Below are positions 1 to 64,000 of a DNA stretch of 64,000 nt, piece by piece. The stretch spans positions 7,006,001 through 7,070,000 of the forward strand of contig NC_047022.1 in the NCBI RefSeq assembly GCF_902652985.1, given 5' to 3'. Under the pieces are notes generated by a model that worked only from the letters and a program-made list of their open reading frames with translations, did not search any database and was not told where the DNA came from. How positions within the stretch are numbered: the first letter of the stretch is position 1; each line of letters opens with the position of its first letter. This stretch comes from Pecten maximus. Its lineage: Eukaryota. Position numbers and translations under genes: made by a program.

Positions 1-313
1 CTTATCAAAACCATAATTTTAGCTCCGTTTTTATGATAAAAAATAGTTCATCGTGACTAATCATAATTAATACTAAAACTTATAAACTCGCAATGATTTT
101 CGTGTATGATTTTTTTTTCAAATTTTATTTATTTATTTTTTGTTGTTATTATTATCATCATTATTTGTTGTAATTGTGCCATTATTGTGAAGTGATTAAG
201 ATCATTTTACTTCCATTCGTGTGTCGCAAGTCATATCTTCACTTAAACCAGGACTTTAAAAATATATAAACATGTTTGGAGTTAGTATACCGCTTAACAA
301 TTACCAGGTGTGA

Positions 314-484
314 AATTACGGTCCACAAGCTCGTCATACCTGTCACTGCACCACAGACGTACCTCGCGATAACCGCAATCATGGTTTTTCTAATGACAGG
401 CGTAATGACCAACGTCAAGGTCGACGTCATCATCAGCGTGATAATCACACTACACAAGGTCAAAACCGCTTTGAGCGCCGTTAG
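314..484 (+). pseudogene. C-terminal fragment of LINE ORF1 (R/N/D/Q/H-rich tail)
   Basis: Open frame NYGPQARH...RRNDQRQGRRHHQRDNHTTQGQNRFERR ending at TAG 482-484, in the same frame as ORF2. Confidence 0.6.
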
Positions 485-3400
485 GCCAGTCTTCGACTAG
501 ATGGTTGGAACGTAAACGGTTGGTCCAGGCATGAAAATGATAACTCTCGGTTTAGAGGTACAGTTATTCAACACTTTAATCTCGACGTTATTGCATTGTG
601 TGAAACGTTTTTAACGAACAACGAACAAATAGCCGTTGATGGGTATAGTTTCTTTGGTCACAACAGAGCTAACATTCATACGCGCGCCAAACGCGGTTCT
701 GGAGGGGTAGGATTCCTTCTGAAAACATCTATACTGAACTATTTCGTTGTATCTGATCTAAATAAAGACAAAGATGTTTATTGGATAAAAATGAGATCTA
801 AGTCTGACGATTTTACCATCTGCCTGTGTGTGTGTTACTTCCCCCCTGAAAACTCAACTCATTCACATGATCCCTGCATTGCCTATTCAGAACTTTTACA
901 TCAAGTACACATGTACCAAAATGAAGGTCACGTGTTTATTTTTGGAGATTTCAATGCTAGAACTGGTGACCTATCCGATTATATCGAAGGCGTTGACCGT
1001 GTTCAACACAGACATTCCATAGATACTACTTTAAACTCTTATGGTGATCATTTTGTTGACTTCTGTATTGATTCAAACATGTGTATTCTGAACGGCCGTT
1101 ATAATGACGATGATAATAACTTCACATGTATATCCGCCAGGGGAAGATCGGTAGTCGATTATATGATTGTACCGCACGATCAGCTGCAATCCGTTACGGA
1201 CTTTAAAGTCAGGACTATGTCTGCAGTGATTGAGAGCATTGACGGTATTCCAGCTATGTCATACCCGGATCACTCTCTATTGGAATGCGCTCTGCTACTT
1301 CCCGTGAATGTTAATATTTCCAATATGCAGTGTAATCACGAGATTGGTGGTAGCGTGACTTCTGGCACCCGATATAACGCCAAAAAAGTTCCAAATGACT
1401 TCCTACTCGGACACCAATACCTACCCAATATAAACGCAACTATTGAACGCCTGGAAAACCATTTAAGCAATAGAGCAGATGTTAATTCTGCATATGACGA
1501 TTTTGTTCACTTTTTACATCTTAATATGGACAATGCCGGTATGAGAGTCCACGCGAAAACCAACATCAACTCTTCCGTAAATCCGACTACAAAACCATAT
1601 TGGAACGATGAGTTGAAGAGTAAATGGAACTCCGTTGCTACCAAGGAGCGTGCTTGGCTTAGATGTATAGATACTAATAAATCTCAAAAACGCCGTTTGA
1701 AGCAATTGTTTTGTACAGAACGAAAAGAATTCGATAAGTTACACAGGAAAGTCAAACGTCAGTTTCAGGCAAAACAAGTGAATGATCTACATGATAAATT
1801 AGAGCAACCTAACTCAAGGGATTTTTGGAAGGATATCGGGAATATAGGAATCGCTAATCACAGAACTTCACATATGCCTCTATTTGTTAAAGATGACGAC
1901 GGAAACATCATTAGTAACACACACGATGTTCTGGAACGTTGACGAACAGACTATACACGCCAAACGACGTAGAAGCTACAACGTATGATGATGATCACCT
2001 TGAGATGGTGAAGGGTCGTGCTACAAATAATACAGTGCCATTAAACAACAACCAGGATGTATCAAACCTCAACGCACCTATACAACGACAGGAGGTGCTG
2101 GACGCAATATGTCGTACCAAAGTAGGTAAGGCGGCTGGAGTCGACGGTATTCCGGCGGAAGTGTTAAAAAACGACGCCTGCGTGGATATCATGTTCTCAT
2201 TTATCAGCTATTGTTTCGACCATGGAATCGTCCCTGATAAATGGAAGCAGGGTATCATCAACCCTCTTGTCAAACCAAATAGTACTGATCCTATGGACCC
2301 TTTGTCTTACCGAGGTATAACCCTATTGTCCGTTCCTTGTAAAGTTTATTGCGATATCCTCAACCGTCGTCTTTCTTCCTGGCTAGAGGAAAATAATATC
2401 CTACACGACGCGCAGAATGGTTTTAGGAAGGATAGAAGTTGTCAGGACCACGTGTATTCGCTATACAGCGTCGTGAAAAATCGCATCAACGCTAAACAGT
2501 CGACCTATTCATGCTTTATAGACCTACGCAAAGCCTTTGATACGGTCGTCAGAGACTGTTTATGGTATAAACTTCTACAGACTGGAATAAAAGGTGAGAT
2601 TTTCAAGGCTGTTTTTGCTCTTTATGATGGTGTTTCTTGCTGCGTGCGCGTCAACAACCTACACACTGATTGGCTATCTGTGTCACGTGGGGTAAAACAA
2701 GGTTGTTTAGCCTCCCCAACACTCTTTGCAATTTACATTAATGACTTGATTGAGGAACTTAACGCTTCAGAATTTGGTATTGACATCGATGGTGTCTTGG
2801 TTAGCTGTCTCTTTTACGCCGACGACATTGTGTTAATGACGTCATCAGAAGAGGGTCTCCAATCCCTTCTGAACATTGTCTCGTCTTGGTGTTCTCGATG
2901 GCGCCTTTCTGTTAACGCTGGAAAGACTAAAGTCATGCATTTTAGACACAAAAGTATACCTGCTACTCAGTTTTCGTTCACCTGTAATGGACACTCTCTT
3001 GAACGTACAGACCGTTATAAATACTTAGGACTCTGGTTCGACGATTACGCAGATATGAACATCGCGGTGAAAGAACTGTCTAAATCCGCAAGCCGAGCCC
3101 TCGGTCTCCTCATCTCTAAGTTTTATAGTGCCGGTGGAATGACTTATTCAGTATTCACAAAGTTATATGAGAGTCTTGTTGAGCCTGTCCTTCTTTACTG
3201 TTCCGGTATTTGGGGACAGCCCCAACGAAAACAGATAAACAATGTCCAAAATCGCGCTATGAGAGTTTTTATGGGTGCTTCCAAGAACACCTCTAACGTC
3301 GGCATGTTTGGAGACATGGGATGGTTATCTACGCAAAGTAAGCAACACATCGAAGTATTTCGTCTATACTGTCGAGTTAACTCTGTTAATAGTGATCGTT

Positions 3401-4033
3401 TACTCAATAAAATTCATTTGTGGTCCAAGCGGAGAGGAACTTCCTGGGATTCGCGGGCACTTCGGCTCAGCCGCAAATATGATTCCCAAGACATCGTAGG
3501 ATCTGGAGCCAAACCCACGAAACAAATCATGAACATGATCAAATCTAAAATTAGACATAAAGACGAAAGTGAGTGGTTTGGCCAGATGTGGAATGACCGT
3601 GGCAACCCTAATGGAAATAAATTACGGACTTACAGGATTTATAAGAAAGACCGAATAACCGAGCAATATGTGAACATTTACATGCCTAGAGCTTACCGAA
3701 GCGCGCTAACCAAGGTGAGATGTGGTAGTGCACCGTTAATGGTAGAGACTGGTCGCTACAATAGACCTCCTACTCCATTAAACGAGAGATATTGTCCGTT
3801 CTGTGAGGATGTAGTCGAAAACGAAATGCATTTGTTTGTGTGTCTGTAATACATATAGTGACTTAAGAGTTAATCTGTTTAATCAAATGGAACATAGTGA
3901 TGTAAATTTTAAAAATTGTGATCATATTGGAAAGTTTAATTTATTAATGACAAATTCAGATGTCCAATTTTTACTTGCCAAAACTGTATTTTTAATGTTA
4001 CGTAGAAGAAGAACGCTTATGCAATTTATTTAA
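485..4033 (+). pseudogene. LINE ORF2: AP endonuclease + reverse transcriptase + C-terminal CCHC knuckle, disrupted
   Basis: APE motifs WNVNG, LCET, GDFNA, VVDY, PDH. RT motifs YRGITLLS, QNGFR, DLRKAFD, GVKQG, FYADD, YKYLG. C-terminal CPFC..H..C. Lesions: TGG>TGA at 1940-1942 with an adjacent frameshift, and a second frameshift near 3835-3845. Confidence 0.93.
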
Positions 4034-5237
4034 CATCTGTTTCTTATTTTCCGTGTCTGTTAATAGCCCTTTAATTCATAAAATTGATATAGTTAAGACG
4101 CATTTTATAATTATTTTATGTTGTCTATGTTTTTTTAGTCATAATGATATCCACATATATCTTATGTATAAATTTATAAATTTGATGATGATAGTATTAG
4201 CATGTACATAAATGATAGAGATGTTGATATTTATACCATATCTAACCTGTCACTCTGAAAGAGTATTCAGTGATGGGATTTGTGCGACTTGTCGGTAGGG
4301 ATAGGCTCAACCACTCTCGTGCTTCTCCCATCACTGGCTTTGGTACAAGTGTATTTTCAAACAAGTACTAGTCATAATATAGTTGCTATCATTTTTAATT
4401 ATTTATACATTCCGTCCATATATGTGCGTATGCAGTTATATTTTAAAACCGATAATGACTCTTTTAAGAACTAGATCTTTGTACTTTTAGTTTGTCTATT
4501 ATGATTTCTGATTCGTATTGATATATTGTATGATATTATATATTTATTTAATAGTGTATATAGATAATGTTCTAATAGTGTCTCATAAGCCAAAATTGGC
4601 TGGATGTCGATATCAATTTTATGCTAAGTCTCAAATGCTGTTTTATTATGATTGTATTGACATGTGACACTTTAATAAAATATGATTGATTGATTTGATT
4701 GATTGGTGTCTGTGATTTCTGGCGTTCTAATCGGCACACGCTGATAATTGCTTGGGGGGTTGACGCGTTTGGTTTATATGCACTTCAAAAAAAGCCCCGA
4801 AGATATGGTTGTACAGGTTATACGTAAATTGAGCTATACTAAACAGAATACATTTTCAAGTGGTTGAAATAAAACACATTTTGTTTGGAATTCAGTGATT
4901 TTCGTTTTCCCTATAGAATAATTTACCTAATTTGACTCATTCATATACCCATGATGTTGAAAATTTATTTTATGAATCTTGTCCAGGAGTTGCTTATCTT
5001 TCATGGTCAAGTTTTACAATTATCCGAAAATCACAAATAACAGTATCTGCATTTCGTATTTGCAACGTATCCATTACTGTTTTGGCAAGTAAAAATTCAT
5101 TTTTTTAGCATTTATTTCACATCGTTTATGAATTTCATTTCAAACTTCTATTACTAGAAGTATTATAACCGAAATCAATATTGGTATGTAACAAATCATG
5201 CCCTCATAATAAAGTATGTATGATGTAATCCGTTTTC

Positions 5238-5672
5238 GTGTGCGTTTAAAATTGACGATGTTTTGGTCGGACGTAATGGCTGCTTAATTACAAAACTTGG
5301 ACATGTCGATAAGACCCAATGGATTTTCGAGAATACGATAAATGACAACAATGTGCATGATCAATAAGACTATATCCCATAAGTATGATAGTTTTGGGTT
5401 AATGTGGTAACTTTTGTAGTGGCCTAAATAAAACGATGTGCTTTTTGTGTGCGTTTAAAATTGACGATGTTTTGGTCGGACGTAATGGCTGCTTAATTAC
5501 AAAACTTGGACATGTCGATAAGACCCAATGGATTTTCGAAAATACGGATGAATGACAACAATGTGCATGATTAATAAGACTATATCCCATAAGTTTGATA
5601 GTTTTTGGTTAATGTGGTAACTTTTGTAGTGGCCAAAATAAAACGATGTTCTGGTCTGACGTAATGGCGGAT
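5238..5672. repeat. Tandem duplication, unit about 210 bp, two copies plus a partial third
   Basis: gtgtgcgtttaaaattgacgatgttttggtcggacg starts at 5238 and 5447; aatgtggtaacttttgtagtggcc at 5401 and 5611. Confidence 0.92.
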
Positions 5673-6207
5673 TAACCAGGATATGTCGAATAAGTTCCAG
5701 TACATCTATACACACATGCGCAAAGCCCGATTTACCTGTGCTCGCGTGTGTTTGATAGGGGACAGGGCGCTCTTGATAAGGGATATGCTTGAGTTGTCAC
5801 GAATAAAGGGAGCCACCACTGGTATGGGGAAATAGCGATGTTACTTATCTCTCTACATATTTCTCTGATAATAGAAATGTATATGTCCCTGGTTTCGGTA
5901 CACTTGTTATTAACTAATTCACAAATATAACTCAAAATGTTTATTCAGCACTTACATTATTGTTGTCTAATTCGCATTAGTTGCAGGCACGTGTTCACGT
6001 TTGTTTCTATATATTTTCTTTACGGCAGTTCTGATCCCGTTAAACCTGTGACGTCACAGGTCGGAGGTCACCGAAAGGAGGTCAACGGATTTGGGCGTGT
6101 GGTGTGTTTTCGAAAAATAACCGCAATTACTCTAAAACTAAAGTCGCTAAGAAAGTCGGACTTTCAGCATTTTTAGTTTCATCCTAAATCACATTTTTTA
6201 AGCTTAA

Positions 6208-6395
6208 ACTTTAACACTAGCCTTCCACCTCTGGGTTGCGAGTTCGAAACCTACGTGGGACAGTTGCCAGGTACTGACCGTAGGCCGGTGGTTTTTCTCC
6301 GGGTACTCCGGCTTTCATCCACCTCCAAAACCTGGCACGTCCTTAAATGACCCTGGCTGTTAATAGGACGTTAAACAAAAATAAACCAAACCAAA
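6208..6395 (+). mobile_element. tRNA-derived SINE, family A, 5'-truncated
   Basis: Near-identical to 21570-21775. B-box GTTCGAAAC, core TTCTCCGGGTACTCCGGCTTTC, (AAACC)n tail. Confidence 0.9.
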
Positions 6396-6456
6396 GTATA
6401 TATTGTATTAAGCTGTTACATACGATTAAGAGCCCCTCTAAATGTTATTAGGTATC

Positions 6457-6893
6457 GGATTAACCGGAGACCTATATACATGTATACTAAATAAACAAGA
6501 AATATCTTTAAAAAGATAAACGGCATAGTTTTAATGCTGGTGGTTATAATGTAATACTGCTGGTGAAATAAATCAACGAACTAATGCGTTTCAGCACGGA
6601 TAACAAAATTAAATCAGTTTGAATCATTTTTGATACTAATAATAAGACTGCATTTGAATCAGGAATATGATTTTATTAATGTGTCATTTGAAAAGATACA
6701 TCCACTTATTTAGCTTGCATTCAATCTTAACTTTGATTCGCTTTTAACTACATATCTGAATTTTCCATTTACCGCTCCATTGACCAATCACATTCTTCAT
6801 CTTGACCTGTAACGCCACCTGTCGCGTCATATCCATGGCCAAAACAAAATTAGACGGCTATGCCGAAAAAATAATAAAGGTCTCTGGATTAAC
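6457..6893. mobile_element. Putative MITE with imperfect TIRs
   Basis: GGATTAACCGGAGACCT at 6457 versus AGGTCTCTGGATTAAC at 6878. Confidence 0.5.
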
Positions 6894-7751
6894 TTATATT
6901 TTTGAAATCGTTATTATTTCAATACACATGCAGATATTTCATTAAAACATTGTTATGAATTAATTAGGAAATAATTAACGATGATTCGTGTATTGTTGCA
7001 GGATATACAACGAGGACGAGGATTTTTTGCAATTAAATTAATAACGAACGCCGCAGGCTCGTCTAAAGTAACCGTTATGTAAATGGGTGAATATTAGATA
7101 CATATAATTGTAACAGCCGTGACTCCCGAGCGTGTATTATTTAAGGAATAATTAACGATGATTCGTGTGTTTAGTTCTGAGAAATACCTCTTTCTAATAG
7201 AAAAAAAAACGGCAAAGAAACCCCGGAAAAACATTGTAATTTATTTCTTGAGTATTGCATTATTTGTTGATAAGATATACATTTCTTTACAGGCACTGCT
7301 GTACTACGATCAAGAACATCCATCATATAACATTGATTTTGAAAATGTAAAAAAAAATGATGAAAAAAAAAACGGCCTTCGTAGGATTCGAACTCGCGTT
7401 TTTAAACCAATCAAAACTGGCGTTGCTTAGCAAACATGGTAGAATTTCTTACATATTTTTTTCAATATTCATATTACTTATTCATCTCGTAAATGATCAG
7501 ATGATAGATTGACCAATATTTTCTAAAAAAAAAAAACAACTGTCTGTGTATAATATTTAATAGTTTGTTGTTGGTGATGTTGTTAGTGATGATAAAAGTC
7601 ATAACTGTAGACTCATCGGTTGGCCAACCTTTTATTATGGTTTACGTACATAAATAGTTCCAACAGTAGCGAAATGACTTATCCTTGGCTGCAGAAATTT
7701 TACCTTTTTTTTTTGTACAGTTATTTGTGAATTCGTATTTGTTATAGATAC

Positions 7752-8928
7752 CTTCATGATCACATACGGCCTGTACATTGATCGAGTGGTAGCCTTTCCG
7801 GTTGACAAAATTAGGTTCGTCCTTTGTTGGTGCTTGTATCCGAATGTGTGTACCATCAATACTTCCGACAACGCCTGGGAATCCACCATGCTGATAAAAC
7901 CCCTGTTGTATTTTCAATTTGTCTTGTCTGTTGACCGGCCATTTGATGAATTGTGGTATCAGTGAAGACAAAACTTCCGACACTTTGCGTATCACCCGCG
8001 ATACAGTAGATTTATCAGCCATAATTGTATCGCCAACAACCTGTTGGAATGTTCCCGTCGCATAGAAGCGCAGGGCTATCAGCACCTGAGAAAATGGGTA
8101 CGATGAATAAGAGCTAATTGTATCCAGAATACTAAAACCATTCTATAATAACTATAGACTGGAAAATAACCAAACAAACAAACAATATTTCATATAGAAC
8201 TAGCACAGCATGTTGTGTGTATTATATTCGATTTTCTTTTCGACTGTAAAATCCTACTGTCGCGAAAAAAAATTATAATAAAACATCTCACGTAGGTGGG
8301 CAAAGTCCGACTTATTCGTTCAAACGTACATTATAGTCTAACCAGAGACATATATAGAATTTATAGAAGTGACATAACCCCTGCTGACAGCGATCACAAT
8401 GTCAAGGATAGGTACATGTATATGTTATGCTACTGTACTAATCATTATGAATATAATAGAAACGAAAATTAAACACGATCAAGAATATAACACTATTTAC
8501 AATATATGCCACAATAGATTAATTCACCTTCTATATTAGATCGTTTTACTAATTGTTATAACCCCACATGTGCCCCTTGGGATCGAGTACGTCCTACGTC
8601 ATCAGATATGCGTTTTACAAAATTATGGGATGTCAATGCAAGTGTAAACAAACAGACAGTGGCTTTGAATGTACGTGGATTGTAAGTATTGTATGTTTAC
8701 CTGCATTTCCACCGATAGCGCGTTGCTTCTTTTTGTTGGATATTCAAGGCGATCTCTCACTATGCCAATAATAAATTCGATACCAGCTCTGCCAAACCTA
8801 TACCTCGCTCTAAGTTGGTCATCATTTAGGTCAGCTAACGGCGAAGACCGGTCGTAGTGAACTCGCGGTCGACGAACCCGGTTCCCTTCCTCTCCCAGAA
8901 TATCAAACAACAGATTCATCGCCATCAT
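7752..8928 (-). pseudogene. HARBI1-like Harbinger transposase, exons 8928-8701 and 8085-7752, later exons missing
   Basis: RYRF and ALSVEMQ|VLIALRFYATG joined by a phase-0 GT-AG intron. GFPGVVGSIDGTHI carries the first catalytic Asp; NRKGYHSINVQAVCD is followed by a GT donor at 7751. Confidence 0.88.
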
Positions 8929-9147
8929 TTAGCAGAACTATGCAGTTGAGGAGGTTTAATCTTGGTTTAATGGAGGCCTTAACCTTCATTAAAAATTGGG
9001 GAGTTAATCAAGCTTTAATCCTCATTTAAAGTTAATGAACGTTTGAGCAACGTCACATTTTCTGGAAATGACGTCAAAAAGTTAATGATGGATTAATGAA
9101 GCTTCAATCCTCGATTAACTTTTAATCAACCTTTGAACAACCGGTCC
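7752..9147 (-). mobile_element. Harbinger/PIF DNA transposon, 5' half only
   Basis: Terminus TTTGAACAACCGGTCC (9132-9147) followed by CAG target triplet, TTAA-rich subterminal palindromes 8955-9130, then the transposase exons. The other end was not found. Confidence 0.8.
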
Positions 9148-9206
9148 CAGGACATTGTCTTGGAGTGGCCCGTTGACCGCCTCCCGATTTCTGCCCCGAA
9201 CTACCT

Positions 9207-9691
9207 TTTATTTATTTATTTATTTATTTATGGGTTTTACGTCCGCTATTACGGCCTTACGGCCTTATAGCTGACGAGAACAGATGGGAAATTGAGTAGA
9301 GTGGGCACTGTATGGAGTGAAAGAAGAGAGTGGGAAAGAAGAGAAGGGAGTTGGTTGGAGAACTTATGGGTAATTTTTTAGACGACTCCCTGAGTCCGAA
9401 GGAGTTCTAACCTTGCACTGTTTAGTAGCATTTACGCCTACCCTATCGCAGAAGTGGAGAAGAGAGAGGACCCTACCCTATATATAAATTTGGTTTATCG
9501 AAGTTTTAACGTCCGTCTAATTAATACCTATTAAATGATATGAAAAATAAAGTATTGGCCTAAAAAAAACCTATCCTCTGGGCTGGCGTTATCACACCTA
9601 CTCTTCATCGAAAGACCGCAGAGGGATCTTTATCGTGCAAGTTGGACATTCTTACACGGGGCACCGTTTTAAGTCCTGTCCGACGGACTAG
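9207..9691 (-). mobile_element. 5'-truncated composite SINE (Deu/Nin-domain-like) with 12-bp TSD
   Basis: TSD CCCGAACTACCT at 9195-9206 and 9692-9703; the empty site is present in the inverted paralog near 13055-13072. Minus-strand (TAAA)n tail. Body contains GCACGATAAAGATCCC..GAAGAGTAGG. Confidence 0.8.
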
Positions 9692-10376
9692 CCCGAACTA
9701 CCTAATATGTGGTCCTTAAATACCAAAGATACACATGTCCAGTAGTCCACGTGGCATGGTGATATAAGCGTTTACATAATATTGTTAGATAATACATGAT
9801 AGCGCCGGGTATTTAATCTTATGCCCCTGGCACTTAACATGGTCAACAGACATCTGGTCAATATAAATTAGATAACCTAGCTTACTGCATGTCTGGTAAA
9901 TATCTGGCTGTCCGACTATACATATACACGCCAATATTTTTGTCTATTTAACTTAGCATTTTTGAAACAAAACATGTTTCGGTACAGGGGGGTTAAATAA
10001 ACGCATTAAGCCGTGAGTATTTATTACATGTTAAAGATCTTAAATCTAAAGCCCAAGGATAAGTTTGGACATGCCTTTATCTATGAAATGTGATCAGTGA
10101 TACTGCCAGTGACCTCCGGCCAATCAGCAGTATTGTTAAACTGGATTTACGTGTCATTGTGTCACAGTAACCACACTGAAACCTAGTCAGATCTACACTA
10201 GTTCTAGTACGAGGACAATTACACCACAACCGTACTACCAGGACGTCCTTCTTTTCCTTGTGTTCATTTAAAACATTTTAACATTGATAGAGGTAAGAAT
10301 GTTTTCATTGCTATCATTTACATTATATCCATTTATTATATATTATATGTTAAACTTGGTTGTCTGTCTTATTTGT

Positions 10377-10527
10377 TGGGTTGCGAGTTCGAAACCTACG
10401 TGGGGCAGTTGCCAGGTACTGACCGTAGGCCGGTGGTTTTTCTCCGGGTACTCCGGCTTTCCTCCACCTATAAAACCTGGCACGTCCTTAAATGACCCTG
10501 GCTGTTAATAGGCGGTTAAACAAAAAC
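10377..10527 (+). mobile_element. tRNA-derived SINE, family A, 5'-truncated
   Basis: Matches 21630-21770 from the B-box onward. Confidence 0.88.
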
Positions 10528-11800
10528 AGCTATTCTTTTTATCGGATTTAATAGATCGCCGAGCCTTTGCTCTCCAAATTTTAAAATTATTGTAATTTTC
10601 GACAGTTGGGGAAGTCAAAAATCGTCTTAGAGCTGCCTTTCGGCCGGATCTATTAATAAAAGATTCTTCAGATAAAAGAAACTTTGTAGGTTTTGGAACG
10701 GACTTTGGTATCGTTTTTTCGGCAATAGAAGTAAGAGTTTCGGTAAATGTTTTAATTGAATCATCGAGAATTTAAAATAAATTCGATATACATGTAGTAT
10801 GAGAGAGTATGTCACAAAAGTTATGTTTATTCTCAAAATGTTATACGATCACATATAGACATAGAAGCATGGAACAGTTACACAAATATAGTAGGTATAA
10901 ACAACAAAAAGTATCATAATGTTGTAAAAATGATCCCCCTCGGTCGATACTAAATTCGCCGAGGGCCTATTATGATTAATAAGGAAACATCTTTGGTAGT
11001 GTACAGATGCTAAAAGTAAATGAATGAATGAATGAACAAATAAATAAATAATATAACTTAAAGGTTTAACAGAAAAGCATCGCGGGTCGATTCGATGTGA
11101 TGACAGCGCGTGTTATGTCATGAATGTTTTTGTTATTGTTTTTTTCCCTCGATATGTACATTTCGTCCCGCAAAACTCGGCCCAAACAGCGGGTTGCAGT
11201 GACAATATCGGGTGGCCAATCCCATATTAAAATTAGTTCGTTTAAACGAAATGGAACCAATATTAAAACCATATAGATGTAATTGTGTAGAAAGGTAAAA
11301 TTTAGGCATTAGAAACCAAACAAAAAGGTGATCGAAAGATCCTATTATCGTGACGAAAACCGAATGTCAGGACGACTCGTCACAAACCGACAACATGTAC
11401 TCGCACAACTTATTCAGCCAATCAGCTGCTGTTTCATGTAAACCAAGTCCCTATAAGGAAAGTGTGTTTGTGGGGCCTGTAGGGGTTGGTTTGATTAATT
11501 AACATATGGAGTGGGTGCTTCCTATAAGCGAGAATATAGATTATAGGAATAAGGTTTGAAGAACAAACATATACATAGTCATATGATATTAGTACATATT
11601 TTTAAAATAAGATAAAAACATTCAAGAATGTTATTGCGTACACAATGTACATGTAGCATAAAAACTTCCACAGTATAACCAATATCCTATACTTGATTCG
11701 GTAAACTCGTTGATCCACTCTAATTGCAAATTGCTTGGCTTGATGTGTTCATTAATATGTTCAGAAGCAGTTTGTATAATTATACTAGTAGCCTGTTAAC

Positions 11801-12171
11801 CACCAGTTGTTCAAAAGTTGATTAGCTTAATCACTTAATTAGTGAAAATTTCATTTCTAATTTGTCGCATAACCACTGAGTATATCATCTTTGAATAATA
11901 CCAGTTGGAAGAGAATTACAAATTATAGAATTTCAAAAAGTTTTGTCAAGGAAGTTCTACCAGAAATTATTAGATCATGATTTGAAAAATGTTGTTAAAA
12001 AGTCCCTTGACACTGGTTCACATTTGGCCTTTTCTTGAGTTTTCGCCGTTAAGAGCAATGAGGAATGCTTTGGGTTCTATATCCTTGGCGAGACATACCA
12101 GAGTCTATAGATATATAAGTAGTTGCTATTTCTGCTTAAAGGTCAACATTTTAAGAGTGGGACGACCGGTG
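11801..12171. mobile_element. Non-autonomous Harbinger-like insertion
   Basis: Starts CACCAGTTGTTCAAAAG and ends GGACGACCGGTG (imperfect TIR). Absent from the paralogous site near 35911-35945. Confidence 0.6.
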
Positions 12172-14040
12172 AGATATACACGTGCACGCGTAAGCTAATT
12201 TGCCAGTAATTAGAAAAACATCAGCTATTTCAACAACTAAGAAGTTGTCTAAATGATATTCCTGTAATACATGTACTACATGTACTTAATAATCTCCTTG
12301 TAGTACCAATTAATGTGGTAGTTACAAGCGTTTTACATTTATTGATTTTTGTTCTATTTCAGTAACTTTCGTGAATCTGCAATGTCAAGTCATCGTTCTA
12401 ATTCTAAAACATTTTCTGATAACTAAGGTGAATTTACTCTGTCATACGATTGATTTTACACATATACATACATATAATCATTTGTTTCATGTCCATTTTA
12501 TACTTCAATTCATATCTACATATAAATCTGAATAGAATAAGTTAATATATAATATTGTTTGCAAACAAGTTGGACAATATCTTTTTATGATATGCATTTA
12601 ACCATAGACTATCTCACACATATATATAACTTTGAAAATCGATACATTAATGGTTTACTTTAAAATTCAGTAGTATGATGTCAAATCATATCTTATTTGA
12701 AATCATTCTTTCTTTCAGATATAATATTTAGTATTTAATGTGTTTTTTTATACTGACACCTATGTACCGAAACTTGTTTATTTTAAAAATTCTTAATTTA
12801 AATACACAAAAATATTAGTCCATAAGTACATGTACACGTGTATAGGTATTGTCAAACAGCCAGATATTTACCAGACATGAAGTAAGCCAGGTTATTTGAT
12901 TTATATTGACCACATGTCTGTGGACTATTTTAAGTGCCAGGGGGTTAAATACCTGGCGTTAGCATGTATTATCTAATAATATTACGTAAATGTGTATATC
13001 ACCATGCCACGTGGACTACTGGACACGTGTATCTTTGGTATTTAAGTACCACATATTAAGTAGTTCGGGGCAGTAGTCGGGAGGCGGTCAACGGGCCACT
13101 CCAAGACAATGTCCTGGACTGAAAGCCCAGGATAATTCATTACACTACTGTTGGAATTATGTTTGTATGTTTACTATGTGTGTAAACCAGGATTAAAAAA
13201 AATTGTCAACCAAGGAGTGTACAATAATGACTTCACCAACATCTACGACATCTCCAGGAAGAAAGTAATACAAAACATTAAATATTATACCCATCCATTA
13301 TGTAAATAATAAAATGCTTACTTTAACGATATCATATCGTCAAAACAATTGTGAATTATTTGGGCCTTACGTTTACTCATTTAGCCAGAATCATTTAACG
13401 TCTCAAAAATGATAAAAATGATCCTCATGAATAAGTTTCCACTTTCTTAAAGCTATTAAGTATGATTGGCATAAACTGACAGCGACCTTCGGCTAATCAG
13501 TGCTGTAAACGGAAACCTTTATAATTACATGTATACCTTAATTATTCAAATTAATCCAATAAAAAGGAAAATAGCGGAACTGTTGCTGTCAGATTGATGT
13601 ACAATTCTACGTTCCTTATCACATCAAAAATATTGAATTTTGTATGTATTTCAACTTTTGTCAAAATGCTTTTGATTGTGATATTTCTAAGGAAACCTGG
13701 ATTTAAGCTACTGTATGTAACAGCCCATTAACGTTTAACTTTGTTCTGTTTCAGATGTTTATCTCAACATTCATTGATTCACTCTTGTGTTTGAGGAGAT
13801 GTGAGTTTAACGGCCATTGAGCAAACGATATTACGGATTACAGACGTTATGAAAGTAGTACGGGGTCTCTTAAGGAATGGATTGATTCATGTTATTACAA
13901 CACAGAAGTAGAGAGGCCGCTTACTAGCATGCCTCTTTTAGTAAAATTTTCTTCCAGTCTTTCAACCTCGAGCAATGAGAATAGCACATAACGGAGATAG
14001 TTAATGATTTTCTGAACAATAAAATAGGCTTTCCGAAATC

Positions 14041-15672
14041 ATGGACCTGGACAAGTACGATATTTGTGGCAAAGGATTTGATCTGAAATCATATACCAAC
14101 AGTCATGCGGTTGCACCTACCGACGAAAAACTTTACAAATGCGATTTATGTGATAAGAAATTTAAACTCTCTGCAAATCTTAGGAAACATAAAATCAGAC
14201 ATACTGGAGAAAAGACACACATATGTGATATCTGTGGTAAAGGATTTGGTCTTAAATCAGATCTCAGCCATCATCGGGCAGAACATATTGGTGAGAAACC
14301 TTACAAATGTGGTGTTTGTGGTAAGGGATTCGGTGGGAAAGCAGCTCTTAGCGTTCATCGGAAGGCCCATACAAGAGAGATACATTACAAATGTGATATT
14401 TGTGATAAAGAATACAGACGATCTTATGATCTAAAAAAACATAAAACAACACATACTAGAGAAAAAACATTCACATGCGATATTTGTGGTGAAGGCTTTC
14501 GTAGGAAATATAAGCTCCGTCGACATCGGACAACACATACCAGAGAGAAATCTTACAAATGTGATGTTTGTGGAAAGATATTTAGTTACGCATCTTTACT
14601 AAAGCAACATAACATGATACATACTGGAGAGAAGCCTTACACGTGTGATGTATGTGGTAAGGGATTTTGTCGGCCATATCCCCTTAAGCTACATCTGATA
14701 ACACATACTGGAGAGAACTTTTTACAATGGAATACTGATAACAAAGGATTAGGTCAGAAAATAGGTCCAAAGAGACATAAGATAAGCCAGGACATAGAAA
14801 AACGTCACAAATGTGATGTTTGTGGTAAGGCATTTTGTAAATTATATTTACTTAAGCTACATCAAGAAACGCATACCGAAGAGAAATCTCACAAATGTGA
14901 TATTTGTGGTAAGGGATTTAGACGACCATATGATCTGAAAACACATAAAATAACACATACTGGAGAGAAACCTTACAAATGTGATATTTGCGGAAGTGGA
15001 TTCGGTCACAAATCAACTCTTAAACGTCATCTGATAGCACATGTGATAAAGAATTCTTACAAATGTGATGTTTGTGGTGAACAATTAAGTCGATCATCAT
15101 CTTTTAAAAGACATAAATTAACACATACCGGGGGCATGTGTAACAAGGCAACTTATGACACGGCAGTTACAACAGATCAGATCTACTGTAGTGATGATAA
15201 GGTTAAATCAGTGTCCCTACAGCAAATTCCTCAAATGTCACAAAACACCACAAATTACACTAAACAAGCCGATAACTCTTTTCAAAACTTTGAAATGAGT
15301 GATGAAACTTGTGTTGATGAGCCTGTCAGTGTTTGTAAGGCTACCTGTATTAGCGGGAAAACCGGCGTTAGGGTAACTGAGACTCTCAGTGCAAGCGAGA
15401 ATGTCAGTGAAAGCGAGAAAGTCGGTGTAAGCGAGACAACTAATGTAAACGCTACGTCCATTGGCGGTATTGACAAAAGTGATGGCGGTAACGCCAGTGT
15501 TTCTGAGGCTTATGATGCTGGTATTGATAGACATGTAAGTAAATACACGTACTATAGTAATGTAATGTATCCCGGAATGAAGGTCCTGAAGACGGAGGAA
15601 GGTGTTCCGGTGATTACGTATAGCGTTGAGAATATGGTACAGCATTACTATGGAATACAGACTAGAAGGTGA
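14041..15672 (+). CDS. C2H2 zinc-finger protein, 543 aa, 11 intact and 2 degenerate fingers plus an S/T/E-rich tail
   Basis: Repeated CxxC-x12-HxxxH with TGEKP-type linkers, uninterrupted ORF, upstream splice acceptor tttgttctgtttcag at about 13754. Confidence 0.93.
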   Translation: MDLDKYDICGKGFDLKSYTNSHAVAPTDEKLYKCDLCDKKFKLSANLRKHKIRHTGEKTHICDICGKGFGLKSDLSHHRAEHIGEKPYKCGVCGKGFGGKAALSVHRKAHTREIHYKCDICDKEYRRSYDLKKHKTTHTREKTFTCDICGEGFRRKYKLRRHRTTHTREKSYKCDVCGKIFSYASLLKQHNMIHTGEKPYTCDVCGKGFCRPYPLKLHLITHTGENFLQWNTDNKGLGQKIGPKRHKISQDIEKRHKCDVCGKAFCKLYLLKLHQETHTEEKSHKCDICGKGFRRPYDLKTHKITHTGEKPYKCDICGSGFGHKSTLKRHLIAHVIKNSYKCDVCGEQLSRSSSFKRHKLTHTGGMCNKATYDTAVTTDQIYCSDDKVKSVSLQQIPQMSQNTTNYTKQADNSFQNFEMSDETCVDEPVSVCKATCISGKTGVRVTETLSASENVSESEKVGVSETTNVNATSIGGIDKSDGGNASVSEAYDAGIDRHVSKYTYYSNVMYPGMKVLKTEEGVPVITYSVENMVQHYYGIQTRR

Positions 15673-16249
15673 ATAAGGATGAATACAATTGATAATTTTC
15701 ATGGTGTAATGTGGCTGAAAACAAATAACGATAAATGCTGGTAACTGGGTAGTGTGTAGAACACCATTATTCGGACATGCAGTACTCCAGTACCAGTAGT
15801 CGACAAACTTATGGTATGGTCTTGATAGAGTCCTAATATATCCTACAGGTGCATATCCGATACTTTTTAACTGTGTCACAAATGGCTGCATCTGACCATG
15901 GAGTACTGCTGTCGATCGAAGCGTGTGCACATGTGTCGGAAAAGCAGGTTTGTTTTTCCTGTGAATGATGTGATGGTTCTATACCGACACTACAAAGTTT
16001 TTATTAAAGTAAGAAACAATATTATAAATGTTGATAATTGACATGCTTTTCATCAAGTCTTTATTGTTTGCTGACATAATAACATTTTGTATAAAATCAA
16101 ATCCCCCCAAAAACTTTAAAATGAAGCAAATGGTGGTCTGGTGTTGCTGGAAAAGTGTCTTCTTGCTCCTGTAATGCTTGCTGTAATTGTGGCGATGGTC
16201 CTTCAATAGGTGATTTCTTTAAGGAAGGTGCTCATTATAAGTTCTTCTG

Positions 16250-16362
16250 ATGGCGTTGATTCTTGTAATGGCGTCGATCGTGTAGTGTTTGTGCAGATTT
16301 TTGTAATGGCCTTGATCCTTGTAATGGCCTTGATCTTTTTAATGGCGTTGATCGTATAGTGG
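16250..16362. repeat. Degenerate 18-bp tandem repeat (gtaatggccttgatcctt)
   Basis: About 5 units, e.g. at 16303, 16321 and 16339. Confidence 0.7.
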
Positions 16363-17434
16363 TGGTCTTCTTGGAACGTCAGCAATGTCGCGGCGCCAAA
16401 TGTGAACTACACGTTGTATAGTCACTTGTAGAATGTTGTGTATGGTGTATGTAGATGACTATAAGAATGATGATCGACGCCGTAGACTCTTCTTCGTATT
16501 TATTATGTACAAGTCCTATACATATATGGTATTTACAAAGTACATGTTCAGTGAGGTCGAGAGTGTCCCCGCCCGGCCTACTGGCCGGACTGTCCCGAGG
16601 ACTAGTCACCTATCTCTCTCTCCTTCCTAACTTACTCTTCGTGTCCCAATGCTTACTTTTATGCTAGGGACGATGTGAATTACATAATCCAAATCACTAA
16701 ATACTAGGTAAATATATAACTCGTGTCCAAATAGACAGAGTTCTCATGTAAATGGCATTGTATACCCGGGGCAGTGTCCGTGTCAACAGGTAGTAGCCAC
16801 GTTTACAAATATACTGCCCTTTGGACATACCGTGCCATCTGAATATAAATTTCCGAATTCGTAATAATTTTTTTATAAATTTCAAAATAAATCATTATAC
16901 TTCATACTGATTACTAATACAATAGATAACTGTGTATCGAAATACATTTTTTTTTCAACGATTGCTTATTAACCGTGCAAAAATGGTCACAATAATTTCT
17001 AGTAATGTAGACCGACCCTTCGGGTTCCCTCTGATAGATTTCCTTTTTTTAAATGTTCAATGTACTTATCACAAAAAGCACATAAAAACATATAACACCA
17101 CGTTCGTTTTACTACCAGGGCCACATAATGATATGTATTAATTGATAGCTGAACCATATTTTTTTAAGGATTTTGGTAGATTTTTTTCTTTCCCCAATAA
17201 TATCCACCTAAAGCATAACAAGAAGTTTATATCCTATTCATATCATTCGTATGAGCAATATCATTCATAATTGTCAAAAAAGAGAAGATTCTTTGGATGG
17301 TTAACAAAATATTGCTAATTCATACGAAAAGCCTATTATTTTAGTGAGAAATTGTCTAAGAAAAAAAACACGTTTGTTTGTTTTTGTTTGTTTGTTTAAT
17401 TTGTTTGTTTTTTGTTCTTATTTTCTTCTTTTTT

Positions 17435-17459
17435 GGGGGGGGGGGGGGGGGGGGGGGGG
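17435..17459. repeat. Poly-G tract
   Basis: 25 consecutive G. Confidence 0.95.
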
Positions 17460-18228
17460 TCTAATAAACAGAAAAATGACCCCTTTTTCTGGCTTAATTC
17501 AAAATTCTATTTTTATGCTTTAAAAAAATACACCTCACCATATTGCTTTTTTTTAAAGCATGGCCGTTTACTTTACTGGTAACCCAAACATTTTGCTTCA
17601 TGTATGGCTCAAATTAACAAATTCAAGCAATTATTTTGGAATATGAGATTAATGGTGTTTTTTCTTAAATCTTAACCATTTTCTTTCCTTAATCATGTTG
17701 TAATCTATGTTACTGGTGATTTTTTTTTCTTCTCTAAAAGAATTTTATTTATTGATTTACCAAACACAATTAACCTTTTCCAAATATGTTCCTCCTTTCC
17801 GGATGAGAATTAGAACATGACACTAACGGTCCTTCAGACGCTTGCGTCTAATACGCTATGTCAAACGAAGCGTATCGGTGATACAGAATGCCAGACGTAT
17901 GCGATAATGTAATATTTGTGGTGATGCAAGACTCATATCTTCCGCGTCATTACACGACTGATATTAGTTTTATATTGCATGTGTTTCGGATTTACCGTAC
18001 CTAGATCATTAAAAACGATACTATCATACTGTATCATTCCAGTACCTGTCCGCGCGAGTTATAGGTGTACTGTTAACATTGACGTCGCTATCAAGCTAAA
18101 ATATCCAGCGAACTTAACATCATTGTTCTGGATGTTAAGGGCATGTATGTGCCATTTGGCGGATAAACAGGGTTTAACTTCTGCATTATACTTTCATTTA
18201 AAATAGCCTAGAATCTCGGTGCACATAG

Positions 18229-19679
18229 GGCCAAATAAAATTATAATTGTGTTTTCCATTTCGGCTCCGAAAAAAATAAGGTAGGAAGGTAGGACAAACC
18301 CATGAATTTATTTCATTTTTTATTTCATTCCTTTCCCGACCAAAACCTTTATGTTTTATTTGAAGGTAATCCATATTTTGATATATGATTTAAAATTACT
18401 AAGTACAGTCAAACTTCGATGTTTCGAAGTTCAAGGGACTAACAGAAAAACTTCGAAACAGCGGGACTTCGAATTATTCATGGTTGACAATAGATTGATG
18501 TTTTCTTGATAATGACCATATCTGTTAACGTTTTACATGTCCTCAGTGTCTTCGTGTTGATCGTCGCCTGTCAGGCTCACATCGAAAAGTTTAGTTAATT
18601 TATACCTCAAACACAACAAAATAAAAATTCTTTTCATTAATTTTACCTAAGCATTTTATTAATTAAACAAAATTTGTATCGGTTACAAAACGCTTATATC
18701 GCGTTTAACAGATAAAGCAAAAGAAGTACAATGCACACTACGTAAGTCGTTAGGCTTTTCTGCTAAAGACACGTACGTTTACGTTATGTGCATATAAAAT
18801 ACGGAATGCCGATCGGTTGGAGAATGCATGATTGAATGACAAATAATCGATTTACTTGGATATTTATGTATAAGTTTGAAACGTGACACTTTGAATATGA
18901 GTGAAGCCATCGCTAATTGTTTGTGTTTAAAATTGGTCCGGTTGTTTTACAGTTCCGTAAAATTTACTCACCGACCGCTGATTTCAATGGCGGCGGAGAT
19001 TATCAGAGGCGACTACCGAAATGTTTTACCGGAGTGATTAAATGTCATGGCTTCTAAATACACCTTTTATCTATCAATTTGGTCTGATTATTAATTAACC
19101 CCATGACCGGGAGTGACAACACACGCTATCCTTATCCCTATTGTCAGTCAGGGCATTTGGGGGAGAGGTGTGAAATCTTGCCGCAGGGGTCAAGACAAAC
19201 ACCTGTCAGTGGTCAGTACAGGTAAATTTTTTGTTCGAATCATGAGATGTCAATTACCTATAATATCATAGCTAACGGGTCATGAAAAAAGTTCGATACA
19301 TCGAAAACTTCGATTTATAAAAATTCGAATCATACATAGTTTCGTTAGTAGTGTTATATAGTGAGAAAATTCGGGACCAAGCAAAAAGTTCGATACAGCG
19401 AGAAATTCGAATCAACGAAGTTCGAATCATCGAGGTTTGACTGTAGATACATGTAGCGTCAACATTCACAACTCTTTGTTTATTCATAACTGTTACATTA
19501 AATTTCATCTGAAAAACACCTTTGATGAAATGAAATTCAATGTTCAGTCTACTACTATTTAAGCCTACAAATATGTAAGCCAACCAATTAATTGGCAGTT
19601 GTATCAAAAAAATAAATAAATAAATAAATAAAAAGGGTACGTCGGGAAAGGGGAAACACAATTAAAATTTTATTTGGCC
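18229..19679. mobile_element. Zator-like MITE interrupted by a pogo-like MITE
   Basis: TIR GGCCAAATAAAATT(A/T)TAATTGTGTTT at both ends, flanked by TAG and TAA triplets. Superfamily call is tentative. Confidence 0.75.
18406..19443. mobile_element. Tc1/mariner-pogo type MITE
   Basis: TA|CAGTCAAACTTCGATG ... ATCGAGGTTTGACTG|TA with many subterminal TTCGA repeats. Confidence 0.88.
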
Positions 19680-20509
19680 TAACAATGATTGCACGACACC
19701 AAATAATTGTTTTCTTTATTGTATCAGTTTAATATCAAGTTCTTGAGCCTTTGGTGATAAAATATTAACATACAAAAATACAACTTCAGCAGAATACTAT
19801 CAAGAATGTGTATAAAAGAAATTTATAACTTACATGTGCATTAGTGTCATACTCATGGTACATTTACTAATGAATAAAATATATATGCATACAAATTCTT
19901 GTTGTGTGTTACATGTATTGTTTGATTTCTGATGGGAAAAAAAGAACATTTTATATCAAAATATTTCTGATAAAGGATCATGAGCATTTCCAATTAATCA
20001 TATATATATATACATTTATATACATCGTATTTGGATTGATAATTGCTTGAATTTGTACTTGACAATCCGTCGTCCGTTTTTCTTATGATCTATTTATAAA
20101 ACTGCTCGAACCTGGTAGAGAGCTCCCCATAGAGTGAAAGAAACGTGATTTATACAATTAGGCAATATTTATAATATTTCCTGACTTGATATAAATTGTC
20201 TCCGCTGACTTAGCTATATGGTCGTCACACATTGGCACATTATGTGATACATCGGCGCTGTCCTTGTTTTCAATGGACCATCTTTTTGTTCTAACTTCAT
20301 TGAAAGCATCAGCCTTACCTAAGATAGTCTTTAAGTTTTACAAAACTGACCCCTTATTTAATAATCAAGAATTAACCTCATATAACTCGAACACGTCGTT
20401 TTCCTTCGAGATCGAGTTAGCGGGGTTTTAATGTAAGTAAAGAAGGCAGTTATAATGTACAGGTAAATGAGTAGTGTTCAATTGAATAATGTTAATTATT
20501 TCTGTGAAA

Positions 20510-21084
20510 GGAACAGAACTCCACGAGAGCGATGATGACGATGATGATAGTACTGACCCGGAAACACGTCAAGATTACAGATCGCGAGGCCCGCGAATGC
20601 CTCGACAAGTTGAAGTCATTCGTTCAAAATCAAAATGATATTCAAGATTGTGTTTTTTGAAAAATCTCTTGGACCTGAATATATTTGTAGGTAATGTCAG
20701 CTCGGAAAAAGAAAAAGAAACACTGGTTAGTGATTTGTTCGCAGCTGTAAAAAGTGATTAGCGCGACCGTGTAGCCGTTGTAGGCCTATTGTGTATTGGC
20801 AGGCTAACTGTAAATAACTAAAGACTGAACGCCACACACTTACAATGTACAATGTTTTAAACGTTTTATTTTTGATATTAAATAATTAAATCAAAATGCA
20901 GTTTTGTTTATTTTTAGTGAGGAATGCGTAACATGAAACTTGTGTATACAAACATACATGTACGAAGTGTACATGTGATACATGGTGTGGCATTTTGGAA
21001 ATACGACCCGACATAATACGCAACCCGTATATCACGGACACATTTGAGGGGTCCCCAGAAATTCGTCATAACCGGGTTGGACTG
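20510..21084 (+). mobile_element. Tigger/pogo relic: transposase C-terminus and right TIR
   Basis: Frameshifted ESDDDDDDSTDP..ITDREA..ECLDKLKSF..TLVSDLF, then a CCGGGTTGGACTG|TA end. Confidence 0.6.
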
Positions 21085-21569
21085 TAATTGTCAAATCAAA
21101 AAAAAATAAAGTATATACTCACAACATTGACAAAACTGACACACGCCAGTGATGAAATAATAGACATAACCTCATCGTTTTTGCTATTAATTTGTGAAAC
21201 TGATCTCAACCGACAACTCCATTTCACGCCATGAAAGTTCCACGGTATATCAGACAATGTGTATGCAAATGCGGTTTTCTAGACATATACTATATGTGCA
21301 TATTGATATACAATTTGATGATATCGAATGATATTCGGAATGGTCATATATCAGTTGTCCCCATGGAGGAAAACCAATTCAATTTTTAAACGTTATTTGT
21401 ACTTTAAACCAATTATATTTAGTTAAAACGCATTGACTGTCTTAATTTATAGATTTATTGACCTAACAATCTTATTAATCAAATTTCCTCCAACCATTTC
21501 CCCCCAAAAGTATTAACTTGTCTTTTTGAGTCGAAACTTACTGTATACACTGTTTGCGCCCCCTTTTTA

Positions 21570-21775
21570 GGGGCCGCGGTGGCCGAGCGGTTAAGGTGTC
21601 CGGACACTTTAACACTAGCCCTCCACCTCTGGGTTGCGAGTTCGAAACCTACGTGGGGCAGTTGCCAGTTACTGACCGTTGGCCGGTGGTTTTTTCTTCG
21701 GGTACTCCGGCTTTCCTCCACCTCCAAAACCTGGCACGTCCTTAAATGACCCTGTAGGACGTAAAACAAACCAAA
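21570..21775 (+). mobile_element. tRNA-derived SINE, family A, full length (V-domain-like core)
   Basis: A-box TGGCCGAGCGG, B-box GTTCGAAAC, AAACC tail. Imperfect TSD TTGCGCCCC(C)TTTT at 21554 and 21776. Confidence 0.92.
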
Positions 21776-23899
21776 TTGCGCCCCTTTTGATAATAGTATT
21801 TACTCAAATATCGTACCACTCCGAAACGTAAATCATTCATATTATTACAAATTAGTACAAATGGCCGACTAGTTTATGGGTATATGGCTGCATTGTCACT
21901 TCTATGTAAACTATATTTATTTTCGTGAAAAAGACAGTCATGATATTGTACCCGGTAATATAAATATATTGAAAATAATTTCTTCAAATATCAGATTGTT
22001 GAAATTAAGATGCAGATAAGTCTTGTTTTGGACCCGTAGGAATATGTATATATTCTTCAGGATATATTTCATTTAGCAAATTTTAAAGTGATAACAATTT
22101 TGAGGAATACCATTCATTAACCAGTCGTTTCCACGAATTTGTGTCAATGTTCGGAAACTAGAAAATTTACTCCTATAACATAAGAGGCCGCTGGTCGGCT
22201 CTTTTTCTATCGGAACTGTCTATTTCTAATCTAAAAGAACATTCTTGTAATCAGACAACATACAAACATTTATCTTTGAATTTCCGTTGGACCAAACATA
22301 TTTTAAATTTCAATATTTGGGTTTTATGGGGGAAAAAGGTGAAAAACCTGAACTTGTGAAAAGTATAACTTTTTACACGGAATGCTGAAATATCGTCATT
22401 GAAGCATGCTATTGTCCCTATGCAACATCAATGCGCTAGCGACAACTGAAACCTATTCTATTGGTTTGTATGTCTGTCGTTACGAAATAAGTTTGACTTT
22501 GGTGGCTTTTGATACTTTGTCATATGGATTGAATATATGGTGGAACTGATCGAGGTGCTACGTATCAGTTTCCTGAATGATCACTTTCAGAACAATAATA
22601 CAAATATAGAACACGCATTTTGTAACAACCATTATGGTAAAATTGTGTAAAACGGAAGTCACAATATCCAAAATCATCGGTGTACGTTCGATGAATCTTA
22701 CAAACCCTTTACATCAGTATTAGCAGAGACGTATATACCAGAGATTCGAAGGATAGGTAAATCTCGCAACATCACGCATGTCCCGTTTGTTATCTGGAGC
22801 GGAAGCTTTATGTCGCGAGATTTGGCTGTGCGCCTGCGCCTAACACTGAACCTAGTGTTAGATCAAGGCTCAGATCGTCCAGTGACACAGTGACGGACCG
22901 TAAATAATATCAATTACTATTGTTTTGTTCAGATAAAGTTTACCTAAAATCGCCGGGTGTAACAAAACAAAAAAATCTAAGTTTTGACTGTCATAGTTTG
23001 AGACGTTAAAACAGTTTCCGGACGGATACTATTTTTACTATGACAAAGTTTAGAGGATTTTTTAGTGTGTCTTATCACAGACCCGGTGATACCAAAAACG
23101 TACATCCGTTGTACGTACGGCGTACGTACGTGAAGATAAATCATAACATGCCCGCGATCTGTTTGTAAATAAACACAAGTCAAAATCAAACGCAGTGTAA
23201 TAAACAAAATACGAATCATATAGAACTTACCTTGAATTACTGATCTGTATTCGGGAAGAAAGTTGATTCCATATGTTATTTTGAAAGCAAATACATAATC
23301 CAGTATAGCAAGTCAACAGTCCGATTGAAATGTGTGTGTGTACGGCCCACGTGTGTTTGCCGAACAAAGAACCGGAAGTTAAAATTACCGCGCAAATATC
23401 AATACTCGTTTTTCTTCTCTCTATCTATTTCTTTTCCCGAAAAAAAATTGCAACGGTTTCAACCCAAACATGATATTTTCATGCAGTTAAAACTGAAATT
23501 AAAGTCGTTTAAAAAAATATTTTTGCAATGAATGTGAATGTTTGTATTGCACCCTGGCGGATATATATTGCAACATAAAGGGAGGTAACACCGATTTGTT
23601 ATCGTAACCTTGTAAGTTCGTTTGATCACATTTATTTGTATAAAAGGAGGTCTAACAGCAAAATTGGATCAGGAAAGGATCAATGATCGATATTATATCA
23701 TTAGGGCACATTATAGGCGACGTAGGTTGCTTTTAAACTAATCTAAACATATTCATTATTGACAAATAAAATTTCGAGCAAATTAGATAATTAAATTTAT
23801 CTTTATCATGAAATTTTATGTTTTCGTTCGGTATGTCTTTGGCATTTGTGTAAACTTGCAAGCCTTTTAAAATTAACATCAAATACACAAAGTTTGCAT

Positions 23900-24054
23900 T
23901 AAAACCTTGTTACAACGTTGTTACAACGTTAAAAGCTAACGTTGCACTAACGTTTGACATAAAACGTTCTCACAACGTTGTAAGAAAGTCCCGGACGTTG
24001 TGACCTGAAAAGGACGTTTTCCGGACGTTCTCCGAACGTTTTGTGTCCACTGGG
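23900..24054. mobile_element. One end of an EnSpm/CACTA-like element with AACGTT subterminal repeats
   Basis: About 10 (A/G)ACGTT repeats ending in TGTGTCCACTGGG (reverse CCCAGTGGACACA). Partner end not seen. Confidence 0.55.
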
Positions 24055-24729
24055 ATATGTACATAAATTAACCGACCGTAATATCTTTCTCGTAATATTT
24101 TTTGTCTATGCATATCATTCCTGATTTTGATTTTCCTAAAAAGTTTGACATTGTATGTTCCTCAATGACTACTTGAAAAAGGGACATATAAGATATGTAT
24201 GTCCCTGCTTGATAATACCGCTGATAAAAATAGCGTTTGATACCTCCTGACATTGGCAACAGACAATTATACAACTATCAAATTATTAGGAACATGTGTG
24301 AATGTGCTTGTGTACTCATCACCGTTTGTCAACATGTCACCCGATCACAGCCAGGTAATTAGTTGTGAATTTTATCACAGGTAAGTTGTAAGATTCCTTT
24401 GAACTGCAGCCAGAGAACTTTAGATCACAGTTCTACCTGTACCGGCATTGAAGATACATGTATAAGCTGTAGGTAAAACCGTCCATGCCCGGAGGGGGTT
24501 GGGGTTTGGGGTGTTAATATGGTGACATCTAGCTGGAGGTGGTCAATTAACGTACATACTGGGTGGCACAGGACGCAACAAGCAGACGCATTTTTCACAT
24601 TCACAATGAATCAATTTATGGTAAATTAATAAGTATTGTGTTAAAATAATATATAAAATGGTGTATTTGTAATAATCAGTTTGAAATTAAGAGCATCCTT
24701 GTATGAAATCTCAAGGAAGATATATCATT

Positions 24730-25329
24730 TAACAGATACAACTTCGAATTCACTTCCCTAGAAAAAACCGTATTTAGGACCGTTTTGGTCATTTTGAGAA
24801 TTAAGAGATTAAGAAGAATGTCCATCACTTAGTAGCGTAGCATTCAACAGATTAAAGTTCACTTAACTAGAAAAAAAGGAGTATCCTGGACCGTTTTGGT
24901 AATTTTGACCCATCACTTAGTAGCGTGTTAATTTGTGTCTTCCTCATCACGTGAAAGTGCCGGATTTCTGATATAAAATAAAGTATTTTCTAAACGTCTG
25001 ACCGATTTGAAATGAAAACCAACAAGGTATGAAATGTCAAATAAAATAAAGCATTCAACAGATTAAATTTCACTTCACTAGAAAAAAGGAATATCCAGGA
25101 CCTTTTGGAAAATTTTGACCCAAAGCTTGAATAACATGCTAATTTGTGTCTTCCTCGTCACGTGAAAGTGCCCGATTTCTGATATAAAATAAAGTATTTT
25201 CTAAACGTTTGACCGAATTGAAATTAAGAACAACAATGAATGAAATGTCAAATAAAATAAAGCATTCAACAGTTTAAAGTTCACTTCACTAAAAAAAAAA
25301 GGAGTATCCTGGACCGTTTTGGTAATTTT
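24730..25329. repeat. 211-bp tandem repeat (satellite-like), about 2.5 copies, resuming at 26880
   Basis: gcattcaacag at 24840, 25051 and 25262. Confidence 0.92.
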
Positions 25330-26879
25330 AATATAAACTTTATTTTATTCATTCAATTCATACATATACAATACACAATCATACAATCATAATGTGAATA
25401 GGATTCGGAAACAAGTATAAGACTTATATTAATCCGTTTCCTTTTATGACACATTGAGTAAACGGCAGCAAGTGGGAGAATACGTAAGTGAGCAATGTAA
25501 TACTTGAATAAATGAAAAATGGGGAAATTCGGAAAAAGGAGAGATGAAAAGACCAGAAGAAAAAGATCAGAGAGGAATTTTATGCCATGACATGAGATAT
25601 ACAACCTGCTGTAGCAGCTGTGCAAACAATAAAGAATAAAAAATAAAAACAATCATTCAAATCTTTTAGAAATAATTATAAATTCTTGAACACTGGAAAA
25701 AATCAAAAGATTTTCATCATACGTGAGTTCGTTATCACCGAAGAGTAGTATTTCAGTTGATAAGGGATAGTTTAGAGCACTAAAACAACGTAAGCGAAAC
25801 TGTGCGAAAAGTGGACAACGTAATAAGAAATGTTCGTTGGTCTCATCTTCATGATTACACATGCATAGAGGACTATCTATAAGATTTTTATGAAATAGAT
25901 AAAATTTTAGTGGACTGCACTCCATCCTTAATCTTGCATGGTGAATCTGACCCAGTCTATTGCCGCTAAGGAAGTAATGTGGAACTTTGTGGCGTGGTTT
26001 ATTCAAATGACTTTTCAATTTAGTTATGGACGGATCACTTTTGATTGCATCTGGCAAGGAATTCCACAAAGGGATTACAGATGGCAGGAAGGATTTCATG
26101 TAAAGACTTGTGCGACAAGGAGGAGGGCGAAAGTTATTTCCAACACGAGTATTGTGATCATGGATGCTATTATTACGTCGAGGAAGAATTTCTTGTAGAT
26201 ACTGAGGAAGGAGACCGTGAACCATTTTATGGAAATGAATTATTTTGTGGTGTTTACGTCTTTGCTCTAAGGGAAGCCAGCCTGTTTCAAGATAAAGTTT
26301 TACTCTACTTGTGAGTTTAGTTCCGCCAGTAACTATACGCGCTGCCTCTAATTGGAGATTTTCTAGCATGTCAGACTGAGTTTTTGTAAGGTTATCCCAA
26401 ATAATGTTCCCATATTCAAAAATAGGTCGGATAAGAGTAAAATACAGAGTTTGAAGGGACGTACGATCTAAAGTGAATTTGAATCTGCGTAAAATATTCA
26501 ATTTTGGTGAAACCTTGGATATGATCAAGTTGATATGATCAGTCCAACCGCCATTGTTGGACAGAGTCAAACCGAGATGCCTATGTGAACTTACCTCAGA
26601 AAGCAAAATATTGTTCATATATAGAGGGGGATGAATTGGGGAAGTAGTCTTTTTGGATATTAATAAGGTTTCTGTTTTAGTAGGATTGAAGTTAACCAAC
26701 CAATTCACCGACCATTCATGAATTTTACGAAGATCGAAATTCAAATCGACTGCACTTATCCTAGGTGAGTCGATAATGACATACAAAGAGGTGTCATCTG
26801 CGAATAATTTTATATTAGCTCGTATGTCTTTCACAATGTCATTTATAAATAAAAGAAACAAAAGGGGGCCCAGTAGTAA
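25330..26879 (-). mobile_element. 5'-truncated CR1-clade LINE with 13-bp TSD
   Basis: TSD TTTTGGTAATTTT at 25317-25329 and 26880-26892; AATAAA near the 3' end. Confidence 0.92.
25653..26873 (-). pseudogene. C-terminal half of CR1 reverse transcriptase, open frame without a start
   Basis: LGPLLFLLFIND, KLFADD, FNPTKT, HRHLG, IRPIFEY, terminal CMC..EHFLLRC. Confidence 0.92.
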
Positions 26880-27574
26880 TTTTGGTAATTTTGACCAACT
26901 GCACGATACGAGTTTTTGTATCTTTGTATATCGACCTTAATTTGAAGACTTTACCTCTCATAACATCAATGAAATAACGCAAACTTTACACCGATTTGTT
27001 AAATTATACCAAACCAGAAATCAAACGTGTGACTTTCGTTTAATGTCGGTCTATTTCGCCACACAATAGGCTTTAAATCCCAGTGTGTTTCGAAACGCTA
27101 CGAGGCGATGCAGCCAATATGGCGACGAATTCGGTGTCACCTGGGTTTCAGAACGAGGCACTCTGATACTTCCGGGCATGGGTGATATTTGGTAAGATAT
27201 ATAGACTGTTACCAGTCTCCCTGATATACAAGTCTCTGGTATTAGTCACTTCATATAACCGTTTTTAATATCGTTATTTCAACAGGTCATATGACCTGAT
27301 TTTGAGAAATAAAGATGTTGGTCATAATCAATATAACGATATCTGTATTACTTATTTTACTACAGTTGTGTGATCGCACATCGTTCCAAAAACATGGTGC
27401 AGACATCGTGCGCACAAATGTGCGATACAAACCGCACAACTGTGCGATGTAAACCGCACACCTTACGATAGGTTTATAAATGGGCGAGTACAAAACCCGG
27501 AATGCACTCAGGCGTGAAGAGATTTTTGTTGATTTATTGTGTTTATTAGGTCATAATTCCGTTATTACTGAATG

Positions 27575-28087
27575 GATTTTGGTTCGGATACCAGCAGTAA
27601 AAGGGTTGATTTATCCCCTTTAAAATGGTATAAGTTATATCTAGCAGTATCAAAAAATAGAAGTGAAAGCGGTGGCCGGAATGAACCCATATGGAATAAA
27701 AATGTCGATATTTACAACTGTTTTCGTTATAATAAATACCCATATCTCAAATATTACTGAACAGATTTTTGTTCGGGAACCACACAAAAACGGAGAATTT
27801 AGTACTCTTTCACATGATATAAACTGTTTGAATACATGCTCGATATTACTTTCAAAAGTGGTGGCCGGAATGAATTGATGTGGTGTGAAAAAATAGCAAA
27901 ATCGTCAAAGTTACATGTAAATTTCCATCTTTATTGGTCAATAACTCTTTTATTACTTAACCGATTTCTGTTCGGAACACACTCTGGACAAGATAATTTT
28001 ATAGGCTTTAAGCTGATATAACTTTTATTAATATTCATTACAAATTCGGTGCAAAAGTGGTGGCCGGAATGAACCTAGTTGAAATTC
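27575..28087. repeat. Degenerate 190-200 bp tandem repeat, MULE-like terminal region
   Basis: AAAG(C/T)GGTGGCCGGAATGAA at 27666, 27855 and 28054. Confidence 0.65.
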
Positions 28088-28295
28088 ACGGACGCCATTT
28101 TACGAGTATGTCCAAGCCGATACCACACTACGTCTATACTAAAACAACATACTATATAGGCCTATACGGTACACCGGTCACCATGACCAGGTAACGAGCG
28201 GCTCGTTCACACCATGATGAATATAATTAATCTTTAGATGGGCTTACGCTGGCCGATGACTGTTAACTAGGAAGCCAATTATATACTACTTATAA

Positions 28296-28985
28296 GATAA
28301 TCCAGTCCAAGACAGTGAATCAGTTCAAGAACCTAATGTTAGTAAAGTTAGTGAATCTAAAGAAGTAGACATATCAAACGATCTCAAAACCGACAAACAA
28401 CAAATAACTGATAATATTCAAGAAGGTTTAGAAAATAAAAGTCAACCATCAAATAAAAATCTGTCTCGGGTATGTTTAGCTAGATTAGTTTTAGAAAATA
28501 ATCAAAAAGCGTTCGTTGTATGTGGGAACAACAATTCTAAATATGCAGTTACATTATATCCAAAGGAAACTTGTCAATGTCCGTCTACTGGAACTTGTTA
28601 CCATATCATGGCTGCTAGAATGAAAATGGGGGATGGAATTGTAGACAGTAAAAGAACCGTTAGTTTAAAACAGTTATCTAAAAACAGTTTAAAAAGAAAC
28701 GATAAAAAATCAGGCAGAAAAAAACCAAGATGTAACGATTATGATAGGGATGTAATTGCGGCACCTGATTCGGTTACTCTTAATCAAGATAATGATACAA
28801 TAATGGTATATAGTACGCCACCTAAAACGCCAAAATCTACGAAAAAACTAGGTCCATCAAAAACTCCTATTCAACAAATAAAGACTCCTACAAATCAATC
28901 TATTAAAAAGGAAACTTTAAGTCCTGTAAAAAAAGGAAACCACGTGTTCCAAAAAGAAATTAAGATTTCAGTTAGAAGATTCTGA
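28296..28985 (+). pseudogene. SWIM zinc-finger fragment, probably a MULE transposase C-terminus
   Basis: The frame is open from 28296: AFVVCG..KYAVTLYPKETCQCPSTGTCYHIMAA (CxC-x5-CxH), then basic KKSGRKKPR. Confidence 0.72.
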
Positions 28986-29419
28986 TACATGTAATATTCC
29001 AAAATAACTAGTTATACGAAAAGATATACGAAAAAAATAAAATTATGATATAAGATGGTCGGTTTTATACATACGTGGTGCATAACAATAGTTTTCATGC
29101 ATGGAACATGTATGACCTGTTTATTTTTGCCATTTAAGTACCGTCATTTTGTCTCGCAAGTATTCGTAATGTTTTCGACGGCCTGGTGATACATCTACAT
29201 GTACAGTACATGTACCAGAATGGTAGACGGACATCACTACGATTATTTATCTTACTTAATACATAAATTACATATATTATGTATTTTTAAACACAGAAAT
29301 GTTTCTATTCAAAACAAGTCGTTTTATCTGTTGTTTAGTTCTACATGTATAGGGCGAATCGCGCGGCCATTTTGTGACGTCACTATTAGGGCGTGGCTTA
29401 ACACTGGTAGGCAAAAACA

Positions 29420-32128
29420 ATGGCGGACACAAAGATTACTACGAGGAAGATACCTGAAAGCGAAGGCGATATCGCATATTATATCGAGGATCAGCCACGC
29501 GAGGCAAGGCAGCGATATGAAACGAAGTTGACCTACGACAAGGGGCAGAAGTCTTTACCTAATCCGTACAGATTATCCTCGGGATGGGTAAACGACATAT
29601 CTACCTGGCCAGACCTAACTTACGGCGATATTTATAACTACCTGATCGACAGCCCAGGTGTATACACCAAGGAATCTATGAAAGCCTACAAATCGTTGGA
29701 CGCATACAGGTAGGCACAAAACCAATGAAATAATTAAATAGAAAAGTGATCTGATGTCGGAGTTTCGCTGTATTTAAACCGTCGATACATAATAAACATT
29801 TATCATTTACCTTTCGCGGGGAGAATTTGATTTGGTCACGTGACGACACACCTGGTTGATGTTTACCTTTGTGTAGAAAGGTGTCGATACAGTAACGTGC
29901 AGATTCTTAATCTGTGTCACTGTTTTAGATCGTTTCTGTTCCTGGATAACCCCATCGGTGCAGTCTTGTTGATTCACTTGCATAGTCTATGTGTTTTGTT
30001 TTACTGAGATTGTAACAAATGATCACTGATCTGTCCTCTAGGTATGTGCAGAGTGGACATGTCCAGGAAGTGTACTACCATCCTTTGGATGATAGGAACC
30101 TCTTCTGTTTCCTCAAGGCAAAGGTTGTTCCATCGCAGAGAGTGAATGATAAGCCTCACCAACCATGGATATGTGTCAACAAAGACAGTGGCAATATCTA
30201 TTGTGCACATTGCACATGCATGGCAGGGTAATTATAACTATATTATTTCAGTAACATCAAAGCTTCTGAAGATGAAGTATTTTTAAAATTTGCATAATTC
30301 CATTTTGTTCTAATTATATAAATTATTATCATAATAAATTAACATAAGTTAATATTTAGGGAGAGGAAACTACTTAAGTAGTTATGTTACTAATAGCTTC
30401 TGTACTTTTAATTATATTTGCTCCTGTTTGTTTTGAAAGACAATGTATAAAATTATTTACAATATTTGGTCTTTTTTTGCTTTAATCTATATTAATGTGA
30501 CATTACATTTCTCTTTCAGACTCGGAGAGGCCTGTAGCCATATTGCCGCACTCATGTTTAAAATACAGATTGCCGTTCACATGGGTTTGACAACCAAATC
30601 ATCAACTAGTGACATCTGTAAATGGAACAGCACATTTCGAAAGGAGGTAAATATCATCAATAATACTTTAGTCAGCCATTAACATGTTGGTAGTTCTAGA
30701 TCTTATTCCATGTGTGTGAAGTTAATGTCATGATGTATTGGTATTAAAATGAAATACATAGTAATGTTTGTAAAACATAATTAACTCTTTATTAAGTGAC
30801 AGTTAATGATCAAGAACAATATATGAATGCTGTGTAGTGTGAAATCTGTAGTAACACTATTTACTGGTATAAAGTTTCTGTTGACCCATGAGACTTGATT
30901 GAAAATATTGCAATGTGTACATTTTTCACTATTATTCCTGCAGATTGAGCCCAAGACAGTGTCCGAAATGCAGGGTATCCTAAAGGATGGAAATCGAACA
31001 CATCCTGTAGCAACTGTTCATGCAACAAGCAGGGACCCTTTACCCTCAGATGACATCATCAAAGCCCTCAAAGATGTGTGTCCAGGTGCCGTATTTTTCA
31101 CCACAATTCCACCTGTTGGTCCCCAAGAGACAGTCGAGAAGCCGAAAAAAACAGAAAAGGCTCCAGCCACAATCACATCTCTGTTCTGTACAGACAACAT
31201 CCCCAGTGATACAGATGGACTGAAGGACAAGTGCCAAGAGGTATGGACAAGTTATATTGTAACACATGACCCAGCTTCCTTTATTGAACAATCAACAAGG
31301 AACCAGAATGTGTGTAGCCGGTGGTTTGAACATAGGAAGGGCAGGATTACAGCCAGTAAAGCCCATGATGTGTTTGTGAGGAGAGACAGCACTAAGCCAG
31401 ACAATTTAGTACGGAGAATTGTTGGATATCAGTCCTACGATCTTTCGAAGACAAAATCTGTTTCGTGGGGATTGGACAATGAGGACACAGCTAGGGAGCA
31501 GTACAGGAAAGCCATGACATCTGTCCATTCGAACTTTGTTGTCAGAAAGTCTGGTCTCCTGATCGATTCCAATAGGCCGTATCTTTGAGCCTCATCAGAT
31601 GGTATCCGTGAATGTGCGTGCTGTGGCAAAGGAACTGTGGAAATAAAGTGCCCTTACAAACACAGGAAATCACAAATTGACCATGCAGCGAAATCTGACG
31701 GCACCTTTTGCCTTGATAAGGACCTGAAGCTCAAGCGTGGACATAAATATTATACTCAGGTACAACTGCAGATGTCTGTTCACCGGGTTCAGTTTTGTGA
31801 TTTCATAATATATTCAGAGAAGGACATGATAGTGAACATCATTCCATATGACACCGATTACTGTCAGAAAGTGCTAACAAAGTGCAACACATTTTTCATG
31901 GACCATATACTACCAGAGATCCTGACAAGACGTCTCTATAATTCTGAGTCATCCGCAGCAGACAAACTGGAGGAAGAGAACCTCTACTGTATATGCCAAG
32001 AACCAGCATACGGCAAGATGGTACAATGTTCAAATGCAGATTGTCCAAATGAATGGTTTCACTATGGATGCATGAACATTAGGAGGAAACCAAGAGGGGC
32101 TTGGTTCTGTCCAACTTGCAAGTTGTGA
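29420..32128 (+). pseudogene. SWIM + YqaJ (lambda-exonuclease-like) + PHD accessory protein; exons 29420-29709, 30042-30227, 30520-30646, 30944-32128; one nonsense codon
   Basis: GT-AG introns with matching phases 2, 2, 0. SWIM CTCMAGLGEACSH; YqaJ motifs WFEHRKGRITAS, PYL*ASSDG (TGA 31586-31588 where Gly is expected), VEIKCP, YYTQVQLQM; C4HC3 PHD at the C-terminus. Confidence 0.9.
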
Positions 32129-32300
32129 ACTTAATTATGTGATCGTTAAGTTGTGAACTATTTACTCCAGACTCGACAGGTGTGAACTTGTTGTGTGAAC
32201 ATTTAAGTTGTGGTGAACTCTACTCCAGCCTCGACAGGTGTGAACTTGTCATGTGAACATTTAAGTTGTGAACTTTATTTACTCCAGACTTGACAGGTTT
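32120..32300. repeat. About 58-bp tandem repeat, 3 copies, in the inter-gene 3' region of the transposon
   Basis: aagttgtgaact..actccagactcgacaggt recurs near 32148, 32205 and 32263. Confidence 0.8.
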
Positions 32301-32675
32301 ACAATAACCATGTCTTTGTCATTTGGATTCCCTTGAAATTAGAACACAAATTCAGTGATTATAAGCAAGTGATTTTTAATGTGTGATTATACATTTATAA
32401 ATTGAAACATGAATGATATCACTACAATTGCAATATGATTAAATAACTTGAACAGTCCAATCTCTTCGGTATTTTTTCCTCAGTTATATTGCACACAACT
32501 TATCAGATAATTGCAGTAAATTCACTGATACAAGCATCAACAGTACACACAACTGGGTGTAGGAATTCAAACAATTATCCATGTGTAAATAAATTATAAG
32601 TGTCAATAAATTAAAGTGAAAAACTTTTTCACTTTCTCACAGGATATACAATATGAAAATTATGCACATATTTTT

Positions 32676-34665
32676 TTATGTTACTAAACTTGGTTGCAAG
32701 TTACACAAAGCTGCACAGATTGTTACGACAGAGTCTACATGTGGAACTAAACTCATAGGCATAGGGCCACTAATGACCTTAAAGGTTTTTAAGCGTCCAA
32801 TGGCACGTTCGACATGTATCCTAACTCTAGCAATGGTGCGCGTTCTTTCAATGTCTTTCTGGCTCAGTTGGACCAGTCCACGGGTAAAGGCAGGGATGAC
32901 AAGTGTTGCACCTCTTGAAACAAGTTCTTCAGAAATCAAAAAACCACGGTCTGCTAAAACAACATCATTATAAGAAATCAAATCAAGAAATCCAGAACGC
33001 TGAGTGATTATCTTGTCTGAAGTTCTACCACCAAATACTCTGGACAAGTACGATATGGCACCACATGGGGTTATAGCAACTAAAAGCTTCAAAGTGTTAT
33101 TGTGTTTATAATTTGACCAAGTAGATGCTCTCGCTGTCAAATTTCCAGGGTGGTCAATGAAAATCTCGGTACAGTCTATGATGCATCGACTTCCTTTGAA
33201 ATGTTGTCTTACTATGTCAGGCATTGTTCTTATAATGTCATCTTTTTCTGGCCAGTGAATGAGAAATGCCAGTTTCGATGCCAGAACTGGTATTGTATTA
33301 TTCACAACATCTGAAATGACTGATTCTGAGCATCTAAAGCGGACTGCCAAGTCAAAGTTCAATGCATTCATCCTCAACTTCATCAAAATTATCATCAGAA
33401 CACTGGCAGAATCTAAACATTGCTTCTTTGGTAAAACAGACACAACATAGTTCAGTAACCACAGGAAACAAGCATATGATGGTAGCCCAGAATAGGAAGT
33501 TGTCCTGCTGTTATTATCTTTGAGAAGATTTGGTCCAAATGATATCTTATCCACTGATGCCCGTAAATCCTCATTCTCAGCTTGTAATCGTTGAAGCTCC
33601 TGCTGCATCTGACTATTCTGCCTCTGAAGTCGAGTTATTGTGTTGATGCAATGTGCATGAGGGTCTAGATCTGCAACAGGATCACACTGGTTCTTTGGCT
33701 CCGATGCGGAGAGTTCTAGCAATATGTTGGCAGCTAGGGAAGTATTCTCCTTGCTGGCAATCTCTTCCTCTCTCTTGCGGAGTCTGACATGTCTCTTGGA
33801 TCCTGGTGTTACTTGCCGTAAAGGTTCATATCCCATAGAAACAGAAGGGACATAGTCTGGATCAAGGGGGTCATTGCTCTTACCTGAAATAAGAAACATT
33901 TGTTATAGAAGTTGCAAAGAAAAAAATATACTCAATATAATTATATGAACATATAATATTCAAGCAGGTGCAACTATTATCTAATTTATAACAGGAGATA
34001 ACTACATTTCTATAAATACAGTATCTAAATTCTAAACAGTTTCAAAAAAGTTATGACTTATTGAAATGTGTGTGTTCAATGAAATAGGTGTCTATAATGA
34101 CTGTAAAAAAGGCCTCTTAAAAACTTAATTCACAATAAAGATTGAAAATCAAAACAATATGTTACAACAAACAATCTGCGTTATTGATCCCTTCATATGA
34201 ATCATTTTAATATAAGACTAGTGTAAGTAAGCTCGTCTGCTTACCGACTAGACTCCAGCCAAGAACTATTTGGTAAGTGTTAGATCTATGATGGGGAATC
34301 GTTTACAGTAGCCTATATAGGGGCGCTCAAAATGCTGTGTAAATTAACCATCAAAATGTTCCGTATAATGATGTAACTTTAAATTAACATTCTTCACATA
34401 CAGAACAAATACAACAGGAGTGTATATTGTATTGTCAGTTAGTTTAAACTATGGTTATTTTTAATCTACCGAAGAACGATTACACACCGTTGATAAAATG
34501 GCGACCGCAGACACGATGGCTGTCGTTTGGAGTCCAGTCTTTTCTTTTCAATGCCGCCAACCAAAGTCGTTTTCTCTCGGGTTTCTTTGGGAATCTGTAA
34601 AATGACAACTTTGTCCTTGCATCCCCTCTGCTAGTGCAATCGATGACACAGCAAGATGTCGGCAT
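32676..34665 (-). CDS. THAP + coiled coil + HTH + DDE (ISL2/DDE_Tnp_4-like) transposase, 461 aa, exons 34665-34488 and 33883-32676
   Basis: THAP MPTSCCVIDC..FYRFP..W..VCGRHF, phase-1 GT-AG intron, catalytic IIDCTE, LADRGF and IHVERAI. No stops. Confidence 0.92.
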
Positions 34666-36328
34666 AATCGCATTAATAGGTTCAGCATCTATCGACCCAT
34701 ATAATGTAAACAAGTAATGGCGGATAGCTTGGAGTACTCCAGTATTGCCTACCACTCAAAATCACGTGACTTTGTGACGTCATCGCGATTCGCCCTATAA
34801 ATAGCTTGTGTGTAATCTCGCCGAATACACATTTCTTCCACTCGCCAAGGCCTAGAGGTGTCCTCGACGACGTCCGAGCAAATTATATAAACGTTCTTAA
34901 ATAATAAAGTACATAACTTATTTAATTATACATCGGTATTTAGTTTCAATCCTAATAATTATTGCATATATTTCAACAAAAATATGGTAATTAGCTGCCT
35001 CGTAAAATGTTAATCGTTGTATATCTTTTACAATCGTTCCACACGTTTAAATACTTAGATGAGGCATTCCTCATTTTACATCTACCACGATACATATCGC
35101 ACATGTACCGTTCCAATCGCCCATCGTGCGCACATTTTCCTGCACGATCCGTATCGCATATATCGCACATCGTGCAGACATCGTGCGCACATCGCACAGC
35201 GTGGAACGTAGTGCGATCACATAACTGTATATTGTTGCAAGACTTCTATTTCTGTTTTTAAATCATTTCGATATAGTATGAGAAAGTATGTAACTAAAGT
35301 TATGTTTATTCTCAAAATGTTAATATTCCATTTAAAATGACAAATAAAAACATTCTAAGTAACGCAATTATTAAAACAATAGTCAATTTCAATCATGATG
35401 TTCATGTTAGATATAATAAACATCCAATTTCATATTGATTGTCAAACTTGACAAAATACTAGTATTATTGCTTTATTTTATCAAATAAATTATTATTCTT
35501 GCATGTCCAATATAGATTATATAATATACTTTTGAAATGTATTGTATGCAATATAATATTTATATGTATTTGAGTCTATGTTAATTTGTAGTTTTATATC
35601 ATAATGCTTATCCATCGATACATTGATACATTGATAAACAATTTAAAATAAATTGCATAAACCGTTATTCATAGTCAGATGATATTACTACATATTTTTA
35701 AAACTAGGATGAGTTCCTTATTTTAAAAAAAATCCAAGAATATTAATGCGTACATAATGTACATGTAACATCAAAATTTCCACAGTATAACCGATATCCT
35801 ACACGTGTAGCCCTGATTCAGTAAAGTCGTTGATCCACGCTTATTGCACATTGCCTGGCTTCATGTGTACTGTAACATCTTCAGTAGCAGTTTGTATAAT
35901 TACACTAGCAGCCTGTTAATAACCAGATCTACATGTACACGTGTAAGCTAATTTTCCAGTAATTAGATAAACAACAGTTATCTAAACTACGTGGATTATG
36001 TCTAAACGATATTCATGTAATACTGCCTGTACTTAATTATCTCCTTGTAGTGCCAATTAATGTGGTAATTACAAGTATACTTCAGGTCACGAGCCCCATG
36101 ACCATATTTAGTCGGGGGGAACTTATCTGTCGGGTCGATGCACATCTTAGTAGTATACAGGTACCATTTTCTGCTTGTATCATTGCCACTTCTAGCCGTA
36201 CATTGTGCGGATACAACACTGTTCACCTTCACCTGCACCACTAAACAGAAGAACATACAAGTTTGTCATTCTTCCACACTCAACAACTACAACAACATCT
36301 ACGACAGTGAGTTCACTTTATTTGCGCC

Positions 36329-36900
36329 GGTGACGAAAATGAACCCGGGATCGGACTCACAATAGAAGGACACCACTATACACTGATAAAGATTCAAGGT
36401 ACGTTTATTTGTTTGACTTTATTTTTCAAACATTACTTTTAAATATCAGATTATATCTATCTGTATTTCACCTTGACCGATGCACCACCACAGCAAGCTC
36501 TTTTTTTATCATGATATAAAAGTTTTTTCACGGCCAATGCAACTAGTTTTACCAATTTTATTTACGATCGAAGGACCGCCCATTTCCTTCCAAACTATTA
36601 TCAGTTTTAAGACATCCACAGCGTCAGAGACAAGCTAACTTAGAGAAATAGATGCAACTAAGGTAACACACATATACACAGATCAAACACATGCAAATAC
36701 ACCACCAAAAGAGTTGAAAACAAATACACTTACAAGCATCAGAACGCTAACAGAATACTCATACTGACCACAACATCCAATAACCAAACAGACACAATGC
36801 ACATCATTCTAATAATTAGGACCAGCCCCCTCATAGTTGCCAGCGTGATGAATTATTACCTCGTCCCTCTAAGCGAAAGAAATCACCACGGGGGTCACAG
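36329..36900 (-). mobile_element. Possible solo LTR
   Basis: Ends GGTGACGAAA ... GGGGGTCACA (degenerate TGTGAC/GTCACA) with minus-strand AATAAA near 36404-36423. No clear TSD. Confidence 0.35.
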
Positions 36901-39521
36901 CGGGCATTCTATTTATCCTATACCAGCGCAGCATCAACAACCCTAATCAAACACTCTAAGTCACGCACTCACCACAGGCCACATAACCAAGGAAGCAAGA
37001 CATGGAAAATTATCCATGAAATCTTCTATTACAAGAGCTTTCATTTGTAGAAGTTATTGATAACAGCATTGTAATTTTAATATGATTATTATTCACACTT
37101 CAATTGGTGATGCAATAATAATACGTGTCTTAGATTATATTTAAAGTCTGAAGTAATTTTACTTCAGATTGAACCAGCATCGTATTATATATCCAGTCCT
37201 TCAGTAGGATATGGTTATGATAAGGAACCTTTTTTTGCACGCACTTTTATCTAATAGCATAAATTATAATAAAGCATGACACATGACGAAATTCTAGGAA
37301 ATAATCAATGCTATATTTCTACATGAATACACCATTATACATTGTTATTTAATTCTATAATAATATAAGGCATTTTTGTTCCTGTTTTTTTTCTATATAT
37401 TTTATAGAGTTGTATATATTTATATATCTCTTTTTTGATATGCAATTATATTGTGATATACAAATATATTTTGATTGATGATTATATAGTAATGCTTATA
37501 TAATAATGCATATGAATATATATAATTTTATATTGATATATTTACCACCAATTGGTATTGCCTCAATATGACCTTTCCAACAATAGGTAAACTTTACCGG
37601 CTCATAACTGCCAACTGGCGTATGAATATAGCAGTAACACATATATGCGACTTCGCCAAATAAAATAATGTAAAATAAACCATCTGTCTCAGGAAACAAA
37701 TTGCAACAAGTGTAATATGTATTATCATTATATAATAGTAGTATATTTATTATTCTTGTCTGGTTTTATATTATCTTACGCACTATTTTAACGTGGAACA
37801 ACATGGCAGAGATGTCAGGCTCACAGCCGAGAATGGCTACGAAATTCGGTTTCCGTTAATTTTAGTGATTTTTATTTTAAATCGCAATTTTTTAAAAAGG
37901 CATTGTGTATTCCTCAAGCTATTAAGTATGGTTGGTCATTCTGACAACGACCTCTGGCAAATCAATCCTACAAAAATAGAGACGAAATCGGTAATATGCA
38001 TACTGAAAGCATATTGACAGGGTAACACTTGATCAGGTAAATATACTATGTTGGCCGGTGGTGACACAGCGTGGATGGCTTGGATAATGATATATGATGC
38101 TCTAAATTATGAAATGTAGTACATTTTCTTAAAAGTCTACCAAACAAGAAACGAATAAAGAACCGAGTCATAAAATAACAAATTCAGTACTAAATATCAA
38201 TGCGCTACGTCGTATTAATGTAAGTTTTATCTGTTCGTTTGTTATCTATTCTTTTTTTAGTATTCCGATGATAGTTATATTTCCGTTACGTATTACTATG
38301 ATTACGTTTATCTGACGCTGGTTTTGTTCTCAATAGATGCATACAGGCAAATCCAACTTTTCCGTGTCGTAGGAAACAGGATATATTCCGATAGGATAAT
38401 AATATCAAAGAAAATATCAAATTATATATTTCTAATGAGAACGTATTGCAAAGAGCATTAAATTATGTATGTAGATAAAACAATTATAGCAAAGAAAAGA
38501 AATCTTTCGAAGAGATGATTAAGGAATATAACATAATTGTCTTTCGTCAGGATAACTATCTTTGTAAAAATCGCATGATCTATATTGAACAGTGAATGAT
38601 AGCATGTGCATTCAAATTAAACAGTTCGGCAGGATAAGCTGGTTCAAAATAAGGATTTCAGTATATTGATGATATGACAATTTTATAGGTAAATAAATAA
38701 ACTGTATTGCATTAAAATGAAGTTCCCGGAGTAAGAAATTGAAAGTGAATAAAGAAACACATTATGATATAATTAGACCTCATTTAATAAAATTAATCGA
38801 ATAAAAAGGAAGCGAGCGAAACTGTTGCTGTAAGATTAATTTACAATTCTAATTTCCGTACCATATCGAAATTATGGCATTTTGTATGTATTTCAACTTT
38901 GGTCAAAATGCTTCTTAATTTTGATATTTTCTAAGGAAACCCGATTGAAAACTAAGCAACAGCCCATTGACGTTTAGCTTTGTTCTGTTTCAGATATTCA
39001 TCGCAAAATTCAGTGATTCCATCTTGTATTTGAAGAGGTGTGATATTAACGGCCATTGAACAACAGATATCCCGAATGACAGACGTCATGAAAGTAGTAC
39101 AAGGTCTCTTAAGGAATGGATTGATTCATTTTATTACAAGACAGAAGTAAGAGAGATCGTTTACTAGTATGCCTATTATAGTAAGACTTTCTTCCAGTCT
39201 TTCAACCTCGAGCATTAAAAATAGCATATAACGGAGAGAATACTTATCAGGAGGACTCATGTGGAAGGAGATTAAGTACTTAACATACATATCAGAACAT
39301 ATACATCAGAAATCTTACATTTGTTTACACCTAGTAAGATATTAAGCATATAGTTATAGTCTTGAATTAACTCATCAGACACACCTACTGATGAGATGTC
39401 TTACAATTGGGATATAGGTGTATTTCATCATTTATCTCAGTTTAAGATACACCACTAGAAAGACGGTTTACGAATGTGACATTTCCTGATTTTCTGATTC
39501 ATAAAAAGGCAACCCGAAAAT

Positions 39522-41525
39522 ATGGACCTAATAAAGTACGATATATGTGGCAAAGGATTCGATCTGAAATCATATACTAACCGACATTTGGTTGCACTTA
39601 CCAACGAAAAACCTTACAAGTGCGATTTCTGTGATAAGAAATTTAAACTATTATCATTTCTCAAGAAACATGAAATCGGACATACTGGAGAAAAGACCCA
39701 CATATGCGATATCTGTGGTAAAGGATTTGGTCTTAAATCAGATCTCAGCCATCATCGGGTAGATCATATTGGTGAGAAACCTTACAAATGTGGTGTTTGT
39801 GGTAGGGGATTCGGTCGGAAATCAGCTCTGTACTTACATCGGAAGGCCCATACAAGAGAGAAACATTACAAATGCGATATTTGTGATAAAGAATATAGAC
39901 GATCATATGATCTAAAATATCACAAAATAACACATACTAGAGAAAAACCATTCACATGCGATATTTGTGGTGAAGGATTTCGTAGGAAATCTAATCTCTA
40001 CCGACATCGGACAACACATACCGGAGAGAAACCTTACAAATGCGATGTTTGTGGAAAGGGATTTAGTTACGTTTATTTACTAAAGCGACATAACATGACA
40101 CATACTGGAGAGAAACCAAATACTTGCGATGTTTGTGGTAAGAGATTTAGTCAGCCATTTTCCCTTAAACAACATTTGATAACACATACTAGAGATAACT
40201 CTTTACAATGGAATACTGATAGCAAAGGATTAGGCCAGAAAATAGGTCCAAAGGGACATAAGATAACCCAAAGCAGAGAAAAACTTCACAAATGTGATAT
40301 TTGTGGTAAGGCATTTAGTTACGTTTATTTACTCAAGAGCCATAAAATCGCACATACTGGAGAGAAACCTTACACATGTGATGTATGTGGAAAGGTATTC
40401 AGTGAGACAAGTTATTTAAGTCGACATCTGATAACTCATACTGGAGAGAAATCTTACAAATGTGATGTTTGTGGTAAGGCATTTCCTAACTCATATTTAC
40501 TTAAGCGACATCAAATAACACATACCGGAGAGAAACCCCACACATGTGATATTTGTGGTAAGGGATTTTTTCAGGCATCTCATCTTAAACGACATCGGGT
40601 TACACATACGGGAGAAAAACCTTATACTTGTGATGTTTGTGGTAAGGGATTCAGTCATGCATGCTATGTTAGTCAACATCGGAAGATACATACGGGAGAA
40701 AAACCTTATACTTGTGATGTTTGCGGTAAGGGATTTAGACGATCATATCATCTGAAAACACATAAAATAACACATACTGGAGAGAAACCTCACACATGCG
40801 ATATTTGTGGTAAGGGATTTTGTCAGGCATCTCATCTCAAACGACATCGGGTTACACATACGGGAGAAAAACCTTATACTTGTGATGTTTGTGGTAAGGG
40901 ATTTAGACGATCATATCATCTGAAAACACATAAAATAACACATACTGGAGAGAAACCCTACAAATGTGATATTTGCGGAAGTGGATTCGGTCAGACTTCA
41001 ACTCTTAACCGACATCGGATAGCACATGCCACACATAATTCTATCAAATGTGATGTCTGTGGTGAAGAATTCAGTCAACCATCAGCTTGTAAAAGACATA
41101 AAACAACACATACCGGGGGCATGTGTAATAAGGCAACTTATGACACGGCAGTTACAACGGATCAGATCAACTGTAGTGGTGATAAGGTTAAATCAGTGTC
41201 CCTACAACAAATTCCTTCAATATCACAAAACACTGCAAATTACACTAAACAAAACTTTGAAATGAGTGATGAAACTTGTGTTGAAGAACCTGTCAGTGTT
41301 TGTAAGACTACCTGTACTAGCGAGAAAATCGGCGTTATGGAGACTGTCAATATTAATGAGACTGTCAGTGCAAGCAAGAATGTCAGTGTAAGAGAGACAA
41401 CTAAAGTAAACGCTACTGCCATTTGCAGTATTGACACACGTGATAGCGGTACCACCAGTACTAGTGTTGCTGGGGCTTATGATGTAGGTACTGATATATA
41501 TGTAGGATACATACACGTACGATAG
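39522..41525 (+). CDS. C2H2 zinc-finger protein, 667 aa, 17 intact and 2 degenerate fingers; paralog of 14041-15672
   Basis: Tandem CxxC..HxxxH with HTGEKPY linkers. The C-terminus is shortened by a frameshift near 41503-41508; the ancestral stop is at about 41640. Confidence 0.92.
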   Translation: MDLIKYDICGKGFDLKSYTNRHLVALTNEKPYKCDFCDKKFKLLSFLKKHEIGHTGEKTHICDICGKGFGLKSDLSHHRVDHIGEKPYKCGVCGRGFGRKSALYLHRKAHTREKHYKCDICDKEYRRSYDLKYHKITHTREKPFTCDICGEGFRRKSNLYRHRTTHTGEKPYKCDVCGKGFSYVYLLKRHNMTHTGEKPNTCDVCGKRFSQPFSLKQHLITHTRDNSLQWNTDSKGLGQKIGPKGHKITQSREKLHKCDICGKAFSYVYLLKSHKIAHTGEKPYTCDVCGKVFSETSYLSRHLITHTGEKSYKCDVCGKAFPNSYLLKRHQITHTGEKPHTCDICGKGFFQASHLKRHRVTHTGEKPYTCDVCGKGFSHACYVSQHRKIHTGEKPYTCDVCGKGFRRSYHLKTHKITHTGEKPHTCDICGKGFCQASHLKRHRVTHTGEKPYTCDVCGKGFRRSYHLKTHKITHTGEKPYKCDICGSGFGQTSTLNRHRIAHATHNSIKCDVCGEEFSQPSACKRHKTTHTGGMCNKATYDTAVTTDQINCSGDKVKSVSLQQIPSISQNTANYTKQNFEMSDETCVEEPVSVCKTTCTSEKIGVMETVNINETVSASKNVSVRETTKVNATAICSIDTRDSGTTSTSVAGAYDVGTDIYVGYIHVR

Positions 41526-42253
41526 TAATGTAATGTATCCCGGAATGAAGATCATAAAGACGGAGGAAGGTGTTCCGGTGATTACGTATAGCGTTGAGAA
41601 TATGGTACAGCATTACTATGGAATACAGACTGGAAGGTGAATAAGGATGAATACAATTTATAATTTTCATGGTGTAAGGTGGCTGAAAACGAATAACGAT
41701 AAATGCTGGTAACTGGGTAGTGTGTAGAACACTATAAAACACCATTTATTCGAACATGCAGTACTCCAGTACCAGTATTCGACGAACTGGTGGCTTGGTC
41801 TCGGCAGAGTCCTATTATATCTTATCTTATACAATGAATTTTAAAAAGCATCATTCCGAAAGGATAAAATGAGATGTCAGTTTTTGCACCCGTAATAGAT
41901 AACCGAATCAGTGAAATAATATTCCTCGATAACACCCTGGTCGTACTTATCATAGATTTTAATGTTCATTATGTTATCACTATGTATCACTATGTTAATG
42001 ATTTTGATCGGAGAATTGTCTAATGTGAACGACGAGACAAATGGAAGTTGTCCATTTGAGGTATGTAGGGCCTTAATTTTTGTAGATTCGAATAAAATCA
42101 ATGATTTATTTGTCGAATAGAAAAGAGGGGTATCATCTACGAAAGATAACTGTAAATGTTGGCAAATAAGCGTATAATGCAAGTTTTAGAAGAATAAAGG
42201 AACCTTATGTGGTTAAAACATATTGCACAACATAACTTTGCTGTTACCATCGT

Positions 42254-42443
42254 AATCTGTACCTTATTGAGGCAGATCATGCCAATTTTGATCAGATATT
42301 TGTCACTATGGATGAAACACAGGTTCATTATTTGACCCTAGATACCAAACAACAATCGAATCATTAGAAGCACCCTTGCTCTCCTCCGCCAATGAAGGCA
42401 AAGACTATTCCATCAGCTGGGATGGCAATTGCCTCGGTGTTTT
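42254..42443 (+). pseudogene. Mariner transposase relic
   Basis: NLYLIEADHANFDQIFVTMDETQVHY / DTKQQSNH*KHPCSPPPMKAKTIPSAGMAIASVF matches the mariner first-Asp region; one frameshift and one stop. Confidence 0.8.
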
Positions 42444-42456
42444 TTTTTGTTTTTTT

Positions 42457-42873
42457 TTTATTGTTTCCATGGTAAATACTCAAATGTGATTGGTCGAAAA
42501 ATTCTTTTCTTTCTTCTATGAAAGAAATTCCGAGAATGGCGCGGAAAATGTGACGTCACAATACGACAATTGACGTTGCGTATTGATTTGAGAAAAAAAA
42601 TCCCATTAAAAACCAGTAAAATTGTACATAAAACATGTTTTGAATTAGAAAATCATTTTCAAAAATTAATTATAAGCGTTGATGTCATTTTTTTTTAGTT
42701 TCATCGGGGTATGAAACAAATTTTGTTTGCAAACTTCTGTAAGAATCCGCTACAAATTTTGTTTGCAAACTTCTGTAAGAATCCGCTACTCGGATTCATA
42801 CAGTTTGCAAACAAAATTTGTTTCGTACCCCGATGAAACTAAAAAAAAAAAAAAAAAATGACAGCAATGCTTA
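42457..42873. mobile_element. Non-autonomous element ending in a 200-bp hairpin (Crypton-like)
   Basis: Arms 42673-42735 and about 42797-42873 are reverse complements (tagtttcatcggggtatgaaacaaattttgtttgcaaact). Family name is inference. Confidence 0.55.
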
Positions 42874-43837
42874 AATGTCCGCCAAAGTTCAAAACCTTCA
42901 ATATGAGGCAACATATCAATCAGCCCTCGTATTTATACTAAAGTATGTAAATTTGTAATCTATTAGACATTTGCAATTTCAATACAGCTGTGAAGGATAT
43001 GTGATTTTTTTTCTATATCTTCCAGACATGTTAAAACTATGGTAACCTCTTCAAACAACCTAAACAATTGCAAAAAATATAAAGATTTTTGACTAAAAAT
43101 GACAGAAATTCCGACACAGTTCTCTTTTCCAGACACATATTTCCCATGAAATACCCTAATTCCAATTACAGAATCAATAGTGTTTTGATATATGTTAATT
43201 ATTAAGGTTTTTTCTGCTATCTTACCTGGTACATTTCTTTAACAATTGTGAAGCCTGTATATGCTACTTCATTATTGATGATTTAACTATTTAATTAGTT
43301 TATTTTCTTTTTTCTATGCTAATTAAAATGCTTAAGAAGTTTCCAATGGCCAATCGATTCTACTGTAAACTGCCACCACAAAACAAAGAATGTATGTAAT
43401 GGTTAACGGATGTGAGCATTTCAGATACATGTAAATAGTCTAATAGCTATTTTTGCGGAAGTCGTGTCAGTGTGCCCAGGTTAAAATGTCTAAATTGATA
43501 TGTTCATTTCATACTCATTAAACGACGATTGTTTATAAATACAATCAGCCTATGTAGAAAAAAGGACATTCTATAGATACATGTATATAGACTTTAAAAC
43601 AATGTATACTTCGTTTACTGGCTGTATGCGCATATGGGTTAATGTTGCATTTATAATCAAAAAGAACAAAAAACGTCATGTTTTAATATAAATTCAATAT
43701 TTAATGATTTCCCGGTTAGTTCTGTTTGTTTTTTTGATCGGATTTTAATGTTAGGTGTCCAACGTCTTTATCGGGATGTTTTCGTCGTTCCTCGTGTTCT
43801 CGCGTGGCCACGTGACCGGCACGAAGGACTACATTAA

Positions 43838-44176
43838 CACTTGGTCGGTAAATATGGCCAGAGCACCCGACCAACGTATTTTGTCGTACAAACAGATATG
43901 ATACACTTATTCATCGTGCTAAGAAACCGAGAAAAAGTGCTGTACATTCTTCTATTTATTCAAGTATGGTTACATAACGGCGTTATAAACTGGTGTTAAT
44001 TGGAGAAGTGCCGATTAATTGACTACTTTTTAAGTAATTTTGACGATGTTTGTCATTTTCGTAAGAATGTATAGCACTTTTCGTTGTTCTCATACAATTA
44101 CCTTCACGCTCTTACCTGTTTCATAAGTATTGATTTAGGGTAGTCGGGTGCTCTAGGACGATTCATAGAGCAAGTG
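43838..44176. mobile_element. piggyBac-like MITE
   Basis: TTAA|CACTTG ... CAAGTG|TTAA plus internal inverted repeat AGAGCACCCGAC / GTCGGGTGCTCT. Confidence 0.75.
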
Positions 44177-47100
44177 TTAATGTTCATTCTCCAATATTGG
44201 AACTCTTCAGTGTTTTAAGTATCGAAATCGGCATATAGAAACGAACAAACGTTAATAAACGAATGCAATGGATCGTAATTAATTCAATTAATTAACTACA
44301 GATGATTTCCAAAGACATAAGGTATAGTTAGAAGTTTTCGGCTGTACACGTGCAAGTTTGTAAATTCGTCACTGTGATGAAACCACCGTCCTCGTCGTTG
44401 CCATGACAGCCGATCGAAGCTGCGATCACGAATGCACTGACAAAGTGAAAGTTGAAGTATTTTTCGCAACATGCGGTTTAAACTTAAAATTACATTCACA
44501 CCTCATATTGATTGGGGTTGTTTAATCATACCTGATCAATTGAATTATCAGAAAACTAACAAAAACATTTAAAAACACAGAATGAAGCCTTCGTGTCAGA
44601 CAGTGCAGACACAACGCGGGATCTGTAAACAATGTGACGTCATTGGAATGTACAAGTTGCAACAATGTACAACAATGTATATTTTACATGAATACACTAA
44701 TGAGCAACAAAACGGGACGCAACATTAACCCACATGCGTGGATATTGGCATTCCAGCTGCATAGTTCAATAGGTTGCTTATGTAGCTGTACGGCCGACGT
44801 CATGTTTGGGTATCGAAAAGATAAGCAGCGTTGAGTTTACAAACAGGAAAACAATTTCTCAGTTTTCAGTCTTCATACTTTACAACTTTAGTAAAGTTTA
44901 CTGCTAATGTCTTGTGATTAGTATACCATAAACTTACATTTTGAAGCTTAGAGCTTATGGATCATGCAAATATCTGGTCAGAGGCAGCTACGTAAACAAT
45001 TCGATGTCGTAGATAACAGATGAAAGTGAATGTGTAATACCAAGTGTGCAGTGCGTACCTAACCAAAAATCGAGCACATAAATGACTGGAGATATGCGCA
45101 TATGTAACTGAAGCAGCAATTCTGAGAGCACACACAAAACTTCATTAGGATTTCTTTGTTTTCGGCTAGATTGATGTGTCATTACTGCGTGTGGCTACAG
45201 TAATCCGAAAGTTTCTGTTGTTTTATCGGCTTTTAAAACATCGAATATGGGCCGACTTATATTGGACTCATGTCAAAGTGATAAAAATATGGAGGGTTAC
45301 CAAAGCGTCATCGTGTCGGCCCTTCATTACCATTTTGTATGGATAGATAATACATGTATTGAACCATTTTTCTAAAAAATAGGTTTCGGTGAGACATATA
45401 TCACGTGTTCTTCACTACAAATATTTCCGTGACATGATGAATCCCCTGATCTTAAATCTGGGTCAAGGTCGTTTATTTCGAAAACTCTATTTGGTTCCAT
45501 CATCTGCCATATTTACTGTACGGAGTGAGTTTGTACTGGCGTCTGATTGACTAATATTTATAGCAGTTGTTTTGGATTCAGGTATTAGCATGCGAGGCTC
45601 ACGGCGGGATTTTGGATTTCAATATCACATCTCATTTCGTCCTGTGCGGACTGTTTAGACCAAAAACCATTGCATACATTGTGTAGTGATATAATGCTTT
45701 TTGTTATAGGCCTCGGCAAAACAAACAGGCAGTATTATTTCTGTCTTGAAAATGATTGAAGACACCTTTTTTTCATACTCTCTCTGTAACCTACGTAACT
45801 GAAACTTAATATGCTAATCGTCGATCAATGTAGTATTCGGAAAACAATTTTGATACATTACGCTAATTTGCATCTGATACCGTGACTTTCTATTGTGCCG
45901 TAAAGCATGGCGATGATTTTAGCAAGTATAATGATAAATTGTTTGATAAGAACACGTCAAATAAATTACTCTAGATTTGCTGATGTGTGCGGGATCTTTT
46001 AATACTAGATTTTGGTTTTGTGACATTTCGATGATCAGAGAATACACTGATCTCATGTAACAATACTCCTCAACGTTACAATATTATCGGCACTAAGGGA
46101 AACGACCGTGACTGTTAATGTCAAACATGTCCAATTACACATATTGATTGGAAGTTTGATCCGACAATGTTTGGTGCTAAAAGTCATACCATTATGATTT
46201 TACAGAATTTGATGTTATCGTCACGAAAATGAAAATGTATTTGTTTTGACAACTTGAACCTAAAACAAGGTTTCGTTGAACAAGACAAATTCCCCGATTG
46301 ATTTAAGGTGTTCAATCGGACCGTTTTCTTTTTTTAGAGAGAGCACTACTATACCATTGAATCATGAGCTATCATTGTTGACAGAACCACAACTGGCCTT
46401 TACATATCCAGCTTTACTACGGAGCTTAACCTAGAAGTTAAATCATTTGAATTGTTACGTTTTATGTTTTATTATCAAATCACATAAATAACAAAAATTC
46501 AATTCAAGTTCAAAATTTCCAGCTGCTATCTTCTTGTTTGTTTCAACCTTCCCCCACACATAGGTAAGATCTGGATAAGATATGGTATACCGAATCGGCC
46601 TTGACCTTCTGTATAGCCACAACTACAAAGGTTAACAAAGGAGTCAGATTATACATAATATGAGTAAGAAATATTTATTAAAAGCCATAGCGTAGTACAA
46701 TTTATATAGAGTTTCCAACACAAGAATAAACTTCACACAATAATTCCAGCAACGAAACCTTTTCCATGAAATTGATAAGGAACCGGCGTTTTCCGTCGTA
46801 AACATGACGAAGCTAACTTGGTTGCACAAATGTATTGACATGTGCATCGCCATAACCTCCTTTAGTGTTGCTCTATTTTGTATATAGTGACCGCTATTTA
46901 GATAATCGCTTTTATATCGATTATTTGTTTTAAAAAAGGTTTTTATGTTTTGTAGGTTACTAGATATATAATCGGATTGCAATAAAATAAATGATTCTTT
47001 TTTATGTTTTCCATTGTTTAACATCATATTTACTATTACTATTTTTGTTTAGGTGAACAACGATGCATGTTCTTTCTTCTTACAGATAATATATATTGTT

Positions 47101-48284
47101 CAAAAACGAATACAATCACTTTTAAAATGTAAGATATCAATAACCTGGTAATACCCACGAAATATTTTTTCTTCAGTATGTTTCTCTATCATTAAGTCGG
47201 AAATCAAGTAAGTTTTCTCCTATGTGATCAATATTTGCTTTCAATTAGCTGATTAATTATGCAAGTATCCAGATGATCTTTCTCAAATAGCTAACATTAA
47301 AGCCTCTCTTTCTTTTCATAGCATATTAATTGTGACAAAGTTACAAAAAGGTTTTAGTTGATGATGGACTATATATCCTATGATTAGAATAAATACTTTT
47401 CTTCGTGATTTCAATTAAAACTGAGAAAGTACCCACTGATTACTGGAATCTCTAATATGGTGATATATTCTCTATATGCGATCGAATGACCCGCGAAAGC
47501 ACACATACGCGAACGGATTTGTTCTGAATAAAGACAGAATGGCAATGAACGTCACCGTTCAGAAGCCAAAAGTCGATTCGTCGTAATGGTTGCTGACGCA
47601 TATAAATGACGTACAGTGTCAAGGTAAGATTAAAAATCAAAGATATGTTGAACGTAAAAAAGACCGTTAATTGTTAGTGCAATGTTTTGACATTTGCTTA
47701 ACAAGGACATGTAATTTGGCGTGCGCAAGGTTGGTTGACGTCTTATTCAGATTTTTATAGGTGGATTTGACGTGACTCTAGATAATTATTATAAAAAAGA
47801 GAGGCTTCAACAGCTGATGTGCTGATCGTGTATATATTCATGAACATGTAATTAAGTATAAAACATTATCTACCTACATATTTCTGTTTACAGTAGAATA
47901 GTGAAATCCACTTTACCTTAACGACTTAATATTTCTAATACCTGTAGCATGTTTCTACAAGGTCTTGCTCTACAAATCCTTCCAAATTGAGTCTGACTAG
48001 TCATGAGTTCCTCAGAAACACTGAACAATGGATAATCTTGTCTTAATAACGCACTCCTATATCATAAGTGTGTTGGTTCAGAGGGATTATTTCCAGTTGC
48101 GAGTTGCAAAGTGCGAGTTGCGAAGAAGTGAGCCTCGTTGGTCCCTGCATCATCGTCATGGTAACTTTCTAGCTACTTTTTTTCAGACAACGTTTGTTTT
48201 CGCATACAAACACACATACATATATATATGTCCTTCTTGTATATATAATTTCTTTTGTGAAATGATCCTGTGACAATGTTCTGT

Positions 48285-51200
48285 CTAGTCCCTGGAGATG
48301 GCTGGAGGCCTTTCAAAACGCATCTGTGTCGTCACTGGAGTTGGTGTCTGTAAAGATAAAGTACGGTTCGTAACGTTATAAAATCATTCCAAGCAGCTAT
48401 TGAAGTGTCAATGAACAATAATAGGTACTACAGTACAAACTCTGCCTTTGTTACAATTTCTGATGACACAGTGTATGCTTTATTCATAGAAGTATTTTAA
48501 TACAAACTCTGCATCGATTCTTTCGCTCTTTTGAATTACTTCACACAGAGTTGTCTCTGAGGGCGATTATAATTACTTCTTCGTTAATTTAATTCCTATC
48601 AATCGAACAATTCGATTTCAAGGTGAAAGGACACACAGAATTATATAATTTTATAACAGATTCTAGGCGTTCATATACATATAAATACACTCACTTGTTG
48701 TCTTCTCCTCCAAACAGCTGTGGCAGTGTACAGAAACGGGTTAATAGCAGCGTTGAAAGGCAATACGAAAACCATCACCCAGGCATAAACGCCATCTGGA
48801 TTCTTACTCCATATCTGGATACCACACCTATAATGAATCACATTTATTTTGTTACTTCCGGGTTATAATATAAATAAGCATCCCTGAACAAATGTTAAAT
48901 GGGTATACATGAAGTGCCTCAACCCTTCCTGAATAGCTGTAACTTGTATGAAATTTGACCAAAGTCAACAGTGTATTGATTTGGCTTTTCCATCATTATT
49001 TGTATCATCAAATCAGATAGCATATGCTTTTTTTAGAAACTTACCCATGACACCTATGGGAAACCAGCAGCAAAGGTCTGTCATCACCACAAAGAACAGG
49101 GTAATCGCTACCGTCCTCTCTCTTTGGCGACTTTGTGAAGAGGCAATACCGAGACCACTTTTTCTCAAACTTTTGCACATACAAAGCTGATTTACGAAAA
49201 TAATAAGAAATATAAGACCATTTAGACAAACAAACACTGCGAAGGAATAGCCCGTCCCTGACCGTTGATCGCCTGTAAGAGGCAGTGCTAGACAAACACT
49301 TGACTGCGAGTAGAATTCTCCTTTAAAGTAAGATGGTACAGCGATGATTGGGACGACTGCAAATGTGATAGCAACAGTCCATAGGGACATGGATACAACT
49401 AAAGCCTGTTTCCATGAGATGCTCCATCCAGAGAGACGGGACATGGGGAACATGATGACGATTAATCTATCCACTGTCACCATAAGGATTAGAAATGTCG
49501 ACATCTCACTGGATACACTAGATAATACACCTGCCGTGGTACATAAAATGCTGTTTCTCCATTTCTGGTCGTTCCAGGCATATACACCGTTGTAATAGGC
49601 GTCAGACATACCTATGATTAGTAGGTAAATGCCCATAAATACATCCGAAATCGCCAAATTCAGCGCGAAGATTGAATAATTCTTCGTTGTACTATCTCTG
49701 TCGAGGAAAAGTCTGTAAAATATGACGACAAGGTTTCCAATTAAAGCACATATTCCAATTATCCAAAGAAATGTTCGAAGTACAGTTGATCCCACTAGCG
49801 CAGAACAAGAAGATATCGCATCCACTTTTGATTTACATAAATCAGCATCCTTAAGACATTGCCATAATTTATATTGTGTATCAATACAGTTATTTTCATC
49901 AACAGATATCGGTATAACGCAACACATAAACGGAACGTTTGTATATAGCTTTCGCAAGTTGTTCAACCCTTTAAACATATTTTCTACCACCTCCAACTTG
50001 TTCCGCATGACATTCAGTTCTATAAGACTACCTGGCAGATGTGGTAAATTTGTAAGTAAGTTATCTGCTAAGTCTACATATCGAAGGTTAAATGGCATAA
50101 CAGGTCGAACTAATGATTCATTTTTTAGTATTTGAGGATGACCATTTGTGCGGATTCCAGTAAACACATTATCGGGAAGAACAGCAATTTTGTTGTTGTA
50201 TAGATTTGGAGTTTAGACAGTCCCCTAAATGCATTCGCATCTATCACGGAGATGTTATTTTCGTCTAGACCGAGTACGGTTAGCTTAGACAATCCCTTAA
50301 ATATATTTTGGGGTATAATTTCTATTTTATTTGTACCTAGCCTTAGGACAGAAAGTTGTAGCAATCCGTGGAATATATCGCTCGGCAGGGTTGTTATGCT
50401 ATTATTGATCAGGTTTATCGCAATCAGTTTAGACAGTCCACTAAAAACGTCATTTGGTAGTATGCTTATGTTATTATGGTTCAGAAAGACGCGGGTAAGT
50501 TTAACCAGTCCCCCAAAAATATTACGTGGAAGTATTTTTACATTATTGGTATTGTGGCTGAAAAGGGTGAGCTGCGGGAGTCCACGGAGAATGTTAACTG
50601 GTAGGATGTCTATGTTATTGCGGGCCATGCGCAAAACTTTAAGTTTAGAAAGTCCATGGAAAATGTTATCTGGTAATGTGGATATGTTATTGTCGAAGAG
50701 AAGTAGCCGACTAAGTTTTGACATTCCACGGAAAACGTTTTGTGGAAGGAATTCTAAGCTATTATGACACAGATAAAGACGGGTGAGTCGAGATAGTCTA
50801 TTAAAAATATTATGCGGTAAGATTGTTATATTATTGTGGGATAAATCGAGAAAAATAAGTTTTGAAAGTCCATTGAATACTACATCGTGGAGGATGGCTA
50901 TGTTGTTGTATGACAGATTGAGATGGGTAAGTTTAGACAGTCCTACGAATACATATTTAGATAAAACTCCTATGTTATTGTTGTTGAGGTCTAGGTCCAA
51001 GCGCCGAGGCGATGCAGGTAGGGACGAGCAGTTGTAAGACCCTGTACAGTTGTACGGTTCTGTAACAAAAACACAAACACAAAGTGTGAACAACTGCAAT
51101 GCATCTATGTATGTATGTATGTATGTATGTATGTATGTATGTATCTATCTATCTATCTATCATCAATTATTTGATAACAATGTTTTCTAGTATTTTCCTT

Positions 51201-51659
51201 TCGTTCATGTGATTCATTCATGGAAATTAAATGATAAATTATTCTTACTCAATATTCGGTATATCCTGCCAAATTACATAGTGTATAACAATACCTTTAT
51301 TTGTTTCGTTCATAGTTTCATTTGTCATAGTTCCTGATTTTTAAGTGTTTTTTTCGAGTGAAGATTTACTCTATACGTCAAAATTAAGTGGTAAATGGAT
51401 TTTAGTGTTTCTTGTCAGGCTTCCTTCAGTTTCCAGATTTTACATTAAACAAATGTATAAAGAAGATGTGCATGCCAAAAATATTACTTTCATTATCTAT
51501 TCTACTCCGATTTCAAGTTTCTGGTTTTGATATCAAGGGCAAACGTACCACAATCGATTCCTGTTCCGTTTTCTGGGCAATAAATACAATATTTGTATTC
51601 CACAAGATGACGATATGTTCCAGGCGGACATGTGTCTTCCCCAGAGTCATGTGGACGCC
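48285..51659 (-). pseudogene. LRR-containing class A GPCR (LGR/GRL101-like), frameshifted; exons about 51659-51505, 51059-49045, 48827-48695, 48347-48285
   Basis: About 12 LRRs of 24 aa, hinge CC..C..ISSCSAL, TM motifs GNLVVI, NLAISD, VDR, VCLALP, TDLCCWFP, AINPFLYT. Frameshifts near 50205 and 48800. Confidence 0.88.
51106..51161. repeat. Compound microsatellite (TATG)n(TATC)n
   Basis: Read directly. Confidence 0.95.
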
Positions 51660-53498
51660 CTGAAAAGCACCATACAATGATACAAGTTATGTTTACTACT
51701 TTAAAATCCCAGGATAAAACGGTATACACGTCTGATAGCGGATTTTGAAAATGTTGGGTATCATTTTTTTTAGATTTGTAAAAATTCAAAATGTATAATA
51801 TAACGATATCATTTTTCCATCAAGTGTTTTTATTCTCGGGTTCAGTATCGTTGATTACATTAATAGTTATTTTAAAATATTAAGACATCACAGATTAATG
51901 TTAATTTGTTGTCTTCCTCAAACGGCATAATGACAAAAATGTGTATTCTCTGTTCTTAGACCTGAAAGTAACATCCAAGAAATAATTTTCGTTAGAGTGT
52001 AAATGTATAACTATCGTAACACGTTCGTAGAAAAAGCCATCACACTAACTCAAAAAGTATAACTGTCTAATATCGGTCTTCTCTAGCAGTTTCTCGCTCT
52101 TTTAGGGGACATGCTATCACCGGGTCAAAATGCCCCAGTTACTGTCAGCTGGTAAGATGGTAATGAAACAACAGTCACAATATCAAATGAAACATTATGA
52201 TATGATATCTTCACCATTTCAGCTGATAATTAGTTTCCAAAATAGTTTAATTCACGATTGCTATAATAATAGAATCATACTATGATACCATGGCATTGGA
52301 GTTGCGTATTTTTTACTGTAAATTCTAGGAATGTCATGTAAACTGAGGTCCAAGTCAAATTGATCATCAAACAATAGCAATAAAACATTCATTAAGGATA
52401 AGCTACGGGAACATATAATGGGGTTTTTAATAATGATATTAGGTAACAATGTTATGGTATTGAAGTATCTTTGTCCTGATAATTAACTTGCCAAGACGAC
52501 AAAACTAAGACTGTTGCCTTGATTCATCTCCGTATTTCCATGAACAAAGTGGAATTTATGTCACGGGTTAGGAATGCATGACATTCAACTACCTACTTAA
52601 AATCATACATGTGTGATTAAATATACACGTTTGTGATGTCCCAATGCGCTGTGCTACGTTAATAAAAGGGAGCCGTATACTGACAAACATGTATTTGGGA
52701 GCCTTTGTGTTAGATCATTTCAAACAATATGGAAATTTTGTATTTTCAAATCGTACATACATATTCAAGAAAACTATATACTGAAGAATGATTATATGTG
52801 AGAAAAATTGCCTTTTGTGTATTTACATACCACGTTCAACCTGTTTATGAATTGATGATACTTTAAGTAATTATAGATTCCCCGTTCCCAAATTCTGATT
52901 CCCAAAACATTAAGACACTGACTACGTCAGCTATGTTACTCAACAAAAGGCAGACTGTGACAGGAGTTAGAAAATAGTCAGTATAATTTCACTACTAAAC
53001 GGGACAGCTCTGCAGTAAAAAATAGACGGAAAATAACTCAGATACAGTTCTGCCGTTGATTATAAACACATCCACCAAGTTTCAGAAAAGTTGGCTAAAA
53101 GCTGTGGTTTGATTTGTCTGGGAAAACTCTAGTCAGAGAGATGTCACCCAGATGTTTACCTGGGTGGTTGAGGTGCAGTAATCATTATAAATCAGCAATA
53201 GTGGAAAGGAAGATACTTACATTTAGGACTGTCCTCAAGAACTTGTCTTTTCACACTGGTTTCCTTGCCTTTCACTTTGATGCCGGCGTCAAAATTAAGG
53301 ACAATTTTGTCATCCACTGAGATTGTATCCTGCATTTGTTCATATTCCTTTGAGAATGATACAACGGTATTATTTCCAGATTGTGTTGAATTTGTAATCA
53401 AGGTATACGTTATAATGATGATAAAATACGTAGACATTAGGGATATCATATCTGTCGTGATAGCAGTATAAAGGACTGTTATCACAAGGATCACGAAA

Positions 53499-53790
53499 AT
53501 AGAACAAATGTCACAAAACACTTTTCTATGAGAATGGAGCAATGTCACAAACCATCTGTCACAAAACAGCTGCCAAGGAATATGGAGCCATGTCAAAAAA
53601 CACTTGTCTATGAGAATGGAGCAAGAACACAAAACACCTGTCTAGGAGAACAGAGCAATGCACAAAACAACTGTGTAGGAGAAGAGAGTAATGTCGCAAA
53701 ACACCTGTCTAGTAGAAGAGAGCAAAGTCAGCAATCCAAAAGAATGGAAAGATGCCACAAAACAGCTTTCATGCGGAATGGAACAATCAC
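53499..53790. repeat. Degenerate minisatellite, unit about 32-33 bp
   Basis: About 9 copies of gagaatggagcaatgtcacaaaacacctgtcta variants. Confidence 0.85.
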
Positions 53791-56700
53791 AATGTCGTGT
53801 TGCAACTGTCTGGTCGACGAAAACGTTTCTATGCTGCTTTTCCTGAGCTGCATCATTATATTGTACTGGTGTCGATGAATGTGATATTTTGAATACATTT
53901 ATATGTACTTCTTAGATAATTTTACCCTGATTTACAACTGATCCTGTGTCGTAGCATATTACAAAAGTATTGCAAGTAGATGTCAAATAAATTAAGCTAG
54001 ATATGTTGCGTTGTACGGAATCTTTTGTAGACTAAATAGCGCGGTTCCGGTTTAGTGACATTTCGTTGGTCAGATAACAAACGAACATTTGTATCAGGCA
54101 GTAAACACTTCAAATGTTTCAGTCTGTTTGACAATATAGTAGACGCTTTAGCCAAAAGGCAAACATGGTCATTGGGACATACAATATTAAACTAAAACCA
54201 ACGATGTAGCATGGTTAGCGAAGCTGTTCAAAGAGTCATATACTTAGATTTATACCGTTGTGTGATCATAGATTGTATTGAACTCACGACAATAGTAAGG
54301 GTATATTAGTAGATCACAAGGCAGGGTATCAGTGCGCAGAATGCATCGTGTTCGGCTCAGTTCCGTTTCATGGTGACGGAAACACATCCATATTTTGTCC
54401 CCAAAGGCGTTTGAAATGTAATATCCAAATGTTTATAGAATCGGTATTGTTCCTCTGCACTTTTGTGAATCAAAAACTGTGATGATTAATATGGTATCTC
54501 CCTTAAAACTGTAACCGTCAAACAAATGCTGCCTTTCGTAAAGATAAAAAGTGTATGTATTTGATACGAAAGAAGCGAAGATAGTATTCAGCTATGCGTT
54601 TAAACAAACAGATAACTTGGCTAATTGGGAAGCAATAGAGGTTATGTACTGGTCTCTAAAGTTTTGAATTGATAAACATTTTTGGCAAAGAAACAGTATT
54701 TGACTTTTCAATTTTTTAAGTTAAGAGTAGCCATCGCCCAAACAAATAATACCTTACTTTTTAAATTGCACAAATTGCTATTTTAAGTTTGTCTGTATCC
54801 CAAATTTCATTTAACGTAATGCTTGATTCCAGAAATAGGTGTAACATACATAGATATAGACGGAAATTCATTACTCCAATATATAAGGCTCTCCAATCAT
54901 TCAATGAAATGTGACCACAAAAAAATCAAAAACAAAAAACAACAACAACAACAACAAAAAATGACCGAACGAAAACGTGCTTGAACGATTAGTGTTAATA
55001 GAGTCCGTGTCAGAAAGAGACCTGTTGTCTTTTTGGGGAAAGATACATTTCGTGAATGTCATCAAACAGCAAACAGAGACAAACAGCAAACAGAGAAAGC
55101 TGCATTGGTAAAAGTACCTTGTGTACGCTATGACCTGCCCTATATCGTTTTTTTTAAGAAATGCATAATAAACTTAATGCTGTTTTATCTCAATAATAGC
55201 TTAATTACAATAAAGATTTACATCAAAACTGAATCAACATGAGCTTTGATTAACCAATTCTTGAAATGAAAAGAGATCACACATTCTTAGCTTTGCCCGG
55301 AAGAGGCGTACACTTATTATCTGGGAACTGCAATTTTGCCCGGGACAGTGACAGGAGTACACTTTTTACCCATGCCAATGTTACAAAGTAATCTTGTTTA
55401 TGAAATGATTCCTGTCACTTGCTCAAATATAGCCTTTATGTCGTGTTAATTATAAGAAATAGTTTCCCTGGTCAAGCTTTAAAGAATTTGGTACTTTTCA
55501 AATATATTATTGCGTGAACGATGACCACCTTTCAAACCCCAATTTGGGATCGACCCCAGCTTTACTATATATCACCTTAATATAGAACATATATGTTTCG
55601 GACCAGGCCAGAATATACTATATTTCAAACCTATCAACAACATATCACACTACTACCAAGACCAAAACACCCCATACCGTGTAATGGTATGTTATATAGA
55701 TACTCCGAAGTACATAAACATCAACATGACAAATATGGAATCCCACATTATTTGTCGTCTGAAAATGTATTATATATTTATGTTTTTCAATGATACATTA
55801 TATTTTATTTTCAATCACATCTATTTCATTTTTTGGTTATGTTTTGGAGGCAAGTATGCATTTATACACAAACATAATACATAATTTAGGCGGATTTGAA
55901 GGTATGTACCGGAATAAGTAATCCGATCGGTGCCGTTACTGGCGATAAACAGTTGGTTTCGTTGTTCTAAACTGTTGGCGTCTTTTCAAAACAGACAAAT
56001 AAATTGATTAATAACGCGAATAAACCTGTGAGGTGCAAAGTAAAAGAGTCGATATGACAACCATGTTATCAACGTGATTATTCCATTTTCCTCCATTGAA
56101 TTTAAAATAACAAAACAACCAAAACTAACAAAATGCATCAAATATTAACAATTTAAATATACCCTCTCCTCCTTTAATCTTTAAATTAGACATCATACCT
56201 ACGATGCAGTATGAGAGTTACCTGAACAATTACAATTTATTCGCCTTTAAAATCACTAAATACTGTCCACAACATTTTATATTTCGTTCAAAAGTGAAAT
56301 AGCGTTGCACTGCTCTGCTGAAACGGGATAAAACCTTAATATATCAATAGCATTAACAACTGACAAATCAATTAACCAAGTGTATAGTTTCATAGGGAAT
56401 CCAGTTCGGATAGGATTCTGTGATATCCAAGTGCAGGTTTCGAAGCCTTTCACTGATGATACGACCATATTGATGAGAAATACTCAGATATGTAAGGCAA
56501 ATTCACATTTGAAATTTGAATATCCAAATAAGCATTTATGAAACTCAAACATCTGCAGTATGTAAAATTCATCAGACATAACACTATATAATACGCAGGC
56601 TTAAATGACACAAGAGTCATAAAAACAACCAAAAACAAATGCTGAGACACAGCCAGTCAGCTGGCCAGGCAGAGAGAAAATGATAGCATAGCTGGTTTAC

Positions 56701-57547
56701 CTTCTCTCATGCTATTGTTGCAAAGATAACCCTACCCCGGTATACTAGTCGTTTACCAATGCTAAGTTTTACATCAGAGATACGCAGAACATCACAGCCT
56801 TCTGATTGCTGTTTATATTTCGTTCGCCGTATCTTTGCAATCGTTACTCATCTGTGTCCCCTTATCATTCTAGGGCTTTCTAGTAGGGCTCGCGGGTGTT
56901 TTTCACTGTCACTGTCCTCTACAACACGGTTTCCCACACTGTCGTCCATTAAGCTCTTTAGATTAATAAGCCTTCTCCTGACTGTAACGTTGGTAGACAT
57001 TCATCTTTTACTTCATCATGATATACAAAAAGTCCATCCAAGTATCCATGACAAATTTACAACAACACTGTCTTTCCAAGCACCCCCATGTCTGGGACAG
57101 ACACCTGTGCGGTTAACAACCAGTGATGTCTCTAAATGTCCTATCCCAGTAACTCCTGATGAAGCTATCATTTACCATCAGTAGTAAATTTAATTTTGAG
57201 ATGTCTTAGGTCAGTAATTTGACTTGATTGGCATGATGAGTAACACTTCTAGAAAATCGTAACTGAGTATCTATATACGTTTTCAATGATCACCATATTT
57301 CTTGATACATTGCCCCAATTTTATCGATTTAGAGTTTAAATCACGGTTATGGTTTACATGTCGATATGCTCTGTTGGTCTCTGAGACGATCTTTACGCAT
57401 CCACTGTCTATTGATTTCCCTCAACTAACTGTGTTTATTAAACGTTCTGACAAGACCAAGATAATTATTTATGATCATGTTACACGCTTCGTTTGGTATC
57501 AGTCTTGCAGTAGAGTGTATAGAACAGTTTGTCATTAGCGACTTCTA

Positions 57548-60500
57548 ATGATGGTGGTTAAAGGTCTATCCGACAAGGCGAGGATGTTATGGTGCACTGT
57601 TTACTTAGCCGTGTGTTGCTATTACACAGGTAAAATATTTTGATTATTATTTTGGATGCTGTCCTTTGGTACTGGCAGTAGTGGTCCAAGGCCGTCTTTC
57701 TGCCATGTTTGTATGGGACGGTACCCCTTTCGATGTTTTGTCCTCGTTCTGAGCAGTTTTTCTCCGTCTTCGGCTATGACCTACTAACAGAGTAATGTCT
57801 GTTTAATTTACTAATTTGTTCGTAATTTACAAGATGAGAGGTGTGATGCCGTTCAGACCAATGATCAACATTACAACAAATCAACCAAATTAATTCTAAA
57901 AGGCACAATATATCATGAAAATACACGAAGTTGTTACAATGGATGTCAAACAAAGTATCGTTAAAATAGTTATTCCTAGCAAAATGATATATTGCAGTTT
58001 ATTGCAGATCCTAATCGATTGATTATAATCGTTGAAACATTTATAGTTACTTGAACAATTTGCTTTCTTGTACAAAACATGGCATTGGAGCCCTGACTAA
58101 GCAATGCTCAGGAGATAGAATTGATAAACATTAAACCTTACATAATCGTTTCTAACGTTGCTTTTTTTTGTCTGCTGCTGCGATTTGGTGATGTCGATAA
58201 GGGAATGGTCATTGCTCTGATAATGAAGGGGAATCTTAACATTATGAAGCCCAGCGATATGTTTTACATTAGGCAACACTTTAACGTTTAAGTTGGCGCC
58301 TCAGAGTCAAAGGTAAATCGTCAATGAAACGGACGGCCGCGCTTTACGTCGGGACGTCAAAATAGGTGCAAACGCGTGTCGCATCTCCATCACCGATTTA
58401 AGATGACTAAAATGACTAGATTGTGAGAGTTTCATTTAAGGTCACGATGTCCCGATGTTAGTCAGTCACTTACGTAGAGACGACCCGAACATGAAATCTA
58501 TCAAGCCCAGTGGCTGCTTGCACATGCACCTGATCGGTTTCGTTTGGCCCATTGAAGGCACGTTTTGTTCTCTGATGTGTGAGTCACGCTTTACGTTTTA
58601 GAGGTCAGATGGACAACAACATGACTAGAGCAATAGGTTGTAGCTCTCGTAACTGGAAGATACATATTTAGGAGAAGAAATATTATTGTATGGGCCGGGA
58701 TTTCTCAAGATATGAAAACAGCAGTAAATATATGTATCGGGTTTTTTAAAACCGAACGTTCTTCCTCTTATTCTTAGTGCAATACTTGATATAGTTTTTT
58801 TACAACTTAACTAGATTCAATTGTAATCCTAATCCTATTAAGGTATTCAAATATTTGAGGTAACACATCTCTATAATACAACATTAGTTAAGGCCCATTT
58901 CCCTTAATCACCCTCTAGATTCAACTGTATACTCTCTGTACAATGTATATATTATTAGAAATATACTGTATCTATTAATCCACATACAGAAGTCTTTTGT
59001 TATGCTATCTGGCCCCTACACTGTGCCTTATTTAAATTTTAAGATAAATTTTTGTCGTATTGTTTGATTTTTCACTTTTCGTTACGATTCAGTTCATGGC
59101 TATTTCTCCAGTCGCGTCATTTCTAACGTCGCATTGAACAAGCCAACTACCCAATCATCGACCTTGACCGCTTCCTCGCTGGCTGTGGACGGATTTGTCG
59201 ACCCTCCAACATGTATGTCAACCTCAGGGACAGGGTATCAGTGGTGGCAGGTTGATCTTGGAGCAGTCTACACGATATTAAATGTTTCCATTCAAATCAA
59301 TATTGATGAACGTAAGTATTTTAACAATCTCCTGGATATAATTTGACAACATCTGGTATAGGTATTCTTTATTGATTGTATTGATCGTCTTCATGCGGCG
59401 ATTGTTTTACCGGTCATACCGGTGCACAATCAACATAGCATGTAACTAATATCATTGGCCAACGCAAGTTTCTTTTAGATACATAAAAGTAATTATTTTT
59501 CACCTACATTCATTAAAACAACCAGTACATGAGTCAGCAACACCGTGTATTTTTACGTCTCGGCTGCGTGAATTAGAAAAAATAATTTATTAAAATGGTA
59601 AATTTACCTGATCTCACTATGAGCAGTACCTCAGTATACACAAAAAACCTATTTAAAACGGGAGTTTACAAAAGCAAACAATATCAGTACCGGTTTAGGA
59701 ACAAGCATTTATTGAAGTATCGCAAAACGAATATGTTTTATGCAGTTACGCCTGAAAAGCAACAGCATACAATCAATGGGTCGGAATACATAGTGTCAAT
59801 TGTATTGGGTATTTTTATTCCCAACGATTTTATGATATATTGTGCAAGATTTTAGATTTTACCAGCTAGATGAGAAATTAAATTAAATTAAATAAAACCA
59901 GATTCAAATTATTCCAATTTTCCATATTCCAGAACATGTAGGTTTTGGTTCTGCCGGATTGTTTAGGCTCTCAAACTGACACATAAGTAGTATTAAACTG
60001 GACTATCGGAAAACCCATTAGTGTTGTATTTATGGCCGAGTGCTTAAGGTGTCCCGACACTTTATCACTAGGCCTCCGCCTCTGGGTTGCGAGTTCAAAA
60101 CCCACATGAGACAGTTGCTTGGTACTGACTGTAGATCGGTGGTATTTTGGCTTTCCTCCACATCCAAAATCAGGCACGTCCTTAAATGACCCTGGCTGTA
60201 AATAGGGCGTTACACCAAATAAACCAAGTATTATATTGTAGCTTGATTCCCTTACTATTTTAGTCGGAGGATTGAGAAACACTACTTTAGAATTTTCCAA
60301 AACTAACACGTCTGATGTAAGAGGTCATCTTCTTGATGCCAGTCTATGCTACAACGTCGTCAGAACACCAGCTCCCGTTGATAATAGTATCATCGTACCA
60401 TGCCAACATGACACAATCGGTCGTTACCTGAGAATTTCAAAGATAATTGAAACCCAGAAAGACGCTTTGACCTTCTGTGAGGTGGTTGTTGAAGGTATAT

Positions 60501-62799
60501 GTATGCATCTTTTAAGTGAAAAACTGCTAAAATATCAAATTTCCATGTAGACGGAGTTATGTTTACATCTCTTATGTGCAAGTGCAAAGTATTGTAAATA
60601 TGTTCAAAAGTACCACTTTAATTTTGATGTAATAAATACCCCAGGTGTTTTTGTTTTGGCTTGCTTTATATGATTTATAGTCATCATCACCTTTGGAAGT
60701 TGTTTACACTCAGCTTATAAAAGCAATGCGTCCATTATAGATGCATGAACAATAACATTTGGCAAGCCTTTTGGGAATTTCTCTGTTCATCTAAACGGAG
60801 TGCTTTGTTTTTCGTCTAGTCTTTTTCATTGATAACAGATTTTCTTTTATCTAATTTAGTATCCAGGAACAAATGTAATTTGGCTGATATAGCATTAAAT
60901 AAGCCAGCAACCCAGTCGTCGGTGAGGTCTGAAGGCGTCGCAGGAAGGGCTGTGGACGGCAATCTTAATCCACACTACAGTGGATGTACACATACACACG
61001 ACACGGACAATAACCCGTGGTGGCAGGTAGACCTTGGAGGTGTCTACAGTATCGATCATGTCTCCGTTCAGAATAGATTATTCAGAGGTAAAAATGAAAA
61101 TTGTTACAACATATTGTATAAAGTAACTGCACGGTGCTACACACAGGTATATACATATGTGTGCGGTTGTAAGGAGTGTGTGTGTTTGAAACTAAACCGA
61201 GAAAGATTGAAATAACTAGACTGAGCCTTTCTTCCTCTTTGTCTTTGATAAATGATCGGTCTTATTTCTTATAAGATCCAACAATTATGTCATCTTACGC
61301 AATTGACGTAGTATACAAAAAAAAACAATGATAAAACATGAAACGACCTTTGGGAGAAAAATCTGCTCAAGCATTGTGGCATCATCAGCAATTCTACTGA
61401 AATGTACATATAGTTCCGAACGGGTACATACATATACCTGAAATATTTCTCTAAAAAAAACCTGGAATCCTGGAATGTTCTGCATATTCAAGCTGTTTGC
61501 ATTTATCAAACGCACGTTTCTTGTATGAGAACGGAGTCCCTCCGGGTATACATTACTGGTCAGTTAAACAGGCTCAAATGTACCACAGCTAAATTTTGCA
61601 CTTTTTACAGGAAATCTAAAAAAAATGGAATATATATTGCTTTTACTTTCTAAGGTCAAACAAATAGGCAACCTATACAGATACCACCATCATAAAATCT
61701 AACCAAATCGACACAGGTTTGCACATATTTAAACAATACTTATTACAGTTTTCATATGCAAATCATCTAAGGAGATTGTTATATAAATATGCATTTCTTT
61801 TGATTTTAAGGACCAGCCATTTGAGTATTGTAATGCAATGATTGGAGAGCATAAATGTTGTCATACCACTAGAAACAATACAAAGAAATTAACAATATTC
61901 TGAATATTCCAATAAAAATTAAATCAGTGAGATGTTTGTCACATTTCTTTTGTCATTTGTTTCAATAGGTTACCGGCTCAAAGATTTCATTGTAGAAATA
62001 TCAGAAAGCGAGGCCGATGGGCCAGATGGTCATCGTAGAAACAGCAAACTGTGCTACAATTACACTGAAGATCATGTACCTTCTGCCGAACTAAGGACTC
62101 TGGCTTGCCCAACTGACACTGTCGGCCGCTACCTGAGGATCACAAAGTCATCCAGTCTTTTAACCTTATGCGAAGTCATCGTAGAAGGTAACTATTTAAA
62201 TATAAGAAATGATTCATCATTGTTTAATGCTTCCTTTACACGAACAGTATTTGATATTCTGATTGGTTTAAAGTGACACAAAGAAATGTAACGGCTTCCA
62301 CTTTTGTTGAAGGCATGGACATTGTGCTTGCATCTATGCCATGTTTTTTTTTCTTGTTGGCTTTCGATTTGGAAAAATGCATTAATCATGAATAATAATG
62401 AATTATAGCCATGTATTATTCATGAAATCTGGTGTGTTCCGAAAAAAGATTAAACAAAAAACCGACGATTGCTTACGTTACTGAACACTATTCTATATTT
62501 ATATATTTTGTAAATCGTTTTTTTTATCCCCGTGCCACTAACACCAACAGCAATAGTAATACCATCATTAACTACAATGCGTCATAAAACCTTTCCCTGC
62601 AATTACAGGTAAACCGATTTCTTGCCTCGACACTACATGTCAAAAGATGCCAACGATCAGACAACGTGATGGCCAATCAATGGTGGAAGTCGTGAAGGAG
62701 TTGAAAAAACGGATGTCCGGAAACGGAAGCAGATGCAACTTTCAGAGGAGATGGATCAATGGGGGATGGTATTGGTCTGTGTGGTTCCCGACTTACTAA
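57548..62799 (+). CDS. Secreted protein with two F-type lectin (fucolectin/FTP) domains, 389 aa; exons 57548-57629, 59093-59311, 60264-60494, 60860-61087, 61969-62187, 62609-62799
   Basis: All five introns are GT-AG phase 1 and give one open frame. Signal-like MLWCTVYLAVCCYYTVHG. Two copies of ALNKP.TQSS..AVDG..WWQVDLG..GRYLRI..LT.CEV.V. The first exon is less certain. Confidence 0.85.
60033..60227 (+). mobile_element. tRNA-derived SINE, family A, intronic and diverged
   Basis: TGGCCGAG A-box, GTTCAAAAC B-box, cacgtccttaaatgaccctggctg tail. Confidence 0.85.
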
Positions 62800-63586
62800 C
62801 TTGGCGTCATTCAAAAATGACACATCAGAGAAACACGGATTAAACTGGAACACAATGATTAAGCCTAAGCAAATGAATAAGCGTGTAACGTTAACACAAA
62901 AAGAGAGATTTAATTGAAAGGCAGTAAGACAGATTACACTGTGACATAGTAACACGGGTACCACTATTGACAAGGATTACACTTATCATTTGTTCCTAGA
63001 AGAAAATTGGAATGTCATTATTAAGACATAAACACTTCACTTTCCCGTGGGAATTACTGATTTACTGTTGTACTGATGGTAACAATTGATAATAATGTTT
63101 TATTTTGATGACACATCAATCATCTTTCACTATACGTCAACAACGTAATCGATAGAGAAACAATAGAAATCCGTTCTACTGTTGTAGACTGTGACACCTT
63201 TAATCATAAAACTAGGAGCACTTACCGTAAACATTGTAAATATTTAAAACTACAACATTTCCCCCCAGTTTTTAATGACTTAACTCATCCACTAGGTAGT
63301 ATTACGTGAGCTATTCAAAACATGTGATCACAGAACTACATTGATTTCTGCCATGCTATTAGCTGACACTGACGTCTTAAAACGTATAACAGAAAATACA
63401 AATTCATTTATTTTGCACACGAGGTGTAGATGTAGTGGGCTGGGGAAAATGCAAAGTCAATGGAACAATATATATTAACATTGCTAGAAGAAGCCGTCGT
63501 AAAATGCAACCCCGCAGTCATTTTAATGCTTGGGCATCACCCTGAGTCAATACATCTATTTCATAAATTTTAGTTTATTTTATATT

Positions 63587-63693
63587 GGGCCGAAGTGGCT
63601 GAGTGGTTAAGGTGTCCAGACATTTTATCATTAACCCTCAACCGCTGGGTTTCGAGTTCGACACCTACGTTAGATAGGTCGGTGGTTTTTCTT
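63587..63693 (+). mobile_element. tRNA-derived SINE, family A, 5' fragment
   Basis: GTGGCTGAGTGGTTAAGGTGTCC..GAGTTCGACACCTACGT. Confidence 0.75.
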
Positions 63694-63792
63694 CAAAATC
63701 TGCAAAATCTTCAATAACGACTCAATTTCCTATCATAAAAAGCATGCCGCTTAGTTTCATTTTTATGGCTTTGTTATAACACTTTTAGCATG

Positions 63793-63795
<3 letters not shown>

Positions 63796-63853
<58 letters not shown>
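63796..63853. repeat. (GA)n microsatellite
   Basis: Read directly. Confidence 0.97.
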
Positions 63854-63855
<2 letters not shown>

Positions 63856-64000
63856 ACTCACAATATTATGATTATGGCAAACATGGTTTTGCTTTTGTCC
63901 AAAATTGTGGGGAATAATCGGTTTTACCGCCAAAATTTTAAAATGTGTTACTTTAAGAACAACCGGCTAATTTTCTCACATTACCGTATAAGGAGGGTCC

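What the first reader, a model, noticed from the sequence alone, without database searches (positions are those of the whole stretch)
29351..34796. Two-gene transposon with RAG-like logic: DDE transposase convergent with an exonuclease carrying an ING-type H3K4me3-reader PHD finger
Seen: an intact 461-aa THAP-DDE transposase lies tail-to-tail with a 4-exon SWIM-YqaJ-PHD gene inside perfect TIRs. The PHD ([41 protein letters not shown]) follows the ING pattern and keeps the Tyr, Met and Trp cage residues; the Asp after the third Cys is Ser. Known: ISL2EU elements encode a YqaJ protein whose role I do not know to be established; ING and RAG2 PHDs bind H3K4me3; ProtoRAG is also a convergent pair. 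Inference: a chromatin-guided transposition system in which the accessory protein reads active-promoter marks and resects or processes DNA ends. The element class is known; the mechanism is the open part.
Basis: partly seen in the sequence, partly recalled or inferred. Interest (0 to 1): 0.78.

Follow-up and report, generated by a model that had tools for sequence, protein, structure and literature searches.

The report
Scallop ISL2EU transposon with histone-reader nuclease
This is a young two-gene ISL2EU jumping gene in the king scallop whose helper protein joins a lambda-exonuclease-type nuclease to a histone-mark-reading PHD finger; the element class is known, but I found no paper describing this widely conserved reader module, and nothing yet shows that it steers where the element lands.

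Summary
Window 29351-34796 is a 5,446-bp ISL2EU (PHIS superfamily) DNA transposon of Pecten maximus. It has perfect 13-bp TIRs and a 2-bp target duplication, proven by empty sites for a sister copy.

It carries a 461-codon THAP-HTH-DDE transposase. Convergent with it is a 4-exon, 595-codon SWIM / lambda-exonuclease (YqaJ) / PHD gene. In this copy that gene is cut by a private TGA; two sister copies have G there, and RNA contigs from four runs carry their letter.

The PHD is ING-type: E 4e-19, and about 1 Å from ING-H3K4me3 structures in an AF2 model. The cage is kept: Tyr, Met and Trp here, and in 93-96% of 73 related proteins from cnidarians to fish. Every loss of the Trp coincides with loss of the first aromatic.

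The convergent gene pair recurs in four other molluscs, and in decayed form in a fish. So a histone-reading nuclease accessory protein is well supported.

Guided integration at promoters is not supported. Three of four datable scallop insertions sit inside other high-copy repeats, some lineages lack the PHD, and 'RAG-like' is analogy only.

The scan's first readers noted other two-gene ISL2EU elements elsewhere in this genome.

The parts
29349..29350 (.). Left copy of the 2-bp target-site duplication (AT)
   Evidence: The 2-bp duplication is proven by empty sites for the sister copy. Other copies carry GT, AT, AT.
29351..29363 (+). Left terminal inverted repeat AGGGCGAATCGCG
   Evidence: nine exact occurrences in the genome, seven of them at ends of this family.
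29375..29382 (.). Subterminal TGACGTCA palindrome (CRE-like), 12 bp inside the left TIR. A second AGGGCG lies at 29388.
   Evidence: Function inferred only: a promoter element or a transposase site.
29420..29709 (+). Accessory gene exon 1 (ATG at 29420)
   Evidence: 100% match to P0002 residues 1-96. Joint 29709|30042 in an RNA contig of run X2. 51% identity to Argopecten P0021.
30042..30227 (+). Accessory gene exon 2, holding the first half of the SWIM motif (CxC at 30211-30219)
   Evidence: H, C, C, C, H are invariant in alignment A2.
30520..30646 (+). Accessory gene exon 3, holding the second half of the SWIM motif (CxH at 30533-30541)
   Evidence: In the model of the full-length homologue, the N-terminal domain matches the ZSWIM8 SWIM region, Z 8.0.
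30944..32128 (+). Accessory gene exon 4: linker, YqaJ/lambda-exonuclease domain, PHD finger, stop at 32126-32128
   Evidence: Joint 30646|30944 in RNA contigs of X1 and X2.. AF2 model pLDDT 87.7.
31322..31780 (+). YqaJ / lambda-exonuclease-type PD-(D/E)xK nuclease domain. Catalytic Asp at 31598-31600, Glu at 31640-31642, Lys at 31646-31648.
   Evidence: Pfam E 1e-19 in the C16 copy. Asp and Lys invariant, Glu at least 90% across 52 relatives. Fold match to lambda exonuclease and LHK-Exo.
31586..31588 (+). In-frame TGA inside the nuclease domain. It is private to this copy and removes the E-x-K motif and the PHD from the product.
   Evidence: C16 and C3962 have G at 31586, as do contigs of four RNA runs.
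31985..32119 (+). ING-type PHD finger. Cage Tyr 31985-87, Ala 32006-08 (Ser in ING), Met 32018-20, Trp 32054-56. Arg2 pocket Ser 32030-32 (Asp in ING), Trp 32102-04.
   Evidence: Residue mapping through the 1x4i alignment and PMC5000080.
32129..32675 (.). 547-bp spacer between the two convergent stop codons. RNA contigs cover most of it.
   Evidence: contigs at 32100-32447 and 32501-32656.
32676..33883 (-). Transposase exon 2: coiled coil, HTH_Tnp_4 (33419-33270), DDE_Tnp_4 (33179-32700)
   Evidence: The D, D, E candidates are kept in Dreissena, Argopecten and Haliotis. RNA contigs cover 32561-33510.
34488..34665 (-). Transposase exon 1: THAP zinc finger (34653-34495), ATG at 34665
   Evidence: The intron 34487-33884 is inferred from GT..AG, reading frame and single THAP-HTH-DDE products in relatives. 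No RNA contig bridges it.
34775..34782 (.). Subterminal TGACGTCA palindrome next to the right TIR
34784..34796 (-). Right terminal inverted repeat (reverse complement of the left)
34797..34798 (.). Right copy of the 2-bp target-site duplication (AT)

Best explanation
Window 29351-34796 is a recently inserted, now decaying copy of a low-copy ISL2EU (PHIS superfamily) cut-and-paste transposon of Pecten maximus.

Shown: the family encodes a THAP-HTH-DDE transposase and, convergent with it, an accessory protein made of a SWIM zinc-finger domain, a lambda-exonuclease-type PD-(D/E)xK nuclease and a C-terminal PHD finger of the class that reads methylated H3K4. Sister copies with open frames are transcribed and spliced.

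Inferred mechanism: the transposase binds the ends through its THAP domain and makes the DDE cuts, with a 2-nt staggered target cut. The accessory protein docks on H3K4me2/3-marked nucleosomes through its PHD and resects 5' strands at transposase-made breaks. Resection would either free the non-transferred strand or push the emptied donor site into homology-directed repair, which would restore the element. On this reading the PHD gates or stimulates the reaction in open, transcribed chromatin, as H3K4me3 binding does for RAG2. It does not pick promoters as landing sites.

My odds: PHD binds methylated H3K4, about 0.75; nuclease is active, about 0.8; accessory protein is needed for or boosts transposition, about 0.6; the specific gating-plus-resection role, about 0.4.
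For: Identity: Pfam domains; TIRs, 2-bp duplication and empty sites; agreement with the published ISL2EU description (PMC4482050, PMC4122938).

PHD: all top PDB sequence hits are ING/Yng/Pho23 PHDs, E 4e-19 to 3e-13, against 4e-7 for the next class. The AF2 model superposes on ING2/4/5-H3K4me3 complexes at 0.8-1.2 Å over 46-50 residues. Cage conservation across 73 proteins, from Hydra and Priapulus to molluscs and fish: aromatic 93%, Met 96%, Trp 96%, second Trp 97%. All three losses of the Trp fall among the five sequences that lack the first aromatic (hand-computed hypergeometric p about 1.6e-4). The second clade's PHD is nearest TAF3, ING, CFP1, Spp1 and BPTF, all H3K4me3 readers.

Nuclease: Asp and Lys invariant, Glu at least 90%; Z 18 to LHK-Exo and lambda exonuclease.

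Linkage: the same convergent pair occurs in Dreissena, Haliotis, Argopecten and Mytilus, and in decayed form in a pipefish.

Expression: spliced RNA contigs in two studies, carrying the letters of the C16-type copy.
Against: No activity was measured: histone binding, nuclease action and any role in transposition are all inferred from sequence and fold. The ING cage Ser is Ala here and Glu/Asp in 36 of 43 close relatives, so the methylation state read is uncertain. The Arg2-pocket Asp is Ser here. Some ISL2EU lineages have no PHD (goldfish P0096, P0063-65), so the PHD is not essential to the class. Lambda-type exonucleases need a DNA end; how that fits DDE chemistry is unknown. Nothing shows contact between the two proteins. 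The window copy itself cannot make the PHD or a whole nuclease.
Confidence: 0.5

Rival explanations
1. One reading: the PHD steers integration to H3K4me3-marked active promoters, so new copies land near transcription start sites.
For: The PHD is of a class that localises ING2, ING4 and RAG2 to start sites (PMC5000080, PMC8355894). Two of five loci in other species lie within about 1.7 kb of a called gene's 5' end.
Against: Three of four datable insertions of this family lie inside other high-copy interspersed repeats and the fourth lies 228 bp from one. With 27% of the genome repetitive (PMC7191990), P(3 or more of 4) is about 0.06 by hand. Three of five loci in other species have no called gene within 10 kb. 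CpG observed/expected in the flanks is unremarkable. Caveat: fixed insertions are filtered by selection, and n is tiny.
Confidence: 0.2
2. The PHD does not act in the DNA reaction. It either binds a non-histone partner or acts as a free-standing ING-PHD mimic that competes with host ING proteins for H3K4me3 and blunts the DNA-damage response to transposase-made breaks.
For: The protein has the ING PHD but no ING N-terminal domain. ING3 PHD binding to H3K4me3 is needed for damage-dependent cell death (PMC5000080). Some PHD-like fingers bind other ligands (my own knowledge).
Against: The PHD is always fused to the nuclease rather than encoded alone. The second clade's PHD is not ING-spaced yet keeps the cage, which fits histone reading in general rather than mimicry of ING specifically.
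Confidence: 0.08
3. The accessory gene is a passenger: a captured host or viral gene with no role in transposition.
For: No functional data exist for any ISL2EU second ORF (PMC4482050). A fish copy keeps the accessory frame while its transposase has decayed.
Against: The same three-domain protein sits in the same convergent position beside the same type of transposase in four other mollusc genera and a fish, with catalytic and cage residues conserved at 30-47% overall identity. That is not expected of a passenger.
Confidence: 0.03

Closest known systems
[quoted passage not shown] 2014, PMC4122938; PMC4482050)
   Same: THAP-HTH-DDE_Tnp_4 transposase, a second ORF with a YqaJ exonuclease domain, a 2-bp duplication that is usually AT, short TIRs, animal hosts. 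This element is a member.
   Different: The papers I could read describe the second ORF only as a YqaJ or DNA-binding protein of unknown function. None mentions the SWIM domain or the C-terminal PHD. The TIR here starts AGGG rather than the 'usually GG' reported.
RAG1/RAG2 and ProtoRAG/RAG-like transposons
   Same: Two convergent genes inside TIRs. An accessory protein that carries a PHD of the methyl-H3K4-reading class. The PHD is dispensable in some lineages: amphioxus ProtoRAG lacks it, and sea-urchin RAG2L reads H3K4me2 (PMC8355894).
   Different: No homology. The transposase here is IS5/Harbinger-type, not Transib/RAG1. The accessory protein is a SWIM plus lambda-exonuclease nuclease, not a kelch propeller. 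The duplication is 2 bp, not 5 bp. The resemblance is one of layout.
ING1-5 / Yng / Pho23 PHD fingers
   Same: Same zinc-ligand spacing, 50-60% identity over about 48 residues, cage Tyr, Met and Trp and the Arg2-pocket Trp kept, about 1 Å superposition of the model.
   Different: No ING N-terminal domain. Cage Ser is Ala here (Glu/Asp in most relatives). Arg2-pocket Asp is Ser here. The finger is fused to a nuclease inside a transposon.
Lambda exonuclease / LHK-Exo / herpesvirus alkaline nuclease (YqaJ, PD-(D/E)xK)
   Same: Fold (Z 18.0-18.4) and the catalytic Asp, Glu-x-Lys.
   Different: Embedded between a SWIM domain and a PHD. No Red-beta-like annealing partner is encoded. Oligomeric state and substrate are unknown.
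Tn7 TnsA/TnsB and PIF/Harbinger Myb-like ORF (analogies of logic; my own knowledge for Tn7)
   Same: A DDE transposase paired with a second element-encoded protein: a PD-(D/E)xK nuclease in Tn7, an accessory protein with a Myb/SANT DNA-binding domain in Harbinger (PMC4122938).
   Different: TnsA is an endonuclease of a different subfamily in bacteria. The Harbinger partner has no nuclease and no histone reader.
Fungal DNA transposons that encode TET/JBP dioxygenases (PMC12730594)
   Same: A cut-and-paste element, including PHIS relatives, that carries a chromatin or epigenetic module beside its transposase.
   Different: That module is an enzyme acting on DNA methylation in fungi. This one is a histone-mark reader fused to a nuclease in animals.

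Membership tests
ISL2EU (PHIS superfamily) | DDE_Tnp_4 (IS5/Harbinger-type) transposase with HTH and an N-terminal THAP domain | tested here: met
   DDE_Tnp_4 E 3e-45 over the full profile, HTH_Tnp_4 E 1.5e-10, THAP E 2e-14. D, D, E kept in relatives.
ISL2EU (PHIS superfamily) | Second ORF encoding a YqaJ exonuclease-domain protein | tested here: met
   (E 1e-19).
ISL2EU (PHIS superfamily) | 2-bp target-site duplication, typically AT | tested here: met
   AT, GT, AT, AT in four copies. Empty sites prove the 2 bp. The window copy fits paralogous empty sites to within 1 bp.
ISL2EU (PHIS superfamily) | TIRs of 6-259 bp, 'usually' beginning GG (PMC4482050) | tested here: inconclusive
   13-bp perfect TIR. 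The empty sites place the A inside the element, so the TIR starts AGGG, with GG at positions 2-3.
H3K4me3-reading PHD finger, ING type | Cys4-His-Cys3 ligands with ING spacing (4 residues between Cys3 and Cys4, 5 between Cys4 and His) | tested here: met
   54 of 73 family PHDs have this spacing.
H3K4me3-reading PHD finger, ING type | Cage residues Tyr, Ser, Met, Trp (ING3 Tyr-8, Ser-15, Met-19, Trp-31; PMC5000080) | tested here: inconclusive
   Tyr, Met and Trp kept; Ser is Ala here. In the family: aromatic 68/73, Met 70/73, Trp 70/73. The Ser position is Glu/Asp in 36/43.
H3K4me3-reading PHD finger, ING type | Arg2 pocket (ING3 Cys-22, Asp-23, Trp-47) | tested here: inconclusive
   Cys and Trp kept; Asp is Ser here. 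Asp in 49/73 and Trp in 71/73 of the family.
H3K4me3-reading PHD finger, ING type | Measured preference for methylated H3K4 peptide | not testable with these tools
   Needs ITC, a peptide array or NMR. No complex modelling is available here.
ING protein family | N-terminal ING / leucine-zipper-like domain that joins HAT or HDAC complexes | tested here: not met
   No such Pfam hit in this protein or in seven full-length relatives. Not an ING protein, despite the database name 'ING4-like' for the Mya relatives.
Lambda exonuclease / YqaJ PD-(D/E)xK nucleases | Fold and the catalytic Asp ... Glu-x-Lys | tested here: met
   Z 18.4 to 3syy and 18.0 to 3slp. Asp and Lys invariant, Glu at least 90%. 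In the window copy the TGA lies just upstream of all three catalytic residues.
SWIM zinc finger | CxCxnCxH motif in a small alpha/beta domain | tested here: met
   C-T-C-x7-C-S-H across the exon 2/3 junction, invariant in 28 relatives. The model of homologue P0021, residues 61-177, matches ZSWIM8 at Z 8.0, rmsd 2.9 Å. Pfam SWIM itself gave no hit.
RAG / ProtoRAG (Transib-derived) transposons | RAG1/Transib-type DDE core and a RAG2 kelch propeller | tested here: not met
   The transposase is DDE_Tnp_4. The accessory protein is a nuclease fold. Only the convergent layout and a PHD on the accessory protein are shared.

The most novel reading that the evidence does not exclude
ISL2EU accessory proteins are an old (cnidarian to vertebrate), widespread class of transposon-encoded readers of methylated H3K4 fused to a lambda-type exonuclease. 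They couple cut-and-paste transposition or the repair of its breaks to active chromatin. That would be an independent, non-homologous counterpart of the RAG2 PHD, and the first histone-mark reader I know of on the accessory protein of an active cut-and-paste transposon outside the RAG lineage. The Glu/Asp at the fourth cage position in most members would then tune reading towards H3K4me2, as the engineered BPTF Y17E does.
Probability: 0.35. Interest if true: 0.78.

Novelty: new member of a known kind. Interest (0 to 1): 0.6.

Why it matters
The role of the second ORF of ISL2EU elements is stated to be unknown (PMC4482050). This work shows that it is a conserved three-domain protein whose last domain has the sequence, the modelled fold and the cage residues of a methyl-H3K4 reader. 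That turns an open question into specific bench tests.

If the PHD gates or guides the reaction, ISL2EU would be a second, independent case of a transposase system wired to H3K4 methylation. That bears on how RAG2-type control could arise, and it could give a chromatin-aware gene-transfer tool, alongside the related Spy elements already developed as tools (PMC11304231, title and abstract only).

The scallop family is a practical starting point. It is young, low in copy number and transcribed, and sister copies have both frames open.

Tried and rejected
1. Host exon next to the insertion. The 125-aa ORF at 28608-28985 looked like a first exon and would have put the element near a start site. 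Rejected: 28300-28998 is a repeat with at least 25 copies.

2. CpG observed/expected in 1-kb flanks of four copies as a proxy for unmethylated promoters. Values of 0.64-1.69 against a local median of 0.93; uninformative.

3. Distance to called genes in other species. Five loci only, with a mixed result. Too few, and the gene models are partly chimeric with the element.

4. Looking up the window's own annotated protein for its neighbours. That record is withheld.

5. TIR pattern count to find many non-autonomous copies for a site-preference test. Only nine exact hits, seven already known, so the family is too small.

6. Literature. No paper in the library links YqaJ or ISL2EU with a PHD or SWIM domain. 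Subscription journals and Repbase Reports were not searchable, so absence is not proven.

7. A TA duplication with a TIR starting GGGCG. Rejected by the C16 empty sites.

Exons were searched by reference one at a time. The full-length fold was taken from the natural homologue P0021.

9. The large representative-protein search and the third word search were not used, because the family scans had already settled the proteins.

10. The transposase intron was not bridged by any RNA contig, and intron 2 of the accessory gene rests on the NCBI model and homology only.


Full report
WHAT IS THERE. The assembly behind the window has 918,306,378 bases in 3,983 contigs. Those are exactly the figures published for the Pecten maximus genome (PMC7191990). 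An NCBI protein of that species matches the window exon by exon at 100%.

Window 29351-34796 is bounded by AGGGCGAATCGCG and its exact reverse complement. A whole-genome search finds a 99.7%-identical full copy on C16. It also finds a full copy on C3962 with a 1,490-bp insertion, internally deleted copies on C14, C17 and C13, and a 72%-identical relic on C10. The 13-mer occurs only nine times in the genome, seven of them at these ends.

Flanking dinucleotides are AT (window), GT (C16), AT (C3962) and AT (C17). The C16 copy sits in a high-copy repeat. Three uninterrupted paralogues of that repeat read ...gcaGTttcc... where the filled site reads ...gcaGT[element]GTttcc.... The window copy also sits in a repeat. 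Its paralogous empty sites fit to within one T, which I put down to the 7% divergence of those paralogues.

GENES. Minus strand: a 59-codon THAP exon (34665-34488), a 604-bp GT..AG intron, and an exon (33883-32676) with a coiled coil, HTH_Tnp_4 and a full-length DDE_Tnp_4 match. That makes 461 codons in all. The intron is not bridged by RNA contigs. It rests on the reading frame and on single THAP-HTH-DDE products of 468 and 485 residues in Argopecten and Dreissena.

Plus strand: four exons totalling 595 codons. RNA contigs carry the joints 29709|30042 and 30646|30944. NCBI's model LOC117332976 uses all four exons and stops at the in-frame TGA at 31586-88. Full-length relatives of 590-602 residues align without a break across all four exons.

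The TGA is private to this copy: C16 and C3962 have G there. All four RNA runs that I laid also carry G, together with the other letters of the C16-type copy. The window copy also has four private missense changes in the transposase. One replaces an Arg that is kept in all four relatives compared, counting the C16 sister copy, seven residues after the first catalytic Asp. So this copy is a decaying member of a family that is still transcribed.

THE ACCESSORY PROTEIN. In the unbroken C16 copy, exon 4 scores YqaJ at E 1e-19 and also carries a PHD. An AlphaFold2 model of exon 4 (pLDDT 87.7) matches lambda exonuclease and LHK-Exo. Its last 50 residues match ING2, ING4 and ING5 PHDs solved with H3K4me3 peptides, at 0.8-1.2 Å. 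A model of the full-length Argopecten homologue gives Z 18.4 and 18.0 for the nuclease. It also matches residues 61-177 to the SWIM region of ZSWIM8, at Z 8.0. The CxCx7CxH motif straddles the exon 2/3 junction and is invariant in 28 relatives. The catalytic Asp and Lys are invariant, and the Glu is at least 90% conserved, in 52 relatives.

THE PHD. By sequence, the twenty best solved structures are all ING, Yng or Pho23 PHDs (E 4e-19 to 3e-13). The next class, Spp1, is at 4e-7. I mapped residues through the gapless alignment to 1x4i onto the ING3 study (PMC5000080):
- Cage Tyr-8, Met-19 and Trp-31 are kept.
- Cage Ser-15 is Ala.
- Arg2-pocket Cys-22 and Trp-47 are kept.
- Arg2-pocket Asp-23 is Ser.

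Two word-index searches gave 107 relatives. They come from bivalves, gastropods, a priapulid, Hydra, a stomatopod, a frog and several fishes. Of these, 73 carry a recognisable C-terminal PHD. Most of the rest look like fragments or broken gene models, and a few lineages end cleanly without a PHD: goldfish P0096 and P0063-65.

Across the 73 PHDs, conservation is high:
- Residue before Cys1 is aromatic in 68.
- The Met is present in 70.
- The cage Trp is present in 70.
- The second Trp is present in 71.
- The Arg2-pocket Asp is present in 49.

All three sequences that lost the cage Trp are among the five that lack the first aromatic. Under a hypergeometric model the probability is 10/62,196, about 1.6e-4 (my hand computation, which ignores shared ancestry). 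That is what one expects if the two residues work as one unit.

Fifteen proteins, including those of Hydra and Priapulus and other scallop families, have ordinary PHD spacing (CDxCxxWFH) instead of ING spacing, yet keep the same triad. Their nearest solved relatives are TAF3, ING, CFP1, Spp1 and BPTF, all H3K4me3 readers.

In 36 of 43 ING-spaced relatives the fourth cage position is Glu or Asp. By residue count this is the position of BPTF Tyr-17, and the Y17E variant of BPTF prefers Kme2 over Kme3 (PMC4589357). The state that is read may therefore be me2, or me2 and me3. The equivalence of positions is my inference.

LINKAGE. The accessory gene is followed by a convergent THAP-HTH-DDE gene in four other molluscs:
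- Dreissena polymorpha
- Haliotis cracherodii
- Argopecten irradians
- Mytilus edulis

In a pipefish the accessory frame is open but only remnants of the transposase remain. This fits the published two-ORF description of ISL2EU, in which the function of the second ORF is called unknown (PMC4482050, PMC4122938, PMC9179366). None of these papers, nor any other in the library, mentions a PHD or SWIM domain in it.

DOES IT TARGET PROMOTERS? This could be tested only weakly, and the result does not help the idea. The window, C16 and C3962 insertions lie inside other interspersed repeats that each have 40 or more near-identical copies. The C17 insertion lies 228 bp from one. With 27% of the genome repetitive, three or more of four has a probability of about 0.06 (hand computation).

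In other species, two loci are within about 1.7 kb of a gene's 5' end and three have no called gene within 10 kb. Flank CpG content says nothing. Old insertions are filtered by selection, so this does not refute targeting. But nothing here supports it.

HOW IT MOST LIKELY WORKS. Shown: the domains, their conserved active and cage residues, the conserved pairing with the transposase, and transcription with splicing.

Inferred: the THAP-DDE transposase binds and cuts the ends, and the accessory protein is brought to H3K4me2/3 nucleosomes by its PHD. There it resects 5' strands at the breaks. I favour a gating or repair role over site choice, because of the insertion sites and because RAG2's PHD also acts by stimulating catalysis in marked chromatin (PMC8355894). 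A Tn7-like split of labour, with the DDE protein handling the 3' ends and a PD-(D/E)xK protein the 5' ends, is a further analogy from my own knowledge.

The RAG comparison is one of layout only. Neither protein is homologous to its RAG counterpart. In both systems some lineages do without the PHD.

VERDICT. The element is an ordinary member of a known class. The reading 'accessory protein = histone-reading nuclease' is well supported, and I found it in no paper I could search. 'Chromatin-guided integration at promoters' is unproven and mildly disfavoured.

The scan's first readers noted two other two-gene ISL2EU elements on other pieces of this genome; I did not examine them. The joined spliced protein was not sent to any tool.

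Noticed in passing
window 28993-29350 and 34797-35232: The element is nested in another interspersed repeat of about 790 bp, with 40 or more copies at 87-94% identity. Uninterrupted copies serve as paralogous empty sites. A different repeat with 25 or more copies covers 28300-28998 and contains the 125-aa ORF at 28608-28985.
   Followed up: partly
window 29375-29382 and 34775-34782; 29388-29393: A TGACGTCA (CRE-like) palindrome sits just inside each TIR, upstream of each gene's ATG (45 bp and about 110 bp). A second AGGGCG lies 37 bp inside the left end. These may be promoter elements or transposase sites.
   Followed up: no
window 32129-32675: The two convergent genes end 547 bp apart, and RNA contigs cover most of the spacer. 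The transcripts may overlap and form double-stranded RNA. Contigs cannot show the strand.
   Followed up: no
G000:C3962:58503-65446 (L003/L004): The third full copy carries a 1,490-bp insertion after window-equivalent position 34057, inside the transposase intron. It also has a 3-bp in-frame deletion at 33522-24 and an 8-bp intron deletion.
   Followed up: partly
L002 flanks (G000:C16:10427011-10427114 and 10432575-10433214): The C16 copy is inserted in a very young repeat of about 745 bp, with many copies at 96-100% identity across all chromosomes. This looks like a recently active non-autonomous element.
   Followed up: no
window 39522-41525 (+): A 667-aa single-exon ORF with many tandem C2H2 zinc fingers (Pfam E 2e-114).
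   Followed up: partly
window 25653-26861 (-): A 402-aa ORF whose sequence looks like the C-terminal part of a LINE reverse transcriptase (FADDT motif). No Pfam hit at E 0.001.
   Followed up: partly
proteins P0096, P0063-P0065: Some ISL2EU accessory proteins (goldfish, and several from metagenome or ENA assemblies) end right after the nuclease, with no PHD. They form a natural comparison group for any test of what the PHD does.
   Followed up: partly
L021 (Syngnathoides biaculeatus, 8001-12000): In this fish the 594-aa accessory frame is open, while the adjacent transposase survives only as fragments. This could be decay in progress or a step towards host use of the accessory gene.
   Followed up: no
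run X9 on window 29351-30030 and 31253-33346: One run carries a more divergent variant (95-99% identical, many changed letters, a 50-bp skip at 33369-33420) and an unspliced contig across intron 1. This is another copy or allele, or DNA in the library.
   Followed up: no
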